This document shows positions 1 to 64,000 of a stretch of DNA of 64,000 bases, piece by piece. The position numbers and the translations under genes were made by a program. Numbering within the stretch: position 1 is the stretch's first letter; each line of letters opens with the position of its first letter. The notes under the pieces are model-generated. The model was not told the origin of the DNA and did not search any database. It was given only the letters and a program-made list of their open reading frames with translations. The stretch comes from Calditrichia bacterium. GTDB taxonomy: Bacteria > Calditrichota > Calditrichia > RBG-13-44-9 > J075. The stretch is from contig JBOEGD010000014.1 in the NCBI GenBank assembly GCA_050633245.1, positions 1 through 64,000 on the forward strand, given 5' to 3'.

Positions 1-29
1 TCATAATTCATCAATCATAATTCATCAAT
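1..29. repeat. Short tandem repeat TCATAATTCATCAA x2
   Basis: Sequence starts tcataattcatcaa-tcataattcatcaa; related TCATCAA/GATGAAT heptamers occur near 42410 and 43300-43363. Confidence 0.6.
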
Positions 30-850
30 TACTTGTCTTCAACTTCGGCAATTTGGTCGATCAGAAGAGCATTGGGGATTGTGCAGCGGCCTTTAGCAGT
101 GCGCACTACTGTGCTTACAGTTCCAACTTCAAGGATTTCGCCTTCAGCACCCCCAACACGCAAGCGCTGTCCACCCTGGAACAACTTGCGCGCATAAACG
201 CCGGCGATAATGTTGCGCGCAACGTCGCGAGCACCAAATCCCAATGTTAGGGCAATAGCCAATCCAAATGCTCCCAGAAGGGAAGCAAACAAAATATTCA
301 GAACGTCAGACTCAATTTCCAACTGCGTAACCGATACAACAATGATGGCAAAAACAATAATATTGGTAACCAAAGCACCAATTACATTTGCGAAATCAAT
401 TCCTGCTTCCGCAGCTGCCCCCTGAACCATACCACCAATAAACCTGGCCAGCATAACACCAAAGACCAGAATAAACACAACGGTGATCAGGTTTGGCATA
501 AAGGCAACAAACTTTTGCAGCGTTTCTGCCAATGCATTTAGCTGCAGACTTTCGGCAGCGGACAAGATAAAAAGAAGCATCAGCATGTAAAAAATGAGTT
601 GTCCGACAACCCAGGATGCAGGCTTAAGAAATCCGGCATTGTGTAGAAAACCGCTAATACCAGCTTTTTCGACAATACTATTGAATCCCAACCTGTCTAA
701 TAATTTGCTGACAAATCGTCGAACAAGCGAGGCCAGAATCCAGCCCATCAGGATTAGCGATAGCGCACCAAGCAAGCTTGGCAATACGCCGACGATGTCG
801 GATAAAACATTATTCAGTGCAGTAAAGACTGTTTCAGTCCAGGAGCCCAT
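29..850 (-). CDS. CmpX-like small-conductance mechanosensitive channel family protein
   Basis: Two TM-helix repeats (LPSLLGALSLILMGW, MPNLITVVFILVFG), glycine-rich LAIALTLGFGARDVARNIIAG, and a short C-terminal MscS beta domain (GEILEVGTVSTVV...IPN). Confidence 0.8.
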   Translation of the reverse strand: MGSWTETVFTALNNVLSDIVGVLPSLLGALSLILMGWILASLVRRFVSKLLDRLGFNSIVEKAGISGFLHNAGFLKPASWVVGQLIFYMLMLLFILSAAESLQLNALAETLQKFVAFMPNLITVVFILVFGVMLARFIGGMVQGAAAEAGIDFANVIGALVTNIIVFAIIVVSVTQLEIESDVLNILFASLLGAFGLAIALTLGFGARDVARNIIAGVYARKLFQGGQRLRVGGAEGEILEVGTVSTVVRTAKGRCTIPNALLIDQIAEVEDK

Positions 851-865
851 AATTCACCTTATTCG

Positions 866-1105
866 TTAACGCTCGTTATCTTGATTAGATTTATCTTCAT
901 TCGGTTTATTTTCCACAAAGCCCGATTGCAGAAAACCACCCAGTATCGAACTAAAGCCGGTAAAAAAAAGTGATGCAATATCCCGCAATATTGTTTTGCC
1001 CTGTAGCCGTCTCAATACACCGGAGACAAAGCTTTCCGGGATTTCTCCCTGATCTTCCGGGACATCTTTCCAGGGATCGTCTTTCCAAAAGTCTTGCGGA
1101 TCCAT
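866..1105 (-). CDS. Small acidic protein, CrfX-like / putative anti-sigma factor
   Basis: 79 aa; starts 3 nt after the ECF sigma stop; acidic N-terminus followed by an amphipathic/hydrophobic helix. Confidence 0.55.
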   Translation of the reverse strand: MDPQDFWKDDPWKDVPEDQGEIPESFVSGVLRRLQGKTILRDIASLFFTGFSSILGGFLQSGFVENKPNEDKSNQDNER

Positions 1106-1108
1106 TTA

Positions 1109-1804
1109 TTAATCTTCCATTAAGGGTTCAAAGCGCTCTTTAAATTCTTCTCGAGCTCTTTTGAGACGCATTTTTGTTGCACTGAGACTTATCTCAAGCG
1201 TCTCAGAGATCGTTTGATAATCCATTTCCTGGAAGTAGCGTAACAAAATTATCTGCTTATGCGCAGGTGTCACCAAGTCCAGAACTTTCTCTATTAAACG
1301 CCTGAGATCTTTGCGCTCCAACCCTTGCTCTATAACTGAAAATAAACCGGCGTCTTCCTGCTGATTGAGTTTCACTTCATTCACATCTTCAGAAACCCAC
1401 CACAGTGGACGCCTTTTCATCTTGTCGATATAGTTCAAACTGGTGTTCACCGTAATGGTGTACAGCCAGGTGGAGAATGATGAATCGCCTTTAAACTTTG
1501 GCAAGCCATTGAAGACCCGCACAAAGACATCCTGTACCACATCGTATGCGTCGTCCTGACTTTTCATCATACTGGCAACTTTTCCAAACACCTTATTTCG
1601 GTAGCGGTTTACCAGCACCTCAAACGCGAGAGTCTGATACGGCAATTCGGATTTACAGCGTGTAACAAGCTCTTCATCCGACAGCTTTACCAACTCTTGT
1701 TTTTGAGACCCGCGTGAACCGGATAAGTCACCAGGCGCTCGGAACAAAATATGATGTACAATGATTTTTGAGTAGAATGAGTCCAATCTTACAATTCCCC
1801 ACAA
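1109..1804 (-). CDS. ECF RNA polymerase sigma factor, SigX-like (true start probably downstream)
   Basis: Region 2 (DAYDVVQDVFVRVF...FKGDSSFSTWLYTITVN) and region 4 (EMDYQTISETLEISLSATKMRLKRA); LSDEELV N-terminal motif. Confidence 0.9.
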   Translation of the reverse strand: MWGIVRLDSFYSKIIVHHILFRAPGDLSGSRGSQKQELVKLSDEELVTRCKSELPYQTLAFEVLVNRYRNKVFGKVASMMKSQDDAYDVVQDVFVRVFNGLPKFKGDSSFSTWLYTITVNTSLNYIDKMKRRPLWWVSEDVNEVKLNQQEDAGLFSVIEQGLERKDLRRLIEKVLDLVTPAHKQIILLRYFQEMDYQTISETLEISLSATKMRLKRAREEFKERFEPLMED

Positions 1805-2089
1805 TCGTTCTGAACAATAAAACCATCTAAAACAGGTTCAACTCCTGATTTTTGGCTCTCTACCAAATGGTGGTAAAGTTGTCCGAACTTTTTAAACGCC
1901 GACCTTAACTAAAAGCCAGCGCAATGCATCGCCTGCGGGACGCAAAACAGACGCAAAATCTAAAACTTGAAAAAGCAGTGTGCTAAAAAGCGCTGGAATA
2001 TACGGTAACGACGCCTTTTTTACAACGTTTTATCTGCTTAGAAGGGGGCTTTTGAAAGGCAACGGTATCTTTATTTAATAGACTTCAAA

Positions 2090-2842
2090 TTATACAGAGG
2101 CGAGAAGTTCTTCAATACAGCGGTTTAACACTTTCCAGCATGCGTTAATCATTGCCTTATCTATCGATGCACCGGTAGTTGTTTGTGACAGGGCATTTGT
2201 AAGACTGTGATAGGTTCGCAGTGGCAAGGGAATATCCATTCCGGAAATTTGCAGCCAATCGAGCTCGAATGCAACAGCAACCAGCTCGTCAAAGTTCCAA
2301 TCCTGAAGGGGGCGAATACCGCTTTCGTTTTGACGCGGGGCCTGGCGTGCGCGAAATGCTTTTTGATCATCACGAATTGTTCGGCAGAGCAACAGAGCTT
2401 CGATGATGCTGCCCATCTGCACCACAGCAGACAGATTTGCCCCAACATTGCGGCAGATTTGCGCCTCGCGCCAGCGGGCAGACAAATTTTCATGTAGGCC
2501 GGGAACGACATCGGTCAATCGATGAAATTCCGGTGCGGGTAGCAGCATGCCTCGGGGCTGAAGCACGCCGTTATCAAGAAGTTTCAGGGTAGTTTTACAG
2601 TAGACGACCAGGCTGTGAATAACAGCTGAAGCATCTCTTTCGCTTTCGCGAAAGACCGGATCGTCGTCAAACTTACGCATAAGGTAATTTGATTCAGGAG
2701 CCAGAGCTTCCAGGATCAAGCGGTACTCGTCGGCGCGCTCACGCACTTTTCCGATATCTGGATTGGGAGCAAACACGATATTGCCATCAATATCTGAAAA
2801 CTCCTCAAGAATTTCGCGAATAAAGTGTTCACTGCTTTTCAT
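2090..2842 (-). CDS. Hypothetical protein with a degenerate HEPN/DUF4145-like C-terminal domain
   Basis: RWREAQIC...SAVVQMGSIIEALLL...DWNFDELVAVAFELDWL pattern; LRTYHSLTN lies where RNxxH is expected. Confidence 0.5.
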   Translation of the reverse strand: MKSSEHFIREILEEFSDIDGNIVFAPNPDIGKVRERADEYRLILEALAPESNYLMRKFDDDPVFRESERDASAVIHSLVVYCKTTLKLLDNGVLQPRGMLLPAPEFHRLTDVVPGLHENLSARWREAQICRNVGANLSAVVQMGSIIEALLLCRTIRDDQKAFRARQAPRQNESGIRPLQDWNFDELVAVAFELDWLQISGMDIPLPLRTYHSLTNALSQTTTGASIDKAMINACWKVLNRCIEELLASV

Positions 2843-2892
2843 AAGGGCATCCTTACCAAATCCGCCATAATGTAATAGAATTAAGGCGTTAC

Positions 2893-2920
2893 TAAAAGAA
2901 AAAACCTTTTCAGCCGATAA
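2893..2920 (+). promoter_or_regulatory. Sigma28 (FliA)-type promoter
   Basis: TAAA-N16-GCCGATAA; perfect -10 consensus just upstream of the 2931/2961 ORF. Confidence 0.65.
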
Positions 2921-2960
2921 TAATTACGAGATGTTAAACGAAAGGAATCTGGGCTCAAGG

Positions 2961-4550
2961 ATGAGAACACAAACCCAAAAACCATTTGGTCATGTAGTTA
3001 AAGGGCGATATGACCTGTCAGAGAAAATGATCCGTGAACACTTGAGGATCTCTCTCCCAAAACCTCACGATCTATATATTCGAAAAACGCTGGAGCAACC
3101 GCTGCAAAAACGGCTGCGTATTGCCAGCACCACACGTTTCCCATGCCTTATTGAGGCGCTTGCTGAAGACGAACATCACGATGTTAAAAAAATTGCAAGA
3201 ATGCGACACTATTGGCGCTACATCACGCAAAACCGTCATCTTTTACACATGTCGCATCGTGAAAAGCAAAAGTTTGTAAGCAATGAGTCGCTGGAGAATT
3301 TGCTGGTTTTCTTAATTGAAGAGACAGATCATGCAATTTTAAAGATCGTTTTTCACAATCCGGCTGTTTCCGTGGGCACCCTGTCGACATACCGTCATCA
3401 CCTGTTGCAACGCCCCAAAAGCAGCATGGATAGTCGACTGCTCATAATTCTGGATCAGACCATGACAATCAAGCGTGAGCGCATCATCAAAGTCGCGGAC
3501 ATCTGGCGGGAAGACAACGACCCGGCGCAATTGTTGTCGCGATTACTTCCATCACTGGCAGATAAAGATCCGATTGTTGCACAAAGCGCCGTTAATCGCA
3601 TTGAAACCATTCCGGAGGAAGCGCTTCGCTCCTGGCTGTCTGGTGAAAATGAAGATCCCAGATTCGATTATTTGCTGCTCTGGAAAATCTTAAAGGTTTT
3701 ACAAAAGCATTTTACGGTTTCAAGCCAAACGGCCAACAGTAGTTCATGGCACCAATTTTTTATCGACTGTCAGCAGCATCTTCTGGAAAAAAGTGCCAAC
3801 TCTATCGAGCAACCGGCCGCACTGCTAACGCTTGTTTGGGCTCACTGCGATTCGAGTGAGAACTTGCGCTCTATCGCCGAATCCAAATTTGCCCTTGCTG
3901 ATATGCTAAATCTTATAGCTGATAACGGTTCACCGATAAATCTTGCAGCAGCGGTTGTCAGTCGACTTCGTTATCATCCGAACCCGCAGCTTCGACCAAG
4001 ACTGGAGACCATATCACTTAAACTGGCAGAGCGCTCACGCATTGAATTGGAGGAGCTTGAGGGATCAGTCAACGCCTCATTTGAAGTTCTCGATGAATGG
4101 GAAAACAATCTGGCCATAGGTGAAAACTTGAGCACCCAGGCACGTATTTCTCCTCTAATCTATCTGCGCGATATGCTGCGCCATATCCGTAAGCTGCCAC
4201 ATGGAATCAGCAATGCCCGTGATTTGCAAACATCTTCCCAGCAGCATTCTAAATTCAACATGATGTGGAGAATCACGCTTGGGCAATATGTGTCACGCTT
4301 ACGCGAACTGGACAAAACCGTGCTGCGCTTATGGATCGAGGCTTTGCCGGCAGGTGATAAAAGAGAGTCTTTTCTTGTGAGCCAAAAAAAGATCATTGCG
4401 CAATTGGAAAGAAGCTACAAGAAGGATGTTCAGTGCGAGCTGCAGATCTCATGTAGCACCTGTATGAAACGCAGCTGTTCCGCTGAGCGCTTTTTGCGAC
4501 AGACCGAATTTTTCTCAGGAGAGTTAATTACTCATTTAGAAGAAGTATAA
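2961..4550 (+). CDS. Hypothetical alpha-helical (HEAT-like) protein with a C-terminal Cys cluster
   Basis: Long ORF (open from 2931; ATG 2961 follows AAGG); HEAT-like segments LLPSLADKDPIVAQSAV and LRYHPNPQLR; C-x5-C-x2-C-x4-C near the C-terminus. Confidence 0.65.
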   Translation: MRTQTQKPFGHVVKGRYDLSEKMIREHLRISLPKPHDLYIRKTLEQPLQKRLRIASTTRFPCLIEALAEDEHHDVKKIARMRHYWRYITQNRHLLHMSHREKQKFVSNESLENLLVFLIEETDHAILKIVFHNPAVSVGTLSTYRHHLLQRPKSSMDSRLLIILDQTMTIKRERIIKVADIWREDNDPAQLLSRLLPSLADKDPIVAQSAVNRIETIPEEALRSWLSGENEDPRFDYLLLWKILKVLQKHFTVSSQTANSSSWHQFFIDCQQHLLEKSANSIEQPAALLTLVWAHCDSSENLRSIAESKFALADMLNLIADNGSPINLAAAVVSRLRYHPNPQLRPRLETISLKLAERSRIELEELEGSVNASFEVLDEWENNLAIGENLSTQARISPLIYLRDMLRHIRKLPHGISNARDLQTSSQQHSKFNMMWRITLGQYVSRLRELDKTVLRLWIEALPAGDKRESFLVSQKKIIAQLERSYKKDVQCELQISCSTCMKRSCSAERFLRQTEFFSGELITHLEEV

Positions 4551-4555
4551 TGAGC

Positions 4556-4588
4556 AAAAAAAAGCCGGTCCAAAAGATATGGACCGGC
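4556..4588 (-). terminator. Rho-independent terminator between convergent genes
   Basis: GCCGGTCCA/TGGACCGGC stem with an A-run on the left, which reads as a U-tract on the minus strand. Confidence 0.75.
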
Positions 4589-4617
4589 GAAACATACGTC
4601 TAAACCTGCAGCGTCTA

Positions 4618-4887
4618 TTAAAGAGCGTCTTTCAGTTCTTTGCCTGCTTTGAAAGTAGGTACACGTCGAGCAGGGATGTGCATTTTTGCACCAGTAGCAG
4701 GATTCACGCCATCACGAGCAGCACGATCAGACACTTTGAAGCTACCAAAGCCAACCAGGCTTACAGATCCACCATTTTTCAATTCGCTAACTACAGTTTC
4801 CATAAAAGCAGACAAGCAGCTTTCAGCATCTTTTTTTGACAAGCCGGCCTTCTCAGCCATTGCGTCAATCAGTTCCTTGCGATTCAT
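4618..4887 (-). CDS. hup: DNA-binding protein HU
   Basis: MNRKELID...VSLVGFGSFKVSDRAARDGVNPATG...PTFKAGKELKDAL; GGAGG RBS. Confidence 0.97.
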   Translation of the reverse strand: MNRKELIDAMAEKAGLSKKDAESCLSAFMETVVSELKNGGSVSLVGFGSFKVSDRAARDGVNPATGAKMHIPARRVPTFKAGKELKDAL

Positions 4888-4932
4888 TCTAAACCTCCTA
4901 GTGTTAGTAATAATGTTGGGATTAGGCGGAAG

Positions 4933-4961
4933 AATATCTATATTCTACAAGTGAATGTCAA
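4933..4961 (-). promoter_or_regulatory. Sigma70-type promoter for hup
   Basis: TTGACA-N17-GATATT on the minus strand. Confidence 0.55.
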
Positions 4962-5131
4962 GCTAATTGTGGAATTAATAAGAAGTGATGGAGATGTTGT
5001 AAAAGATGCGTCGAAGTAGCATCATCAGGCGACTCCCAAAGAAGTTTGCTTTACGGACAGGATATCAGTTCCGTCCGCAATGCGGGGAGTATGGTATTCC
5101 TTCCCAAGGGATCTGTTGTTGAAAAACAGTT

Positions 5132-5380
5132 TTATCCCTTTTTTCGGGAGTCCTTTAAAAAACTTTGCAGCTTTGGGCTCTTAAGCATGTTTCCGGCGAC
5201 TTCGTTCAGAATCTCGTCCTGATCGTAAAACTTTTCCTTAATTCGCTGGCGAATTAGAGCAAGACGCTCATCAGAAAGTTGCTGGCAGCCTTTCTGCTTT
5301 TTGTCCTCAGATACATCAGTCATATCAATATTACCGACGCTGAGTACGTAACTTGCATTTTCAATAGAGTCAACTTTCAT
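5132..5380 (-). CDS. FlgM-like anti-sigma28 factor
   Basis: 82 aa; MKVDSI N-terminus and ERLALIRQRIKEKFYDQDEILNEVAGNML, which resembles the FlgM C-terminal ERVxxIKxxIxxGxY...IAxKLL; context is fliW and a sigma28 promoter. Confidence 0.6.
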   Translation of the reverse strand: MKVDSIENASYVLSVGNIDMTDVSEDKKQKGCQQLSDERLALIRQRIKEKFYDQDEILNEVAGNMLKSPKLQSFLKDSRKKG

Positions 5381-5468
5381 TTCCGGGTACCTGTCTAGGT
5401 TAAGGATGCGGAATATCTAATACCAGGGCACAGGTAAAACTATGAATTATCCTGCTTCCTGTAATAAA

Positions 5469-5495
5469 TAATCGCTTATTGGTCGGTATACTTTA
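5469..5495 (-). promoter_or_regulatory. Sigma28-type promoter upstream of the FlgM-like gene
   Basis: TAAA-N15-AGCGATTA on the minus strand. Confidence 0.55.
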
Positions 5496-5687
5496 GCCGG
5501 AATTGCAAAATAATGCATACACAATTCCGCAGCCTCAAGTAAAACAGTAGTTTACCGGCCGAAACTTAACATACAAGAATATACGTTCTTATACGCCATA
5601 GTCAAAGAAAGAATGTAATTCTTTAGAGGACAGGTCGAGCAAGATGCCGACACCTCAAATCCCATGTCCAGCCTGAAGATGGCTGAA

Positions 5688-5921
5688 CTAAAACAACTCA
5701 GCAGCAAACTCCTGAGTTTCAACAACTTTTTCCTGCGTTAGCTTGCTAAAGATGTTTTCCAACGCACTCTCTACTACAGCGATGCTTTTTTGCATAACCA
5801 GAGCGATTTCCTCACTATTCAGTTCCTCATAAAAATAAAGACCGGCCAGAATGCGCTCGCTGCGATTGAGCTGCTTTAAGGAAGCTGCGCTAATCGTTAC
5901 TCCATCCATGAAAGACTGCAT
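5688..5921 (-). CDS. Stand-alone sigma70 region-4 (FliA C-terminus-like) protein, 77 aa
   Basis: SLKQLNRSERILAGLYFYEELNSEEIALVM resembles FliA LPEREQLVLSLYYxEELTLKEIGxVL; AGGAG RBS before ATG 5921; no region 2. Confidence 0.65.
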   Translation of the reverse strand: MQSFMDGVTISAASLKQLNRSERILAGLYFYEELNSEEIALVMQKSIAVVESALENIFSKLTQEKVVETQEFAAELF

Positions 5922-5994
5922 ATTGATTCTCCTGGTTTGTTTTGTTCTTCTCACTCTACTTCCGTGTAGCCTGAGCTATTGGGTCGTGACTCAC

Positions 5995-6411
5995 TTATGA
6001 CAAAGGGTGCGCTACCGGGATTCCTTCAGAAGCAAGTATGCGCTGTTCCCCGGTTTTGTTCTGATTGTCGATGACAATCGGACTCCGCAAGTTTATCGTT
6101 ACCTGACCGTTTTCACCGCGAAATGTAACGACACAGAACAAATCCAAATCTTCATCAGCGGCCAAAACTCGTTTTACTAACCCCTTCGGAAGATCTTTAC
6201 CATAGTCTGCCACCGCAAGAAAAGGATCGAGTACCGGAAAGCCTACATCCTCGCCATTTGCAGAAACCAGCCAGCAAAAAGGCTCATACTCTTTATCCTT
6301 TAAAATCAAAAACTCACGAGAACTTTCAAATCCGATAACGCCATTGTCGAATCGGATCACCTGATCTGTGCTATATTCTATTTCGCCAAATTGACTGGTT
6401 ACAACTTTCAT
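5995..6411 (-). CDS. fliW: Flagellar assembly factor / CsrA antagonist FliW
   Basis: MKVVTSQFGEIEY...FDNGVIGFE...FCWLVS...FPVLDPF...TINLRSPIVI; ATG 6411 preferred (GGTGGAG RBS, downstream of the sigma54 site). Confidence 0.9.
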   Translation of the reverse strand: MKVVTSQFGEIEYSTDQVIRFDNGVIGFESSREFLILKDKEYEPFCWLVSANGEDVGFPVLDPFLAVADYGKDLPKGLVKRVLAADEDLDLFCVVTFRGENGQVTINLRSPIVIDNQNKTGEQRILASEGIPVAHPLS

Positions 6412-6444
6412 CACTATCTCCACCGGCATTCGAAATCTACACTC

Positions 6445-6459
6445 GCAAGATACATGCCA
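6445..6459 (-). promoter_or_regulatory. Sigma54 (-24/-12) promoter for fliW
   Basis: TGGCATGTATCTTGC = TGGCA(T)-N5-TTGC, exact GG-N10-GC spacing, about 35 nt upstream of the fliW start. Confidence 0.75.
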
Positions 6460-6914
6460 TTTTTACAAAATCAGCTTAAGTCAAAAATAAACAAACACTA
6501 ACAACAAAAAATCGATTGTCAATTTGATCCCCGTCACGAGCGATAATTTCGACACTCCGATTGAATTTTCACCACTCGGGTCTCATTGGATCAAAATTTC
6601 ACCACCCTTGCAGAGAAACCGGATATTCAGCTCTGCTAAGAGACTCGTCCAATCTGTATCAATATGCGTCAATCTTCAACGACTCGGGCGCATATCAAAT
6701 TAATGTAATGGGAGGCTTCCTGCCGTGCGCACTTTACTTAGCGCAATAATCTACATCAGACTGTAGTATGAAGAATGTCAGAACAGCATCTCCGGCGCAA
6801 GTTCCGACAGGAACACTGGGGCACGCAGGAGTTTGTTTGTAATCTTGACGCATAAAGGTAGAGCCAAATACCCCTGGCAATTGAGGTGAAGGTCAATAAT
6901 TCGTGAACCAATCT

Positions 6915-6941
6915 TAAATTTTTATTCGATAAGGCTGATAA
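6915..6941 (+). promoter_or_regulatory. Possible sigma28-type promoter upstream of the aldo/keto reductase
   Basis: TAAA-N15-GCTGATAA (one mismatch to GCCGATAA). Confidence 0.45.
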
Positions 6942-7019
6942 TAGGTGCTTGAATTTCTGTTAAGAATTGCTGAATATTGAAGCGATCACAATTCAACAAT
7001 CCAGATACAAAGGAAACGC

Positions 7020-7997
7020 ATGCAAACCAGAACGCTCGGGCAGAACGGCCCCGAACTTACAGAAATTGGCCTTGGTGCCTGGGCTATAGGAGGAGATTGG
7101 CAATGGGGATGGGGAGAGCAGGATGATTCTGCCTCAATGGCGGCCATCAGAAAGTCTATAGACACCGGTGTTAACTGGATAGATACCGCGGCCATTTATG
7201 GATTGGGGCATGGTGAGGAAGTGGTAGGCAAAGCCGTCACGGATGTGCGTAACGAGGTCTTTATCGCAACAAAATGCGGTCTTCGTTGGGATGACCGCAG
7301 ACGCGTTAGCAATAACCTTCATCCCGCAAGCATCCGCAAGGAGTGCGAAAATAGCCTGAAGCGACTGAGAGTAGATCACATCGATCTATATCAGATTCAC
7401 TGGCCGCACAAAAACATTCCTATAGAAGACAGCTGGGGAACCATGACCCGCCTGGTTGAAGAAGGCAAGGTTCGCTATATCGGCGTCAGCAATTTTAGTG
7501 TCGAACTCTTATCACGATGCCAGGCTATTGCCCCTGTGCAATCCCTCCAGCCAATCTACAATCTACTACAACGCGATATTGAGGGTGATGTGCTACCATG
7601 GTGCCTTGAAAATAAAGTGGGTGTCGTTGCCTATAGCCCACTCATGAGCGGATTGCTTACCGGTAAATTCAACAGCGATTATTTAGCCACATTAGATGAG
7701 AAAGATTGGCGAGCAAAGGGCACGCATCCACTTTTTCGAGAGCCTGGATTCTCAAATGCACTAAGATTTGTAGAAGAGCTGCGGCCAATCGCCGAAGGCT
7801 ATGAGAAGACGCCGGCACAACTTGCTATCGCATGGACGCTGATGAACCCGGCGGTAACTTCATCTATCGTTGGCGCAAGAACCCCGCTTCAAGCGGAGCA
7901 AAACGCACCGGGTTCGGGCTGGGCTATTTCTGAGAATGACTTGAAAACAGTAGACGCCTTATTTAAAGATATCATGACAGAAGCCCCGGACGCATAA
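7020..7997 (+). CDS. Aldo/keto reductase
   Basis: IGLGAWAIGG, WIDTAAIYG, IATKCG, IDLYQIHWP, GKVRYIGVSNF, YSPLMSGLLTGK. Confidence 0.95.
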   Translation: MQTRTLGQNGPELTEIGLGAWAIGGDWQWGWGEQDDSASMAAIRKSIDTGVNWIDTAAIYGLGHGEEVVGKAVTDVRNEVFIATKCGLRWDDRRRVSNNLHPASIRKECENSLKRLRVDHIDLYQIHWPHKNIPIEDSWGTMTRLVEEGKVRYIGVSNFSVELLSRCQAIAPVQSLQPIYNLLQRDIEGDVLPWCLENKVGVVAYSPLMSGLLTGKFNSDYLATLDEKDWRAKGTHPLFREPGFSNALRFVEELRPIAEGYEKTPAQLAIAWTLMNPAVTSSIVGARTPLQAEQNAPGSGWAISENDLKTVDALFKDIMTEAPDA

Positions 7998-8022
7998 TGG
8001 AAAGAAGGTAAGGGATTGCAAT

Positions 8023-8781
8023 ATGCCGACACTTAACAACAAACCATTTTTTCTTATCCTCTTTTGTTTATGCGCGAGTTCTGCTTTTGCACAGGAACTC
8101 ACAATTGCAGTGGCAGCAAATGCTCGTTATGCAATAGAAGAAATTGCTAAACAGTTTCAGGATTCCACAGGTATTGCAACGCGTTGCGTAGTCGCATCTT
8201 CGGGAAAGCTGTCTGCGCAAATTCGAAGCGGAGCACCGTTTGACGTTTTTTTATCCGCAGACACGACTTATCCCGCCAAACTGATACAAGACGGCTTTGC
8301 CGTGGCGCCGCTCCATCTTTACGCAAAAGGTGAACTCATCCTTTGGTCAACCACTGCCGGCAGCAGCGAGCAATTACGAGAGCGATTTAAAGATCCTGCC
8401 ACGCGAATCGCTCTCGCAAACCCTCGCACAGCACCATACGGAAGGGCCGCCGAAGATATTATGAGTGCAACATTCACTTCAAAGAGCAATTCACCAAAGC
8501 GAATCTATGGCAGTAGCATCTCTCAGGTAAATCAGTATGTATTCTCAGGGGTTGTAGACGCTGGATTTACCGCAAAATCTACCCTGTATCCTCTTTCAGC
8601 GAAGGCCTCCGGATGCTGGATCGATTTCCCAAAAGGGAGTTATTCACCTATTGTTCAAGGTGCCGTTTTAATACATCCTAAAAAGCAAGCATCGGTCGCT
8701 CAGGCGCAGGAATTCTTAACGTATCTTTCTTCTTCGGAAGCCAGAAGCATTTTACAAAAGTTTGGTTATCATTTTGAATAG
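8023..8781 (+). CDS. modA: Molybdate ABC transporter substrate-binding protein
   Basis: Signal peptide; AVAAN, ASSGKLSAQIRSGAPFDVFLSAD, ANPRTAPYGRAA. Confidence 0.93.
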   Translation: MPTLNNKPFFLILFCLCASSAFAQELTIAVAANARYAIEEIAKQFQDSTGIATRCVVASSGKLSAQIRSGAPFDVFLSADTTYPAKLIQDGFAVAPLHLYAKGELILWSTTAGSSEQLRERFKDPATRIALANPRTAPYGRAAEDIMSATFTSKSNSPKRIYGSSISQVNQYVFSGVVDAGFTAKSTLYPLSAKASGCWIDFPKGSYSPIVQGAVLIHPKKQASVAQAQEFLTYLSSSEARSILQKFGYHFE

Positions 8782-9187
8782 ACTCCTGGCAAGAATAGAA
8801 TCGGTTAAATCCGGCGAAAACCTGTCACGGGTTTCGGCAAAATGCGGAAATGTCTCATTCGGTTGCGTGGTCTTGGAAACCTCAGATTCCACTCCCTATC
8901 TTAAACAGGGGGAAATGATTGAACTCCTCTTTAAAGAAACAGAAGTAGCAGTAGCAGTAGACTTTCAGGGAGAGATCAGCATGAGTAACCAAATCCCGGC
9001 TATAATTGACTCACTCGAGAAACACCCCGTGTTAACGATTTTACACTTGAGACATAAGGCATTTCAGATAAAATCGATCATCACGACGGCATCGGCAGAG
9101 CGTCTAAATCTTCAAGAAGGAAGCGCTGTTACTGCACTAATTAAGGCAAATGAGATATCGATTATGGAGTATAATGGAACCGTTTGA
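8762..9187 (+). CDS. TOBE/Mop molybdate-binding domain protein (start uncertain)
   Basis: Two TOBE repeats (LFKETEV, ISMSNQIPA, IITTASAERLNLQEGSAVTALIKANEI) between modA and modB. Confidence 0.85.
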   Translation: MVIILNRLLARIESVKSGENLSRVSAKCGNVSFGCVVLETSDSTPYLKQGEMIELLFKETEVAVAVDFQGEISMSNQIPAIIDSLEKHPVLTILHLRHKAFQIKSIITTASAERLNLQEGSAVTALIKANEISIMEYNGTV

Positions 9188-9848
9188 CTGGAATCCGCTG
9201 CTACTCACCTTCAAACTTGCCGGCATTACCACACTTGTCTTGCTGATTGTGGGTATTCCGATTGCCTACGGCCTTTCAGTTTGGCAATCGCGCTGGTCGA
9301 ATCTGATTCAGACGTTAATTAGCATGCCGTTGGTCTTACCTCCAACCGTTCTTGGTTTTTATCTACTCTTGGCATTTAACCCAAATGGTTGGTTGGGCAG
9401 CTTCCTGGAATCCTGGTTTGGTCTGCGCCTCGTGTTTACCTTCGAAGGTCTTGTTGTCGCTTCGCTAATTTACAGCATGCCATTTATGGTTAACCCGGTA
9501 CAAAACGGTTTCAGCACTTTACCGGGCGCGCTTCGTGAAGCCTCTTTCACCCTTGGTAAATCTCATTTTCAGACATTCTTCAAGGTCCTGCTGCCAAATA
9601 TTCGTCCGGCAATAATCAGCGGAGCTGTTTTAAGCTTCGCACATACTATTGGTGAGTTTGGCGTCATTCTAATGATTGGCGGCAGTATTCCCGGTGAAAC
9701 TTTGGTTGGCTCTATTGCCATTTACAATGAAGTTGAAGTGTTGAATTATGGCAACGCACATCGCTATGCGCTGATTTTGTTCATCATCTGTTTTTGTTTT
9801 CTATTCTCCGTCTATTATTTTAATCGCCGACAGGTAAGAGCCTTCTGA
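9174..9848 (+). CDS. modB: Molybdate ABC transporter permease
   Basis: MPLVLPPTVLGFYLL, LREASFTLG (EAA loop), FAHTIGEFG. Confidence 0.95.
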   Translation: MEPFDWNPLLLTFKLAGITTLVLLIVGIPIAYGLSVWQSRWSNLIQTLISMPLVLPPTVLGFYLLLAFNPNGWLGSFLESWFGLRLVFTFEGLVVASLIYSMPFMVNPVQNGFSTLPGALREASFTLGKSHFQTFFKVLLPNIRPAIISGAVLSFAHTIGEFGVILMIGGSIPGETLVGSIAIYNEVEVLNYGNAHRYALILFIICFCFLFSVYYFNRRQVRAF

Positions 9849-10723
9849 TGATCGAACTAAATATCCAGAAAACACTCTCAGACGGCAGCAGCGAGTTTAA
9901 GTTAAGACTTTCTCTGGAGATCATCTCCGGGGCGTTTATCGCGATCTACGGGCCTTCCGGGGCCGGTAAAACCACTTTTCTCAGGTTGCTCGCCGGTCTG
10001 GAACAGCCCGATAGCGGCACTATTATTGTTGATGATGAAGAGTGGGTTTCCTCAGAACGCAGTTTGCCGGTGCAGGAACGTTCAATCGGATTCGTATTTC
10101 AGGACTATGCCTTATTTCCAAATATGACCGTGCGGGAAAACCTGCAGTTTGCGGGCAAGAAGAGCAGCGAAGCAATTATTAATGAACTGCTGGACATGAT
10201 GAATATCGAAGATCTTTCGCAACGTATGCCTGCAACCCTTTCCGGCGGGCAAAAGCAGCGTGTTGCGCTTGCAAGAGCGCTCGTTAGGCAACCCAAGCTC
10301 TTGCTATTAGATGAGCCGCTTTCCGCGCTTGATAGGGATATGCGTCGCAGATTACAAGACGATATTCTAAAACTGCACAAGCGCTTCAAGACGACAGCTG
10401 TTTTGGTTAGTCATGATTTAAGTGAAATATTCCGTCTTGCCGATCAGGTCGTTATTCTACAGGATGGGCAAGTTCAACGTAGCGGCAGCGTCTCGGATGT
10501 ATTTATTGGCAAAGAGTTCAGTGGCAAGTTTCGCTTTCAGGGCGAGGTACTGCATATCGAGCAGGCTGATGCCATTTTCATCGTAACTCTCTCAATCGGT
10601 AATCAGCTGGCGAAGGTTGTTGCGACGCCGGAAGAAATTACAAATATCAATATCGGTGATCATGTGCTGGTTTCATCAAAGGCATTTAATCCGTTAATTA
10701 TTCCGCTAAAGAGCCAGATTTAA
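9848..10723 (+). CDS. modC: Molybdate ABC transporter ATP-binding protein
   Basis: GPSGAGKT, LSGGQKQRVALARAL, LLLDEP, C-terminal TOBE domain. Confidence 0.93.
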   Translation: MIELNIQKTLSDGSSEFKLRLSLEIISGAFIAIYGPSGAGKTTFLRLLAGLEQPDSGTIIVDDEEWVSSERSLPVQERSIGFVFQDYALFPNMTVRENLQFAGKKSSEAIINELLDMMNIEDLSQRMPATLSGGQKQRVALARALVRQPKLLLLDEPLSALDRDMRRRLQDDILKLHKRFKTTAVLVSHDLSEIFRLADQVVILQDGQVQRSGSVSDVFIGKEFSGKFRFQGEVLHIEQADAIFIVTLSIGNQLAKVVATPEEITNINIGDHVLVSSKAFNPLIIPLKSQI

Positions 10724-10836
10724 AGCAGACTGGAGCAGTTTTAAAGCAGACTGGAGCAGTTTCCAAAACTGCTCCAGTCTTTTCAAATGAAGCAGTCTTA
10801 GAGCAGATTAGAGCAGTCTTGAAGACTGCTCCAATC
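10721..10836. repeat. REP-like palindromic repeat cluster
   Basis: 21-bp TAAAGCAGACTGGAGCAGTTT x2, then AAACTGCTCCAGTCT (inverted); second degenerate hairpin AGATTAGAGCAGTCTT-G-AAGACTGCTCCAATCT. Confidence 0.8.
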
Positions 10837-10870
10837 TCATTAATCATTCACCGCAAGATTAGAGGATACT

Positions 10871-11245
10871 ATGGAAAACACAACGATACGATTTGGAATT
10901 AGCCTGATTGTTATTGGCGCAGCATCTTATTTTGGCACCGGTATGCAGAGTATCACCGCACTCATCCCATCATTTTTTGGAATTGCTCTGACCGGTTTGG
11001 GCTACCTGGCAACGAGTAAGGAAAGCCTTAAAAAACATGCAATGCACGGGGCAGCAATGGTTGGCCTGCTTGGTTTAATTGGTTCTGCACGTGGCATTCC
11101 CGGCGCGATCACCTTACTTGGCGGTGGCGATGTTGCTCGTCCGCAGGCGGTTATTGTACAAGCACTGATGGCCATTATTATGCTGGTATTTTTGGTGCTC
11201 TGCGTGCGCTCCTTTATGGAAGCACGACGCGAACGTAGCGCCTAG
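10871..11245 (+). CDS. Small four-TM membrane protein
   Basis: Hydrophobic ORF with SITALIP and KHAMH motifs; GAGG RBS. Confidence 0.75.
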   Translation: MENTTIRFGISLIVIGAASYFGTGMQSITALIPSFFGIALTGLGYLATSKESLKKHAMHGAAMVGLLGLIGSARGIPGAITLLGGGDVARPQAVIVQALMAIIMLVFLVLCVRSFMEARRERSA

Positions 11246-11340
11246 ACCTGATTTCTTATACAGTGCGCGAACCGTCATCACGTTTTGATGCCGCGGTTCG
11301 CGTTATATTGTACGACATGCGCTTTATTTTCGGAGGGTTT

Positions 11341-11727
11341 TTGACAAGAGATCAAACACATCGGCATTTATTAATAAGTCTGCTGCTTGCCTTTATTCTG
11401 CAAGGCTGTGCAACATCGCGCTATGTTATGGTCAGAGGAAACAGCAAGACCGTTTCCAGAAAACTTCAGGATCGGCATATCGGCACTACGATATCGATCT
11501 TTGTTAAGAGTGGCAACAAAATAAGCGGTAGATTAGCAAGCTATGATGAATCGTATGTATACCTCGGTGGAGAGCATTCTCAGCCGAGCACGCGTGTTCC
11601 GATTGAGACAATCGACAAGATTCAGCTGGAGAAGATAAATGAAAATAAGCAGGCGGTCTGGGTATTCATTGCTATTCCAATGGCCCTGATTTTTATAAGC
11701 TGGGGCACGGTAGCAGCATTTGACTAA
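11341..11727 (+). CDS. Hypothetical lipoprotein (Sm/LSm-like central region, C-terminal TM helix)
   Basis: GGAGG RBS before TTG 11341; lipobox LQGC; KSGNKISGRLASYDESYVYL. Confidence 0.55.
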   Translation: MTRDQTHRHLLISLLLAFILQGCATSRYVMVRGNSKTVSRKLQDRHIGTTISIFVKSGNKISGRLASYDESYVYLGGEHSQPSTRVPIETIDKIQLEKINENKQAVWVFIAIPMALIFISWGTVAAFD

Positions 11728-12884
11728 ACGATAATTCGCGACACTTCGCTACTTATTCGCGCAAGCACTTCATAGTTAATGGTTCCGCAAAGATCCGCTA
11801 TGCTTTCTGCGGTAATCTCCTCATCGCCTTGCTTACCAAGAAGAACCACTTCGTCTTCCAGCTCGATATCCGGAATATCGGTTACGTCGACCATCATTAA
11901 GTTCATACAAATTCGACCCAGCACAGCAGCTCGCTTACCGCGCACCAATACCACGCCCTGGCTCGACAACCCACGATCATAGCCATCCGAATATCCAACC
12001 GGTAAAACTGCAACCCGCGTCTTACGCGTCGTTTTAAAGGTACGACCATAGCCAATAGTACAATCCGGCTCTACCCATTTCAGCTGACCAATTCGCGTTT
12101 TCCAGGTGAGTACCGGACGCAGCTTGCTATCTACTTTGAAAAACTTTTTCCCCTGATAAGAGACGCGGGTTTCTTTTGAAGGCCAAACGCCATATTGCCC
12201 CAGCCCCAAACGCACCATATCCATATGCGTTTCGTGAAACAGTAAAATCGCAGCCGTGCAGGCCATGTGTTGCTTAATAATTGGAAAGCCTGATTTATGA
12301 ATCATGTCGATCATTTGCCGAAAGCGATACTTCTGAAAGTCGGCAAATTCATGCGAGGTTGTGTCTTCTACATTAGCAAAATGGGTATAGACCGATTCGA
12401 ATAGTATGCCTGGTGTTTCGCGCAGTCGCTGTACGTACCACTCCAGTTCATCCTGATCGACGCCATGACGATTGGTGCCGGTTTCCAGCTTTAGATGGAT
12501 TCGCGCCAGCTTGCTGCGATTCGCGGTTAGCTTATGTAATGCCTCAACCGTCTCGCGATTAAATACGGCGAGACGCAGGTTATGCTCAACAACCTCATCC
12601 AGGTTAGATATGGGAACATGTCCCATAACCAGAATATTTTGATTAAACCCGGCGCGCCGCAATCGCAGTGCTTCATCGAGGGAATGAACACAGAAAGAGT
12701 CGGCGCCATGCTTGGCCGCCAAACGAGCAATAGACTGCCAGCCATGACCATAGGCATTGGCCTTCAGCACCACAGAAAGCTCCGGTTTGGAGCCGATAAT
12801 TTTTCGGAAAAACTTTAAGTTGTTGGCATAGGCGGATTCGGAGATCTCCACCCAGGTGTTTTGTAAGAATCGCGTTTCTACCAT
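11724..12884 (-). CDS. alr: Alanine racemase
   Basis: VLKANAYGHG (PLP Lys), HLKLETGTNRHG, YTHFA, IGYGRTF, GYSDGYDR, GRICMN, GTINYEV. Confidence 0.97.
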   Translation of the reverse strand: MVETRFLQNTWVEISESAYANNLKFFRKIIGSKPELSVVLKANAYGHGWQSIARLAAKHGADSFCVHSLDEALRLRRAGFNQNILVMGHVPISNLDEVVEHNLRLAVFNRETVEALHKLTANRSKLARIHLKLETGTNRHGVDQDELEWYVQRLRETPGILFESVYTHFANVEDTTSHEFADFQKYRFRQMIDMIHKSGFPIIKQHMACTAAILLFHETHMDMVRLGLGQYGVWPSKETRVSYQGKKFFKVDSKLRPVLTWKTRIGQLKWVEPDCTIGYGRTFKTTRKTRVAVLPVGYSDGYDRGLSSQGVVLVRGKRAAVLGRICMNLMMVDVTDIPDIELEDEVVLLGKQGDEEITAESIADLCGTINYEVLARISSEVSRIIV

Positions 12885-12991
12885 TTTCTTATTCCGTAAG
12901 CTTCCCTGCATCGATTCATGTAAGTATAAACTTACTACACCTGTCTTTTGTTTGGCTTAGCAGCCGTCACATCTGCAAAAAATTATTGAGC

Positions 12992-14839
12992 TTAGTCGAA
13001 CAATGTCCAGTCGACTCCCAGCTTAAACACCAGAAAGCTATCGCTTACGCCGCGGACAAAAGTATAATCGTCGCGTAACAGGTTTTCCCAAATAAAAAAT
13101 ATGGCAGCATCACGAAAATAGGACTGCAGGCGAGCACTGGAGATCAAATTACTCACTTCGGCTTCAAAGGTAGGGTGATAAAGCATTAACACTCGATTAA
13201 ATGACAAAGGTCGATAATCATCAATGTACCGGAATGAAGCTGAGCCGTCCAGAGGGAACGTCTCCCCGAACAGATCAAGTGAAAAATTTACAGAAGAGGC
13301 CATATCCAGTCTACCAGCAAAGTGAGGCGAGTTATTACCTGAGAACCAGGTCGCATTATGCTGCAGATGAATGGCTTTCCAGGTAAGCGAGAGGTTTCCC
13401 CTAACACCGGAGCCATCATGTCCACCGGATGATACCGTTGCAGAAGGTAATCCAAAAAATGCGGGATATCCTACATCTTGGTAAAATGGAGTAATGCTCA
13501 CTAAGACATTTGATGACTTCCAGCCGAAAGTCGCACTTAATTCTTTCTGCTCAAGCAAGTCATTGCCACCATAAGCACCGACCGTGGAAGTATCATCTAC
13601 GGTGCGCCACAACAGTGGCGCAGCACGCGGACGAATTGCCGCCTCCGCTTCAAAAAAACCTTTACCTGAGGCAGAGGTCATTTTTAATATCGCACTGCCA
13701 GAGAAGGCATTGCCGAATTTGCTATGGCGATACAGCCCGGCCTGAATGTCAAGCATTGCCTGGCCTTTTTTCTTTTCCAGAGCAAACCCGACATAGCCGT
13801 CCCACTCATTCGCTTCTGTAAAGTTAGTGTCGGCAGATAAGCCAATGTGGCTGCCATTCACCTTGATGCCACTCATCCAATCACCATTGCCTATAAAATA
13901 AGCCAGTGACGCACCGGGAAGCTGGTAGCGATTATTGCGTCGCACCGCCGTTTGCACAAAGCGATCTTCAATCGTGGTGTATTCCGGCACAAACTCCAGC
14001 GAATCAGACGAGCCAAATTTCCCACGCAGACGCATCCACGCTTCGTGATTCACCTGCTTAAAGCCCTCACGCACCTGCGAACCGCCCGCTCCGGAAATCG
14101 TTAACGCCTCCGGCTCCAGATTGTAGCGATGTCGCAGCTGCCAATAGAAGAAGTCCGCCGACCAGTTGTCGGAAAAACGCGTAGAAAGCTGCGCATTATA
14201 GGTATAAAGTGAGAACTGTGAATAGCCCGATGCAACGGAACCGTCTCCGGTAAAGTTTGTTCCGGCAAGCTGTAGATAGGTATTGGGTGAAAGCCGCTGC
14301 GCAAAATTAACGTCCAGATAGTTTAGATCCAGAACGTAATCTTGCGAGAAAAGAATCGTACTTTCCGGCTTGTTCGATGTCGGTTCCCGAGCTTCCAGCA
14401 GCTCGCTTGTGCCTGCCGGTGATACGCTGCGACTGCCAATACGATGCGGCGACAACAACTGCTGATTGCGATAGCCAAAGAATGGGTTGCGCAAACGATG
14501 TCCGGCAAAGGATTGTTCGAGGCCACCGACGGGCAACCCGCGTATAGACAACGCATTTAAGCGACCGCGCTGTAACAGTGAAATCGGGAGATTATCGGAA
14601 TATTGAAGACGATGTTCTTCTTCGGTGAGCACGCCAAAGGTCGCACCCTTTTCGGCAGCATTACGCTTTACAATAGCCGCTCCCGGAGGAATCTTAACCG
14701 CAGCTGCCGCGCGTAAGGCCGAGTCTGCCTGAACGGTCGCCGGCTTAATGTCTTCCATTTCCTGAGCAAAAACAGTAAAGCTAACCAGCAGGGACAATAG
14801 ACACAGCCGTGCACTGCATATAGTTTTTTGTTTTAACAT
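12992..14839 (-). CDS. Outer-membrane beta-barrel protein (putative porin/receptor)
   Basis: Signal peptide, alternating beta-strands, C-terminal FIWENLL...FKLGVDWTLFD. Confidence 0.65.
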   Translation of the reverse strand: MLKQKTICSARLCLLSLLVSFTVFAQEMEDIKPATVQADSALRAAAAVKIPPGAAIVKRNAAEKGATFGVLTEEEHRLQYSDNLPISLLQRGRLNALSIRGLPVGGLEQSFAGHRLRNPFFGYRNQQLLSPHRIGSRSVSPAGTSELLEAREPTSNKPESTILFSQDYVLDLNYLDVNFAQRLSPNTYLQLAGTNFTGDGSVASGYSQFSLYTYNAQLSTRFSDNWSADFFYWQLRHRYNLEPEALTISGAGGSQVREGFKQVNHEAWMRLRGKFGSSDSLEFVPEYTTIEDRFVQTAVRRNNRYQLPGASLAYFIGNGDWMSGIKVNGSHIGLSADTNFTEANEWDGYVGFALEKKKGQAMLDIQAGLYRHSKFGNAFSGSAILKMTSASGKGFFEAEAAIRPRAAPLLWRTVDDTSTVGAYGGNDLLEQKELSATFGWKSSNVLVSITPFYQDVGYPAFFGLPSATVSSGGHDGSGVRGNLSLTWKAIHLQHNATWFSGNNSPHFAGRLDMASSVNFSLDLFGETFPLDGSASFRYIDDYRPLSFNRVLMLYHPTFEAEVSNLISSARLQSYFRDAAIFFIWENLLRDDYTFVRGVSDSFLVFKLGVDWTLFD

Positions 14840-14936
14840 GCTTATTCAACACCGGGATTAGAAGATGGTTTCGCGCCCCGAAACCGGGCGGAGAAATATA
14901 GGCTTTGCGAGGAGGTAAATAAAAGCGGAAAGATGG

Positions 14937-14968
14937 AAAAAAGACTGCGGAGCACCTGCACCGCAGTC
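14937..14968 (-). terminator. Rho-independent terminator
   Basis: GACTGCGG/CCGCAGTC stem followed by a U-run on the minus strand. Confidence 0.7.
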
Positions 14969-14984
14969 ATAAAACAAAGGCAAC

Positions 14985-15599
14985 CTAGAAAGAGACACCG
15001 AGCATCGCAGCGAAGACATTATTCTTAACATCACCTTCAAGCAGGGGATCATCATTAATATTTGAAAGACCACGCATATAGCGTAAATCAATGATAAATT
15101 TTGTGCCGGCAGCACCAAGGGCAAGATCAATACCAACTGCAAAAGCCACATCCAGCCCTTTAACATCTTCTTTTAAATCTTCCGTCTCGCCCTCGAATTC
15201 ACCTTCTGCCTTCAAGTTAAAGCCAAAAACTGGTCCTAAATAAAATGACGGCGTGGCCGGAGCCGGTGTAGCAAGCTGCAGTTTCACCAGAACAGGAACA
15301 TCGATATAACTAAAGTTAAGGCTGGCTTCGCCGGAATCGCTATCTGCAGAGGCACCTTTTTGGATAAACAGACCTTCAATCTGAAAACCTAACGGTCCCA
15401 ACGGATCGATTTCAAGAAAGGCACCACCAAGAAAACCGGTGCGATTTTTAAACGCATCATCGATGACATTTTCTGAGAAACTGACTTTGGCAATTGTTAT
15501 TCCGCCTTTAATACCGGGATTTATCGATAACTGTGCGAACATACTTCCAGAAAGCAAAAGGGCAAAAATAATAGTCAATATAGATACAGGGCGTTTCAT
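14985..15599 (-). CDS. PorT-like / OMP_b-brl_2 outer-membrane beta-barrel
   Basis: Signal peptide; GIKGGITIA, FQIEGLFIQKG, YIDVPVLVK, IDLRYMRGLSNI, terminal Phe. Confidence 0.85.
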   Translation of the reverse strand: MKRPVSILTIIFALLLSGSMFAQLSINPGIKGGITIAKVSFSENVIDDAFKNRTGFLGGAFLEIDPLGPLGFQIEGLFIQKGASADSDSGEASLNFSYIDVPVLVKLQLATPAPATPSFYLGPVFGFNLKAEGEFEGETEDLKEDVKGLDVAFAVGIDLALGAAGTKFIIDLRYMRGLSNINDDPLLEGDVKNNVFAAMLGVSF

Positions 15600-15753
15600 A
15601 CGTCCCCCTTCAGTCTTTTGAAAAAAGTTTGTTTAGGTGGATTATCAAAAACATATATTCAGCTTGAATGGAAACAAAGGCAATAAAAAAATACCGAGCG
15701 GTGATGTAATACATCTCCTCCCGGTAGAATTTTTATAAAAATGCAAATATTTT

Positions 15754-17748
15754 CTATTTTGCAGACTGCTTTGCCAACACGCGTTCTATTTTTTTCAAGA
15801 AATCGTGAATGGAAAATGGCTTCAGAATAACGCCGGCCGCGCCATTTTCCAATAGTTGGCCAACCTCCTGCACTTCGCGCATTCCGGTAGCAATAATAAC
15901 CGGGACATCTGGTTTGATATGCTGCAATTGACTAAAGATTTCCGTACCATCCGGCCCCGGCATTAACAGATCCAGAATGACCAGATCGATACGCTCACCG
16001 TGCTGGCGAAAGATTTCAAGTCCACTAAGACCATCTTCTGCAAGCAATAGCTCATATCCGCGGCGAACCAATAAGTCCCGCGCCAGATCGCGAATGGTTT
16101 CTTCATCCTCTATCAACAAAACGGTTCCCGCAGTTGCCTTATCTTTATCCGGAACGGCTTTATGCACCTTGAGATCGACTCCATCGAGCTGTGCACATGG
16201 CAGGTATATTCGAAACGTACTGCCACGACCGACAGTACTCTCGACCTGAAGATGACCACGGTGATTACAAATAATTCCATAAGTAAGAGACAGACCAAGG
16301 CCAATGTTCCCGGGGGATCGGCGCGTTGTATAGAAGGGCTCATAGATCTTATCAATTTGATTTGCAGGTATGCCACAGCCTTCATCAACAATTTCCATTA
16401 CGATACCCAACGGCTCCTGCAAACGGCTAAAGGCTGGCTCAACAACTTTTTCCTGCAGGCGCTTACACCGTACGGTGATTTTCCCGGTCAACCCCTCCAT
16501 CGCTTCAATGGCATTGCGTAAGAGGTGAGTAATGCCCTGCTCCAGCTGAAGTGGATCGGCCTCTATTACGGGCGAAAAATCCATTTCTTCCAGCGCTATA
16601 GTCACAGATTCCGGAACGCTCTGCTCCACCGTGTTGATAACATTTTGCAGAAACCGATTGACTTTTAATTCTCGCATGTCGCGATTACCAACGCGAGCAA
16701 GGCCGAGCAATCTGGAGGTTAAATCGATACCGCGTCGGGTAGCTTTTTCAACTGCAGTCATGTACTGATAAGCAGAGGATGAGGGCTCGACGGCGTCTTT
16801 GGTCATTGAACTGTAGCCGACAATACCGGTAAGCAAATTGTTAAAATCATGTGCTATTCCACCGGCAAGACGACTAATGCTTTCCATCTTGCTATCCTGC
16901 ATTACTTTCTGCTGCCTTTTTCGTCTGGCGGTTACGTCGTGCATAATCCCGTTAAAAGCGATCAAATTGCCATCTACATCTTTATAGGCGTGGATATTCA
17001 CGATCAATCGGTGCAGGGATTTTGATGCAGATCGAAGGGTAATTTCGAAGTCTTTAACTATAGCCTTCGATCGCAATCGTTCAAGCATATAGTGCCAGCT
17101 TTTCGGATTCTCAAACCAATTGCCAAGCGTTATATCAGCAGACAGTTCGCCAGAAGGAATTCCGAGCAGCTTTCTTCCGGCCGGATTAATATCTATCAAC
17201 ATGCCGTTTGGGCAAATTCGAAAAATGGTCTCATGAGAATCGCGAAAAAGCTGCCGGTACATAGTTTCCGAAAGCTGAAGTTCTTCTTCAGCGCGACGCC
17301 TGGCAGTCACATCTTTTAAGATAAAGATGGCGCCTTGAAGTCCACCAGAAGTCTCGATCAGTGGCGTTGCACTACACTCCACATATCGTTTGCCAAGATG
17401 CGTGGAAACAAGAACCCGTTCCATTCCGGTAAGACTCAAACCTTCGCGTAGCGCAATCGATAGCAAGTCGGAAACTCGATTGTTTACGTCTGGCTCGTGC
17501 ACCGCAAGCAGGTCGTGAAAGTTTTTACCGGTTATCTCGTTAACTTTACGGCCAAACAGCTGCTCGGCCAATGAGTTAACATAGGTAATTACCCCGCCGC
17601 TGTTTGTTGCAACCGCAGGCTCGCCGACCGTATCGAGGGTTTGTGCCAGCCAGTTTGTATCACCGGCTAAAGATTTTTGGAAGCTTTCATCAGCTGTCAA
17701 TTCAGACTCCATCCCATGTTCATTAATTCGTATAAACACACGCTCCAT
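15754..17748 (-). CDS. Hybrid sensor histidine kinase (PAS-PAS-HisKA-HATPase-REC)
   Basis: LAGGIAHDFNNLL H-box, NAIEAM, DEGCGI, FYTTR, GLGLS, receiver DLVILDLLMP...KPF. Confidence 0.95.
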   Translation of the reverse strand: MERVFIRINEHGMESELTADESFQKSLAGDTNWLAQTLDTVGEPAVATNSGGVITYVNSLAEQLFGRKVNEITGKNFHDLLAVHEPDVNNRVSDLLSIALREGLSLTGMERVLVSTHLGKRYVECSATPLIETSGGLQGAIFILKDVTARRRAEEELQLSETMYRQLFRDSHETIFRICPNGMLIDINPAGRKLLGIPSGELSADITLGNWFENPKSWHYMLERLRSKAIVKDFEITLRSASKSLHRLIVNIHAYKDVDGNLIAFNGIMHDVTARRKRQQKVMQDSKMESISRLAGGIAHDFNNLLTGIVGYSSMTKDAVEPSSSAYQYMTAVEKATRRGIDLTSRLLGLARVGNRDMRELKVNRFLQNVINTVEQSVPESVTIALEEMDFSPVIEADPLQLEQGITHLLRNAIEAMEGLTGKITVRCKRLQEKVVEPAFSRLQEPLGIVMEIVDEGCGIPANQIDKIYEPFYTTRRSPGNIGLGLSLTYGIICNHRGHLQVESTVGRGSTFRIYLPCAQLDGVDLKVHKAVPDKDKATAGTVLLIEDEETIRDLARDLLVRRGYELLLAEDGLSGLEIFRQHGERIDLVILDLLMPGPDGTEIFSQLQHIKPDVPVIIATGMREVQEVGQLLENGAAGVILKPFSIHDFLKKIERVLAKQSAK

Positions 17749-17875
17749 CGGTTAATCCTGGGAGGAAACCAAGGGAGGACACAACTCCATAAAAAAGGGA
17801 AACTAAAAATGATCAGTATAGCAAATGCATGGCGCTAGCTAGAAACTATCGTCGATGGGGTAAGCGCTTCTGTAA

Positions 17876-17902
17876 TAATCGGCTGAGGTTGTAACAAGTT
17901 TA
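17876..17902 (-). promoter_or_regulatory. Sigma28-type promoter upstream of the hybrid kinase
   Basis: TAAA-N15-GCCGATTA on the minus strand. Confidence 0.65.
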
Positions 17903-17932
17903 GAAAAAGTTAAAAAAAAATCGGGGAAGAAA

Positions 17933-20900
17933 TTATTCAATCGGCGTGGCTTTTATGCTGCCTCCTGTTGTTGTATCCAGGGGAACTTCAAGCGTGATTG
18001 TCGTGCCTTCATCTATCTCGCTACTAAACGAAACATTGCCTTTTAGATAAAAAATTCGCTCGCGAATTCCCAGAATACCGAGGGATTCAGGCGCATTTAG
18101 CTCTTCCTCTGTAATGCCGCGCCCGTTGTCTTCAATGGTTAGCAATAAACTATCATCACGTGTCTCAAGGATGACCGTTACCTCCGAGGCTTCGGAGTGC
18201 TGAGAGACATTGTTCATTACCTCCTGAAAAATGCGAAAGAGAATGTTCGCCACATCTTTATCGAGAATAACATTTTTGGCACGAACAACCAGCTGGCAGG
18301 CAATATTGCTGCGACGCTCAAACTCCCGCGCCTGCCAGGAAATTGCCGCACTAAAATCCAGGTTGTCAAGTGCTTCCGGGCGCAGTTCCTGGGAAATACG
18401 CTGAACGCGCTGATTGGTAAGCTCAATGAGATTCGACATGAGCTTCGTCTTCTCGAAAAGTATCTTCTTACGCTTGGGCAGATGACTTTCCAGCCAACCA
18501 ATATCAAGCTGTAATGCAGACAGTACCTGTCCAAGCTCATCCTGTATTTCGCGGGAGATGCGAGTTCTTTCCTGTTCTCGCATACTGTCGGTATGTAGAG
18601 AAAGACTGCGTAAACGCTCGTTCGACAATTTCAGCAAGCGTTCCGTTTTTACACTATTGGTGAGCTTTTCCTTAAGCTCATTGTTCATCAGCGTCAACTT
18701 ATTGGTTCGTTCTTTTATCAAGTCTTCCAGCTGATCATAATACTTGCGCAGTTCTTCTTCAATCAACTTACGCGCCGTTACTTCACGCGAAACGGCAATA
18801 GTTTCTTCGACAAGTCCGGTATCCTGATTAAAAATAGCCCGAACAGTCGTTTCGAGCCACACATATTTTCCCTCTTTATGCTGGGCACGAAAGGTTACCG
18901 TATCAACTATTGGTTCGCGAAATATTCTCGATCGACAATCCAACAGGGTATCCAGGTCATCTTTGTGGATCAAGCTGCACAGACTGGTTCCAACCAATTC
19001 ATCCTGTGAATAACCGAGCAGGTTTTGTGAGGCAAGAGAAACGTACGAGAACGTCGCTTTGGGAGACTGCTTGCTAATCATATCTGTGGAATTGGCAGCA
19101 AGCATGCGATAGCGTTCTTCGCTTTCGCGCAGTGCCTTCTCAGATTGTTTCCGCTCTGCAATATTTCGCGCAATCGTTGAGAAATATTCGACTTCACCGT
19201 CAGGGGATTTATGAGCAATCAATACCTGAAGGGTGGGAATTTCTTTATTATCTGGTCCCATAAAAACCGTTTCATTGCTCCAAACACCTTCCTTGATAGC
19301 AATCGGCATTCCCTCTTTTTCAATGATTTCGGCAACATCAGGTGGATGGAAATCGCGAAAGTGTTTTTCCAGCACATCCTGTTCATTGCTAAGCCCGAGC
19401 ATATCGCGTCCGGCCTGATTGATATAAAGAGAGTAACCATCCTTATTGATCATGCTTACAAAGTCAGTCGTCGCCTCAAGGATTGCCATAAAGCGCTGCA
19501 GTGCTTCTTCCGAACGGCTTCGTTCGGTAACATCACGAACGATGGCCATATATTGATTCTCCGGCAGGCGACGCATACTGGTTTCGACCAGTACCGTACT
19601 GCCGTCTTTACAGGCCAAATGCATTTCGCTAATCAGCGGCTTTTCCGCCTGAATACTTGCCAAATGGGCTGCTGCATCCAGGTTCGAACCAGCGAGTAAT
19701 TTTTCAAGAGATAAGGCAAGAAGTCCACCTCGGGTATAGCCAAGCGTGCGGCAAACCCGGGTATTTACGTCGATACACGATCCATCTTCATCGAATAACA
19801 GAATACCGTCTGAAGCATGCTCCACAACGGACTGATAAATTGTTTCCTTAATCGACTCGCCGTCGTCCGAGTTACGAGCTTCTTCCAACTGTCGCTGTAG
19901 TTCTTCGCGCGCTGTTTGCAAGCTGGCGATCTCTGAAGCAGTCGCCTCTTCAACTTCAAGGCGGGCTTCTTCTCGCAGCGCCTCAACATCGACAGAAGAT
20001 CCGCCCAAACCAGAACGCGCAGAACGCAATGATTCTTCAAGTTCCATTATCCGACTGATATCGCGAGTCGATGAGACAACTTCGACAACTTCATTTGTCA
20101 ATGGATCGACAATCGGAGTAAGAGTCATTTCACACCAAATGTAGTGACCTTCCCGATGGCGTATGCGTACATTTTCAGTAACCATTTCAATGTCTTCACG
20201 TGCACTTTGGAATATTTCCCGCATGGAAAACTCATCATCGGGGTGAAGCATCTCAAAGATATTCAGATCGATCAGGTCTTCCGGGTCAAAATCGAATAGC
20301 AGTTGCGAGGCCGGAGAGCTATAAATAAAAAAGCCGTCAGAAGAATGACGTGAAACCATTTCCCGTGAATTTGCCGCCAGCAGCTGGTAGCGTTCATGAC
20401 CTTTTTCCAGCGCCTCTTCTGCTTCTTTCATCGGCGTAATGTCTGAGCAAACAATCAGCAGACCTTCGTCGTGGCGCGGATCGCTTATACGACGCGCGAA
20501 GTTCTGCACCCAAACGACATCACCATTCTTACAAAGCATGCGAAACTGAACAGAATCGACATCTGATGGATTTGCCATACAGTGCTCAATTTGCGCTTCA
20601 AGCAATTCATGATCGGCAATGTGCACAACGTCTTGTAGCGCCAGAGAAGTTAACTCCGCTACTTCATAGCCAAGTTTTTCCGCAGCATAACTATTGACGG
20701 CAATAAAACTCCCATTAGATCGTGTGGTAAAATTTACGAGTGGAATGTCTTCGGAAAGCACTTTAAAGCGCTCATCATTTTCACGCAAAAACTCATTATT
20801 TTTTGCTTCCTGCGTTACATCACGAATCAGCGAGGCCGCGCCAACCAAACGATTGTTTTCGTCGGTAAGCATGGTATGATACCATTCGCAGGTGAGCGGC

Positions 20901-22426
20901 TTGCCATTTTTACTAATATTGCGATTGATAGAATAAAATCCGTTTCGCCCTTTCAAGAGCGAATCCAATTTTTCCTCAACCTGTTCGGGTGTAGTATCAG
21001 AAGATGTAAGGTCCCAGATAGAACGTCCAGTTGCCTCACTGCTGCTATAGCCGAAAATACGTTCAGCACCAGGATTCCAGGATGTAACCTCGGAGTTCAA
21101 GTTCCACTCGACAATTGCAATGGGGGATTGCAACACCAGTTGGGCCATTTTCCGCTCGGATTCCCGAACATCCATTTCTTCCAGCTTGCGCTGATGAATA
21201 TCCAGGAGAGTATAAATGAATCCCTCAAAAACGCCATTCGCAGCAAAGCGCGGTACGCCATGGCATAGCACCCAACGAAATTCTTCTCCCCGATAGCTGA
21301 GGCGAAATTCAACCTGTACCTCAGCCTGGTTAATGAACCCCTCGTCGAGTAGATTAGAAATTGGTTCGCGATCGGTGGGGTGTAAATAATCGAACCAGCC
21401 GCGGTTTCGCAGCGAATCTTCTTCTTCATCTACAAAATCTATCCAGCTTTCACTGAGATATGTTGTGCGCTGCATTTTATCTTCAATTCGCACAAGGAAA
21501 GGACCACTATCGGCGAGGAAAGAAAGATCCTCTTCCTTTTTCTGCAACAGCTGCTCAGCATTTTCGCTAAGACGCTGTAGCTCGTCCTCTTTATTCTGAA
21601 GTAAACTTTGCAATTGCTGAAGCGATTCATTCAGCTCGGTCTTTTGCTCTTCTGCCCGTTGCGCTGCCTGCTGACGAACCTGCTCAATTTCTGTTTGTCG
21701 CTCTGAAAGTGACTCGCTGAGCTGTTCAATTTCACCACGTAGCGTTTGCTCCAGCTGCTGCCACTCTTTTGCCGCTTTAGCTTGAGCCTTTTGAGCCTTC
21801 TTTTTCTCGCTGACTGCCTTATCGCTTTGCTCTTTTGCGTCGGCCTGCAGGCGCTGCTGTTCTTCCTGTAGCGCAGCTAAGTTTTCATCGCGATCGCGAA
21901 TCAGCCGTTCGGCTTGCTTGCGATCTGTGATGTCAATGTACATGGCACGCGTGCCAAAAGCTTCCGAGTCCGCATCTTCTGCCTCAGGTATTGCTCTCAT
22001 CAGCGTGTGCATCACCTCACCCTTCTTGGTGAGTAGCTGGCATTCTTCAGTAGATATTTCACCAGCAAGTGCGCGCCTGTAACCATCATCCAGCAGAGAT
22101 TCTCGAAATTCCGGAGCGTAGAAATCGCTCAGAGGTTTTTCCATTACTTCTACGAGATTGTAGCCAAGAGATTGTAGAAACATTTGATTGCAACCGGTAA
22201 CAATGGGGGCGCCATCTTGGTTGCGGGTGGTGACATAGAGGATGGGGGTTTCTTTAAATAAATTACGAAAACGCTGCTCGATCTTGCGTCGCTCAGCGTG
22301 CAGTAATCGCTCCAAACTATCAACGGGCTTACCAGCGCCATTGACGGAACCATTCAGCTTGTTTTCGGACTGCAGCGATTTGATAGCCTCAATTAGCTGC
22401 TTCCGAGTCATCTTACTATAATTCAT
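17933..22426 (-). CDS. Cytoplasmic multi-PAS (about 8) HisKA_3-type sensor kinase homologue lacking the phospho-accepting His
   Basis: Repeated PAS-PAC units ending DIT/DVT, two coiled-coil inserts, ISREIQDELGQ (normally ELHDxxGQ), LRP, DNGRGI, GILGIRER. Confidence 0.9.
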   Translation of the reverse strand: MNYSKMTRKQLIEAIKSLQSENKLNGSVNGAGKPVDSLERLLHAERRKIEQRFRNLFKETPILYVTTRNQDGAPIVTGCNQMFLQSLGYNLVEVMEKPLSDFYAPEFRESLLDDGYRRALAGEISTEECQLLTKKGEVMHTLMRAIPEAEDADSEAFGTRAMYIDITDRKQAERLIRDRDENLAALQEEQQRLQADAKEQSDKAVSEKKKAQKAQAKAAKEWQQLEQTLRGEIEQLSESLSERQTEIEQVRQQAAQRAEEQKTELNESLQQLQSLLQNKEDELQRLSENAEQLLQKKEEDLSFLADSGPFLVRIEDKMQRTTYLSESWIDFVDEEEDSLRNRGWFDYLHPTDREPISNLLDEGFINQAEVQVEFRLSYRGEEFRWVLCHGVPRFAANGVFEGFIYTLLDIHQRKLEEMDVRESERKMAQLVLQSPIAIVEWNLNSEVTSWNPGAERIFGYSSSEATGRSIWDLTSSDTTPEQVEEKLDSLLKGRNGFYSINRNISKNGKPLTCEWYHTMLTDENNRLVGAASLIRDVTQEAKNNEFLRENDERFKVLSEDIPLVNFTTRSNGSFIAVNSYAAEKLGYEVAELTSLALQDVVHIADHELLEAQIEHCMANPSDVDSVQFRMLCKNGDVVWVQNFARRISDPRHDEGLLIVCSDITPMKEAEEALEKGHERYQLLAANSREMVSRHSSDGFFIYSSPASQLLFDFDPEDLIDLNIFEMLHPDDEFSMREIFQSAREDIEMVTENVRIRHREGHYIWCEMTLTPIVDPLTNEVVEVVSSTRDISRIMELEESLRSARSGLGGSSVDVEALREEARLEVEEATASEIASLQTAREELQRQLEEARNSDDGESIKETIYQSVVEHASDGILLFDEDGSCIDVNTRVCRTLGYTRGGLLALSLEKLLAGSNLDAAAHLASIQAEKPLISEMHLACKDGSTVLVETSMRRLPENQYMAIVRDVTERSRSEEALQRFMAILEATTDFVSMINKDGYSLYINQAGRDMLGLSNEQDVLEKHFRDFHPPDVAEIIEKEGMPIAIKEGVWSNETVFMGPDNKEIPTLQVLIAHKSPDGEVEYFSTIARNIAERKQSEKALRESEERYRMLAANSTDMISKQSPKATFSYVSLASQNLLGYSQDELVGTSLCSLIHKDDLDTLLDCRSRIFREPIVDTVTFRAQHKEGKYVWLETTVRAIFNQDTGLVEETIAVSREVTARKLIEEELRKYYDQLEDLIKERTNKLTLMNNELKEKLTNSVKTERLLKLSNERLRSLSLHTDSMREQERTRISREIQDELGQVLSALQLDIGWLESHLPKRKKILFEKTKLMSNLIELTNQRVQRISQELRPEALDNLDFSAAISWQAREFERRSNIACQLVVRAKNVILDKDVANILFRIFQEVMNNVSQHSEASEVTVILETRDDSLLLTIEDNGRGITEEELNAPESLGILGIRERIFYLKGNVSFSSEIDEGTTITLEVPLDTTTGGSIKATPIE

Positions 22427-22695
22427 TGATCTTCTCCGGAATAGCTTATCCCCAGCGCTCCTAAGGTTTCAGCAGATAAATTGAGTTGCCTAATTCCTAA
22501 TTTCCGACGGTATTTTAATTAGGTCATACCAGCCGTTGCGCAAAAAATGCTATGTCCAGGTTGCGGCTTCTATACAGCTCCCCCACTGACATGTCTAAAA
22601 TAACGCATGTACATCGTCTGAAATTTTGATTTATTCCACAAACTAGCAAGCGGCTTTAGTAACAATTTTTATATTGCGGCTAAAAAAACAGCATA

Positions 22696-25068
22696 CTATC
22701 GCCAGAAATAAGGGTGTATTTCGTCTCCGTGTATCTCTAGCCAGATTGCCCCATGCCTGTCGGTCCGCAGTATTTTACTATCGAAATCCAACAGTCTTTG
22801 CAGCGTTCGTGGCGATGGATGCCTGAAGCGATTCTTCCTTCCCGCAGAAATAAGAGCATATTTGGGCTTCACATGCTTCAAAAGCGCAGGTGTTGCCGAT
22901 GTTTTACTTCCGTGATGTCCAACCTTTAAAACAGTACTGTGCAAAAGCTCTTCCCATCCCAAGAGCGCCTCTTCGCCCACGGCTTCAGCGTCACCGGTAA
23001 ATAACATACTGACCGAACGATGGCGAATGAGAAAACACAGAGATCGGTTATTTATCGGAGAAGATAAGTCTTCGCGCCGCAGAATTCCCGGTGACGGTCC
23101 TAACATATACAAACGAGTTTCACGATCAAGTTCTAACCAGTTTCCGCGTTTCAAAGTGCGACTACCAATTCCATACCGTCCGACGAGCTTTTTTAATTCT
23201 CCGTTTTCATTAGAATCGACTCCATTCGGAGGCAAGTAAAGGCTGTCTACCGGAATAGTCGAAATTAGTTTTGACAATCCACCGGTATGGTCGCGATGAG
23301 GATGGGTGATAAAAATCTTATCCAAACGCTCGATACCAATTTCTTTCAAAGTTGGTAAAACTATCCGCTCACCGCTGTTAAAATAGCGGTTTGCCGGGCC
23401 GCAATCAATCAACAGCGTTTGGCCTGAGCGCAATCGCAATACCAGCGCTTCCCCCTGCCCCACATCCAGTACAATGAGCTGTGCAACAGGAACAGCAGGA
23501 AAATGACTGTGAATCACCACAATGCCAACAAAGATCATGGCAATCGGACGCCAGAGCCGCAGGCGAAAGGGAAGCCTTATAAAAAAGACCGCAAGCAATA
23601 GCCAAACTAAAACCGCCTGCAATACGCTTGTAAGTTGGATGTCAAGAGCAACACCGGGCAGTTCACTCAATCTATGAACAGTATCGATTTTTGCCCGCAA
23701 CAGCATGCCAATTAGATCATTAACTAAATCTCCGACGTAAACAACCTCCTGGAGCAGGAAAACAAACGGGCCCGCACTAACTAAAAATGCAACAACAGGC
23801 AGAATGGCTAAATTAAACACAATGGAAAGTGGTGCAAGTTGCCCAAAATAAAAGGCAACCAGCGGAGCCGTACCAATCTGAGCGGCCAGTGAAACCGCCA
23901 AAGATGGAGCAAGACGAACCAGAGCATCCGACTTTGGCGACAGTTTCAAAACATTCTCAAACGCCAACTGAAGGCGCAGATAAATAAAATTGATCCAAAA
24001 GACCGCCATAAAAGACAGCTGAAAACCAATCCAAAACAGCTGCTGTGGCCACAGTAGCAAGATGATAAATGCCGCCAGAAACAATATTTGTTGAGAATGA
24101 ACGGAGCGCTCCAATCCACGGCATACCAACCACAAGGCACCCATAATCACCGCGCGCGTCACCGCAGGTTGAATACCGGTTATCAGTAAAAAAAGCAGTA
24201 GAGAGACAATAATTAGTATACTGCGAGCCCAACCACGGAACCCTAACAGCTTGAATAGCGCCAGCAAAAGTGCAAGAAGAAATCCTACATGCAAACCACT
24301 AACGGCCAAGACGTGCACCAAACCGGTTCGTTGAAAATCTTTCCGAATATCAGAGTCAAGCTGTTTGGCCTGCCCCAACCAAAGTGCCTTCAGCAATGAG
24401 GCTTCGCGCGGGGGAAACGCCAGATCCAACCGTTCGGCAAGCGAGCTGCGTAAGTTTGCCAATTCGGAACGCAGCGAAGGGGCACCAACGAAATGCCTGA
24501 ACTGAATCTGCTTGCGAACATCGCAGATAATTCGAATACCGCGGCTTTCAAGATACTGCCGGTAGTCAAAGCTACCGGGATTGCGTGCCGAAAGTGGTTG
24601 TTCAAATTGAACCTTATGCAGCAACACACCATCTCCCGGAGATAAATTGCCGGTTCCTGCAGGTAGATAAAGCTGGATCGTTTGACTTGTCTCAAATATG
24701 TCTTCCTCTAACCATATCGCCCGCAGCTCCGCAACAGCACTCAGTCGACGCCCGGTACGCACCGACACAATCTCGGCCGCAACAGAATCACACTGCAAAG
24801 GAAGGTGCTCTACCGCTAGCGGCAAAAAGGATTCTGACTGCCAGATAGAGAAACGAAAAAAGCCTGCCAAGAAAACTATTAAGAGAAGCATTGTCGGTTT
24901 AAAGAAAAAGCGGTCTCTTGGGGTCAATATGCTGACGAGCGTTATTACGCTGCAAATTCCAACAATAAGGCCAACTACGGCAAAACGAAGTTCTACAGAA
25001 GCAGCAAAAATACCGCAGGCAAATACTGGTGTAACAATAACCAGAGGTGTTACTGTTGGAAATCGCAT
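22696..25068 (-). CDS. comEC: DNA uptake competence protein ComEC/Rec2
   Basis: RNPGSFDY, HVLAVSGLHVG, GFQLSF, DVGQG, THPHRDHTGG, FTGDAE, KVGHHGS, HP. Confidence 0.95.
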   Translation of the reverse strand: MRFPTVTPLVIVTPVFACGIFAASVELRFAVVGLIVGICSVITLVSILTPRDRFFFKPTMLLLIVFLAGFFRFSIWQSESFLPLAVEHLPLQCDSVAAEIVSVRTGRRLSAVAELRAIWLEEDIFETSQTIQLYLPAGTGNLSPGDGVLLHKVQFEQPLSARNPGSFDYRQYLESRGIRIICDVRKQIQFRHFVGAPSLRSELANLRSSLAERLDLAFPPREASLLKALWLGQAKQLDSDIRKDFQRTGLVHVLAVSGLHVGFLLALLLALFKLLGFRGWARSILIIVSLLLFLLITGIQPAVTRAVIMGALWLVCRGLERSVHSQQILFLAAFIILLLWPQQLFWIGFQLSFMAVFWINFIYLRLQLAFENVLKLSPKSDALVRLAPSLAVSLAAQIGTAPLVAFYFGQLAPLSIVFNLAILPVVAFLVSAGPFVFLLQEVVYVGDLVNDLIGMLLRAKIDTVHRLSELPGVALDIQLTSVLQAVLVWLLLAVFFIRLPFRLRLWRPIAMIFVGIVVIHSHFPAVPVAQLIVLDVGQGEALVLRLRSGQTLLIDCGPANRYFNSGERIVLPTLKEIGIERLDKIFITHPHRDHTGGLSKLISTIPVDSLYLPPNGVDSNENGELKKLVGRYGIGSRTLKRGNWLELDRETRLYMLGPSPGILRREDLSSPINNRSLCFLIRHRSVSMLFTGDAEAVGEEALLGWEELLHSTVLKVGHHGSKTSATPALLKHVKPKYALISAGRKNRFRHPSPRTLQRLLDFDSKILRTDRHGAIWLEIHGDEIHPYFWR

Positions 25069-25110
25069 TCTTTTAATATTCGCATTAGGTAAAAAGGAGG
25101 GGGTACTGTG

Positions 25111-25153
25111 TTATTCGGGCATAACTCATTTTTTTTGAATGATGCCCGAATAA
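25111..25153. terminator. Inverted repeat / likely terminator downstream of the GH13 gene
   Basis: TTATTCGGGCAT...ATGCCCGAATAA 12-bp stem. Confidence 0.55.
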
Positions 25154-25162
25154 AGATTAGAA

Positions 25163-26623
25163 TCAATCTGAGGTTTTTAAAACGAGAGCCGATCGAGCTG
25201 GAATCGTGATATTCCTCAGAATACCGTTATCAGGCTGTAAATCCGCATGACGTCCCCAAACAGCGGATAGGAGAAACGTTGAACCAGGTTTCAGTTCAAG
25301 GTCAATCGTATTGGCAGTATCAGCAGCATTGAAAATTCCAACCATCACCTGACCATCAAGCTCGCGGGTGAATGCAAACACCTGATCGGCGGCAAGAATT
25401 TGTTTGTAAACGCCGGTTTGCAGAGCAGCATGATTATTGCGCAATGCAATCGCACGACGATAAAAGTTTAACAGCTCATTATCCCATAAAGCTTCATCAT
25501 GCCAGGGAAACGCATTGCGCGATAGCGGTTCCTGTCCACCGGTAAGACCAACTTCATTTCCATAATAAACACAGGGTGCACCGGGCATCGTCATGTGGAA
25601 TAGGATGCAAAGCTCCATCGCGCTCCTGTCTTCGCCTACCATCCAGTGTAAACGTGCTGTATCATGACTATCAAAAAAATTCATCTGCGCAAAATTAATT
25701 TCCCAATCATACGAGGCATATACTTCTTCAATCCGCTCTGCGAATACCGTTACATCAATAGAATTGAGCGTCATATCGCCACCTTTATAGTTCTCAGGGA
25801 GGGTTTTCGCAGCGAAGAAATTGATGGCCGCTCCACCGAATGGATAGTTCATGAGTGCATCGAAGCGATCGCCCTGTAGCCATTCCGGAGCAACATGCCA
25901 AATCTCGCCACAAATGTATGCTTCCGGGTTTACGCCTTTCACAACCTTTCTAAACTCGCGCCAAAATGGTGGATCATCAATTTCTGCAGCAACGTCTAAC
26001 CGCCAGCCGTCAATCCCAAATTCCACCCAATATTTTGCAACATCAAGCAAATACTTGCGTACGCCGGGATTCTTAATGTTAAACTTTGGCAAGGCAGGCA
26101 AATTCCACCAGGCATCATAGTTTGGTGGGTTTTTCTTATTACTCGTATACGGGCGCAGCGGCCAATCGTGAACCTTGAACCAGTCTATGTAGGGCGAGTT
26201 TCCACCATTCTCCAGAATATGATGAAAAGCCCAAAAGCCACGACTGGCGTGATTAAAAACGCCATCCAATACAATTTTTATATCGCGCTTATGCGATTCA
26301 TCAAGTAGCTCTCTAAGTGCATCGTTGCCACCAAGCAACGGGTCTACCTGCATATAATCGAAGGTATGATAGCGATGATTCGAGGCCGACGAGAAGATGG
26401 GATTAAGATATATTGCATTGATCCCGAGCTCTAGCAGATAATCCAGCTTGTCGACAACACCATACAGATCACCTCCCTGATACCCCTGCTCTTCGGGTGG
26501 ACTTCCCCACGGCTTAAACGTTATTCCAGACGTGTGTTTGGTACGCTCACTTTTAGCAAATCGATCGGGGAAAATCTGATAAAAAACCGCCCTTTTTACC
26601 CAATCCGGTGTCTTAATCGCCAT
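25163..26623 (-). CDS. Glycoside hydrolase family 13 (neopullulanase/cyclomaltodextrinase-like)
   Basis: FYQIFPDRF, LDGVFNH, DGWRLDVA (nucleophile), GEIW, DSHD. Confidence 0.93.
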   Translation of the reverse strand: MAIKTPDWVKRAVFYQIFPDRFAKSERTKHTSGITFKPWGSPPEEQGYQGGDLYGVVDKLDYLLELGINAIYLNPIFSSASNHRYHTFDYMQVDPLLGGNDALRELLDESHKRDIKIVLDGVFNHASRGFWAFHHILENGGNSPYIDWFKVHDWPLRPYTSNKKNPPNYDAWWNLPALPKFNIKNPGVRKYLLDVAKYWVEFGIDGWRLDVAAEIDDPPFWREFRKVVKGVNPEAYICGEIWHVAPEWLQGDRFDALMNYPFGGAAINFFAAKTLPENYKGGDMTLNSIDVTVFAERIEEVYASYDWEINFAQMNFFDSHDTARLHWMVGEDRSAMELCILFHMTMPGAPCVYYGNEVGLTGGQEPLSRNAFPWHDEALWDNELLNFYRRAIALRNNHAALQTGVYKQILAADQVFAFTRELDGQVMVGIFNAADTANTIDLELKPGSTFLLSAVWGRHADLQPDNGILRNITIPARSALVLKTSD

Positions 26624-26876
26624 CTATACTTTCCTTTCTGCTTTTCAGTTTGCGAAGAAGCTACTCATTTTTTCAGTTTGCGACAACCGCGAAAGCGCAA
26701 TCCCGAGGCGATACTTAAAATCGCAACGCCTCGGGACAAATCGTTGTAGAGCATGAAATAAGGAGCTGTAAACTTCCCTTAAATCATGCCCTACAAAAAA
26801 TATAATAAACGTAGTTATCCAAATTAAAAGGCAAGCCCGGAGGAAAACAAAATGTGTCCCTCCGGGAGATTAGAGG

Positions 26877-28142
26877 CTAAAGACGTAGTCTGGAGCTCGC
26901 AGAGATTGTGACTCCTTCCGCCGTCCCTGGCAGGAAACTACCGTGGTTTACTATTCCTAAGTCGATATAAAAAAAACTGAGATTCAGACCTACACCTACA
27001 GCTGTAGACATTTTGTTAATTCCGCCAAATGACATTCCGGCGCGTAGCGGCAAAAACGAAAGCCAGCTAAATTCACTGCCAAACGACATTTCAAAACCCT
27101 GTGAATAAAGATCACCGGCAAATCCCTTGGAAATACGTCCGGTAAACAACCAGCTTTTTGAGGCTTGAAAAGCCGTGCCATAATCCAAAACCAATGGAAG
27201 GCGCGTGCTGAAAGCACTGGCTGCAAAAGTAGTGTCTTCTGTGACAACTAAACTGTCTTCAATGCCGTCGACAGTGAGAGTGAGGCTGTCCGAGCTGATG
27301 TCGTATAATCTTATTTCCGGCTGATTGTTCCAGGTGATACTTCCCAGAACATTATTTACCGAAAAGCTATGGGTCCAATTTCCACGACTTTGGGCAACCA
27401 CACCAATATCCAACCCAAATCCGCTACCCCCGCGGGCAGTAAGCAATTCCGCGCGGCCATCTAACTCCATAACCGGATTTTCAAAGCTGGCATTTGCAAA
27501 TGAGCCGCTTGAGTTTTCCACATTAGCATAACCCAGCCCGCCAAAGTATTTACCATTTGCACCGATTGAGAAATGCTTAAAGTGTTTATTGTTGTCCATA
27601 TTTAACGGAATCGCCAATCCAAAGTTGATTGCCATCCCGGCCCAGGCGCCGCCGTCAACATTCGAGAAGTCGTAGGTTTTACCGAGCTCCTCATTGCCGT
27701 AGAAGGCCAGCTCTGCAACCTCCTTGGGGATAACGAAGTCGCCATCTGCCATTGCAGTAACCCCGATAGTAAACTTCGGTGCATAAATGGACATTAAGTT
27801 CACGCGCGCTCGCATTGCCCCTTCAATTCCTGTAGATGGAATTGAGGAAAGCAGCGTATTTTTGTCCGTATCAGTAAGGAAGTCACCCGTGGTGAAGTAA
27901 TCGTCGTAGGTGCCTCTATTGAAGCTGTTATTCGACGCATTGAGGCTGGCAGATACCAGATTAAGTTCAAAGTTATAAGACGTCGGCAAAGCAAAACTGG
28001 CAGGGTTCAATCCCACAGCCTGCAGGCCGCGTGATGCAGCAGGATTGCTAAAAGCCATACCGGCAGCACGGGCATCATTACTCTGCTGAGCAGCCAGCGA
28101 GGTAATAAGAAACAGTACTAACATGATCAATTTCGTTTTCAT
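26877..28142 (-). CDS. Outer-membrane beta-barrel (DUF5723/TraF-like)
   Basis: Signal peptide; ARAAGMA...GLNPA, GFGLDIG, GSITW, LPLRAG. Confidence 0.7.
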   Translation of the reverse strand: MKTKLIMLVLFLITSLAAQQSNDARAAGMAFSNPAASRGLQAVGLNPASFALPTSYNFELNLVSASLNASNNSFNRGTYDDYFTTGDFLTDTDKNTLLSSIPSTGIEGAMRARVNLMSIYAPKFTIGVTAMADGDFVIPKEVAELAFYGNEELGKTYDFSNVDGGAWAGMAINFGLAIPLNMDNNKHFKHFSIGANGKYFGGLGYANVENSSGSFANASFENPVMELDGRAELLTARGGSGFGLDIGVVAQSRGNWTHSFSVNNVLGSITWNNQPEIRLYDISSDSLTLTVDGIEDSLVVTEDTTFAASAFSTRLPLVLDYGTAFQASKSWLFTGRISKGFAGDLYSQGFEMSFGSEFSWLSFLPLRAGMSFGGINKMSTAVGVGLNLSFFYIDLGIVNHGSFLPGTAEGVTISASSRLRL

Positions 28143-28181
28143 AGTCCCAAATCCTTTTGGTTTATGACCAGACGTCCCTGT

Positions 28182-30314
28182 CTAGTCTTTCACATTGATT
28201 TCTACGCGTGCCATACCGGCGATTTTAAGAAAGTCCGATGCCCGAACTGCGACCGTGCCGTTCGTTTCCGGAATGCGTAGCTGATAACCAATGCGCAGCG
28301 GTGGATTCTGAAATAACATTGCTTGCTCTTTAGTGAGCTGTAGAAGCAGTTCGTTTTGCGCTGCTTCCGTAACGAAGCCCGTGACCGGGTCAATAGTTGC
28401 TTCAGTAATGGTAATTGTTTTTTCAAACTCCAGCTCCGGATTAATCGGGGCTTCATCATAAATACTTATTCGGGCCGGGTCGGCGCTAACGATTAGCCTA
28501 AACGAGGCGCCCAGAGGCGTATGATTAGTAAGTTGAACCGCCAGTTCAGCATTTTCAAAGTTTTCCTCAGTGGCCTCCTGCAAGTCATCATCAATATCTT
28601 CATCGAACAGTATTTCTTCATCGCCTTCCCAAATAGCTTCCTGAGAAATTTCGAACATCAATGGTGTTGCAAAACTATAACTGCCAGAGATGGCGGCATT
28701 TTGATTGATTTCAACATCTCCCGACCCACGAACATTACCCGAGGTGCGTATATCTGTTGGTAAAATGTTAAGCAGGTTAGCGATATCTGCTCCATCGATG
28801 GTTATAACTGTGGTTCCAGGTGCTCCCGGACGACCAGGGTTTATACGACGATCAGTAATCGCTACAACAGCCGAGTCTGTAATTCCGCCACTTTCCTCAC
28901 GGTGGTAGCCAACAACAAACAAGTCCAGAGCTAAGTTCTCAATATAAATCTCATTATTTAATACGAGCTGCAAACTCGCATTATTTAGCGAAATACCTTC
29001 TGGAAAATCGGAGTAGTCAACAAGGTCTTTTTCTTCGATCGGGTCGATATCAAATGTATCAGGAGACATAAATCCGGCAAATGAACGTAGATTAATATTG
29101 CGAACTGAGATATCCACAACTACTCGGTCACTCGATCGAACATGCAGGTAACCCTGTGGTGCTTCGGTAGTTGCCGTGTAGAAGACAGATAAGCTATCTA
29201 CATATTTGCCTGTGGGCTCAGCTATGCGCATATCGCTCAGATCCAATACCAACTGCTGCTGATCGCCCGGCTCGAGGTGCAAGTTATCGACAAAACTATT
29301 TCCCTGTGCATCCAGCAAATTGGGAATATTTACTTCAACATCCGTTTCCAAACCTGTTTCATTGGTAAAATCAAGATCGATAACCCCTGCATCCATCACC
29401 ACTTCACGCAGCTGGTGCTCCGTTTCAATTGCAAAGGAGAGGGTATCCGAGAATTCCTGTGGATCGATTCTGGCAATTGCCTCGTCGGCTACCACATCGT
29501 CCAGCGTTGAAGAAAGTTCAACCCCTGTAGAATCCAACATTCCCGAGCGCAGACCAAAGGTGGTTGTTTGTGGAACGGGCAGCGTGTAGCTTACAGTGAG
29601 TGGAGCATAAATCCAGCCATCCGGTGTTGTTAGCGGACTCGTTTCATCCACCGTATCTCCCGGCGCGACAGTAGTTGGGACGCTTACACTAAGCACTTCT
29701 TGTCCGGTGCTATCGGTAATCGTAAACTGCATTCCGTTTGGCGTAGCAGCGTTTGGTCCCAGTGAAAAAGGTAAATTATTTATAAACACGACGCGCATAG
29801 ATCCGCTAACAACGTGGATGCCAATAAAATCATCCGATTCGATAACCGTCGGATCCGGAGTGAGAGTCACTTCGGGAATCGTTACCGGGATTTCCAGACC
29901 GTCCTGTGCAAGCGCGCGCAATTCCGGATAAATCTGCCCCAATGTTACAGGATCACTTTCAATTACCTCCAGGCTGCCAATGTCGAGCTGCCCGACTGCG
30001 AAGTATTGCGTCGTGTCAATTGCGCCAAGCGTAAAGTCTACAGCTGAGACTTCTGTGGTATCCAGGTCGCCATCAAAGTTGATGTAAATCAGTGAATCCG
30101 CACCTTGCGCAACAATTGTAGAATCGTTAATTATTTCTTCGCCAAGCTTAAAAGTCTCCTCAGCAAACGGAACGTTTACCGTAACAGCCCACTGTGGAAG
30201 CACCGGTTCCTCGAAGGAACAACTGCTAAGCAGAGCCAGAATGAGTGCGCAAAAGATGCTGTAGAAGCGCAGACTAATTGGCGGATGGTTGGTCGAGTTG
30301 AATAATGCTTTCAT
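28182..30314 (-). CDS. Large acidic beta-rich lipoprotein
   Basis: Lipobox LSSC followed by P-x-LPQW; co-oriented with the downstream barrel. Confidence 0.7.
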   Translation of the reverse strand: MKALFNSTNHPPISLRFYSIFCALILALLSSCSFEEPVLPQWAVTVNVPFAEETFKLGEEIINDSTIVAQGADSLIYINFDGDLDTTEVSAVDFTLGAIDTTQYFAVGQLDIGSLEVIESDPVTLGQIYPELRALAQDGLEIPVTIPEVTLTPDPTVIESDDFIGIHVVSGSMRVVFINNLPFSLGPNAATPNGMQFTITDSTGQEVLSVSVPTTVAPGDTVDETSPLTTPDGWIYAPLTVSYTLPVPQTTTFGLRSGMLDSTGVELSSTLDDVVADEAIARIDPQEFSDTLSFAIETEHQLREVVMDAGVIDLDFTNETGLETDVEVNIPNLLDAQGNSFVDNLHLEPGDQQQLVLDLSDMRIAEPTGKYVDSLSVFYTATTEAPQGYLHVRSSDRVVVDISVRNINLRSFAGFMSPDTFDIDPIEEKDLVDYSDFPEGISLNNASLQLVLNNEIYIENLALDLFVVGYHREESGGITDSAVVAITDRRINPGRPGAPGTTVITIDGADIANLLNILPTDIRTSGNVRGSGDVEINQNAAISGSYSFATPLMFEISQEAIWEGDEEILFDEDIDDDLQEATEENFENAELAVQLTNHTPLGASFRLIVSADPARISIYDEAPINPELEFEKTITITEATIDPVTGFVTEAAQNELLLQLTKEQAMLFQNPPLRIGYQLRIPETNGTVAVRASDFLKIAGMARVEINVKD

Positions 30315-30487
30315 AGTATTCTTCCTTGAATTTTTATGATTCTTCCCTGAATCCTTAGTGCTGTTTCGATGTCAAAGACCAAACCGAAGAAACAGCACGC
30401 AACTCCTGACATTATCTACGACACGGCATGTTAGGACGTTAAATAATTCTTTTAAGGTACTCTTTTTCTGTGGGGTAACACAGACAA

Positions 30488-30521
30488 CAAAAAGCCCCCT
30501 GCCAAGGTTCTGACAGGGGGC
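30488..30521 (-). terminator. Rho-independent terminator
   Basis: GCCCCCTG/CAGGGGGC stem followed by TTTTTGTT on the minus strand. Confidence 0.8.
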
Positions 30522-30668
30522 AAAGGTTGATCAAAAGAATCACATTGGAGCATTCTCACAATGGAGCAGTTTTTGTGAGCTAGACGGTGTACTCTTTATT
30601 CTTAATTTCTAAGAAAATTTTGAACACTTTCTACATTTCTTTCAAAAGAGAACGACTTCCAGCGTATC

Positions 30669-32000
30669 TTAATAGCGGAATTCATCGCCTTTATGAACCG
30701 CAATGTCATTCGGAAAATAACGGTTATAAATCAAGTCACTAAACTCAAGCGCTTCCTTAGAATATGGATTTGTGCTGAGCTTATAGAAAAAGCTGTCTAT
30801 TAAGTTCGACGCATCTTTCCATGTTTCCGTGCCGTTAACGATGCTTATAAATTCATCATACTGCTTTTCCTGCTTCTTAAATATTCGCTTGATAAAACGC
30901 TTACGCTGCTTAACAGTAATCATTGTATTCAGATCACCAAGGTCAGTGCCCTTCATTTTATTACCAACCACATTTGCAAGATGCTCAGCGGCGGTATATG
31001 ACGGATCGCGCATTGTCATGCCCTTCGTCTCGGCAATAACCGGCAGTTCCTCTTCTTCGAAGGAATCACTATCATCCTCTTCAATAACCTCTTCCGGTTC
31101 AACCTGTTGCGGGACTTGAATTTCTTCTACATGCACAGCCGGCTTATCCTGCTCGATATCTTCGAGCGTCTCAACCGGAATCGGTTTCGGCAGCGGTTGT
31201 TCAACAGGGGTAGGTGCAGGCGTTGGTGTACTAAGTCGTGGGCTCTGACCTGTTCGAAGTAGAGCTTCCAGCTCAGTGAGGGTCAGTTTATCAGCGCCAT
31301 TATTGCCTTCACGTTCTACAAGTTGAGCGAAGTCGCTTAGATTGCGATCACGCAAAATCATACTGAGCATCTGAACGCTCATCTGCCCATTTTCACCTTC
31401 ACTGCCTTCGGAAATAAAATTTCCAATGGTTTTGATGGTCTGAAGAGCCGTCTCGACAGGGTTACGGGAAAAGACCTGCAGGTCGATGCCTTTAATCAAT
31501 TCTTCAAACTGAACCTGCGAAATTTCGCGAAGGTACTTCAGGTTAAAGTATTCAGTAAGCGCATCTTTGTAATACTGAAATTTATCGAAGTATTTGAGCA
31601 TGTCGTATACTTCAATCGTTGTAATAACCTTCTTATCCTTAAACAAAAATTGCGTCAGCGTTTGATGGGGACGGATAAGATAGTTTGCTTCCAGCTTAAT
31701 AGATCTTTCCAACAGTCGATTAAAACGGTTCGGATGAAATGTCGCTGTTTGCTTAAGGACATCAAAGATCTTGTCGACCAACATCTGAATTTCAGGTGCT
31801 TCGTAGTTGAAACGATCGCTATCGCTAAATTTTTCGGACTCTTCACGAAGCCAGATTTCGACTTCCTGATCGAAAAAATGCTTTACTGAATCCGGAATGT
31901 TTCTGGTGAAGATATAAGCCAGAGGAATTTGATCCATTGAAGGCTTAACAACTTCTGTTCGGATCTTCTGAATAATATTTTCAATAATTTGTTCAAGCAT
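30669..32000 (-). CDS. Hypothetical cytoplasmic protein (helical N-domain, acidic/Pro linker, small C-domain)
   Basis: 443-aa ORF with GGAG RBS; low-complexity PTPAPTP/EEDDSDS linker. Confidence 0.75.
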   Translation of the reverse strand: MLEQIIENIIQKIRTEVVKPSMDQIPLAYIFTRNIPDSVKHFFDQEVEIWLREESEKFSDSDRFNYEAPEIQMLVDKIFDVLKQTATFHPNRFNRLLERSIKLEANYLIRPHQTLTQFLFKDKKVITTIEVYDMLKYFDKFQYYKDALTEYFNLKYLREISQVQFEELIKGIDLQVFSRNPVETALQTIKTIGNFISEGSEGENGQMSVQMLSMILRDRNLSDFAQLVEREGNNGADKLTLTELEALLRTGQSPRLSTPTPAPTPVEQPLPKPIPVETLEDIEQDKPAVHVEEIQVPQQVEPEEVIEEDDSDSFEEEELPVIAETKGMTMRDPSYTAAEHLANVVGNKMKGTDLGDLNTMITVKQRKRFIKRIFKKQEKQYDEFISIVNGTETWKDASNLIDSFFYKLSTNPYSKEALEFSDLIYNRYFPNDIAVHKGDEFRY

Positions 32001-32297
32001 ACTGCAAACTCCAAAAATTTATCTGCATTTTCACATTCAGGTCATGCCGCTCCTGAACGTGCAAATATCGTTCCTCCTGAAGAACCTTAGCCACCTCTAT
32101 CCATGAGTGCTTATTGTGAAATAGCGTCATTTCGCATAAAATGTGCCGATTTTCGGGTATAGTTTAGCATAATACCGAAAGCGTGAAAATACATTCAGCA
32201 CAAATTCTGAAATTTAATTTTAAGAAAAGCCCGGCGATGAGATTGCTTGGAATGTGAGAAATGAGTAAAAATTTCTCACATTTTTATCAAAGGTAAA

Positions 32298-33029
32298 TCA
32301 ATCCCGCTGATTCAACATCAGTTGTTGATTTGCTTCCTGAACAGCAGTTTGAACACCAACTAACATGGCTCGCTTTACAATGCTCAGCCCCATGCAAATA
32401 TCTTCAATACGGGGAATACGCGCAAGGTATGGCAGGTGCTGATAACCGATCGATCCGTAGCAGTTTACACCGATCCCCAACTTAGCTGCCCCAAGCACCG
32501 CAGAATGCAGCTTATCTAATGCAACAAGTTCATCATTCGAATCTGCAGCACGGGTAATTTCCGAACAGTCAAACTCTACAAAATCCACGTCGATTCGATT
32601 CAACTGTTTTAGCAGATTTATTTCCGGCATTGCGAAAGCGGCAACGGAAATCTGACTGGCACGAAAATCGGACAGGACGCCCGGCAGGGTTTCCACCAGC
32701 GTATGAGTTGAAAGCGGTGATATAGCAATAGCACCGGATTGCGAGACATCGACAAACGTAACCATATCGGGCTTTATACCAAGCGCAATCTTTACCATTT
32801 GAGGGTCAATTGGAATGTGTAAATTGAGAAAGCTCTTATAAACTTTTCGCAGCGTACGAATATCGCTTTCCTTCAAACCACGGTCAGAATCCGCCAGCGT
32901 TACGGATATCCCGCTTGCGCCGGCAACTTCGGCCAAAATAGCATATTGAACCGGATCAAAGTCTGTATCTTTTAATACGTAGCGGAGAGTTGCAACATCA
33001 TCCACAGAAATCGTTAATCGCTTTACCAA
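32298..33029 (-). CDS. PdxJ (pyridoxine 5'-phosphate synthase)-fold protein, catalytic residues substituted
   Basis: Colinear with PdxJ (VATLR, DPV, AEVAGASGI, KPDMVT, LGIGVN, IPRIEDICMG, RAMLVG), but the N/H/H/R/H/E/H active-site residues are absent; AGGAG RBS + TTG. Confidence 0.8.
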   Translation of the reverse strand: MVKRLTISVDDVATLRYVLKDTDFDPVQYAILAEVAGASGISVTLADSDRGLKESDIRTLRKVYKSFLNLHIPIDPQMVKIALGIKPDMVTFVDVSQSGAIAISPLSTHTLVETLPGVLSDFRASQISVAAFAMPEINLLKQLNRIDVDFVEFDCSEITRAADSNDELVALDKLHSAVLGAAKLGIGVNCYGSIGYQHLPYLARIPRIEDICMGLSIVKRAMLVGVQTAVQEANQQLMLNQRD

Positions 33030-33051
33030 ATCGCTTCTCCTGATATCATCA

Positions 33052-33588
33052 TTAAATCACTTTGTCTTCCCAACGAGCAATATACCACCGCTCATCATCC
33101 CGCAGTACGTATTGGAAAACCACTTCGCCATTAAAAACAGGATCGGCTCCGCCTCCATCGAGGGTCAGCGTGAATGTAAGAGTTTCCTGAACACGGGTTG
33201 CTTGCCCTTCATCATTGCGTTGAAGCGTATCGGAACGTATAGGCTCGTTGAAGGTAATATCCAGCGTGTTAAAAAAACGGAACATTCGTCCCACGACTCT
33301 TAATTCCTGATCGCGTCCCCAATTGATCGGCTCCGGGGGAGACACATTAAAATTGGTACTCACAAAAATAAACGTTGAATCCAGCAGCTCACTATAAACC
33401 AATGAATCTTTAAAGGAATAGGCAAATGCAAAATTGAGTAATACCTCACCCGGGGATTTCTGTTCGGTAAGCAAACTATTTTGCCCGGCATTTTCATCGG
33501 CTAGCGCAGGTGCAAATGGGTTTGCACAGCGAATGACAATAAGAGCCGTAAGCAGCAAACCGATAAAGAGAAAAGAATGCTTTTGCAT
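33052..33588 (-). CDS. Lipoprotein (NTF2-like fold suspected)
   Basis: Lipobox IRC-ANPF; C-terminal WYIARWED. Confidence 0.7.
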   Translation of the reverse strand: MQKHSFLFIGLLLTALIVIRCANPFAPALADENAGQNSLLTEQKSPGEVLLNFAFAYSFKDSLVYSELLDSTFIFVSTNFNVSPPEPINWGRDQELRVVGRMFRFFNTLDITFNEPIRSDTLQRNDEGQATRVQETLTFTLTLDGGGADPVFNGEVVFQYVLRDDERWYIARWEDKVI

Positions 33589-33597
33589 ATCAAGTAC

Positions 33598-34173
33598 TCA
33601 ACGATACTTTGCGCGCAGCGTAGACCAGGTGCTGTCATTACCGCTAGTGGTTTCCAAATCCTGCCAACTCCGCACAAACCAATTTTCCTGGCTGGATTTT
33701 ACGACGCGCAAAATAACGCGCCCCTGATAGCGCTCTACGCGCTGACCGGTGCGCAGTCCGAGTAGAATCTCGTATTGAAAGCGCACCTCTTCCTCATCCT
33801 GAGTTATTGGCGTAAAAACCGGATCCCCATCTTCAGGCAGATTTAAAACCGCACTTTCAACTTGCTCATCCTGAACCAACTGCTGAAAGTAAGCAATTTC
33901 GCGCATCCGATCCCAATTTGAAAGTTCAGAAGCATCGCTACCCGCCCCGAGAAAAGTAAATAAGCTATCGAAACATTGTTCATAAGTTGAGGACAACTGT
34001 ACATCAAAAGCGCTGCGAATTTTTGCTATCAACTGTTCCGGATCTGACTGAGACGTCACCAGATTGTCTCCGGAAGTCGGGGGTTCCGGCATTCGGGTGG
34101 CAAATGGGTTGGTACAGCTACCAAGAAAAATAAGTAAGATGACACAATGTATTCCGGGCGATTTTACGCTCAT
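33598..34173 (-). CDS. Lipoprotein, paralogue of the 33052..33588 protein
   Basis: Lipobox LGSC-TNPF; WFVRSWQD; ATG 34173 preferred. Confidence 0.7.
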   Translation of the reverse strand: MSVKSPGIHCVILLIFLGSCTNPFATRMPEPPTSGDNLVTSQSDPEQLIAKIRSAFDVQLSSTYEQCFDSLFTFLGAGSDASELSNWDRMREIAYFQQLVQDEQVESAVLNLPEDGDPVFTPITQDEEEVRFQYEILLGLRTGQRVERYQGRVILRVVKSSQENWFVRSWQDLETTSGNDSTWSTLRAKYR

Positions 34174-34244
34174 AAATTCAATGTAATTCGTTATTAATTG
34201 CTTTTCCATAAAAAATTCGGCTTTTTATCGGAAAGAAAGAATAA

Positions 34245-36311
<2,067 letters not shown>

Positions 36312-36317
36312 ACGAGT

Positions 36318-36448
36318 AGAAACGGTGAGAAACAGTCAGAAATAGTGAGAAACAGGCAGAAACGGTGAGAAATGGCTAAATTGCCTTATTGCCTTATTGC
36401 CTTATGCCTTATGCCTTATTGCCCTTTTCACGTTTCACGTTTCACGTT
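36318..36448. repeat. Composite short tandem repeats
   Basis: AGAAA(C/T)(A/G)GTG-type 10-mers x5-6, then TTGCCTTA/TGCCTTA x5, then TTTCACG x3. Confidence 0.8.
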
Positions 36449-36488
36449 TTACTTTTCATCAATCAATCCAAGAACCCAGGGAGCAACA

Positions 36489-37217
36489 ATGTCCAAATAT
36501 ACAATACTTCTTCTAACAGCAATTCTTTACCTAAATCCAAGTGTCGTGACCGCACAAAATGCCACTCTCGATGGCGTGCATCTGTTTCAAACATTTCTAC
36601 TGGATGCTCCTGCTGCGCGAGATGCTTTTGGGGAGGCAGGGCTTGGATTCGCAGATTTTAACGGTGGTAGCGTTCTGAACGTAGGGGTGCAGGGAGGCGT
36701 TCCGATAGCAGAACGATTTGAGGTAGACGGGCGCTTTCAGTTTATCAATATCGACCCGGATGGCGGCAATGGGCAATCAGGCTTGTCCGACCTGTTCGTT
36801 AGCGGACGCTACAACTTCCAACGTGGTCCAACTCCGATCTCCGCTGGTATGTATATAACTCTTCCTATAGGATCGGATGATGTTGGGCAGGGCGATACGG
36901 ATATCGGGTTTTTCGGCGCCTTAAGACATCCAATCAATCGCACGGTCGTTTTAACTGCAACCACTGCACTCAACTTTAGCGATGGCGGCAATACCAGCCT
37001 GTTACTTGCCGGTGGTGCCATTTTTCGCGCAACCCGTGAGGTCAGTGTCGTTACAGAGTTCAATTTGGAAACCCAGGGCAACTATGCACTGTTAAGCGGT
37101 GGCATTGATTACCGCGCCTCGGGAGATACGCACCTACGCGGTAGTTTAGGGCTTGGGGTAGACGACGGCGCTCCTGATGTCTCAATTATACTGGGAATTT
37201 TAAAGTCGTTTAATTGA
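36489..37217 (+). CDS. Outer-membrane beta-barrel (MetA-pathway/transporter-like)
   Basis: AGGGAG RBS before ATG 36489; signal peptide; GLSDL, LPIGSDDVG, GLGVDDGAPD. Confidence 0.7.
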   Translation: MSKYTILLLTAILYLNPSVVTAQNATLDGVHLFQTFLLDAPAARDAFGEAGLGFADFNGGSVLNVGVQGGVPIAERFEVDGRFQFINIDPDGGNGQSGLSDLFVSGRYNFQRGPTPISAGMYITLPIGSDDVGQGDTDIGFFGALRHPINRTVVLTATTALNFSDGGNTSLLLAGGAIFRATREVSVVTEFNLETQGNYALLSGGIDYRASGDTHLRGSLGLGVDDGAPDVSIILGILKSFN

Positions 37218-37572
37218 GTCGACTAAAGGATAATCCTTATAAATAAGTTTTATTCCATCATTTTTTTTGTTATTATTTGCAAATATTCACTGTGCGATAT
37301 GCCGCACCTCCTGCGTCCCACTTGGTGATTTGACATATTTATTTTGTAGTAATTCACTTTCATGTCAAAGGATATCTGCTCGAAGTTGCCTTAAATCAAT
37401 TCCTTAGAGCAACTTTACCAGGCGACCCAATTAGTTGGTATGACAATTGTTTTTCTACAAAGTACAGTCTTTCAGACATTCGGCTTCAAACGAATTAAGC
37501 CGACAGGTAAAACGATAATTACCGAGTTGACAATTTTATCGGCACTAAACATAATTATCAGGAGAATTTTTC

Positions 37573-37986
37573 ATGGCAAATTACAAGATTGAAGACGTTG
37601 AGGGCATTGGCCCGACAATGGGAAAAAAGCTGCGCGCAGTTGGCATTAAATCCGTAAACGCCCTACTAAAAAAAGGTTGCACTCGTCAGGGACGCAAAGC
37701 ACTTGCAACGGAATCCGGTATTGATGACTCCCAAATTCTGAAGTGGGTTAACATGGCCGATTTGTATCGCGTAAAAGGCGTTGGAAGCGAATACTCCGAG
37801 CTGCTCGAAAAAGCAGGCGTCGATACGGTAAAAGAATTGCGCAACCGCAATGCAGACAATCTGCATGCTAAGATGGCTGAGGTCAACAGCACCGGACGTG
37901 CTCTGGTTCGCCAACTTCCCAGTGCCAGCATGGTGAAATCCTGGGTTGAACATGCGAAAAAACTTGAACCAATGGTGACTTATTAA
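37573..37986 (+). CDS. DUF4332 helix-hairpin-helix protein
   Basis: IEDVEGIG, KWVNMADLYRVKGVGSEYSELLEKAGVDTVKELRNRN. Confidence 0.9.
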   Translation: MANYKIEDVEGIGPTMGKKLRAVGIKSVNALLKKGCTRQGRKALATESGIDDSQILKWVNMADLYRVKGVGSEYSELLEKAGVDTVKELRNRNADNLHAKMAEVNSTGRALVRQLPSASMVKSWVEHAKKLEPMVTY

Positions 37987-38094
37987 AAAATCACCTGTCT
38001 GGATAAATGAAGAACAAAAAGTAAATTCGCTTTAATTGAAGAAACCGGGCGGATTTACTTATCAACAACGTTTCAACACAAAGGGGAAACAACA

Positions 38095-38535
38095 ATGGGT
38101 TTTTTTGACTTTCTAGTAGATGCAGGCGCAGACCTGTTTGGTCTTGGCAAGGACGAAGCTGAAGAAGTAAAGACACTGCTCACAACTGAGCTGGGCGAAA
38201 GCATTCAGGATCTTGCAGTAACGTTTGAAGGTGGTGCAGTAACTCTTACCGGTGCTGCCGATTCTCAGGCAACCCGCGAAAAAGCTATGCTTCTCGCTGG
38301 TAACATCAAAGGCGTAGAGCGCGTAGACGCAGACGGCCTTACTTTCCCGGAGCCGGAGAAAGTAGAAGAAGTAGATTTTTATACGGTTCAGCGCGGCGAC
38401 TCTCTTTCGCTTATTGCTAAGCGTCTCTATGGCAATGCCATGAAATATCCGGAAATCTTTGAAGCAAATCGCGAAGTGATTAAAGATCCCGATCTGATTT
38501 ATCCGGGACAGACACTGCGCATTCCCAAGCAGTAA
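38095..38535 (+). CDS. BON + LysM domain protein (Kbp/YgaU-like)
   Basis: MGFFDF, REKAMLLAGNIKGVERVD, YTVQRGDSLSLIAK...DPDLIYPGQTLRIP. Confidence 0.92.
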   Translation: MGFFDFLVDAGADLFGLGKDEAEEVKTLLTTELGESIQDLAVTFEGGAVTLTGAADSQATREKAMLLAGNIKGVERVDADGLTFPEPEKVEEVDFYTVQRGDSLSLIAKRLYGNAMKYPEIFEANREVIKDPDLIYPGQTLRIPKQ

Positions 38536-38547
38536 CGCTTTTTTCTT

Positions 38548-38582
38548 TCAGCCTGCATCATTCGATGCGGGCTGATTTTTTT
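38548..38582 (+). terminator. Rho-independent terminator
   Basis: TCAGCCTGCATC/GATGCGGGCTGA stem followed by T7. Confidence 0.8.
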
Positions 38583-38611
38583 GTAACACTTTTTTCCGAA
38601 CAGGAGACAGT

Positions 38612-39193
38612 ATGAACTTTGTAGAAGAACTAATGAAATCAATGGGCCCTGAAATCACCAAACAACTCTCATCCAACCTCAATATGGATTCCGGCGCAGC
38701 TGCCGCGATTATCCCGCAGGTTGTTCCGATGATTCTTGGCGGTCTAAAGCGTCAGAGCCAACAGCATGGTGGTCAGCAGCGCGTTGATCACATTTTGAAC
38801 AAATACGGTAGCGCCGACGTGCTGAGCAATCTTGGCGACCTCTTTAGCCAAAAGAAGAACGATTCTTCGGTAGATTCCAGCCTTGGCGGCCTTTTAGGCA
38901 ATTCCGGAATGGATGCCGAGAAAATGATTTCGAAACAATTTAATCTGGACAGCAGCATTGCTTCCAAGATAATCCCGATGTTAGCCCCGGTAGTGCTTGG
39001 CGCACTTACCCAGAAGCGCGATCAGGGTGGAGCAGGTTCCAGCGGTATCGAATCTCTGCTCGATCAGGACGGCGACGGCAGCATTCTTGACGACGTTGCA
39101 GGTTTTCTGCTTGGCGGTGGACGCCAGCAGCAGAGCAACAGCGGCGGCGGAATTCTCGGTAGCCTGCTTGGCGGACTCTTCGGCAAAAAGTAA
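38612..39193 (+). CDS. DUF937 family protein
   Basis: PMLAPVVLGAL, LLDQDGDGSILDDV, GGILGSLLGGLFGKK. Confidence 0.85.
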   Translation: MNFVEELMKSMGPEITKQLSSNLNMDSGAAAAIIPQVVPMILGGLKRQSQQHGGQQRVDHILNKYGSADVLSNLGDLFSQKKNDSSVDSSLGGLLGNSGMDAEKMISKQFNLDSSIASKIIPMLAPVVLGALTQKRDQGGAGSSGIESLLDQDGDGSILDDVAGFLLGGGRQQQSNSGGGILGSLLGGLFGKK

Positions 39194-39332
39194 TTGAATA
39201 TTTAGAACTTTCGGCGGGCATTTTCAGGCCCGCTGAGTTTAAGGCTGCTTCACAACAACGACCATCTCTTACTCTTCAACTTCACACCTTCAATCTCGAA
39301 GCACCTTGCAACACTCAATCAGGGGAAAAATT

Positions 39333-40172
39333 ATGACAAGCTCAATGCGAACCTTTGGCCTAATGACCGCACTTACGGTGCTCTTTGTATGGGTTGGTGG
39401 AGCAATGGGTGGGCAAAACGGAGCTATTATTGCCTTAATCTTCGCTGGCGGTATGAATTTCTTTAGCTACTGGTTCAGCGACAAAATGGTTTTGAAACGC
39501 TATCGCGCAGAAGAAGTCGGCAGCGATCATCCAAGTGGACTCTACCAAATGGTTGAACGCCTTGCTATAAATGCCGAACTACCGATGCCAAAAGTTTATA
39601 TCATTCCGGAAGATACGCCAAACGCCTTTGCAACGGGCAGAAATCCGGAAAATGCTGCCGTAGCAGCAACACGCGGCATATTAAGATTGCTGGATGAAGA
39701 TGAACTAGCCGGAGTAATGGCTCATGAGCTTGCTCATGTAAAACATCGGGACATCCTAACCAGTTCCGTAACGGCAACCCTGGCAGGTGCCATTACCGCT
39801 GTCACCCAATTTGGACGTTTTATGGGCGGATCCAGCCGCAATCGCAATCCTATTGGCGGACTGTTAATTCTTGTTGGCGCCCCATTGGTGGCAACTGTTA
39901 TCCGAATGGGCATTTCACGGGTTCGTGAATATGAAGCCGATCGCGGTGGTGCAGAAATCTCCGGGCAGCCACTGGCACTTGCAAACGCCTTGAACAAACT
40001 GCAAACAGGTGTCGCAAAATATCCGCTGCGCAACGGAAATCCCGCACATTCGCACATGTTTATCATAAATCCGTTTTTGGGACTTGGAGGCATACAGCGC
40101 CTGATGACAACCCACCCCCCTACTGATGAACGTATTCGTCGCCTGGAGGAACTCTCGCGACAAATCGCCTGA
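39333..40172 (+). CDS. htpX: Zinc metalloprotease HtpX (M48)
   Basis: PNAFATGRNP, AHELAH (HExxH), SRVREYEAD, THPPTDERI. Confidence 0.93.
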   Translation: MTSSMRTFGLMTALTVLFVWVGGAMGGQNGAIIALIFAGGMNFFSYWFSDKMVLKRYRAEEVGSDHPSGLYQMVERLAINAELPMPKVYIIPEDTPNAFATGRNPENAAVAATRGILRLLDEDELAGVMAHELAHVKHRDILTSSVTATLAGAITAVTQFGRFMGGSSRNRNPIGGLLILVGAPLVATVIRMGISRVREYEADRGGAEISGQPLALANALNKLQTGVAKYPLRNGNPAHSHMFIINPFLGLGGIQRLMTTHPPTDERIRRLEELSRQIA

Positions 40173-40296
40173 TACTTCAGCGCGTTTTAACACTCCACAT
40201 GGACGTCATTCCGTAAAAACGGGGCCGCTAAGCGCCTCACACCGATATACACGCCCCTGTATTTCACCCTATTATCCACATGATGGAGGAGATCTT

Positions 40297-40890
40297 ATGG
40301 ACAAATCTGCTACGGGGACACGTTTTGTATCAATTCTTTTTATCTCATTGCTGATCGCTGGCTGTGCTACTGGTCCGATTCTAACTTCAACACCATCCGA
40401 GGCGCTATCACAAACAACTGCCGTCAATATGCTCGATCAGCAAAAGATTGCTGGCAAGTCTACCATTGATAAGGATGCGCAAAAAGAAACCGCAAAGACT
40501 TCGGCCGAAACAACTACCGCGCCTGCAACTCAGAGTAGTGTAGAGACTGACGATGAACAACCCGTTGAGGAAAGTGCGGATGCAATTGTTGAAGAAGTCG
40601 CAACGATTATAGACACCAATCTCGGTATTGCCGAAGAACATTTGCCAAAGCCGGGCAGCTGTCGCATCTGGTATCTCGAAAAGTCAGCCGCTGATCAGCC
40701 CGCAGCAAAGAGCAACTGCAAACGCGTGCAGAAACATATGCCGGCAGGCGCAATTTTGCTTTATCGTCCGCTGGTAAATAGCGAATATGTTGAGGTTTGC
40801 CACTTCGACGCGAATAAGCGTGAAGTCGTTAAAATGGTTCGGTTTTATCTCGCTGCCACCGGCGAACTCAAGCGCGAAGAACGGTTCTAA
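40297..40890 (+). CDS. Hypothetical lipoprotein with a Cys-containing C-terminal domain
   Basis: GGAGGAG RBS; lipobox IAGC; HLPKPGSCRIWY...QP...C motif. Confidence 0.7.
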   Translation: MDKSATGTRFVSILFISLLIAGCATGPILTSTPSEALSQTTAVNMLDQQKIAGKSTIDKDAQKETAKTSAETTTAPATQSSVETDDEQPVEESADAIVEEVATIIDTNLGIAEEHLPKPGSCRIWYLEKSAADQPAAKSNCKRVQKHMPAGAILLYRPLVNSEYVEVCHFDANKREVVKMVRFYLAATGELKREERF

Positions 40891-40952
40891 TGCAGCACAT
40901 TTGATTATCTGCTCCACGAGCCTTATTTTCATTAAAAAGACCCGGCAAGCTT

Positions 40953-41483
40953 ATGAGTTATGAATTGACAACGGCTTCTGAAAAAGAAGTCGTTTTAACA
41001 GGCAAATCGAAGTTCAATCCCACCGTGCTTATTATCCAGGCTCTATTTTTTTCTTTCTGGTACTATGTGCTGCTTTCAGATGTCCTGTATGATTCAGATA
41101 GTATTACAGAAGCTTTCTACGACCTCATCGAAAACAATAAGGTTATACTCATTTTCTTGTTTGCCCCCCTGTTGATGTTTGCACTCTCATTCAGACATCA
41201 AAAGCGAATAAAAAAAGGCAATATGCTGGTATTCTCTCGAGAGTCTAACAGCATCCTTAAAAACCATCGAAAGATTGCACCACTGGAAGACCTTGAGAAG
41301 ATCCTTCTTGAAGCACATCACAGCCTCGAGGATGGCCCTGCGTATAAACTACTCATCAAGCTGAAAAGAATACCCGATATCACGCTTATTTCCAGCACCG
41401 ATACAATTCAGATTGATAAAACAGCAAAAGCTCTGGGCGATCTCACCGGAGTCCACCCGGAGAACAAACGAGTCCGCGAGTAA
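40953..41483 (+). CDS. Hypothetical two-TM membrane protein
   Basis: 176-aa ORF with two hydrophobic helices; 2 nt from the next gene. Confidence 0.6.
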   Translation: MSYELTTASEKEVVLTGKSKFNPTVLIIQALFFSFWYYVLLSDVLYDSDSITEAFYDLIENNKVILIFLFAPLLMFALSFRHQKRIKKGNMLVFSRESNSILKNHRKIAPLEDLEKILLEAHHSLEDGPAYKLLIKLKRIPDITLISSTDTIQIDKTAKALGDLTGVHPENKRVRE

Positions 41484-41485
41484 AT

Positions 41486-42418
41486 ATGGCAACTCTTATT
41501 CACCACGGGGTTTGTGATGCGTCCGCTGCTATTCCACTTACCCCTGGTCACTTTCTTCTCGCCGGAGACGAGGATAATATTCTTCGTTTTTATAACGCCA
41601 CTTCAACCGGCGGGCCAATTTTAATCGCAGATATTGCCGCCTATTTTCCCGGAAATGAGAAAAATGCCGAAACGGATATTGAAGGGGCCTCACAATTAGG
41701 CGACACTATTTTCTGGATCACCTCACATGGTCGCAATCGACGTGGTAAACATATCGCCGCTCGCTATTATTTTTTTGCAAATACTGTGCAGCTTATAGAC
41801 GGCGAGCTTCATCACCAATCTGTGGGCCAGAGTTATCAAGGGCTGCTAGAAGATATGCTAAACGACCCGGCCCTCGATAAATATGAGCTTAAGAAGGCTG
41901 CGAAACGAGCGCCAAAGTCTGGTGGTGGACTCAACATTGAAGGTCTTGCCGCAACGCCCGAGCAAAAGCTGCTCATTGGTTTTCGCAACCCCGTACCTGA
42001 TGACAGGGCGCTGATTCTTCAGCTGGAAAACCCCTTCGGCGTTCTTCAGGGTGAAAGAGCACTCTTTTCCGAGCCCATCGAGTTGGATTTAGACGGTCTT
42101 GGCATACGCAGCATCGAGTATTGGCCAACAAAGAATTGCTATCTGATAATCGGGGGCGCTTTTTCGGGAGTTCGCAAATTCGGTATTTACCGCTGGAGCG
42201 GCAAGCGAGATGATTTACCTGAACGCCTCAACCACTTGAATTTCAATGATTTAAATCCCGAAGGACTCGTTATCTACCCCGAAGAGCCAGACCATTTTCA
42301 GATCATCAGCGATGACGGTAATGTTGAACGCGATAATTGCCGATGCAAGCGTCTGCCCGAAGGTCATCCGGGTAAATACTTTCGGAGCCAATGGTTCAAA
42401 TTAGAAATTGATGAATGA
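41486..42418 (+). CDS. DUF3616 family beta-propeller protein
   Basis: CDASAA, GDED, DIEG, WITSHG, GLNIEGL, GFRNP, NPEG, SDDG. Confidence 0.8.
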   Translation: MATLIHHGVCDASAAIPLTPGHFLLAGDEDNILRFYNATSTGGPILIADIAAYFPGNEKNAETDIEGASQLGDTIFWITSHGRNRRGKHIAARYYFFANTVQLIDGELHHQSVGQSYQGLLEDMLNDPALDKYELKKAAKRAPKSGGGLNIEGLAATPEQKLLIGFRNPVPDDRALILQLENPFGVLQGERALFSEPIELDLDGLGIRSIEYWPTKNCYLIIGGAFSGVRKFGIYRWSGKRDDLPERLNHLNFNDLNPEGLVIYPEEPDHFQIISDDGNVERDNCRCKRLPEGHPGKYFRSQWFKLEIDE

Positions 42419-42582
42419 TGAATTAAGGTTTATGCTTTAGAAAGCACTGCTTGCTTCTTGCTTCTACCTTCCGTGAAGATTGCTATTAATCGATCGGTGA
42501 TTTCACACAAGTTCAAAGCCCACGTGCCCAATATATTTATTTTACTCACGCTACAGCCAAAACGAATGTATGCTTCGGAGGA

Positions 42583-43302
42583 ATGATGGCGGATAAACAT
42601 GAAGATATCCGACTGGCACGTGCCTTATTTCAGGAAGAAAAACACGCTCTTCTGTCAACCAATTCAGTTAGAATGCCAGCGTTCCCGCTCGGGTCGTTTA
42701 CAGCCTATTGCCTGAATAACTCAGGACAGCCGGTTGTGCTCATCAATTCTATCGGACAGGAAGCAGAAAATATTATGGAAAGCCGCCATGTTTCACTTGC
42801 TATAGCGGAAAAAAAACCTGCCGGTATCAATAAGTGCCTGAGCGTAACCTGCCTTGCTGAAGCGAGTCGTCCTGAGCCGGAAGAGTTAGATGAAATTGCC
42901 GAGCAGTATTATCATTACTTTCCAGAATTCAGGGGCTACCACGAAACGAATGAGTTCAATTTTTTTACTCTCGAACTGCGCGAAATTCGTATCCAACGCA
43001 GCATTCATAATATTTTCTGGATTCGTCCGGAAGAGTTTACCGCCAGCAGTCCCTTTAGCAAGAGTGTCGTGCAGCGCATCGTGTCACACATGAACGACGA
43101 TCATCAGGATGCCTTAAAATATCTTCTCGCAGAACACAAAAATCACCTTGTAAATGGCGATTCGGTTGAAATGGTTGGCATAAACGGAGACGGTTTCGAT
43201 TTGCGCGTCGATAGTCAATTTTTTCGTATTCAGTTTGACTCACCGGTAACAACATTGATGGAAGCCCGCAAAACCCTGATGGCAATGACCAAGTTGGATT
43301 GA
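42583..43302 (+). CDS. HugZ-like pyridoxamine 5'-phosphate oxidase family protein with DUF2470
   Basis: LSTNS...FPLGS split-barrel N-domain; IVSHMNDDH and GINGDGFDL C-domain. Confidence 0.85.
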   Translation: MMADKHEDIRLARALFQEEKHALLSTNSVRMPAFPLGSFTAYCLNNSGQPVVLINSIGQEAENIMESRHVSLAIAEKKPAGINKCLSVTCLAEASRPEPEELDEIAEQYYHYFPEFRGYHETNEFNFFTLELREIRIQRSIHNIFWIRPEEFTASSPFSKSVVQRIVSHMNDDHQDALKYLLAEHKNHLVNGDSVEMVGINGDGFDLRVDSQFFRIQFDSPVTTLMEARKTLMAMTKLD

Positions 43303-43561
43303 TGAATGCTGATTGATGAGGTATGACTCAGAATTTTAATTCATGAATCATCAATCATCAATCTCTAACAGTATCCTTTTTTATACTACCTGTCTACAAA
43401 AACATACACCACTCTTGCTTCCTCGCTAAATTCCACACGCCATAATTCATTTATAAATAATAGTTTATCAGCCACTAATTATCTCGGTACGGAATTTGTT
43501 CTTATATTCGAGGATTTCTACTGCTTTCTGCTTAGATTTTGCAGATATGTAAGGAGAGATC

Positions 43562-44287
43562 ATGAATACTGAACAAAGCGGATGCCTTTACATCGTAAGT
43601 ACACCTATTGGCAATCTGGAAGACATCACCTATCGGGCCGTGCGAATCCTGTCTGAGGTCGATGTCATTTGTGCCGAGGATACCCGCGTAACAGGGAAGC
43701 TGTTAAAGCATTATGAGATTGAAAATCGCATGTTAAGCTACTATGCCCACAATGCCAAAGGTCGCATTCCGCAAGTATTGGAAATGCTTCACAATGGTCA
43801 AAATATCGCAGTCGTATCTGATGCCGGAACGCCAGGAATCTCTGATCCTTCAGAGCGGTTGGTTTCTGCCGCCGCTGCTGAGGGCATCCGTATTATTCCC
43901 ATTCCCGGAGCCTGTGCCGCCATTACCGCACTGGTTGTTTCCGGGCTTCCAACAGATCGTTTCGTCTTTGAAGGCTTTCTACCAAAGAAAAAAGGACGTC
44001 AAACCCGCTTCAGATTTATAGCCGAAGAAGAGCGCACTATCGTGGTTTACGAGTCCCCACACCGCATCCAAAAAACTTTGGAAGATATTGTAAAGCATAT
44101 GGGGAATCGCTATATTGTTGTCCTGCGTGAATTGACCAAGCGGTATGAGGAAATCATCCGTGGAAGCGCTGTAGATCTGGTACAGAATCTGTCTTCACGT
44201 AAACTAAAAGGAGAGATTGTTCTATTAGTTGCAGGAAATAAATTTGATACTACAGACCCAATGATGAAAGAGTTACCACATGGATAA
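43562..44287 (+). CDS. rsmI: 16S rRNA C1402 2'-O-methyltransferase
   Basis: TPIGNLEDIT, AEDTR, SDAGTPGISDP, FEGFLP, YESPHR, RELTK. Confidence 0.97.
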   Translation: MNTEQSGCLYIVSTPIGNLEDITYRAVRILSEVDVICAEDTRVTGKLLKHYEIENRMLSYYAHNAKGRIPQVLEMLHNGQNIAVVSDAGTPGISDPSERLVSAAAAEGIRIIPIPGACAAITALVVSGLPTDRFVFEGFLPKKKGRQTRFRFIAEEERTIVVYESPHRIQKTLEDIVKHMGNRYIVVLRELTKRYEEIIRGSAVDLVQNLSSRKLKGEIVLLVAGNKFDTTDPMMKELPHG

Positions 44288-44954
44288 AAAGGGTTTTAAT
44301 GTTCTGTCCCCCGCCATCAAGGACGGCTTCTTACGTCTAATCGAACCTCCCGTCGACTTCATCGTCCGCTTAAATGTCCACCCGAATTTTTTTACAATTC
44401 TCGGTTTCATCCTCAGCATTGTCGGCGCTTATTTCTATGCAACGCTGTCAATTGTGTATGGTGGGCTTTTCACGCTATTTGGCGGAATTTGCGATATTAT
44501 CGATGGAAAGGTGGCGCGTAAATCCGGATTGTCGTCTAAATTCGGAGCCTTGTTCGATTCAACAATTGACCGCTATTCTGAATTTGCAATGTTCTTTGGT
44601 GTAGGCGTTTACTTTCTGCGCTCAGATCTGCAATTTGGCGAGTTAACAACCGCGATTGCCTTTATTGCTCTCGGCGGTTCAATGATGGTGAGTTACATTC
44701 GTGCACGTGCCGAAGGCCTTGGCTATGACTGTAAGGTTGGCATGATGCAAAGACCGGAACGCATTGTCTATATTGGAATCAGTTCACTGGTTCACTCCAT
44801 GGCGCTAACAGTCGTGATTTACTTTATTGCCATCATGGCAAACTACACGGCTTATCAGCGTATGCACCACGTCTGGGCTTCTGAGAAACTGGAAAACAAT
44901 CCGGAGACAGTCGAGGCATCTGATGACACAATTACAAATAAAACATCTGAATAG
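44280..44954 (+). CDS. CDP-alcohol phosphatidyltransferase (probable phosphatidylinositol-phosphate synthase)
   Basis: DGKVAR-x8-G-x3-D-x3-D motif; VSYIRARAEGLG, RPER; adjacent to inositol-3-phosphate synthase. Confidence 0.88.
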   Translation: MDKKGFNVLSPAIKDGFLRLIEPPVDFIVRLNVHPNFFTILGFILSIVGAYFYATLSIVYGGLFTLFGGICDIIDGKVARKSGLSSKFGALFDSTIDRYSEFAMFFGVGVYFLRSDLQFGELTTAIAFIALGGSMMVSYIRARAEGLGYDCKVGMMQRPERIVYIGISSLVHSMALTVVIYFIAIMANYTAYQRMHHVWASEKLENNPETVEASDDTITNKTSE

Positions 44955-44968
44955 AAAGGATTTACCAA

Positions 44969-46300
44969 ATGAGTAGCAACGCACCGAAGGTGACTATTGC
45001 CCCGGCCAAAGGCCGTCTCGGGATTCTTACGCCCGGAATGGGAGCTGTAGCCACTACATTTATTGCCGGCGTAATGGCCGTTCGTAAAGGTCTTAGCAAG
45101 CCTATCGGCTCCGTAACAGAAATGGGCACGATTCGCGTTGGCAAACGCACTGAAAATAACGTTCCAAGCATTCGTGAATTCGTTCCACTCACAGAGCTAA
45201 ACGACATCGTTTTTGGTGGATGGGATCTGTTTGAAGAAAATGCTTACGAGTCTGCCCTACACTCCGGCGTGCTGGATAAAGAACTCCTCGAGCAAATTCG
45301 CCCTGAGCTGGAAGCTGTGAAACCGATGAAAGCCGTATTCGATCGCAACTATGTGAAGAAGCTGGATGGCAAACACGTTAAAGAAGCAGCAACAAAATGG
45401 GATTATGCCCAGATGTTGATGGACGACATCGAGAAATTTAAGGCAGACAACAATGTCGATCGCTGCGTGATGGTTTGGTGTGGAAGCACCGAGATCTTTC
45501 TGGAGCAGGAAGATATCCACCAAACGATTGAAGCGTTTGAGCAAGCGATGAAAGATAACCACCCTGGTGTGGCACCAAGTATGATTTACGCCTACGCCGC
45601 TATTAAAAAGGGAATCCCTTACGCAAACGGTGCACCGAATCTGTCTGCAGATATGCCGGCATTCTACGACCTGGCAAAGAAAACAGGATCACCGATTGTT
45701 GGCAAAGACTTCAAGACGGGTCAGACACTAATGAAAACAATTTTGGCACCGGGTCTGAAAGCTCGCCTGCTGGGATTAAACGGATGGTTCTCTACGAACA
45801 TTCTCGGTAACCGTGATGGTGAAGTGCTGGACGATCCGGAATCCTTCAAGACGAAAGAAGAGAGTAAGCTCTCTGTGCTTGAGCAGATTCTGCAGCCAAA
45901 GCTTTATCCGGATCTGTATAAAGATTTCTACCACAAAGTTCGCATCAACTACTACCCGCCGCGTGGTGATAATAAAGAGGGTTGGGACAACATCGACATC
46001 AACGGCTGGCTTGGCTATCCGATGCAGATTAAAATCGATTTTCTCTGCCGCGATAGTATCCTCGCTGCACCGCTGGTTTTGGATCTGGCTCTTTTCCTCG
46101 ACCTTGCCAAACGTGCTGAGTTCTCCGGGATTCAGGAATGGCTATCGTTCTATTTTAAGAGTCCGACTGTAAAGCCAGGCCTCTATCCTGAGCATGATAT
46201 TTTTATCCAGCATATGAAGCTGAAAAATACGCTTCGCTATATGATGGGTGAAGATCAGATTACGCACCTTGGTGCCGATTATTATGAGTACTATAAATAA
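44969..46300 (+). CDS. ino1: myo-Inositol-1(3)-phosphate synthase
   Basis: GMGAVATT, GGWD, WCGSTE, NGAPN, GKDFKTGQT, NILGNRDG, GDNKE, CRDSILAAP. Confidence 0.95.
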   Translation: MSSNAPKVTIAPAKGRLGILTPGMGAVATTFIAGVMAVRKGLSKPIGSVTEMGTIRVGKRTENNVPSIREFVPLTELNDIVFGGWDLFEENAYESALHSGVLDKELLEQIRPELEAVKPMKAVFDRNYVKKLDGKHVKEAATKWDYAQMLMDDIEKFKADNNVDRCVMVWCGSTEIFLEQEDIHQTIEAFEQAMKDNHPGVAPSMIYAYAAIKKGIPYANGAPNLSADMPAFYDLAKKTGSPIVGKDFKTGQTLMKTILAPGLKARLLGLNGWFSTNILGNRDGEVLDDPESFKTKEESKLSVLEQILQPKLYPDLYKDFYHKVRINYYPPRGDNKEGWDNIDINGWLGYPMQIKIDFLCRDSILAAPLVLDLALFLDLAKRAEFSGIQEWLSFYFKSPTVKPGLYPEHDIFIQHMKLKNTLRYMMGEDQITHLGADYYEYYK

Positions 46301-46407
46301 TTGCCCAAGAGAAAGCAGATCACTATATTAGGTCTGCCACTAAGTATTTGGTCCGGCGGCAGCAGTGTCGCCGGACTTTTTTTTGAACGGATTCTGCGAA
46401 CTTACAG

Positions 46408-47820
46408 GTGATCAGGTTGTCAGCTCCTACGAAACGATCTTCCCTGGGAGATGTATTAAGAACCTCCCTGCCCGCCGCAATCGATTTATCATCACAGACA
46501 ATTGCCTGGCTAATCGAAGCTATTTTTATAGGTATGATCTCTGCCGCTGCCTTTGCGGGCGTTGGCATTAGTCTACAGATAATCCTACTTACATTTACTG
46601 TAATCCTGACCTTCGTTGTTGGCGCATCGGTCATTATTCTCAATTATCTTGGAGCAAATGATGAGTGGGGAGCCAACCATGTCTTCGCTCAAGCCCTGAT
46701 AATTGGTACCATCCTCTCTTTTCTGATCTCCATTTTTTGGTACTTCGGCGGGTCGCAACTAATGCTCCTGATTGGGGAAGATGAGCCTGCTGCCAGGGAA
46801 TACGGCATTCAGTATCTCAAAACCGTTTCATGGTGTGGACCGTTAATCATTCTAAATTTTATCGCTCTTGGCATTATGCGCATGGCCGGTGATACACTTA
46901 CCACCATGAAAATTAATCTCTTCGCCAATGGTTTGCATATTACGCTCAGCCCCATCTTTATTTTTGGCTGGGGATTTATTCCGCGAATGGAAGCAACCGG
47001 TGCCGCCATTGCTGTAAGCATCGCCCATTCACTTGCATTTTTTATCACCCTTTATCACCTCCGCAGTCGCAATAACATTCTATTTCTCTCGCTGAGAGAA
47101 TTCACCAAGCCCAATATGGAAACGGTTAAAAAGCTGTTTCGGCTTGGGATGCCAACAACGGTGGAACAACTGGTTTGGGCAGTAGGCCAGCTGGTGCTCA
47201 GTTTTTATGCCGGGCAAATCAGTATTTTAGTTCTGGCAACGCACACTGCATACGTCCGCATTCAGTCTGTACTGACAATGGCTTTTCAAGGATTTGGACT
47301 CGCCTCAATGTCACTGGTAGGTAAAAGTCTGGGAGCCCAAGATGACCAAAAAGCAATTGACGCCGGTGCTACAGCGCAGAATGTCGCATTAGGATTCTCT
47401 ATTGCATTTGCCGTGCTATTGGTCGTATTTAAGCGGCCGTTACTGGAGATTTTTACAACAGAAGCGGAAGTTATCGCATTGGGAATATCGAGCATGCTGA
47501 TTGTCGCGATCATTCAAATTCCCAAAGGAATAAACGCTGTTTTGTCTGGCAACCTACGTGGCAGCGGCGATCTGAAATGGCTGATGTATATCTCTCTGTT
47601 CAGCGTTGTGCTGTTCGAATTGATTGGAGGCTACTACAGCTCCTTCGTATTTCACTTCTCTCTCGCTGGACTATGGGCGCTTCAGGGTGCAGATGAAACG
47701 CTGCGCATGGTGCTAAACTACTGGCGTTTCAAACGCGGAAAGTGGAAAATCCGCGATCTTCTGGGAGACAAAATCCCATTTAGAAATCCGCTGAAAGACA
47801 AGGGACAGGATTCGGAATGA
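46408..47820 (+). CDS. MATE family efflux transporter
   Basis: About 12 TM helices; RMAGDT, IFIFG, GAAIA, LGMP, LRGSGD. Confidence 0.9.
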   Translation: MIRLSAPTKRSSLGDVLRTSLPAAIDLSSQTIAWLIEAIFIGMISAAAFAGVGISLQIILLTFTVILTFVVGASVIILNYLGANDEWGANHVFAQALIIGTILSFLISIFWYFGGSQLMLLIGEDEPAAREYGIQYLKTVSWCGPLIILNFIALGIMRMAGDTLTTMKINLFANGLHITLSPIFIFGWGFIPRMEATGAAIAVSIAHSLAFFITLYHLRSRNNILFLSLREFTKPNMETVKKLFRLGMPTTVEQLVWAVGQLVLSFYAGQISILVLATHTAYVRIQSVLTMAFQGFGLASMSLVGKSLGAQDDQKAIDAGATAQNVALGFSIAFAVLLVVFKRPLLEIFTTEAEVIALGISSMLIVAIIQIPKGINAVLSGNLRGSGDLKWLMYISLFSVVLFELIGGYYSSFVFHFSLAGLWALQGADETLRMVLNYWRFKRGKWKIRDLLGDKIPFRNPLKDKGQDSE

Positions 47821-48452
47821 AACAGAGTCGATTTATTTCTTTTGAAGGACTCGATTTTTGCGGAAAGACAACGCAAATAAAGCTGCTCTTGGATCGACTT
47901 GCAGCACTGAAAATCGACGTAAACCTGTTGCGGGAACCTGGCGGAACCGCCGTGTCCGAGCGTGTGCGCGACATTGTCCTCGATCCTGCTCATCCCGAGA
48001 TGGACGACCGAACCGAGATTCTACTTTACTCTGCAGCCCGCGCGCAGCTGGTTCATCAAAAATTGATCCCCCTGTTAGATCATAATGCCTATGTCGTTGC
48101 CGATCGCTTTTTCGATTCTACCAGTGCCTATCAGGGCTTTGGACGTGGCCTCGATATGGATTTTGTGCAACGCCTTAATCTATTTGCCACCTCTGGCATC
48201 ATGCCGGATAAAACGTTGTTTATCGACATTTCACCGGAAGAATCGGTTCGGCGACGCCGGTCTGCCGGGCGCATGGCCGATCGCCTGGAAAGTCAGGCCA
48301 TCGAGTTTTACCACACTATCCGCAGTGGCTTTCATCAAATTGCCGACAACAACCCGGAACGCTTTATTGTTATCCCGGGCGAAGAGAACATCGACGTTAT
48401 CTCCCAACGCATCTGGTCGACCGTCTCGAAGATCTGGGGATTGGGAGAGTAG
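47817..48452 (+). CDS. tmk: Thymidylate kinase
   Basis: FEGLDFCGKTTQ, REPGG, AARAQ, DRF, AYQG. Confidence 0.96.
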   Translation: MKQSRFISFEGLDFCGKTTQIKLLLDRLAALKIDVNLLREPGGTAVSERVRDIVLDPAHPEMDDRTEILLYSAARAQLVHQKLIPLLDHNAYVVADRFFDSTSAYQGFGRGLDMDFVQRLNLFATSGIMPDKTLFIDISPEESVRRRRSAGRMADRLESQAIEFYHTIRSGFHQIADNNPERFIVIPGEENIDVISQRIWSTVSKIWGLGE

Positions 48453-48454
48453 GG

Positions 48455-48670
48455 CGCTCATTGCGTTCACTATCGGGGCGTCACTACGTGACTTATGGGT
48501 CGCTTCGCTCATAGGTCGCTCACTGCGTTCGCTTATTGGACGCTCATTACATTCGCTATAGGATAGGTAAAGAATTTTTTCCTACAGTGCCGCAGACACA
48601 TCCTACCACCTACCAGCGGCAAAGCCGCGATCTACCTCCGACCAGCGTAGAACAAAGGCCGAAGCGACCT
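48455..48670. repeat. BIME/REP-like intergenic repeat array
   Basis: CGCTCA(T/C)T(G/A)C(G/A)TTC(A/G)CT at 48455, 48517 and 48541; GGTCGCTTCG (48498) complementary to CGAAGCGACC (48660). Confidence 0.65.
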
Positions 48671-48832
48671 GCAAATTCGTTTAAGTTTTAAATTCAAAAA
48701 ATGTTAGCTAAAATATCTCCGACAGGTTTCGATAGTATATATTACCCTGTCCGTAAGCAGCTTCCCGTTTACCGACCGGTCACAATCACTCACACTTATT
48801 CACACGATGAATGCCAAAAGCAGGAGTCTGAT

Positions 48833-50518
48833 ATGCCTGACGGCAAAAGAACAGTTACCTGGTTCAGTCTATTTATGTTCTTTTTTTCCATTGGTTGGTT
48901 TGTAAACAGCACAATGGCTAGTAATGAGACCAATTATCACAAAATCGATAAAGGTCTCGTTTATATGAAAAAGGTTTTCGAAACGGTTTCCAGAAGTTAT
49001 GTGGATAAACTGGACCCGGAGAACCTTAGTAAATCTGCCATCGACGGGATGTTGAATGAATTCGATCCCTATACCGTCTTTTTTGAAGATCCCGGCTCTC
49101 ACCAGCTGCAAATGATTACTCGCGGCAAATATGGCGGAGTCGGCATGGAGATCAGCATTCAGGACGATCGGATTGTAGTAATCTCACCGATGGAAGGCAC
49201 TCCGGCGCAGCGCGCCGGCGTTAGAGCAGGAGATATCCTTTACACCATTAATGGACTCCCGACAACTGATATGACTACCGAAGATGCTTCACGGCAGCTG
49301 CGCGGAAAAATCGGTACCACGGTTCAAATCGAAATGGAACGTGCCGGGTTGGATGAGCGACTTTCCTTCGAGCTTACGCGTGAAGAAATCGTTTTAAAAG
49401 ATGTCACATTTAGTGATTTTATTAAGCCAGGCGTAGCATATTTTCGCCTCTCCGCTTTCTCGGACAAGGCCGGGAAAGAACTACGTGAAGCCGTTTTCGA
49501 ACTTGAGGATCGCGGTGAGATCGAAAAAGTTATTCTCGATCTGCGCGGCAATCCGGGTGGATTGCTGACCGCAGCAGTAGATGTGCTTGATATTTTCCTG
49601 CCGGAAAACCACCTGGTTGTCTCTACCCGGGGCTCCCATGAAAATGAACACAAGTTCTATACAGAAACAGCTGCCATTCTTCCCAATGTACCGCTAGTTG
49701 CGCTGGTGAATCAGTCCAGTGCCAGCGCATCGGAAATTGTCGCGGGCGCAATTCAGGATCTAGATCGTGGCGTAGTTATTGGTGAGGCTACCTTCGGAAA
49801 AGGTCTGGTACAGAAAGTCTACCCGGTTGATAAGATCTCTCAGGCCTACTTGAAAATCACCACCGCAAAATACTACATCCCTTCCGGACGTTCTATTCAA
49901 AAGGAAGACTACAAGAAAAATAATACGGTGTTTACCGACCGCTCTGATAGCGTAGAATACAATCAGGATATCAACTATTATACTGCTAACGGACGCATCG
50001 TGCACAGCGGTAGCGGAATTACACCAGACATTCCGGTTGTCGAAGAACATTTCGATCGGTTTATCCAGCATCTGTTATCCAAGGCCTATTTCTTTCGCTA
50101 TACCGTAGATTATCTGAATAAGTATCCGGAGAAGCAAAAACAAAAGAGCATAATTATCTCTCCAAAAATGCTGGCCGATTTCGAGAAGGTTGTATTAAAG
50201 GATGGATTTAAGATCGAACTTGAAGGGGAGAAGGAGCTGAAGAAGTTCCTCGATATTGCTGAGAAGAAAGACTATAATTCCTCGATGGAAGAGCTGGTCT
50301 CAAATGCGTTAAAACAGCTGGAGCGGCAAAAGCGCACGATGTTCACAAAAAATCGCGAACATATTAAACACATGCTGATGGTAGAGTTTGCCGAGAAGCT
50401 CGGCGGTGCAAAACAACGGATTAAGATGCTTTTGGCACGCGACAAGCAAGTCAATCAGGCGCTCGCCGTTCTGGTTGATCATCGCGAATATCGCGATATT
50501 CTGGCTGTTGGCAATTAA
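48833..50518 (+). CDS. S41A carboxy-terminal processing protease (PDZ)
   Basis: DPYT, YGGVG, DLRGNPGG, SASASEIVAGAIQD, TFGKGLVQ, TTAKYYIPSGRSIQ; CAGGAG RBS before ATG 48833. Confidence 0.95.
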   Translation: MPDGKRTVTWFSLFMFFFSIGWFVNSTMASNETNYHKIDKGLVYMKKVFETVSRSYVDKLDPENLSKSAIDGMLNEFDPYTVFFEDPGSHQLQMITRGKYGGVGMEISIQDDRIVVISPMEGTPAQRAGVRAGDILYTINGLPTTDMTTEDASRQLRGKIGTTVQIEMERAGLDERLSFELTREEIVLKDVTFSDFIKPGVAYFRLSAFSDKAGKELREAVFELEDRGEIEKVILDLRGNPGGLLTAAVDVLDIFLPENHLVVSTRGSHENEHKFYTETAAILPNVPLVALVNQSSASASEIVAGAIQDLDRGVVIGEATFGKGLVQKVYPVDKISQAYLKITTAKYYIPSGRSIQKEDYKKNNTVFTDRSDSVEYNQDINYYTANGRIVHSGSGITPDIPVVEEHFDRFIQHLLSKAYFFRYTVDYLNKYPEKQKQKSIIISPKMLADFEKVVLKDGFKIELEGEKELKKFLDIAEKKDYNSSMEELVSNALKQLERQKRTMFTKNREHIKHMLMVEFAEKLGGAKQRIKMLLARDKQVNQALAVLVDHREYRDILAVGN

Positions 50519-50557
50519 CACTATATAATGAACATCTACATGCAGAGCGGGAAATGA

Positions 50558-50586
50558 TTGCTTTTTCCCGCTTTCCTGTGTATTAT
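50558..50586 (+). promoter_or_regulatory. Sigma70-type promoter overlapping a terminator-like hairpin
   Basis: TTGCTT-N17-TATTAT with an extended TG; overlaps AGCGGGAAA/TTTCCCGCT. Confidence 0.5.
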
Positions 50587-50649
50587 TTCTCCCTCATATA
50601 GACACAACTGACTCAACAAGCGCGGTCTGATATTGCGAAAGGAACTGCT

Positions 50650-51465
50650 ATGGCAACATCTCCTCCAAAAGCCTATAAGAACCTGGACTTTTTAAATAGT
50701 CCTGATGCCCGAACAATTCGTATTCTGGCCGAATACTTGGAGCCACAGTCTCGTTTCGCAAAAGAGCAGGTAAACAACAGCATTGTATTCTTTGGTTCAG
50801 CCCGCTTCATCGATCGCAAGACGGCCGAGTCGCGACTGACAAAAGCACGCGCTGCTCATGAAAAACAGCCGACCCCTGAAACAGAGAATTCACTGCTCGT
50901 TGCACGCCAGAAAATGATTTCTTCTGAATACTATGAAGATGCAAGAGAGCTGGCACGCTTGCTAACGGAATGGAGCATTGAAACCCATAGTAAAGAGGAG
51001 CGCTATTACATTGCCTCCGGTGGCGGCCCGGGCATTATGGAAGCTGCAAATCGCGGTGCGTCGGAAGCAAAAAATGGCGAGTCGATTGGTCTGAATATTT
51101 CTCTTCCCATGGAACAGGGCTGCAATGATTACATCACCGATAAACTAAATTTTGAATTCCACTACTTCTTCACGCGGAAATTCTGGTTTATGTATCTGGC
51201 AAAAGCGCTGATTATTTTTCCGGGTGGGTTCGGTACATTAGATGAAATGTTTGAAGGCCTGACGCTTATTCAAACAGATAAGACAAATCCCAATATGCCG
51301 GTTATTCTTTATGCAGGCGACTACTGGCGAAAGGTAATCAATCTGGAAGCACTTGCTGAAGCCGGTACAATTAGCCCGAAAGACCTCGAGCTATTTGAGG
51401 TCATTGATACACCTACTGCCGCGTTCGAATACCTCAAAGAACGTCTGCCATCAACCTCCAGATAA
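50650..51465 (+). CDS. LOG family (TIGR00730-like) nucleotide phosphoribohydrolase
   Basis: FFGSAR, GGGPGIMEAANRGA, YFFTRK, PGGFGTLDE. Confidence 0.92.
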   Translation: MATSPPKAYKNLDFLNSPDARTIRILAEYLEPQSRFAKEQVNNSIVFFGSARFIDRKTAESRLTKARAAHEKQPTPETENSLLVARQKMISSEYYEDARELARLLTEWSIETHSKEERYYIASGGGPGIMEAANRGASEAKNGESIGLNISLPMEQGCNDYITDKLNFEFHYFFTRKFWFMYLAKALIIFPGGFGTLDEMFEGLTLIQTDKTNPNMPVILYAGDYWRKVINLEALAEAGTISPKDLELFEVIDTPTAAFEYLKERLPSTSR

Positions 51466-51478
51466 CGTCGTCTTTGCA

Positions 51479-52333
51479 ATGAGTGGGTTCTTTTTCGCAG
51501 CTCTGACGGCTGTTTTCTTCGGCCTTCAGAGTAGCTACAGTAAATACGCTGCAAAGGACTTATCTTATCTGGCTCTTACGACAGCAACAATATGTTCTGC
51601 CCTTCCGGTTCTCCTCGCCTATCTTTTCTACAGCGGTATCCCTGATGTAGATGTTCAACCATTTTTACTGGCGACCTTTACCAGCTATGCGTTTAATCTT
51701 TTTGCCTTCCCTCTTTTCTTTCGCGCTATTGTGGTGTCACCGCTTTACTTAACAATGCCGTTTACAGCATTTACCCCGCTTTTTCTGATACCTGTTGCCT
51801 GGCTTACCTTGGGAGAATTACCAGATAGATCAGGCCTTGCCGGCATCCTTATGATTATTGGAGGCGTTTACGTCATTTATCTTCGCGGGGACTGGTTATC
51901 CCCATTTCGCAGCCTGCTAAATGAGCCCGGCAGTCGCTACATGCTGCTGGTTGCCGTTTTATGGTCTGTTTCCGGAACGGTCGAGAAGAATGCCGTCCTT
52001 GCTTCATCTGCTGCGTTCTATGGAACGGCAGTCCACGTTATGCTGGCCATCAGCTTCGTAGCCTACATGGCGTTTAAACAGCCAAAAGAGCTTAAAAAAA
52101 TCCGGCTGCATCCACGCACCTTAATCATACTCAGCCTGATCTCCGGCTCACTGGTTATCTGCCAACTCACGGCACTTACTCTGCTTCAGGTAAGCTATGT
52201 ACTTTCATTTAAACGCGGTGGTATTCTCATCAGCATTTTTCTTGGCTACCTGTTCTTTAGGGAACCCAATCCTGTTAAAAATCTTGCCGGCGGAGCAATT
52301 ATCGTTGCCGGAGCAATCCTTATGATGATTTAG
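51479..52333 (+). CDS. EamA/DMT family transporter
   Basis: About 10 TM helices, two EamA repeats, LGE and FFRE motifs. Confidence 0.88.
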   Translation: MSGFFFAALTAVFFGLQSSYSKYAAKDLSYLALTTATICSALPVLLAYLFYSGIPDVDVQPFLLATFTSYAFNLFAFPLFFRAIVVSPLYLTMPFTAFTPLFLIPVAWLTLGELPDRSGLAGILMIIGGVYVIYLRGDWLSPFRSLLNEPGSRYMLLVAVLWSVSGTVEKNAVLASSAAFYGTAVHVMLAISFVAYMAFKQPKELKKIRLHPRTLIILSLISGSLVICQLTALTLLQVSYVLSFKRGGILISIFLGYLFFREPNPVKNLAGGAIIVAGAILMMI

Positions 52334-52456
52334 ACAATTGTCAATTCGACGATCTCAAATAATAATTCCCGGCCTCAGAGCACAACATTCCAACAAGACT
52401 CTACCAACAAGAGCCCTGAAACTGCCTCAAATACAGCTGAAGACCCTATTTTCTGC

Positions 52457-52485
52457 TTGATTGCCCCTGCATATTTCGATATATT
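52457..52485 (+). promoter_or_regulatory. Sigma70-type promoter for galT-glgA-like operon
   Basis: TTGATT-N17-TATATT. Confidence 0.5.
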
Positions 52486-52531
52486 TTATACTGTTGTAAA
52501 ACAAATGGTTAAATGGTAAAGCATACTGGGA

Positions 52532-53524
52532 ATGCCCGAGCTTCGCAAAGATCCTGTTATTGACCGTTGGGTGTTAATCTCGACGGATAGAAATCGACGG
52601 CCTTCCGATTTTGTCGCTACAATAGCTGAACAAAATCGAAGTTTTTCGCCCTTTTCCCCCGGTAACGAAGCAATGACTCCCCCGGAAATTTTATCTCTGC
52701 CAAAAGGCCGCTCTTTAGACCAGCCGTGGACACTACGAGTCGTACCAAATAAATACCCGGCAATCAAAAATGAGACGTCGCTAAAAGAGACCAAAAACGG
52801 CCTTAATCAAATGCTGCAGGGAGCAGGTTCACATGAGGTAATCATTGAGACACCGCATATGGATCTGCAAACTTCGGAAATGAAGCCGAAAGATCTGGAG
52901 AATTTAATTCGAACCTACTGCATGCGAATAAAAAGTCATCGTAGGAATGAGAATTTAAAATACGTTCAGATCTTCAAAAATCAGGGACCAACCGCCGGCG
53001 CAACATTGCGACATGCCCACTCTCAATTGCTGGCACTGCCCCGGGTTCCAATGAACGTCAAAAATGAATTGCGAGGCGCAAAACGCTATTTCAAAAAGTA
53101 TAAGTGCTGCATCTATTGTGAAATCATAAAGCAAGAAAAATCAGCTGACGTTCGCATCATCTATGAGAATAGTATGTTTATAGCTATTGCGCCCTATGCT
53201 TCGCGTTTTTCTCATGAATCCTGGATTTTGCCAAAACACCATGAATCGCATTTTGAGAAGATGAACCGGCGGCAGCAAAAAGCTGCGGCGGCAGCACTGA
53301 AAGATGTTTTATTGAGAATTGACTATGTTTTGCAGAAGCCGGATCTAAACTATGTTCTGCATACGGCACCGCTGCAAAGCAAAAAGCTAAAGCATTATCA
53401 TTGGCACATAGAAATCATCCCGCGAGTAACGCGGATCGCCGGTTTCGAGCTCGGTAGCGGAATTCATATTAATCCAACGAGCCCGGAAGACGCAGCAGCC
53501 CAACTGAAGAAGATTATTATTTAG
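52532..53524 (+). CDS. galT: Galactose-1-phosphate uridylyltransferase family (HIT-like) nucleotidyltransferase
   Basis: ELRKDP...RRP, PNKYP, HEVIIE, GATLRHAHSQ (HxHxQ), YHWHIEI, AGFELGSG. Confidence 0.88.
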   Translation: MPELRKDPVIDRWVLISTDRNRRPSDFVATIAEQNRSFSPFSPGNEAMTPPEILSLPKGRSLDQPWTLRVVPNKYPAIKNETSLKETKNGLNQMLQGAGSHEVIIETPHMDLQTSEMKPKDLENLIRTYCMRIKSHRRNENLKYVQIFKNQGPTAGATLRHAHSQLLALPRVPMNVKNELRGAKRYFKKYKCCIYCEIIKQEKSADVRIIYENSMFIAIAPYASRFSHESWILPKHHESHFEKMNRRQQKAAAAALKDVLLRIDYVLQKPDLNYVLHTAPLQSKKLKHYHWHIEIIPRVTRIAGFELGSGIHINPTSPEDAAAQLKKIII

Positions 53525-53546
53525 AATACACAAGCAAAGGATCAAT

Positions 53547-55028
53547 ATGAATCCGTTGAAAGTATGTTATGTCTCATCAGAAGTAGTTCCCTTCACACCA
53601 TCCGGTGAGTTGGCATTTTATTCCAAATCACTACCGGTGGCGCTAAAGGAAATGGATCAGGACATTCGTCTGATGATGCCCAAGTATAAGTCGATTAATG
53701 AACGTAAGTTCGTGCTGCGCGAAGTTATCCGTCTGCGTGAGGTCAACGTTTCCTTAAACGATGATAACAAACCGGCAAATGGTAAAACCGCTTTCCTGCC
53801 AAATTCCAAAGTGCATGTCTACTTTCTTTCCGTTCCTGAATACTTTGATAAAAAGGGCGTGTATAGCGATCCAAAAACCGGAAAAATATATAAAGATAAT
53901 GCCGAGCGATTCGGCTACTTCTGTAAAGGCGTTCTGGAAACGCTAAAGCTTCTCTACTGGCAGCCAGACATTATTCACTGCGGCGGTTGGTCCTCATCAC
54001 TCATCCCATATTATCTGAAGAACCATTTTAAAGATGATGAGTTTTTTGCCAATACCCGCACGGTTCTAACAATACACAATTTCCGCGAACAGGGTGAATT
54101 TTCGATGAATGTCGCACAAAAAATTGGTATTGACGAAGAATTACTCGCTAAAGGACAGCCCTTTGAAGCAAACGGCAAGTTCAATTTTCTGAAAGGCGGT
54201 CTGCACTACGCCGACGTTATAAATACAGTAAGTGAAGATTACTGCGCATCAATTACCGACAATCCGAAGACAAAGGTATTTGGATTAGAAGAAGCTCTTG
54301 CCGGTCGAAAGAAAGACTTTTACGGTATAGCTAATGGTACCAGTTATGGCATCTGGAATCCTGAAACCGATGCTCACTTACCACAGACGTTCGATTCAAA
54401 AAGCCTAGACCTGAAATCTGAAAGTAAGCAGGAACTTCGCGAAGAGCTTCAACTCCCGGAAGAAAATCTACCCATTATCGGCTTTGTAAGCGGAATTGAA
54501 GAAGACTCCGGACTAGATCTATTTATGGAATCTCTGGATGATTTGCTCAAGCAAAAACTTCAGCTCGTTGTTGGTGGAATCTCTGACGAGAAGCTTGTAG
54601 AATCTCTACAAAAGATTGCCAAGAAACATCCCGAGAAGATGGCTGTTATCGAAACAATGGATAAGTCGACACATCACCTGCTTACTGCCGCCGCAGACAT
54701 TATGCTTTTCCCAACCCCAATAGCCGGAGGTGGAAACTATCACCTAAGCTGCATGAAATATGGCACAGTTCCTGTCGCACACGCTGTTGGCGCACTGGCA
54801 GATGCTGTTAAGCCATTCGACGGTGAAACGGGAAAAGGGAACGGTTTTACCTTTGACGCATATAAAAAGGCGCCGTTCTTAAAAGCTATTAAAACAGCAC
54901 TAAAAGCGCAGACGGACGAAAAATTATGGGCAAAGGCTCAAAAAAACGGTATGCGTCAGGATTTCTCCTGGGAAAACACTGCCAAGAAATATCAAAAGCT
55001 ATATGAAAAAGCGCTCAAGAAGAAATAA
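53547..55028 (+). CDS. GT5 glycogen synthase homologue with substituted catalytic motifs
   Basis: Full GT-B length; SSEVVPF, MMPKY, DNAERF, PDIIH, TIHN, NFLKGG, WNP, GNGF, DFSW retained, but KTGGL, SRL..QKG and EPCGL are lost. Confidence 0.85.
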   Translation: MNPLKVCYVSSEVVPFTPSGELAFYSKSLPVALKEMDQDIRLMMPKYKSINERKFVLREVIRLREVNVSLNDDNKPANGKTAFLPNSKVHVYFLSVPEYFDKKGVYSDPKTGKIYKDNAERFGYFCKGVLETLKLLYWQPDIIHCGGWSSSLIPYYLKNHFKDDEFFANTRTVLTIHNFREQGEFSMNVAQKIGIDEELLAKGQPFEANGKFNFLKGGLHYADVINTVSEDYCASITDNPKTKVFGLEEALAGRKKDFYGIANGTSYGIWNPETDAHLPQTFDSKSLDLKSESKQELREELQLPEENLPIIGFVSGIEEDSGLDLFMESLDDLLKQKLQLVVGGISDEKLVESLQKIAKKHPEKMAVIETMDKSTHHLLTAAADIMLFPTPIAGGGNYHLSCMKYGTVPVAHAVGALADAVKPFDGETGKGNGFTFDAYKKAPFLKAIKTALKAQTDEKLWAKAQKNGMRQDFSWENTAKKYQKLYEKALKKK

Positions 55029-55032
55029 AGTT

Positions 55033-56118
55033 ATGTTCAGACTATTTAAACTTTCAACAACTTTGGTTGTTTCGATATTGCTATTTGCTTGCGGTTCGAG
55101 TGACAAAAAACAGGCATCAAAATCAATTCCGGAACCTGCCAGAAAGGCAACGGTAGGCGAGAAAGCTCCTATCCAGAGCTTCTCACCTCAGAAGACAGAT
55201 TACAGCGGCTACTATGTTGGAACAATTAATTCCAACTTTCCTGTGCAAATGGAGCTGACTCTTACCGGAGATTCAGCAGCCCTGGCTGGTAGCTACTACT
55301 ACGAATCCTCTGCCAAACCACTTTCGCTTCGCGGCAAGCTGACCTCAAAGGCGTTGACGATTACCGAGACCAATCACGAAGCTGTCAAGACCGGCTCGTT
55401 TAATGGACAGCTTACGGCGCCAAACCGCTTTGAGGGCGTTTGGAAAAACAGCAGTGGTAAAAAGAATCTTCCCTTTGGCCTAAAACGGGTCGCATCCTAT
55501 CAAGCAAAGCAGGAAGCAGCGGCAAAAGCATCTACCCGGAGCATTATTCCAACCTTTTTAAGCAAATCACGACCACTTGGGAATTTGAATGAAACGTTGA
55601 AGGCCGAGGCCGTTAAGCGTAGTCAGGAATTTTTGAAAAATGGCGAAGAGTTTGCCGTTTCGAAGAATAGCGTTGGTTGGGAGATGAGTCAGGACTGCAA
55701 GATCACCTTCTATTCGGAAGAGCTAATAAGTCTGATGACCACGATCTATGAATACAGTGGTGGTGCGCACGGTAATACGGGGTATTCAACAAATACTTAT
55801 CGTGTAAGTGGAGAAAAGCTGATAGACGTGTCACTGGCAGATTTGTTCGTCAAAAACTCAAATTATCTTCAGACACTGTCCAAACTGGTTGTCAACGAGT
55901 TAAAAAAACAAAACGCCCCGGAAGTCGTCTCGGGACGCATAGCAACGTTTAATGCAGAAGATCTGAAGAACTTCTTTCTTACCAGCAAATCTATTAAGTT
56001 TGTATTTGAGCCCTATGCCGTTGGCCCTTATGCGGCAGGCACCTACTTTGCCGAAATTCCGTATGGTCAACTGAATGCGATCATCAACGCAGACGGCCCG
56101 CTAAAACCGCTTTTGTAA
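55033..56118 (+). CDS. Lipoprotein with DUF4163/DUF3298 (PdaC/RsiV-like) domains
   Basis: Lipobox LFAC; YSGGAHGN, LADLF, PYAVGPYAAG. Confidence 0.85.
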   Translation: MFRLFKLSTTLVVSILLFACGSSDKKQASKSIPEPARKATVGEKAPIQSFSPQKTDYSGYYVGTINSNFPVQMELTLTGDSAALAGSYYYESSAKPLSLRGKLTSKALTITETNHEAVKTGSFNGQLTAPNRFEGVWKNSSGKKNLPFGLKRVASYQAKQEAAAKASTRSIIPTFLSKSRPLGNLNETLKAEAVKRSQEFLKNGEEFAVSKNSVGWEMSQDCKITFYSEELISLMTTIYEYSGGAHGNTGYSTNTYRVSGEKLIDVSLADLFVKNSNYLQTLSKLVVNELKKQNAPEVVSGRIATFNAEDLKNFFLTSKSIKFVFEPYAVGPYAAGTYFAEIPYGQLNAIINADGPLKPLL

Positions 56119-56128
56119 CGTTGAGACA

Positions 56129-56183
56129 TACCGTGGGTCGTAGTACCGTGGGTCGTAGTACCGTGGGTTGTAACCCACGGTAC
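56129..56183. repeat. REP-like palindrome with a duplicated left arm
   Basis: TACCGTGGGTCGTAG x2, then GTACCGTGGGTTGTAACCCACGGTAC palindrome, between convergent genes. Confidence 0.85.
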
Positions 56184-56202
56184 GCACAATTATCATCTAA
56201 GC

Positions 56203-57264
56203 CTACAAGAACTCCAGATATTGCCCCTCGTTTTCCGGTAGCACCTCACCAATAATAGCCGAAGCAGGATTTCCTGCAGCAACTAATTGCTCAACTGCCT
56301 GTGCAGCTTCATCAGCTGGCAAAGCAACTAATAGTCCACCGCTGGTTTGTGGATCATATACGATTTCCTGATGCCAGGCCGGTAGCTCGCGCCCAAAACG
56401 AAGGTAGCTTTTCACCATCTCCTCATTGAAACGATTTACTCCGGTATTCATGCCTTTTTCATACATCGCAAGTGCAGAATCCATTGTGGGAAGCGCATTC
56501 AAATCGATGGATAGCATGGCATTCGAACCACGCGCCATTTCCAAACCATGCCCGGCTAAACCAAAGCCGGTAACATCGGTAGCAGCATGCACGTGAAACG
56601 ATTGCAATACTTGGGCTGCGGCGCGGTTCAACAGCGTAACACTGGCAAGACAGGCCTTCATCGCTTCATCGCTAACCCAATTTTTCAGGTTCGCATTAAA
56701 TAAAACTCCACTACCAATGGCCTTGGTTAAAATTAACGCGTCGCCCGGTTTTGCCCCGGTATTTCGCCAGATTTTTTGCGGATGCACAATGCCATTCACC
56801 GACAGTCCAAACTTCGGCTCTTCGTCTTCGGTAGTATGTCCACCTGCCAAAACGGCTCCGGCTTCGGTTATCTTACTTAATGCGCCTTCGACAATACCGA
56901 GCAGTATTTCCGGCCCTAGTCGGGTTGACGGAAAGCCAATAAGATTCAGCGCGCTGATCGGTTTACCACCCATCGCGTAGACGTCACTGATTGCATTCGC
57001 AGCGCCAATCTGCCCAAAGAGGTACGGATCATCTACCGGCGGCGTAATAAAGTCTGCAGTGGTGACAATAGCCGTTTCATCGTCGATGCGATAAACACCC
57101 GCGTCATCACTGGTTTCATATCCAACCAGCAGATTCTCATCCTGCTTTTTCGGCAACTTGGCCAATAATTCTCCCAGCCCGACCGGACTGATTTTAGCCG
57201 CTCAACCGCAGGTTTTTGCGAGACTTGTAAGAGTATGTTTTCGACGCAGGTTTAGTATTGACAC
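56203..57264 (-). CDS. selD: Selenide, water dikinase (selenophosphate synthetase), selenocysteine-containing
   Basis: Frame continues through TGA 57202-57204: GTG...LTSLAKTCG-U-AAKISP; DDAGVY, DFITP, ANAISDVYAMGG, GGHT, TDVTGFGLAGH, DPQTSGGLL. Confidence 0.93.
57175..57190 (-). promoter_or_regulatory. Putative bacterial SECIS hairpin
   Basis: CAGUCC-GGUC-GGGCUG stem-loop beginning 11 nt after the in-frame UGA. Confidence 0.65.
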
Positions 57265-57377
57265 GTGAACTTCCGAAATAGTGATTGTTAACGATACAAA
57301 TTCGATTTACTATTTAGCTGGTTAAAAAATACAGGTCTTCAACTCACAAAAGCAACCCCTAGTTTGGAAGGTTCAGC

Positions 57378-57944
57378 ATGGAATATTTTGAAAATGAAAA
57401 AAATGCTCGCGACTATATCAAAATGTGCGAAGGCTATGATGGGCAAGAACTGGTTGAACTTCTGCGGCAGCACCTTCCAGATCAGTCTACTTTGCTGGAA
57501 CTCGGCATTGGACCGGGAACAGACTTTGAGATCCTCAAAAATCACTATCGCGTAACGGGATCAGATTTCTCTTCAACCTTTCTTAAGCTTTATCACGAAA
57601 AGGATCCGGAGGCCAATCTCATTCAGCTGGATGCCGTTACAATGGCAACTGAGCAATTATTCGATGGCATCTACTCCAATAAAGTGTTGCATCATCTATC
57701 GAGAGAAGATCTTAAAACTTCACTGGCAAATCAATACAACAGGTTAAATGAGAATGGTATTCTGCTACACTCTTTCTGGCATGGCAACAAGGAAGAAACG
57801 CATCATGGGATGCGATTTATTTATTATACAGAAGAGCAACTAAGCAGGCTCTTTCAACCTCAATTCACTATTTTATACATGGCGCGGTACTCGGAAATGG
57901 ATGAGCAGGATTCAGTGGTGCTGATTGCTAAAAGGAACCAGTAA
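57378..57944 (+). CDS. Class I SAM-dependent methyltransferase
   Basis: LLELGIGPG, GSDFS, FDGIYSNKVLHHL. Confidence 0.9.
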   Translation: MEYFENEKNARDYIKMCEGYDGQELVELLRQHLPDQSTLLELGIGPGTDFEILKNHYRVTGSDFSSTFLKLYHEKDPEANLIQLDAVTMATEQLFDGIYSNKVLHHLSREDLKTSLANQYNRLNENGILLHSFWHGNKEETHHGMRFIYYTEEQLSRLFQPQFTILYMARYSEMDEQDSVVLIAKRNQ

Positions 57945-57945
57945 T

Positions 57946-59121
57946 ATGATACGAGAAAAGATTGAGCAGGCTGGCACCATCTTAAAAGAATTGGATATTG
58001 ATTGCTGGCTGATCTTCCTGCGCGAAACATTGGTCACTCCAGACCCGATACAATCCTACGTAGTGGGCGCTGATGTGACCTGGGAATCTGCCTTTATCTT
58101 AACCGCCTCCGGACAGAGCATAGCCATTGTCGGCAGTCTGGATGCTGGTGAACTGCAAGAGCAACGCAACTTTGGACAAATTATCACTTATGTAGAAGGG
58201 ATTCGCCAAACTCTTCTGGAAACCCTGCTACAGATAAATCCCAATAAAATTGCCGTGAACTATTCCGAGAGTATTCCAGCCGCTGACGGCCTGACTCACG
58301 GTATGCGACTAAAGTTGGAAGAGTATCTGAAAGAAACCGATCTCGCAAAACGCATTGTGAGTGCCGAGCCGGTTATTACACGCCTGCGCGGGCGCAAAAC
58401 AGTATCGGAGAAGCAGGCCATGCAGCAGGCGATCGCTGAAACACTGGATATTTTTGCCGTTGCTGCTAATGCGATTCAACCCGGCAAAACAGAGTTGGAT
58501 ATTGCTAAAATTGTCCAGCAGGAAATGGATGATGCCGGTTTGGAACCAGCGTGGAGTCGCGCAATGTGTCCGGCAGTATTTACCGGCCCGGATACTGCTA
58601 TTGCACACGCTGCTCCAACTGAACGCATCATTGAAGCAGGTCATATTATCAACATGGATTTTGGCGTTAAAATTAATGGCTACTGCGCAGATCTACAGCG
58701 AAGCTGGTATGTTCGCCATGCGGACGAGAAGACAGCACCTGACGCGGTACAGCATGGTTTCGACACATTGATTGCTGCCATCACGCTTGGTGCAGAACAT
58801 ATGAGAACCGGTGCTATCGGTAAAGATATTGATACTGTTGTCCGCGAGTATCTAATAGCTAATGGCTACGAGGGTTATCCGCACGGCTTGGGGCATCAGC
58901 TTGGCCGGGTTGCGCATGATGGTGGTGCACTCGTGGCTCCTGCCTGGGAGCGCTATGGTAATACGCCGTTCATTCCGCTGGAGGCCGGACAGATCTTTAC
59001 CATCGAGCCTCGCCTAACTGTTAAAGGGCATGGTGTTGTGACCATCGAGGAAGAAGTGCTAATTACCGATTCTGGTGCCGAATTTCTTTCACCTCGCCAA
59101 CATAAAATATGGCTTCGCTAG
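57946..59121 (+). CDS. M24 family Xaa-Pro aminopeptidase
   Basis: DFG...YCADLQR, HGLGHQLG...HDGG, TIEP, IEE. Confidence 0.93.
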   Translation: MIREKIEQAGTILKELDIDCWLIFLRETLVTPDPIQSYVVGADVTWESAFILTASGQSIAIVGSLDAGELQEQRNFGQIITYVEGIRQTLLETLLQINPNKIAVNYSESIPAADGLTHGMRLKLEEYLKETDLAKRIVSAEPVITRLRGRKTVSEKQAMQQAIAETLDIFAVAANAIQPGKTELDIAKIVQQEMDDAGLEPAWSRAMCPAVFTGPDTAIAHAAPTERIIEAGHIINMDFGVKINGYCADLQRSWYVRHADEKTAPDAVQHGFDTLIAAITLGAEHMRTGAIGKDIDTVVREYLIANGYEGYPHGLGHQLGRVAHDGGALVAPAWERYGNTPFIPLEAGQIFTIEPRLTVKGHGVVTIEEEVLITDSGAEFLSPRQHKIWLR

Positions 59122-59134
59122 AAATGGTCTCCGA

Positions 59135-59890
59135 ATGCTTAAACTACATATTCTCACATTAAAGATACGCTGGCGGGCATTTTTACAGCGAATGCGCGAC
59201 CGACTTCGCAGCTTACGTAGCGGATTTTCACCCTGGTTGTTTGCCCTGAGCACGCTTTACACCATCTTTAAATATGCACTACTTCTGACGGCACCATTTA
59301 TTGTGCTGATACGAGGCGGTGTCTATTTATATGAAGCGTGGTACCTGCCACATTGGCTGGCATTGCTGGGGGGAGTCTTACTCTCTGCTCTCTTGCTCTT
59401 CATCTACTTAACCTGGATTTACGGAAGCGTTGCCGGACGCATTGGCTCACAAACTGCACTTACGACCCGCTATGCGATCGTCTTGTTATTTGTATTGGGT
59501 TACGCGTTGAACGGTTTGCTCTTCCTGGCAGATGGAAATGCCAAGCATCCGGCGGTACAAGAAGAATACAATAGCCTACATCCCATTCTACGACTGGGAA
59601 TCGGCACGATTGTCTTTTTTGATGAAGGGGTGGTAATCACAGATGCGAATCGAAAACCGGAAGATTACAAGCAGATGGGCTTACCTACCAAGTCCCGCTC
59701 GCTTCATTACAAGCAAAGCAGCGGCTACTCACATGCTATTGACATTCGCGTGAACGACCGTGGATTCTTCCGTAATGCTATAACAAAGGGCTATTTCAAC
59801 TTGATGGGATTCAATACGCTGCGCCACGGGGGAACGGCAGATCATCTTCATGTATCACTCTCGAGTAGGGATATTCCTGGCGGGATTTAG
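59135..59890 (+). CDS. Membrane protein with a C-terminal M15/LAS-like metallopeptidase motif set
   Basis: 3 TM helices, then ITDANR, SLH...AID and DHLHVS. Confidence 0.6.
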   Translation: MLKLHILTLKIRWRAFLQRMRDRLRSLRSGFSPWLFALSTLYTIFKYALLLTAPFIVLIRGGVYLYEAWYLPHWLALLGGVLLSALLLFIYLTWIYGSVAGRIGSQTALTTRYAIVLLFVLGYALNGLLFLADGNAKHPAVQEEYNSLHPILRLGIGTIVFFDEGVVITDANRKPEDYKQMGLPTKSRSLHYKQSSGYSHAIDIRVNDRGFFRNAITKGYFNLMGFNTLRHGGTADHLHVSLSSRDIPGGI

Positions 59891-59916
59891 TCAGAAGTGA
59901 GAAGTGCAGTTCTGCC

Positions 59917-60411
59917 TTATTCTAGCCGAAATTGCTGCGACTGAAACGGATTGCTACTATCATAATCGACGTCATTCGTAATATCCAAGAAACCGAGCGT
60001 CATTCGTGAACGGCCGTCTTCCGTTGATTCAACAAGAACAACAAAGTCATGCTGTAATCCTCCAGATAGAACGCCTCCTTCATCATTCAAAATGTAATCA
60101 ACAGACTCGCCGTTCGGCAGCTCTACCTCTACAAAAAACGGTTGATCCCATATAATATCCGGCTGTGGAGAACTAATCGAAAAGCATACTTCAAAAACAT
60201 AACCTTCAATCGGCCCCTGTATTCGTCGCCCCGGATAACTTCGAAGCACGGTAGCTGAGATGCCATACAGGGTGTCAACACAAGCAGCTTCAATAGAATT
60301 TAATGTAAAGGGATAGAATGATGAAGACCACGGGTCTTCCGGGTCGATCTGTTGCTTCACGCTGCTGCAGGAGCCAAACAGCACAATTGTCAATGGGATT
60401 AGCCAACGCAT
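59917..60411 (-). CDS. Hypothetical lipoprotein
   Basis: Lipobox FGSC. Confidence 0.6.
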   Translation of the reverse strand: MRWLIPLTIVLFGSCSSVKQQIDPEDPWSSSFYPFTLNSIEAACVDTLYGISATVLRSYPGRRIQGPIEGYVFEVCFSISSPQPDIIWDQPFFVEVELPNGESVDYILNDEGGVLSGGLQHDFVVLVESTEDGRSRMTLGFLDITNDVDYDSSNPFQSQQFRLE

Positions 60412-60487
60412 AACAATTCATCATAACCTTTTTTAAACAACAAAAGCAAGAGTAAAACCTTCCTTACCTTACTGCCTTACTGCCTTC

Positions 60488-62935
60488 TCACTTTCGACTC
60501 CGCTCAGTCTGACGCGGATTATCAGTCTTACTACTATTCAATAACTCAGTGTATTTTTCCACCTCTATTGGACGCGCTAAACTTTCATAAAGCTTAATAA
60601 GATATTTCAGGAGTGCAGCCTGCCTTTTTTGTAGCCGCTCGGGGTTCTTTTCAATCAATTCCAGACATTCCATAAAAAATGATTCAGCTTCAGAATAACG
60701 TTTTCTGTCTTGAAGCAGGCGAGCCATCGAATAGATGTAAACATAATTTCTATAATTCCCGGGCGGATAAGCCTTACGAGCAACTGTGACTGCCGCACGA
60801 TAGTGCATTTCCGCTTTGTCCATGTCATTCTTCTTGCGATAAAAACGTGCAGCGGTTCTTTCCAATCGAGCCCTTTGAAAATGGTCTTTAGCAACTGTGC
60901 TGTTCGTTATGTCAGTCAGCTCCTGCAATGCCCTTTCGGCCTCTTCAAACCGCTGAAGATCCGTCAAATTTTTTACAATTCGTCTTAAATTATCCTTAAC
61001 GTACGGATGCGCTGGCCCATGGGAGTCTTTGCTTATTTTTACCGAGCGGCGAAGTAATTTAATCGATGTTTCAAGGTCGCCATTCGTCATATGCAAACCG
61101 GCCAGGTTACTAAGAGCCAAACAGAGTCCTGGATGATTATCGCCATATATTCGCTCACGTCTCCAAAGAGACTCTTCATACAGCTTTTTCGCCTCATCCA
61201 GTCTCCCGGTACGACGGTATAATGCTCCCAGATTGTTTGCCACTATTGCGATCTGCGGATGGTATTCTCCATGATATTCTTTTGCCAGCGGCATCAGTTC
61301 ATTATACATTTGTTCAGCTTCTTCAAGCCTTCCGGAGCGACTGTAACTGGTGGCAAGGTTATTCATACTGGTCAGTCTCTGATCCATATCGTCGACGGCT
61401 TCTGCCAGCTGTAATGCCTTCTCATATAGAAGCATTGCTTCTTCATCTTTCCTAAGACGACGCTGAATCTTTCCAAGTAAGTTAAGCACCTCACAGTGCT
61501 TCTTTGGGCTGTATTCCGAAAGCCTATTATTACCAGCATATTTAAGCGTAACAGTTAATAGAGATTCTGCCTCAACGTACTTTCCAGTATAATAAAGCGC
61601 ATCGGCTAAAGTCTGGCGACTTTCAATTGTTTCAAAACTATCCTCTGAATAATGTTGAAGCGTTAAATCCAGTCCCTTTTTAAGGAGGTCCTTTGCCGGG
61701 TGCAGCAAACCTAATCGACGATAAACTCTACCGATCGTACGCGTTAGCAATACCTTTTCTTTCGGCTGACCCTTCAGTTCACTTTCAATACGTCTTGCAC
61801 CATTGTCCACTAATTTCTTTGCAGTAATATCGGTAGCATAATTACCACGTCTATTGTTGGTGTCAAAAAGGCCTTGAAGAAAACCGCTTAGTGTTTCCGC
61901 CCGCTTGAGCTGGCTAAATGCCTCCTGCTGTTCCTGTTGTAGTCTGAATGTATAGAACATAACGGTGAGGAAGATTGTAAGGATAATTGCTGCTGAAGGA
62001 AGAACAACAAGCGCATTGCGCTGCAAATACTTTTTTAGTACATATCCGTGACTTTTCGGTTTTGCCGAAATGGGCAAACCAACAGCATAGCGATCAATAT
62101 CTTCAGAAAATGCTTCAACAGACGCATAGCGCATCTCTGGTTGTTTGTCCAAAGCTTTCAGGCAAATGGTGTCTAGTTCACTTGTTATTGAACCGATTTT
62201 ATGAATACGCTCTGGTTCAACTCTGATTGATGGCTTTTCGATTTGAGTCTCAGTAATAATCCGGAGTGCCTGAAGGGCTGTTTTATTCTCAAGGTCAAAA
62301 AGAGACTCACCGGTTAGGATTTCATACAACACAACACCAAGCGAGTATATATCCGTCGCGGTTGTCAGCGCTTCACCTTTCACCTGTTCCGGACTGGCAT
62401 AGGCAGGAGTAAATAGCTGTTTTTCAATCGTAGCGCTATTGGTGTTCTTCTCCTGCAAACGCGCCAGACCAAAGTCAAGAAGCTTAATATGACCATCGCT
62501 ATCAACCAGAATGTGCTCTGGTTTCAAATCGCTATGGATAATCAGTTTTTGATGTGCATAACGAACCGCTGCACAAGCCTGCTGAAAAAGGCATAGTCTC
62601 TGAGGTAGTGAAAGATCGTTCTTTTTGCAGTAATGGGTAATGGAAACGCCTTCAACATACTCCATTACGTAATAAGGTTGGCCATCGGAAGTAATTCCGC
62701 CACCAAGCAGGCTGGCAATTCCCGGGTGCTGTAAGCTCGCAAGAATTTGCCGCTCACGCGCAAAGCGGCGCATGCCACCTTTCGTTTGCCGAAAGGCCTG
62801 CATTAGCTTTATAGCAACCTGCTGCTTATACCCACCATCAATGCGCTCTGCCAGCCAAACCTCCCCCATGCCACCGCTGCCAAGCGGCTCGAGGAGAGAA
62901 TATGGCCCAATATGTTGACCAGCCTGAAGAGGCAT
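60488..62935 (-). CDS. Hanks-type Ser/Thr protein kinase with a TM helix and TPR repeats
   Basis: GSGGMGEV, VAIK, HSDLKPEHIL, DFG, TPAYASPE, DIYSLG; TM segment; kinesin-light-chain-like TPRs. Confidence 0.93.
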   Translation of the reverse strand: MPLQAGQHIGPYSLLEPLGSGGMGEVWLAERIDGGYKQQVAIKLMQAFRQTKGGMRRFARERQILASLQHPGIASLLGGGITSDGQPYYVMEYVEGVSITHYCKKNDLSLPQRLCLFQQACAAVRYAHQKLIIHSDLKPEHILVDSDGHIKLLDFGLARLQEKNTNSATIEKQLFTPAYASPEQVKGEALTTATDIYSLGVVLYEILTGESLFDLENKTALQALRIITETQIEKPSIRVEPERIHKIGSITSELDTICLKALDKQPEMRYASVEAFSEDIDRYAVGLPISAKPKSHGYVLKKYLQRNALVVLPSAAIILTIFLTVMFYTFRLQQEQQEAFSQLKRAETLSGFLQGLFDTNNRRGNYATDITAKKLVDNGARRIESELKGQPKEKVLLTRTIGRVYRRLGLLHPAKDLLKKGLDLTLQHYSEDSFETIESRQTLADALYYTGKYVEAESLLTVTLKYAGNNRLSEYSPKKHCEVLNLLGKIQRRLRKDEEAMLLYEKALQLAEAVDDMDQRLTSMNNLATSYSRSGRLEEAEQMYNELMPLAKEYHGEYHPQIAIVANNLGALYRRTGRLDEAKKLYEESLWRRERIYGDNHPGLCLALSNLAGLHMTNGDLETSIKLLRRSVKISKDSHGPAHPYVKDNLRRIVKNLTDLQRFEEAERALQELTDITNSTVAKDHFQRARLERTAARFYRKKNDMDKAEMHYRAAVTVARKAYPPGNYRNYVYIYSMARLLQDRKRYSEAESFFMECLELIEKNPERLQKRQAALLKYLIKLYESLARPIEVEKYTELLNSSKTDNPRQTERSRK

Positions 62936-63062
62936 ACCATCACCCAGTTAGTAAGATCTACTAAAAACTACAAATACCTTGCGATAATTCGAGTGATGAA
63001 TGGGAATGATTAAGGTATCGAGAGTTTCTCTTATACATAGAGGCAATGAATTATAAAACTGC

Positions 63063-64000
63063 CTAATTTTCCGTAGATTCCAATAAAATCGCCCTAAACT
63101 TCTCTGCTTTTTCGGGTCGATCCATGCTGACATAGAGGCCAACTATTTTCTTTAGAAGAGGGGGATGTTCATTTGCCAATTGCGCGGCATTTTTTGAAAT
63201 GATCTCGAGGCAGTGCAAGAATATCGGATCGGCTTCGTCATATCGTTTTTGTTCCTGAAGAAAATCCGCAAGAGAATAAGAGTACGTGTAATGTTTATGG
63301 TTGTCTGCCGGGAATGCCTTTCGTATAATGCGCACCGCCTCACGATAGTGAACCTCTGCTTCATCAGGCCTTTTCATGGCATGATACAGATCCCCGGCAG
63401 ATTTCTTCACCCTGGCCATTCTTTCATGTTCTACGCCAAATGCAGTTTTTGTTAGTTCAATTAGCTCTTGATGCGTTTCTTGAGCTTCATTGTAACGCTG
63501 CACTTTCACCAGATCAGAGATAATATTAATTAAATTGTCCAGCACATAGCGATGATCATTGCCATAAAACTTTCTGCTTATTTCCGTAGAGCGTCGACGC
63601 AACTTTATTGCATGCTGCATGTCGCCTTTTTCAGCATGTAAATCAGCCAGATAATTCAACACAGAACGCAGTTTCGGATGGCTTTCTCCATAAACTTTTT
63701 CTCTTAAGCTTAGGGATTCCTGTAAATGCTGAATGGCTTTATCCGTCAGCCCAAGCTGCTGATATACGATTCCCAGACTAGACAAACTCGACGCCATGTG
63801 AGGGTGATCTTCTCCGAACTGATCCTTGACCAATGGTATCAGCCTAATTAATATGTCTTCCGCCTCAGCCATCTTATTTGTTCTTCTATAGGTGTTGGCG
63901 AGGTTAAACATACTCGTTAGCGTCTGAACCGTGTCTCCGGCCTCTTCTCCCATTTTCAATGCCTGTTCCAATAGTGGTATTGTCTCACTGTATTTCTTCT
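63063..64000 (-). CDS. TPR-repeat protein, 5'-truncated by the window edge; paralogue of the adjacent kinase C-terminus
   Basis: Frame is open to the window end; GEDHP/GESHP TPRs colinear with the 60488..62935 TPR region. Confidence 0.85.
   Translation of the reverse strand, partial: KKYSETIPLLEQALKMGEEAGDTVQTLTSMFNLANTYRRTNKMAEAEDILIRLIPLVKDQFGEDHPHMASSLSSLGIVYQQLGLTDKAIQHLQESLSLREKVYGESHPKLRSVLNYLADLHAEKGDMQHAIKLRRRSTEISRKFYGNDHRYVLDNLINIISDLVKVQRYNEAQETHQELIELTKTAFGVEHERMARVKKSAGDLYHAMKRPDEAEVHYREAVRIIRKAFPADNHKHYTYSYSLADFLQEQKRYDEADPIFLHCLEIISKNAAQLANEHPPLLKKIVGLYVSMDRPEKAEKFRAILLESTEN

Follow-up and report, generated by a model that had tools for sequence, protein, structure and literature searches.

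A PdxJ-fold barrel conserved across Calditrichota without the catalytic residues of pyridoxine 5'-phosphate synthase

Introduction

Pyridoxine 5'-phosphate (PNP) synthase, PdxJ (EC 2.6.99.2; Pfam PF03740; structures 1ho1 and 1m5w), uses two substrates: 3-amino-2-oxopropyl phosphate, which comes via PdxA, and DXP, which comes via Dxs. Its gene serves as the single signature of the DXP-dependent vitamin B6 pathway. In the E. coli enzyme, Arg20 reaches into the site of the neighbouring subunit. The available part of one survey calls pdxJ "well annotated," places Caldithrix abyssi among ten genomes that seemingly have both B6 pathways, and contains no description of a non-catalytic PdxJ (PMC9997740). 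It does describe PdxA2, a paralogue of PdxA that acts in organic-acid catabolism and is hard to annotate, which gives a precedent for a family member of the DXP-dependent pathway with another role (PMC9997740). PdxA2, however, retains its dehydrogenase active site and can still catalyse the PdxA reaction (PMC9997740), whereas in the protein described here the catalytic set is replaced.

That protein is encoded in a 64,000-nt stretch of a Calditrichia genome, which we call the window. It resembles PdxJ in fold, length, and order of secondary structure, and differs from it in its active site and in the B6 genes of its genome; its neighbours are lipoprotein genes. We compared the protein, its genome, and its locus with those of other Calditrichota and with PdxJ-like proteins from other lineages.

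Results and Discussion

A complete PdxJ barrel

The PdxJ-like gene (32298..33029, minus strand) encodes a PdxJ-fold TIM barrel of 243 aa without the PNP-synthase catalytic set. Its frame opens with TTG, has no internal stops, and is preceded by AGGAG 7 nt upstream. An earlier note, made from the window's letters, had described the length and ribosome-binding site as preserved and the frame as free of frameshifts; all of this holds, on the minus strand, which the note had left unstated. The Pfam PdxJ model PF03740 matched with 138.2 bits (E 3e-40; cut-off 24.5) over model positions 1-232 of 234. The AF2 model (mean pLDDT 91.8, pTM 0.90) has eight beta/alpha units, and its top Foldseek matches are PdxJ structures (TM 0.90-0.93; 24-27% identity in structural alignment), so the scaffold is complete, as the note had proposed. 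The full-length match and the fold together place the protein in the PdxJ superfamily. It has no signal peptide.

The next-best structural neighbours were ribulose-5-phosphate 3-epimerase, 3-keto-L-gulonate-6-phosphate decarboxylase, and hexulose-6-phosphate synthase (TM 0.58-0.68, E about 1e-8). These ribulose-phosphate-binding barrels need a metal, act on phosphosugars, and carry acidic residues at their strand ends. Such ends would resemble the acid-rich pocket that we propose below, but identity is only 12-17%, and the likeness would be one of functional analogy, not membership.

ESM Atlas look-ups of the protein gave family-level leads only. A screen in which 8000 candidates, 430-2000 aa long, were scored turned up no fused or longer form, which is weak evidence. 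Promoter and terminator scans returned sites no more numerous than in shuffles.

Loss of the PNP-synthase active site

All six NCBIfam pdxJ equivalog models matched the protein, each under its cut-off (132.7 against 190, 117.1 against 207, 112.7 against 347, 108.4 against 192.75, 95.8 against 331, and 75.5 against 222). Residue-level alignment to the E. coli PdxJ chains 1ho1, 1m5w, and 6rg0 (E about 1e-22) recovered every motif replacement that the earlier note had listed: NIDH to SVDD, ITVHLREDRRH to ISVTLADSDRG, NLE to NLH, the TTEGG region to AISPL, EIHTG to EFDCS, AGHGL to CYGSI, and IGH to MGL.

We scored 15 canonical active-site positions whose conservation across 14 canonical sequences is 0.86-1.00, namely the equivalents of Asn9, Asp11, His12, Arg20, His45, Arg47, His52, Glu72, the TTEGG loop, Glu153, His193, Gly194, Gly215, and His216, with roles that we take to be those of the E. 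coli residues. The window protein keeps four of them (the Asp11, Arg20, Glu153, and Gly215 equivalents), along with many scaffold residues. The other 11 are replaced, among them the equivalents of Glu72, His45, His193, His12, His52, and His216 and the TTEGG loop. The note's wording that essentially all active-site residues had been replaced was therefore slightly too strong, though right for the 11. By NCBIfam cut-offs, by the invariant active-site set, and by the pathway context given below, the protein falls outside the pdxJ equivalog.

The same loss extends across the phylum. No canonical copy occurred among 80 fetched Calditrichota PdxJ-like sequences; Glu was found at the Glu72 position in 0 of 80 copies, and His at the His193 position in 0 of the 77 that cover it. 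Over 77 sequences, conservation was 1.00 for D10, 0.97 for R16, 0.95 for E152, 0.99 for N189, 0.99 for G192, 0.96 for D163, and 1.00 for D210, and Asp163, Asp210, Asn189, and Gly192 form a newly fixed residue set. The most conserved polar residues lie at the C-terminal ends of beta strands 1, 3, 6, 7, and 8, i.e. on the catalytic face. In the window's clade, the 15 ex-catalytic positions scored 0.68 against 0.63 for the remainder, a value that 2271 of 10000 random sets also reached. The loop of the former active site varies among Calditrichota copies, in keeping with a pocket under no more than partial constraint. This loop corresponds to E. coli residues 95-105, as given in the available part of PMC10471632.

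Calditrichota are not alone in this respect, as metagenomes hold many further non-canonical PdxJ-like lineages. Among the best 141 full-length representatives in a representative library, 79 hold at most 8 of the 15 canonical residues. At least one of Glu72, His193, and His45 is lacking in 94 of those representatives; the Arg20 equivalent is nevertheless kept in 83 of these 94 and the Gly215 equivalent in 85. These other non-canonical lineages thus share with Calditrichota the loss of catalytic residues and the retention of the Arg20 and Gly215 equivalents, but the Calditrichota proteins form their own clade, with their own fixed Asp163, Asp210, Asn125, and Asp149-Tyr150 and their own gene neighbourhood.

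Vitamin B6 supply in the genome

The earlier note had advised looking for another pdxJ, pdxA, or pdxST in the genome, which is 97.1% complete. PdxS (364 bits) and PdxT (180 bits) are present and adjacent, and this cell makes PLP via PdxS/PdxT. The genome has no second PdxJ-family gene, no PdxA, and no Dxr; for Dxs, the best score was 90.9, well under the cut-off of 465.95. It does have a mevalonate route, with a mevalonate kinase (255.7 bits) and two HMG-CoA reductases. A pdxH was found over its cut-off (264 bits), a gene that serves salvage too, according to the available part of PMC9997740.

Family f1 shows the same pattern: none of 16 genomes has a Dxs over the cut-off, none of 15 has Dxr, and 1 of 15 has PdxA. 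With PdxA, Dxs, and Dxr missing from the window's genome and this pattern in family f1, neither PdxJ substrate is supplied. In family f8, the PdxJ-like copies retain His45/Arg47, and PdxA-family genes occur in 10/10 genomes and Dxr in 8/10. We also considered the PdxJ-like protein as a stand-in for the PLP-homeostasis protein YggS and rejected this, as YggS is present at 181 bits.

Phylum-wide maintenance and descent

A PdxJ-family gene was found in 82 of 86 Calditrichota species genomes, the same count as for PdxS, and as a full-length open frame in all 53 high-quality genomes. It is typically single-copy: only 2 of the 86 genomes have another match, which in G040 duplicates the same non-canonical copy and in G045 is one half of a frameshifted copy. 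Disrupted copies occur in 2 of the 82 genomes (an in-frame TAA in G020 and the frameshift in G045). The protein is 28-63% identical across the phylum, against near-constant PdxS scores, so it has evolved faster than PdxS.

The gene is nevertheless maintained, as the earlier note had proposed, and its test for neutral decay came out negative. For pairs with amino acid identity of at least 0.91 and a usable dS below 1.5, dN/dS was 0.017-0.116 (10 of the 13 closest pairs). Set beside ligA, the ranges were 0.017-0.093 for the PdxJ-like gene (10 pairs) and 0.016-0.092 for ligA (seven of those pairs), and purifying selection on the PdxJ-like gene is as strong as on ligA. The copies from Calditrichota group in a single clade (SH-like support 96) within a PdxJ-family tree whose deep branches have weak support. 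Judged from this tree, descent within Calditrichota is vertical.

A conserved block with two lipoprotein genes

Immediately upstream of the PdxJ-like gene, a 22-nt spacer (33030..33051, minus strand) that contains the AGGAG separates it from the TAA of the gene for lipoprotein 2 (33052..33588, minus strand; 178 aa). This protein has a signal peptide, the motif Cys-x-Asn-Pro-Phe, and then an NTF2/SnoaL-like domain. Pfam and NCBIfam gave it no match; its alignment is conserved. Its AF2 model (pLDDT 85) consists of three helices followed by four to five long strands, and the best Foldseek matches (E 1e-5 to 1e-4, TMt 0.42-0.75) were to NTF2-like and SnoaL-like proteins and to CaMKII hubs, in keeping with the alpha+beta cone of the NTF2-like/SnoaL-like fold, in which N-terminal helices precede a long curved sheet. 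Lipoprotein 1 (33598..34209, minus strand; 203 aa) is a paralogue, matching the lipoprotein-2 profile in hhalign with probability 98.3% and E 1.9e-14; it was found in 70 of 80 loci.

The order lipoprotein 1, lipoprotein 2, PdxJ-like gene, all on one strand, recurs in 76 of 80 genome loci from eight taxonomic families, with a median spacer of 20 nt before the PdxJ-like gene (at most 50 nt in 49 of the 76), and in 52 of 80 metagenome loci retrieved with lipoprotein 2. The lipoproteins are missing at 2 of 78 informative Calditrichota loci. The association that the earlier note had pointed out is thus well borne out; judging by the layout, the three genes would be co-transcribed. Nine metagenome contigs, unassigned to a taxon, carry the pair with a lower-scoring LIPO2-like gene and no PdxJ-family gene after it, among neighbours that we take from ORF N-termini to be ExbB/ExbD/TonB-like or queD/yhhQ/folE-like. 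Therefore, the link to the lipoproteins may be one of inherited gene order only.

The block's left border is a divergent gene (34284..36311, plus strand) that we take, from its translation and family features, to encode the NAD-dependent DNA ligase LigA; it is 42-66% identical by BLASTP to those of the fetched loci and is conserved as context, not as a functional part. On the other side, 298 nt downstream of the PdxJ-like gene, lies a gene for a 443-aa protein of no known family (30669..32000, minus strand; sub-threshold Pfam DUF1374, 17 bits against a cut-off of 21). Its identity is 57-83% among family-f1 loci, and in other families it does not follow the PdxJ-like gene. Downstream genes vary while the order of lipoprotein and PdxJ-like genes persists, and no cytoplasmic neighbour is conserved across the phylum.

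A repurposed barrel and its alternatives

We consider it probable that this gene is the Calditrichota pdxJ orthologue, inherited vertically throughout the phylum, which lost PNP-synthase chemistry and was retained for a different job. Our best reading of the protein is a putative repurposed barrel, either ligand-binding or catalytic. The DXP-dependent role would have been lost, with PLP supplied by PdxS/PdxT and the barrel kept under selection for another function. Its retained equivalents of Asp11, Arg20, Glu153, and Gly215 on beta8 suggest that a small ligand is still bound. The His/Arg residues with which PdxJ clamps two phosphates and performs acid-base catalysis have given way to Asp, Thr, Gly, and Leu, and Asp163, Asp210, and, in the window's clade, Asp154 are new invariant acidic residues. 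The pocket would thus have shifted from strongly basic to acidic; its charge and geometry are read here from the alignment and the roles of the E. coli residues. Such a pocket would most likely hold one phosphorylated, cationic, or metal-bound ligand, which the protein may convert or sense. Because the gene lies so close behind the two genes for NTF2-like lipoproteins, it may be co-expressed with an envelope function. On the evidence of sequence and gene content, the window protein cannot be a working PNP synthase: with no PdxA, Dxs, or Dxr and no other PdxJ, it has neither a substrate supply nor a canonical hetero-oligomer partner. A hetero-oligomer with canonical PdxJ, along the lines of the hetero-oligomer subunit that the earlier note had entertained, finds no support in a genome with a single PdxJ-family gene, nor among the 80 copies fetched from the phylum, none of them canonical.

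The note had also favoured a non-catalytic role. A true pseudoenzyme, i.e. a structural or regulatory barrel, perhaps a scaffold in homo-oligomeric form or one that acts allosterically on another protein, strikes us as possible, if rather unlikely. It would suit a protein with four of 15 canonical positions, a variable former loop, and ex-catalytic positions no more conserved than average in the window's clade, under strong purifying selection without a recognisable catalytic set. Yet the top conserved polar residues sit on the catalytic face, the canonical partner is missing from the genome and from the fetched copies, no cytoplasmic neighbour recurs across the phylum, and, as weak evidence, no fused or longer form indicates a partner. 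Since conserved polar residues line the catalytic face and a new set is fixed, a new activity would be no less likely than a role without catalysis. We think it improbable that the PdxJ-like protein and the two lipoproteins serve one envelope pathway, for example with the barrel making or modifying a small molecule in the cytoplasm and the lipoproteins binding it outside. Proteins of NTF2-like fold often bind small, hydrophobic molecules, and the gene order, with its short spacers, persists in both the genome and the metagenome loci though downstream genes change. Against this, the compartments differ, as the PdxJ-like protein lacks a signal peptide; the pair occurs without a following PdxJ-family gene in the nine contigs; and the divergent, non-operonic ligA is likewise conserved beside the block, which may be frozen gene order.

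The two remaining alternatives have very little room. That the protein is still a PNP synthase with a different residue set seems highly improbable, although pdxH is present, sources label its relatives "pyridoxine 5'-phosphate synthase," and the family f8 copies with His45/Arg47 come from genomes with PdxA-family genes and mostly with Dxr. PdxA, Dxs, and Dxr are lacking in its own genome, as in family f1, the key residues and TTEGG loop are all replaced, PdxS/PdxT are present, and pdxH serves salvage too (PMC9997740, available part). Scarcely credible is a neutral relic being lost after PdxS/PdxT took over: the two disrupted copies and the faster evolution than PdxS would agree with it, but both dN/dS and the gene's phyletic distribution contradict it, and the clade-specific invariant residues and confidently predicted fold speak against it as well.

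Conclusions

We regard the repurposed Calditrichota protein, tentatively, as a possible branch of a large unrecognised PdxJ-fold radiation that dropped the His/Glu machinery, kept the inter-subunit Arg and the beta8 Gly, and came to sense a phosphorylated or metal-bound metabolite or to act on it by new chemistry. Within this phylum, its gene would have become a housekeeping gene of nearly every member, expressed together with those of two lipoproteins of the envelope, once the DXP-dependent route to B6 and, in most families, DXP itself had been lost.

Our results point to a "pdxJ" in Calditrichota that does not encode a PNP synthase. If so, B6 pathway calls and automatic names for the phylum would be wrong. 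Databases name non-canonical PdxJ-like proteins PNP synthase, and the same misnaming probably affects many other lineages, because 79 of the best 141 representative clusters are non-canonical. The gene would be a natural case of an enzyme scaffold outliving its own pathway, under phylum-wide selection as strong as on DNA ligase. With one cultured species and a small protein that should fold well, it may offer a tractable entry to a new TIM-barrel function.

An intact PdxJ fold with an altered active site

The PdxJ-like gene occupies 32298..33029 on the minus strand, a strand that the earlier note did not give, and encodes 243 aa from a TTG start with no internal stops. AGGAG lies 7 nt 5' of the TTG, and the start is 22 nt past the TAA of the upstream lipoprotein gene. 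The protein matched the Pfam PdxJ model at 138.2 bits (E 3e-40) over model positions 1-232 of 234, as well as all six NCBIfam pdxJ equivalog models, each under its curated cut-off (best 132.7 vs 190). Eight distinct PDB PdxJ chains matched by sequence, including E. coli 1ho1 (E 3.3e-22). An AlphaFold2 model built from 31 close homologues (mean pLDDT 91.8, pTM 0.90) contains the eight beta/alpha units of a TIM barrel, and its top Foldseek matches in the PDB are PdxJ structures (TM 0.90-0.93). The end-to-end Pfam match and the model thus bear out the full barrel and intact frame described in the earlier note, and each motif replacement listed there is visible in alignments to the PDB chains. Its statement that essentially all active-site residues had been replaced was too broad. 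Among 15 canonical positions, which we take to be active-site residues of E. coli PdxJ and which are 0.86-1.00 invariant in 14 canonical sequences, 11 are replaced and four are retained (the equivalents of Asp11, Arg20, Glu153, and Gly215).

A close strain exists in coral-metagenome samples, because contigs of one such run match 27 of 30 bins of window positions 30600-34300 at 95-99% likeness. Within the PdxJ-like gene, three of the four listed differences from those contigs fall at third codon positions.

Distribution and descent

A word-indexed search returned 31 proteins at 47-100% identity to the PdxJ-like protein, followed by a gap down to 36% or less. A pattern scan of species-representative genomes, biased by motifs taken from the window's clade, found 46 loci in three groups: 15 resembling the window's copy, 15 with another non-canonical form (28-35% identity), and 16 canonical PdxJ. 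Both non-canonical groups are mostly titled Calditrichota, Calditrichia, Calditrichaeota, Calditrichaceae, or Caldithrix; the canonical 16 come from records whose titles name other phyla. Because of the motif bias, all 86 Calditrichota genomes were searched, and 82 contained a PdxJ-family match, including all 53 of high quality. The match was single in 79 of the 82; in one genome (G062) it was split over contig ends, in a second (G045) it was broken by a frameshift, and in a third (G040) a single contig carried two matches of equal score, ~12 kb apart and in opposite orientations, seemingly from a duplicated stretch.

We fetched 80 loci from the 82 genomes. All 80 copies lack Glu at the Glu72 position, which holds Arg or His apart from one Lys, one Tyr, and one Met, and none of the 77 copies covering the His193 position has His there. 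His45 is retained in only four of the 80, all from f8, one of eight families (f1-f8; the window belongs to f1). In a FastTree phylogeny of 166 sequences, the Calditrichota copies and nine library representatives formed one clade (SH-like support 96), with weak support for the deeper branches. Scores and identities track taxonomic families within the phylum, as vertical descent would predict.

A profile of 39 Calditrichota sequences matched 4035 of 1.84 billion representatives at E ≤0.001 and 242 at ≤1e-30. Among the best 150 matches, 141 were full length; 47 of these keep at least 13 of the 15 canonical residues and 79 keep eight or fewer (P0044-P0189 range), in a ranking by likeness to the non-canonical profile, whose shares are not those of the PdxJ family overall. 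At least one of Glu72, His193, and His45 is missing from 94 of the 141, of which 83 keep the Arg20 equivalent and 85 the Gly215 equivalent. Arg stands at the Glu72 position in 19 of the best representatives, 16 of them also with Gly at His193. One non-canonical cluster is named by NCBI as "pyridoxine 5'-phosphate synthase [Calditrichota bacterium]." The nearest ESM Atlas clusters, which serve as leads only, bear PdxJ family names from Planctomycetota, Pseudomonadota, and Myxococcota.

Several library proteins fuse a PdxJ domain to an extra N-terminal domain of ~105-155 residues (P0037-P0039, P0074, P0080, P0092, P0126), which in P0037-P0039 is Pfam PF02130. P0074 and P0080 carry the canonical residues and P0092 is intermediate (10/15). 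No such fusion of the Calditrichota type was found among 8000 scored candidates of 430-2000 aa, a weak test.

Selection on the PdxJ-like gene

Of the 13 closest pairs (amino-acid identity at least 0.91), ten had a usable dS (<1.5), and their Nei-Gojobori dN/dS from codon alignments was 0.017-0.116; dS was saturated in the other three. The window's own branch falls outside this set because its nearest genome relative is 64% identical and dS is saturated. In a locus-by-locus control on ten close pairs, the PdxJ-like gene gave 0.017-0.093 and ligA, present in seven of the same ten, gave 0.016-0.092. Neutral decay, which predicts a ratio near 1, was therefore rejected, with values well under 1 and on par with ligA. 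The gene is retained under selection, and the earlier reading of it as maintained stands. Disrupted copies occur in two of the 82 genomes, with an in-frame TAA in G020 (L085) and a frameshift in G045 (L127); either may be a true loss or an artifact of assembly.

Vitamin B6 and isoprenoid pathway context

The earlier note proposed looking for other B6 genes and raised a role as a hetero-oligomer subunit. In the window's genome (59 contigs, 97.1% complete), PdxS (364 bits) and PdxT (180 bits) adjoin each other, and neither a second PdxJ-family gene nor PdxA was found; with no canonical PdxJ to pair with, the hetero-oligomer proposal is not supported. The genome also encodes pdxH (264 bits), an enzyme that serves salvage too, according to passages of a 2023 survey (PMC9997740). 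Searches of the same genome found neither Dxr nor a Dxs over cut-off (best match 90.9 bits vs 465.95). It has mevalonate kinase (255.7 bits) and two HMG-CoA reductases, with the route at C10:131034-135204 and C10:261764-262879 (genome G000). The organism therefore makes isoprenoids via mevalonate and has no evident DXP source. Because neither substrate is supplied and the PdxS/PdxT route is complete, a role as PNP synthase is very unlikely.

Across the phylum, PdxS occurs in 82 of 86 genomes (52 of 53 high-quality ones) and Dxr in 18 (f3 10/17, f8 8/10, and no other family). PdxA-family genes occur in 35 (f1 1/15, f2 0/4, f3 0/17, f4 1/1, f5 21/26, f6 0/10, f7 2/2, f8 10/10). Dxs over cut-off was found in 0 of 16 within f1 and in neither of two f8 genomes checked. 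As an observed gradient, the least-diverged PdxJ-like copies belong to f8, the family with PdxA in all ten genomes and Dxr in eight, and the most diverged, including those of f1, sit in genomes that lost PdxA-family and Dxr genes.

Some Calditrichota keep equivalog-level PdxA despite a non-canonical PdxJ-like gene. The complete f5 genome G006 has PdxA over the equivalog cut-off (G006:C1:3039725-3040693) without Dxs. Two f8 genomes, G041 and G046, have PdxA adjoined only by sub-threshold Dxs-like matches, ~1 kb away (G041:C8:386004-389041; G046:C94:14369-17628). Neither PdxA nor Dxs was found in the f6 genome G030.

Gene neighborhood

Two lipoprotein genes precede the PdxJ-like gene on the minus strand: lipoprotein 1 (203 aa, 33598..34209) and lipoprotein 2 (178 aa, 33052..33588). 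In 76 of 80 loci, the gene immediately 5' of the PdxJ-like gene, in the same orientation, encodes a lipoprotein 2 homologue; of the other four, two are at contig edges and two are real exceptions (G054, G029). The spacer to the PdxJ-like gene has a median of 20 nt (≤50 nt in 49 of 76 loci, ≤150 nt in 63). Lipoprotein 1 is present in 70 of the 80, and ligA is divergent on the far side of the pair. Lipoproteins 1 and 2 are paralogues of each other (98.3% probability in hhalign), both with a mature chain beginning Cys-x-Asn-Pro-Phe, and neither matched a Pfam or NCBIfam family. Lipoprotein 2 has a predicted NTF2/SnoaL-like cone fold (pLDDT 85; Foldseek).

Downstream genes vary by group. In f1 only, a 443-aa protein of no known family always follows just downstream (30669-32000, minus strand, in the window); its two conserved domains flank a Pro/Glu-rich acidic linker, and it is better conserved than the PdxJ-like gene (57-83% identity among f1 loci). 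Clade B loci carry a GH2-like secreted protein and an SMC-like gene, the latter name resting on its N-terminus. The single f3 locus that was inspected has a YjeF-type NAD(P)HX epimerase/dehydratase directly 3' of the PdxJ-like gene (L110:5281-6819), and a C25 peptidase. The YjeF N-terminal domain is linked to B6 genes.

A lipoprotein 2 profile identified 80 metagenome loci, 52 with a PdxJ-like ORF next. No PdxJ gene followed in any of nine with lower-scoring relatives (166-183 bits), at least 1 kb of downstream sequence, and no taxon assigned. There, the lipoprotein genes follow ExbB/ExbD/TonB-like or precede queD/yhhQ/folE-like genes, names that we presume from ORF N-termini and motifs. These other contexts are those of L185, L188, L192, L193, L209, L210, and L196-L198; some such contigs run from an ExbB/ExbD/ExbD/TonB-like cluster through the lipoprotein genes to a ~600-aa secreted protein. 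The cassette is thus typical of Calditrichota, and because none of the nine carries PdxJ, the lipoprotein pair is not tied to PdxJ generally. A lipoprotein-coupled pathway is the least probable of the new roles that we considered for the PdxJ-like protein, and a long shot.

Putative roles of the PdxJ-like protein

Conservation among polar positions is highest at, or immediately after, the C-terminal ends of model strands 1, 3, 6, 7, and 8. Across 77 Calditrichota sequences, conservation is 1.00 at D10 and D210, 0.99 at N189 and G192, 0.97 at R16, 0.96 at D163, 0.95 at E152, and 0.94 at N69 and E209. In the window's clade, His12 became Asp, His45 Thr, Arg47 Ser or Ala, His52 Gly, His193 Gly, His216 Leu, and Glu72 Arg or His, and Asp154 was added. 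Judged from these replacements, a pocket that once served two phosphates and acid-base chemistry has probably become acidic, which would fit a metal, an amine, or a single phosphate gripped by the remaining Arg16 and Arg/His71. Our best estimate, of moderate confidence, is that the protein binds or converts a new small molecule.

A purely non-catalytic role is the next candidate and rather unlikely. It stays alive because the 15 ex-catalytic positions in clade A, the window's own, are unremarkable (0.68 vs a protein average of 0.63; 2271 of 10000 random sets as high), the former active-site loop is variable in the Calditrichota copies, and no invariant lysine was placed at the barrel mouth when positions were assigned visually on the secondary-structure string rather than on model coordinates. 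The E. coli counterpart of that loop, residues 95-105, opens and closes the site, as passages of PMC10471632 describe. The clade A conservation and the variable loop speak against tight constraint on the pocket; in clade B, the same 15 positions do exceed the protein average (0.83 vs 0.69, with 75 of 10000 random sets as high). We place a ligand-binding or catalytic role ahead of a non-catalytic one, and both ahead of coupling to the lipoproteins.

Passages of the 2023 survey treat pdxJ, described as well annotated, as the marker gene for DXP-dependent B6 synthesis. They count Caldithrix abyssi as one of ten genomes apparently with both B6 routes, with the sole comment that the DXP-dependent one "might not be complete"; a non-catalytic PdxJ is not described in those passages (PMC9997740). 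The nearest precedent within the same pathway is PdxA2 (PMC9997740). The term "PdxJ-like" was not found in the literature searched. The loss of the ancestral PNP synthase function is well supported, and the Calditrichota protein is mislabeled as a PNP synthase: it is a PdxJ-fold protein, characteristic of this phylum, that has been repurposed and maintained.
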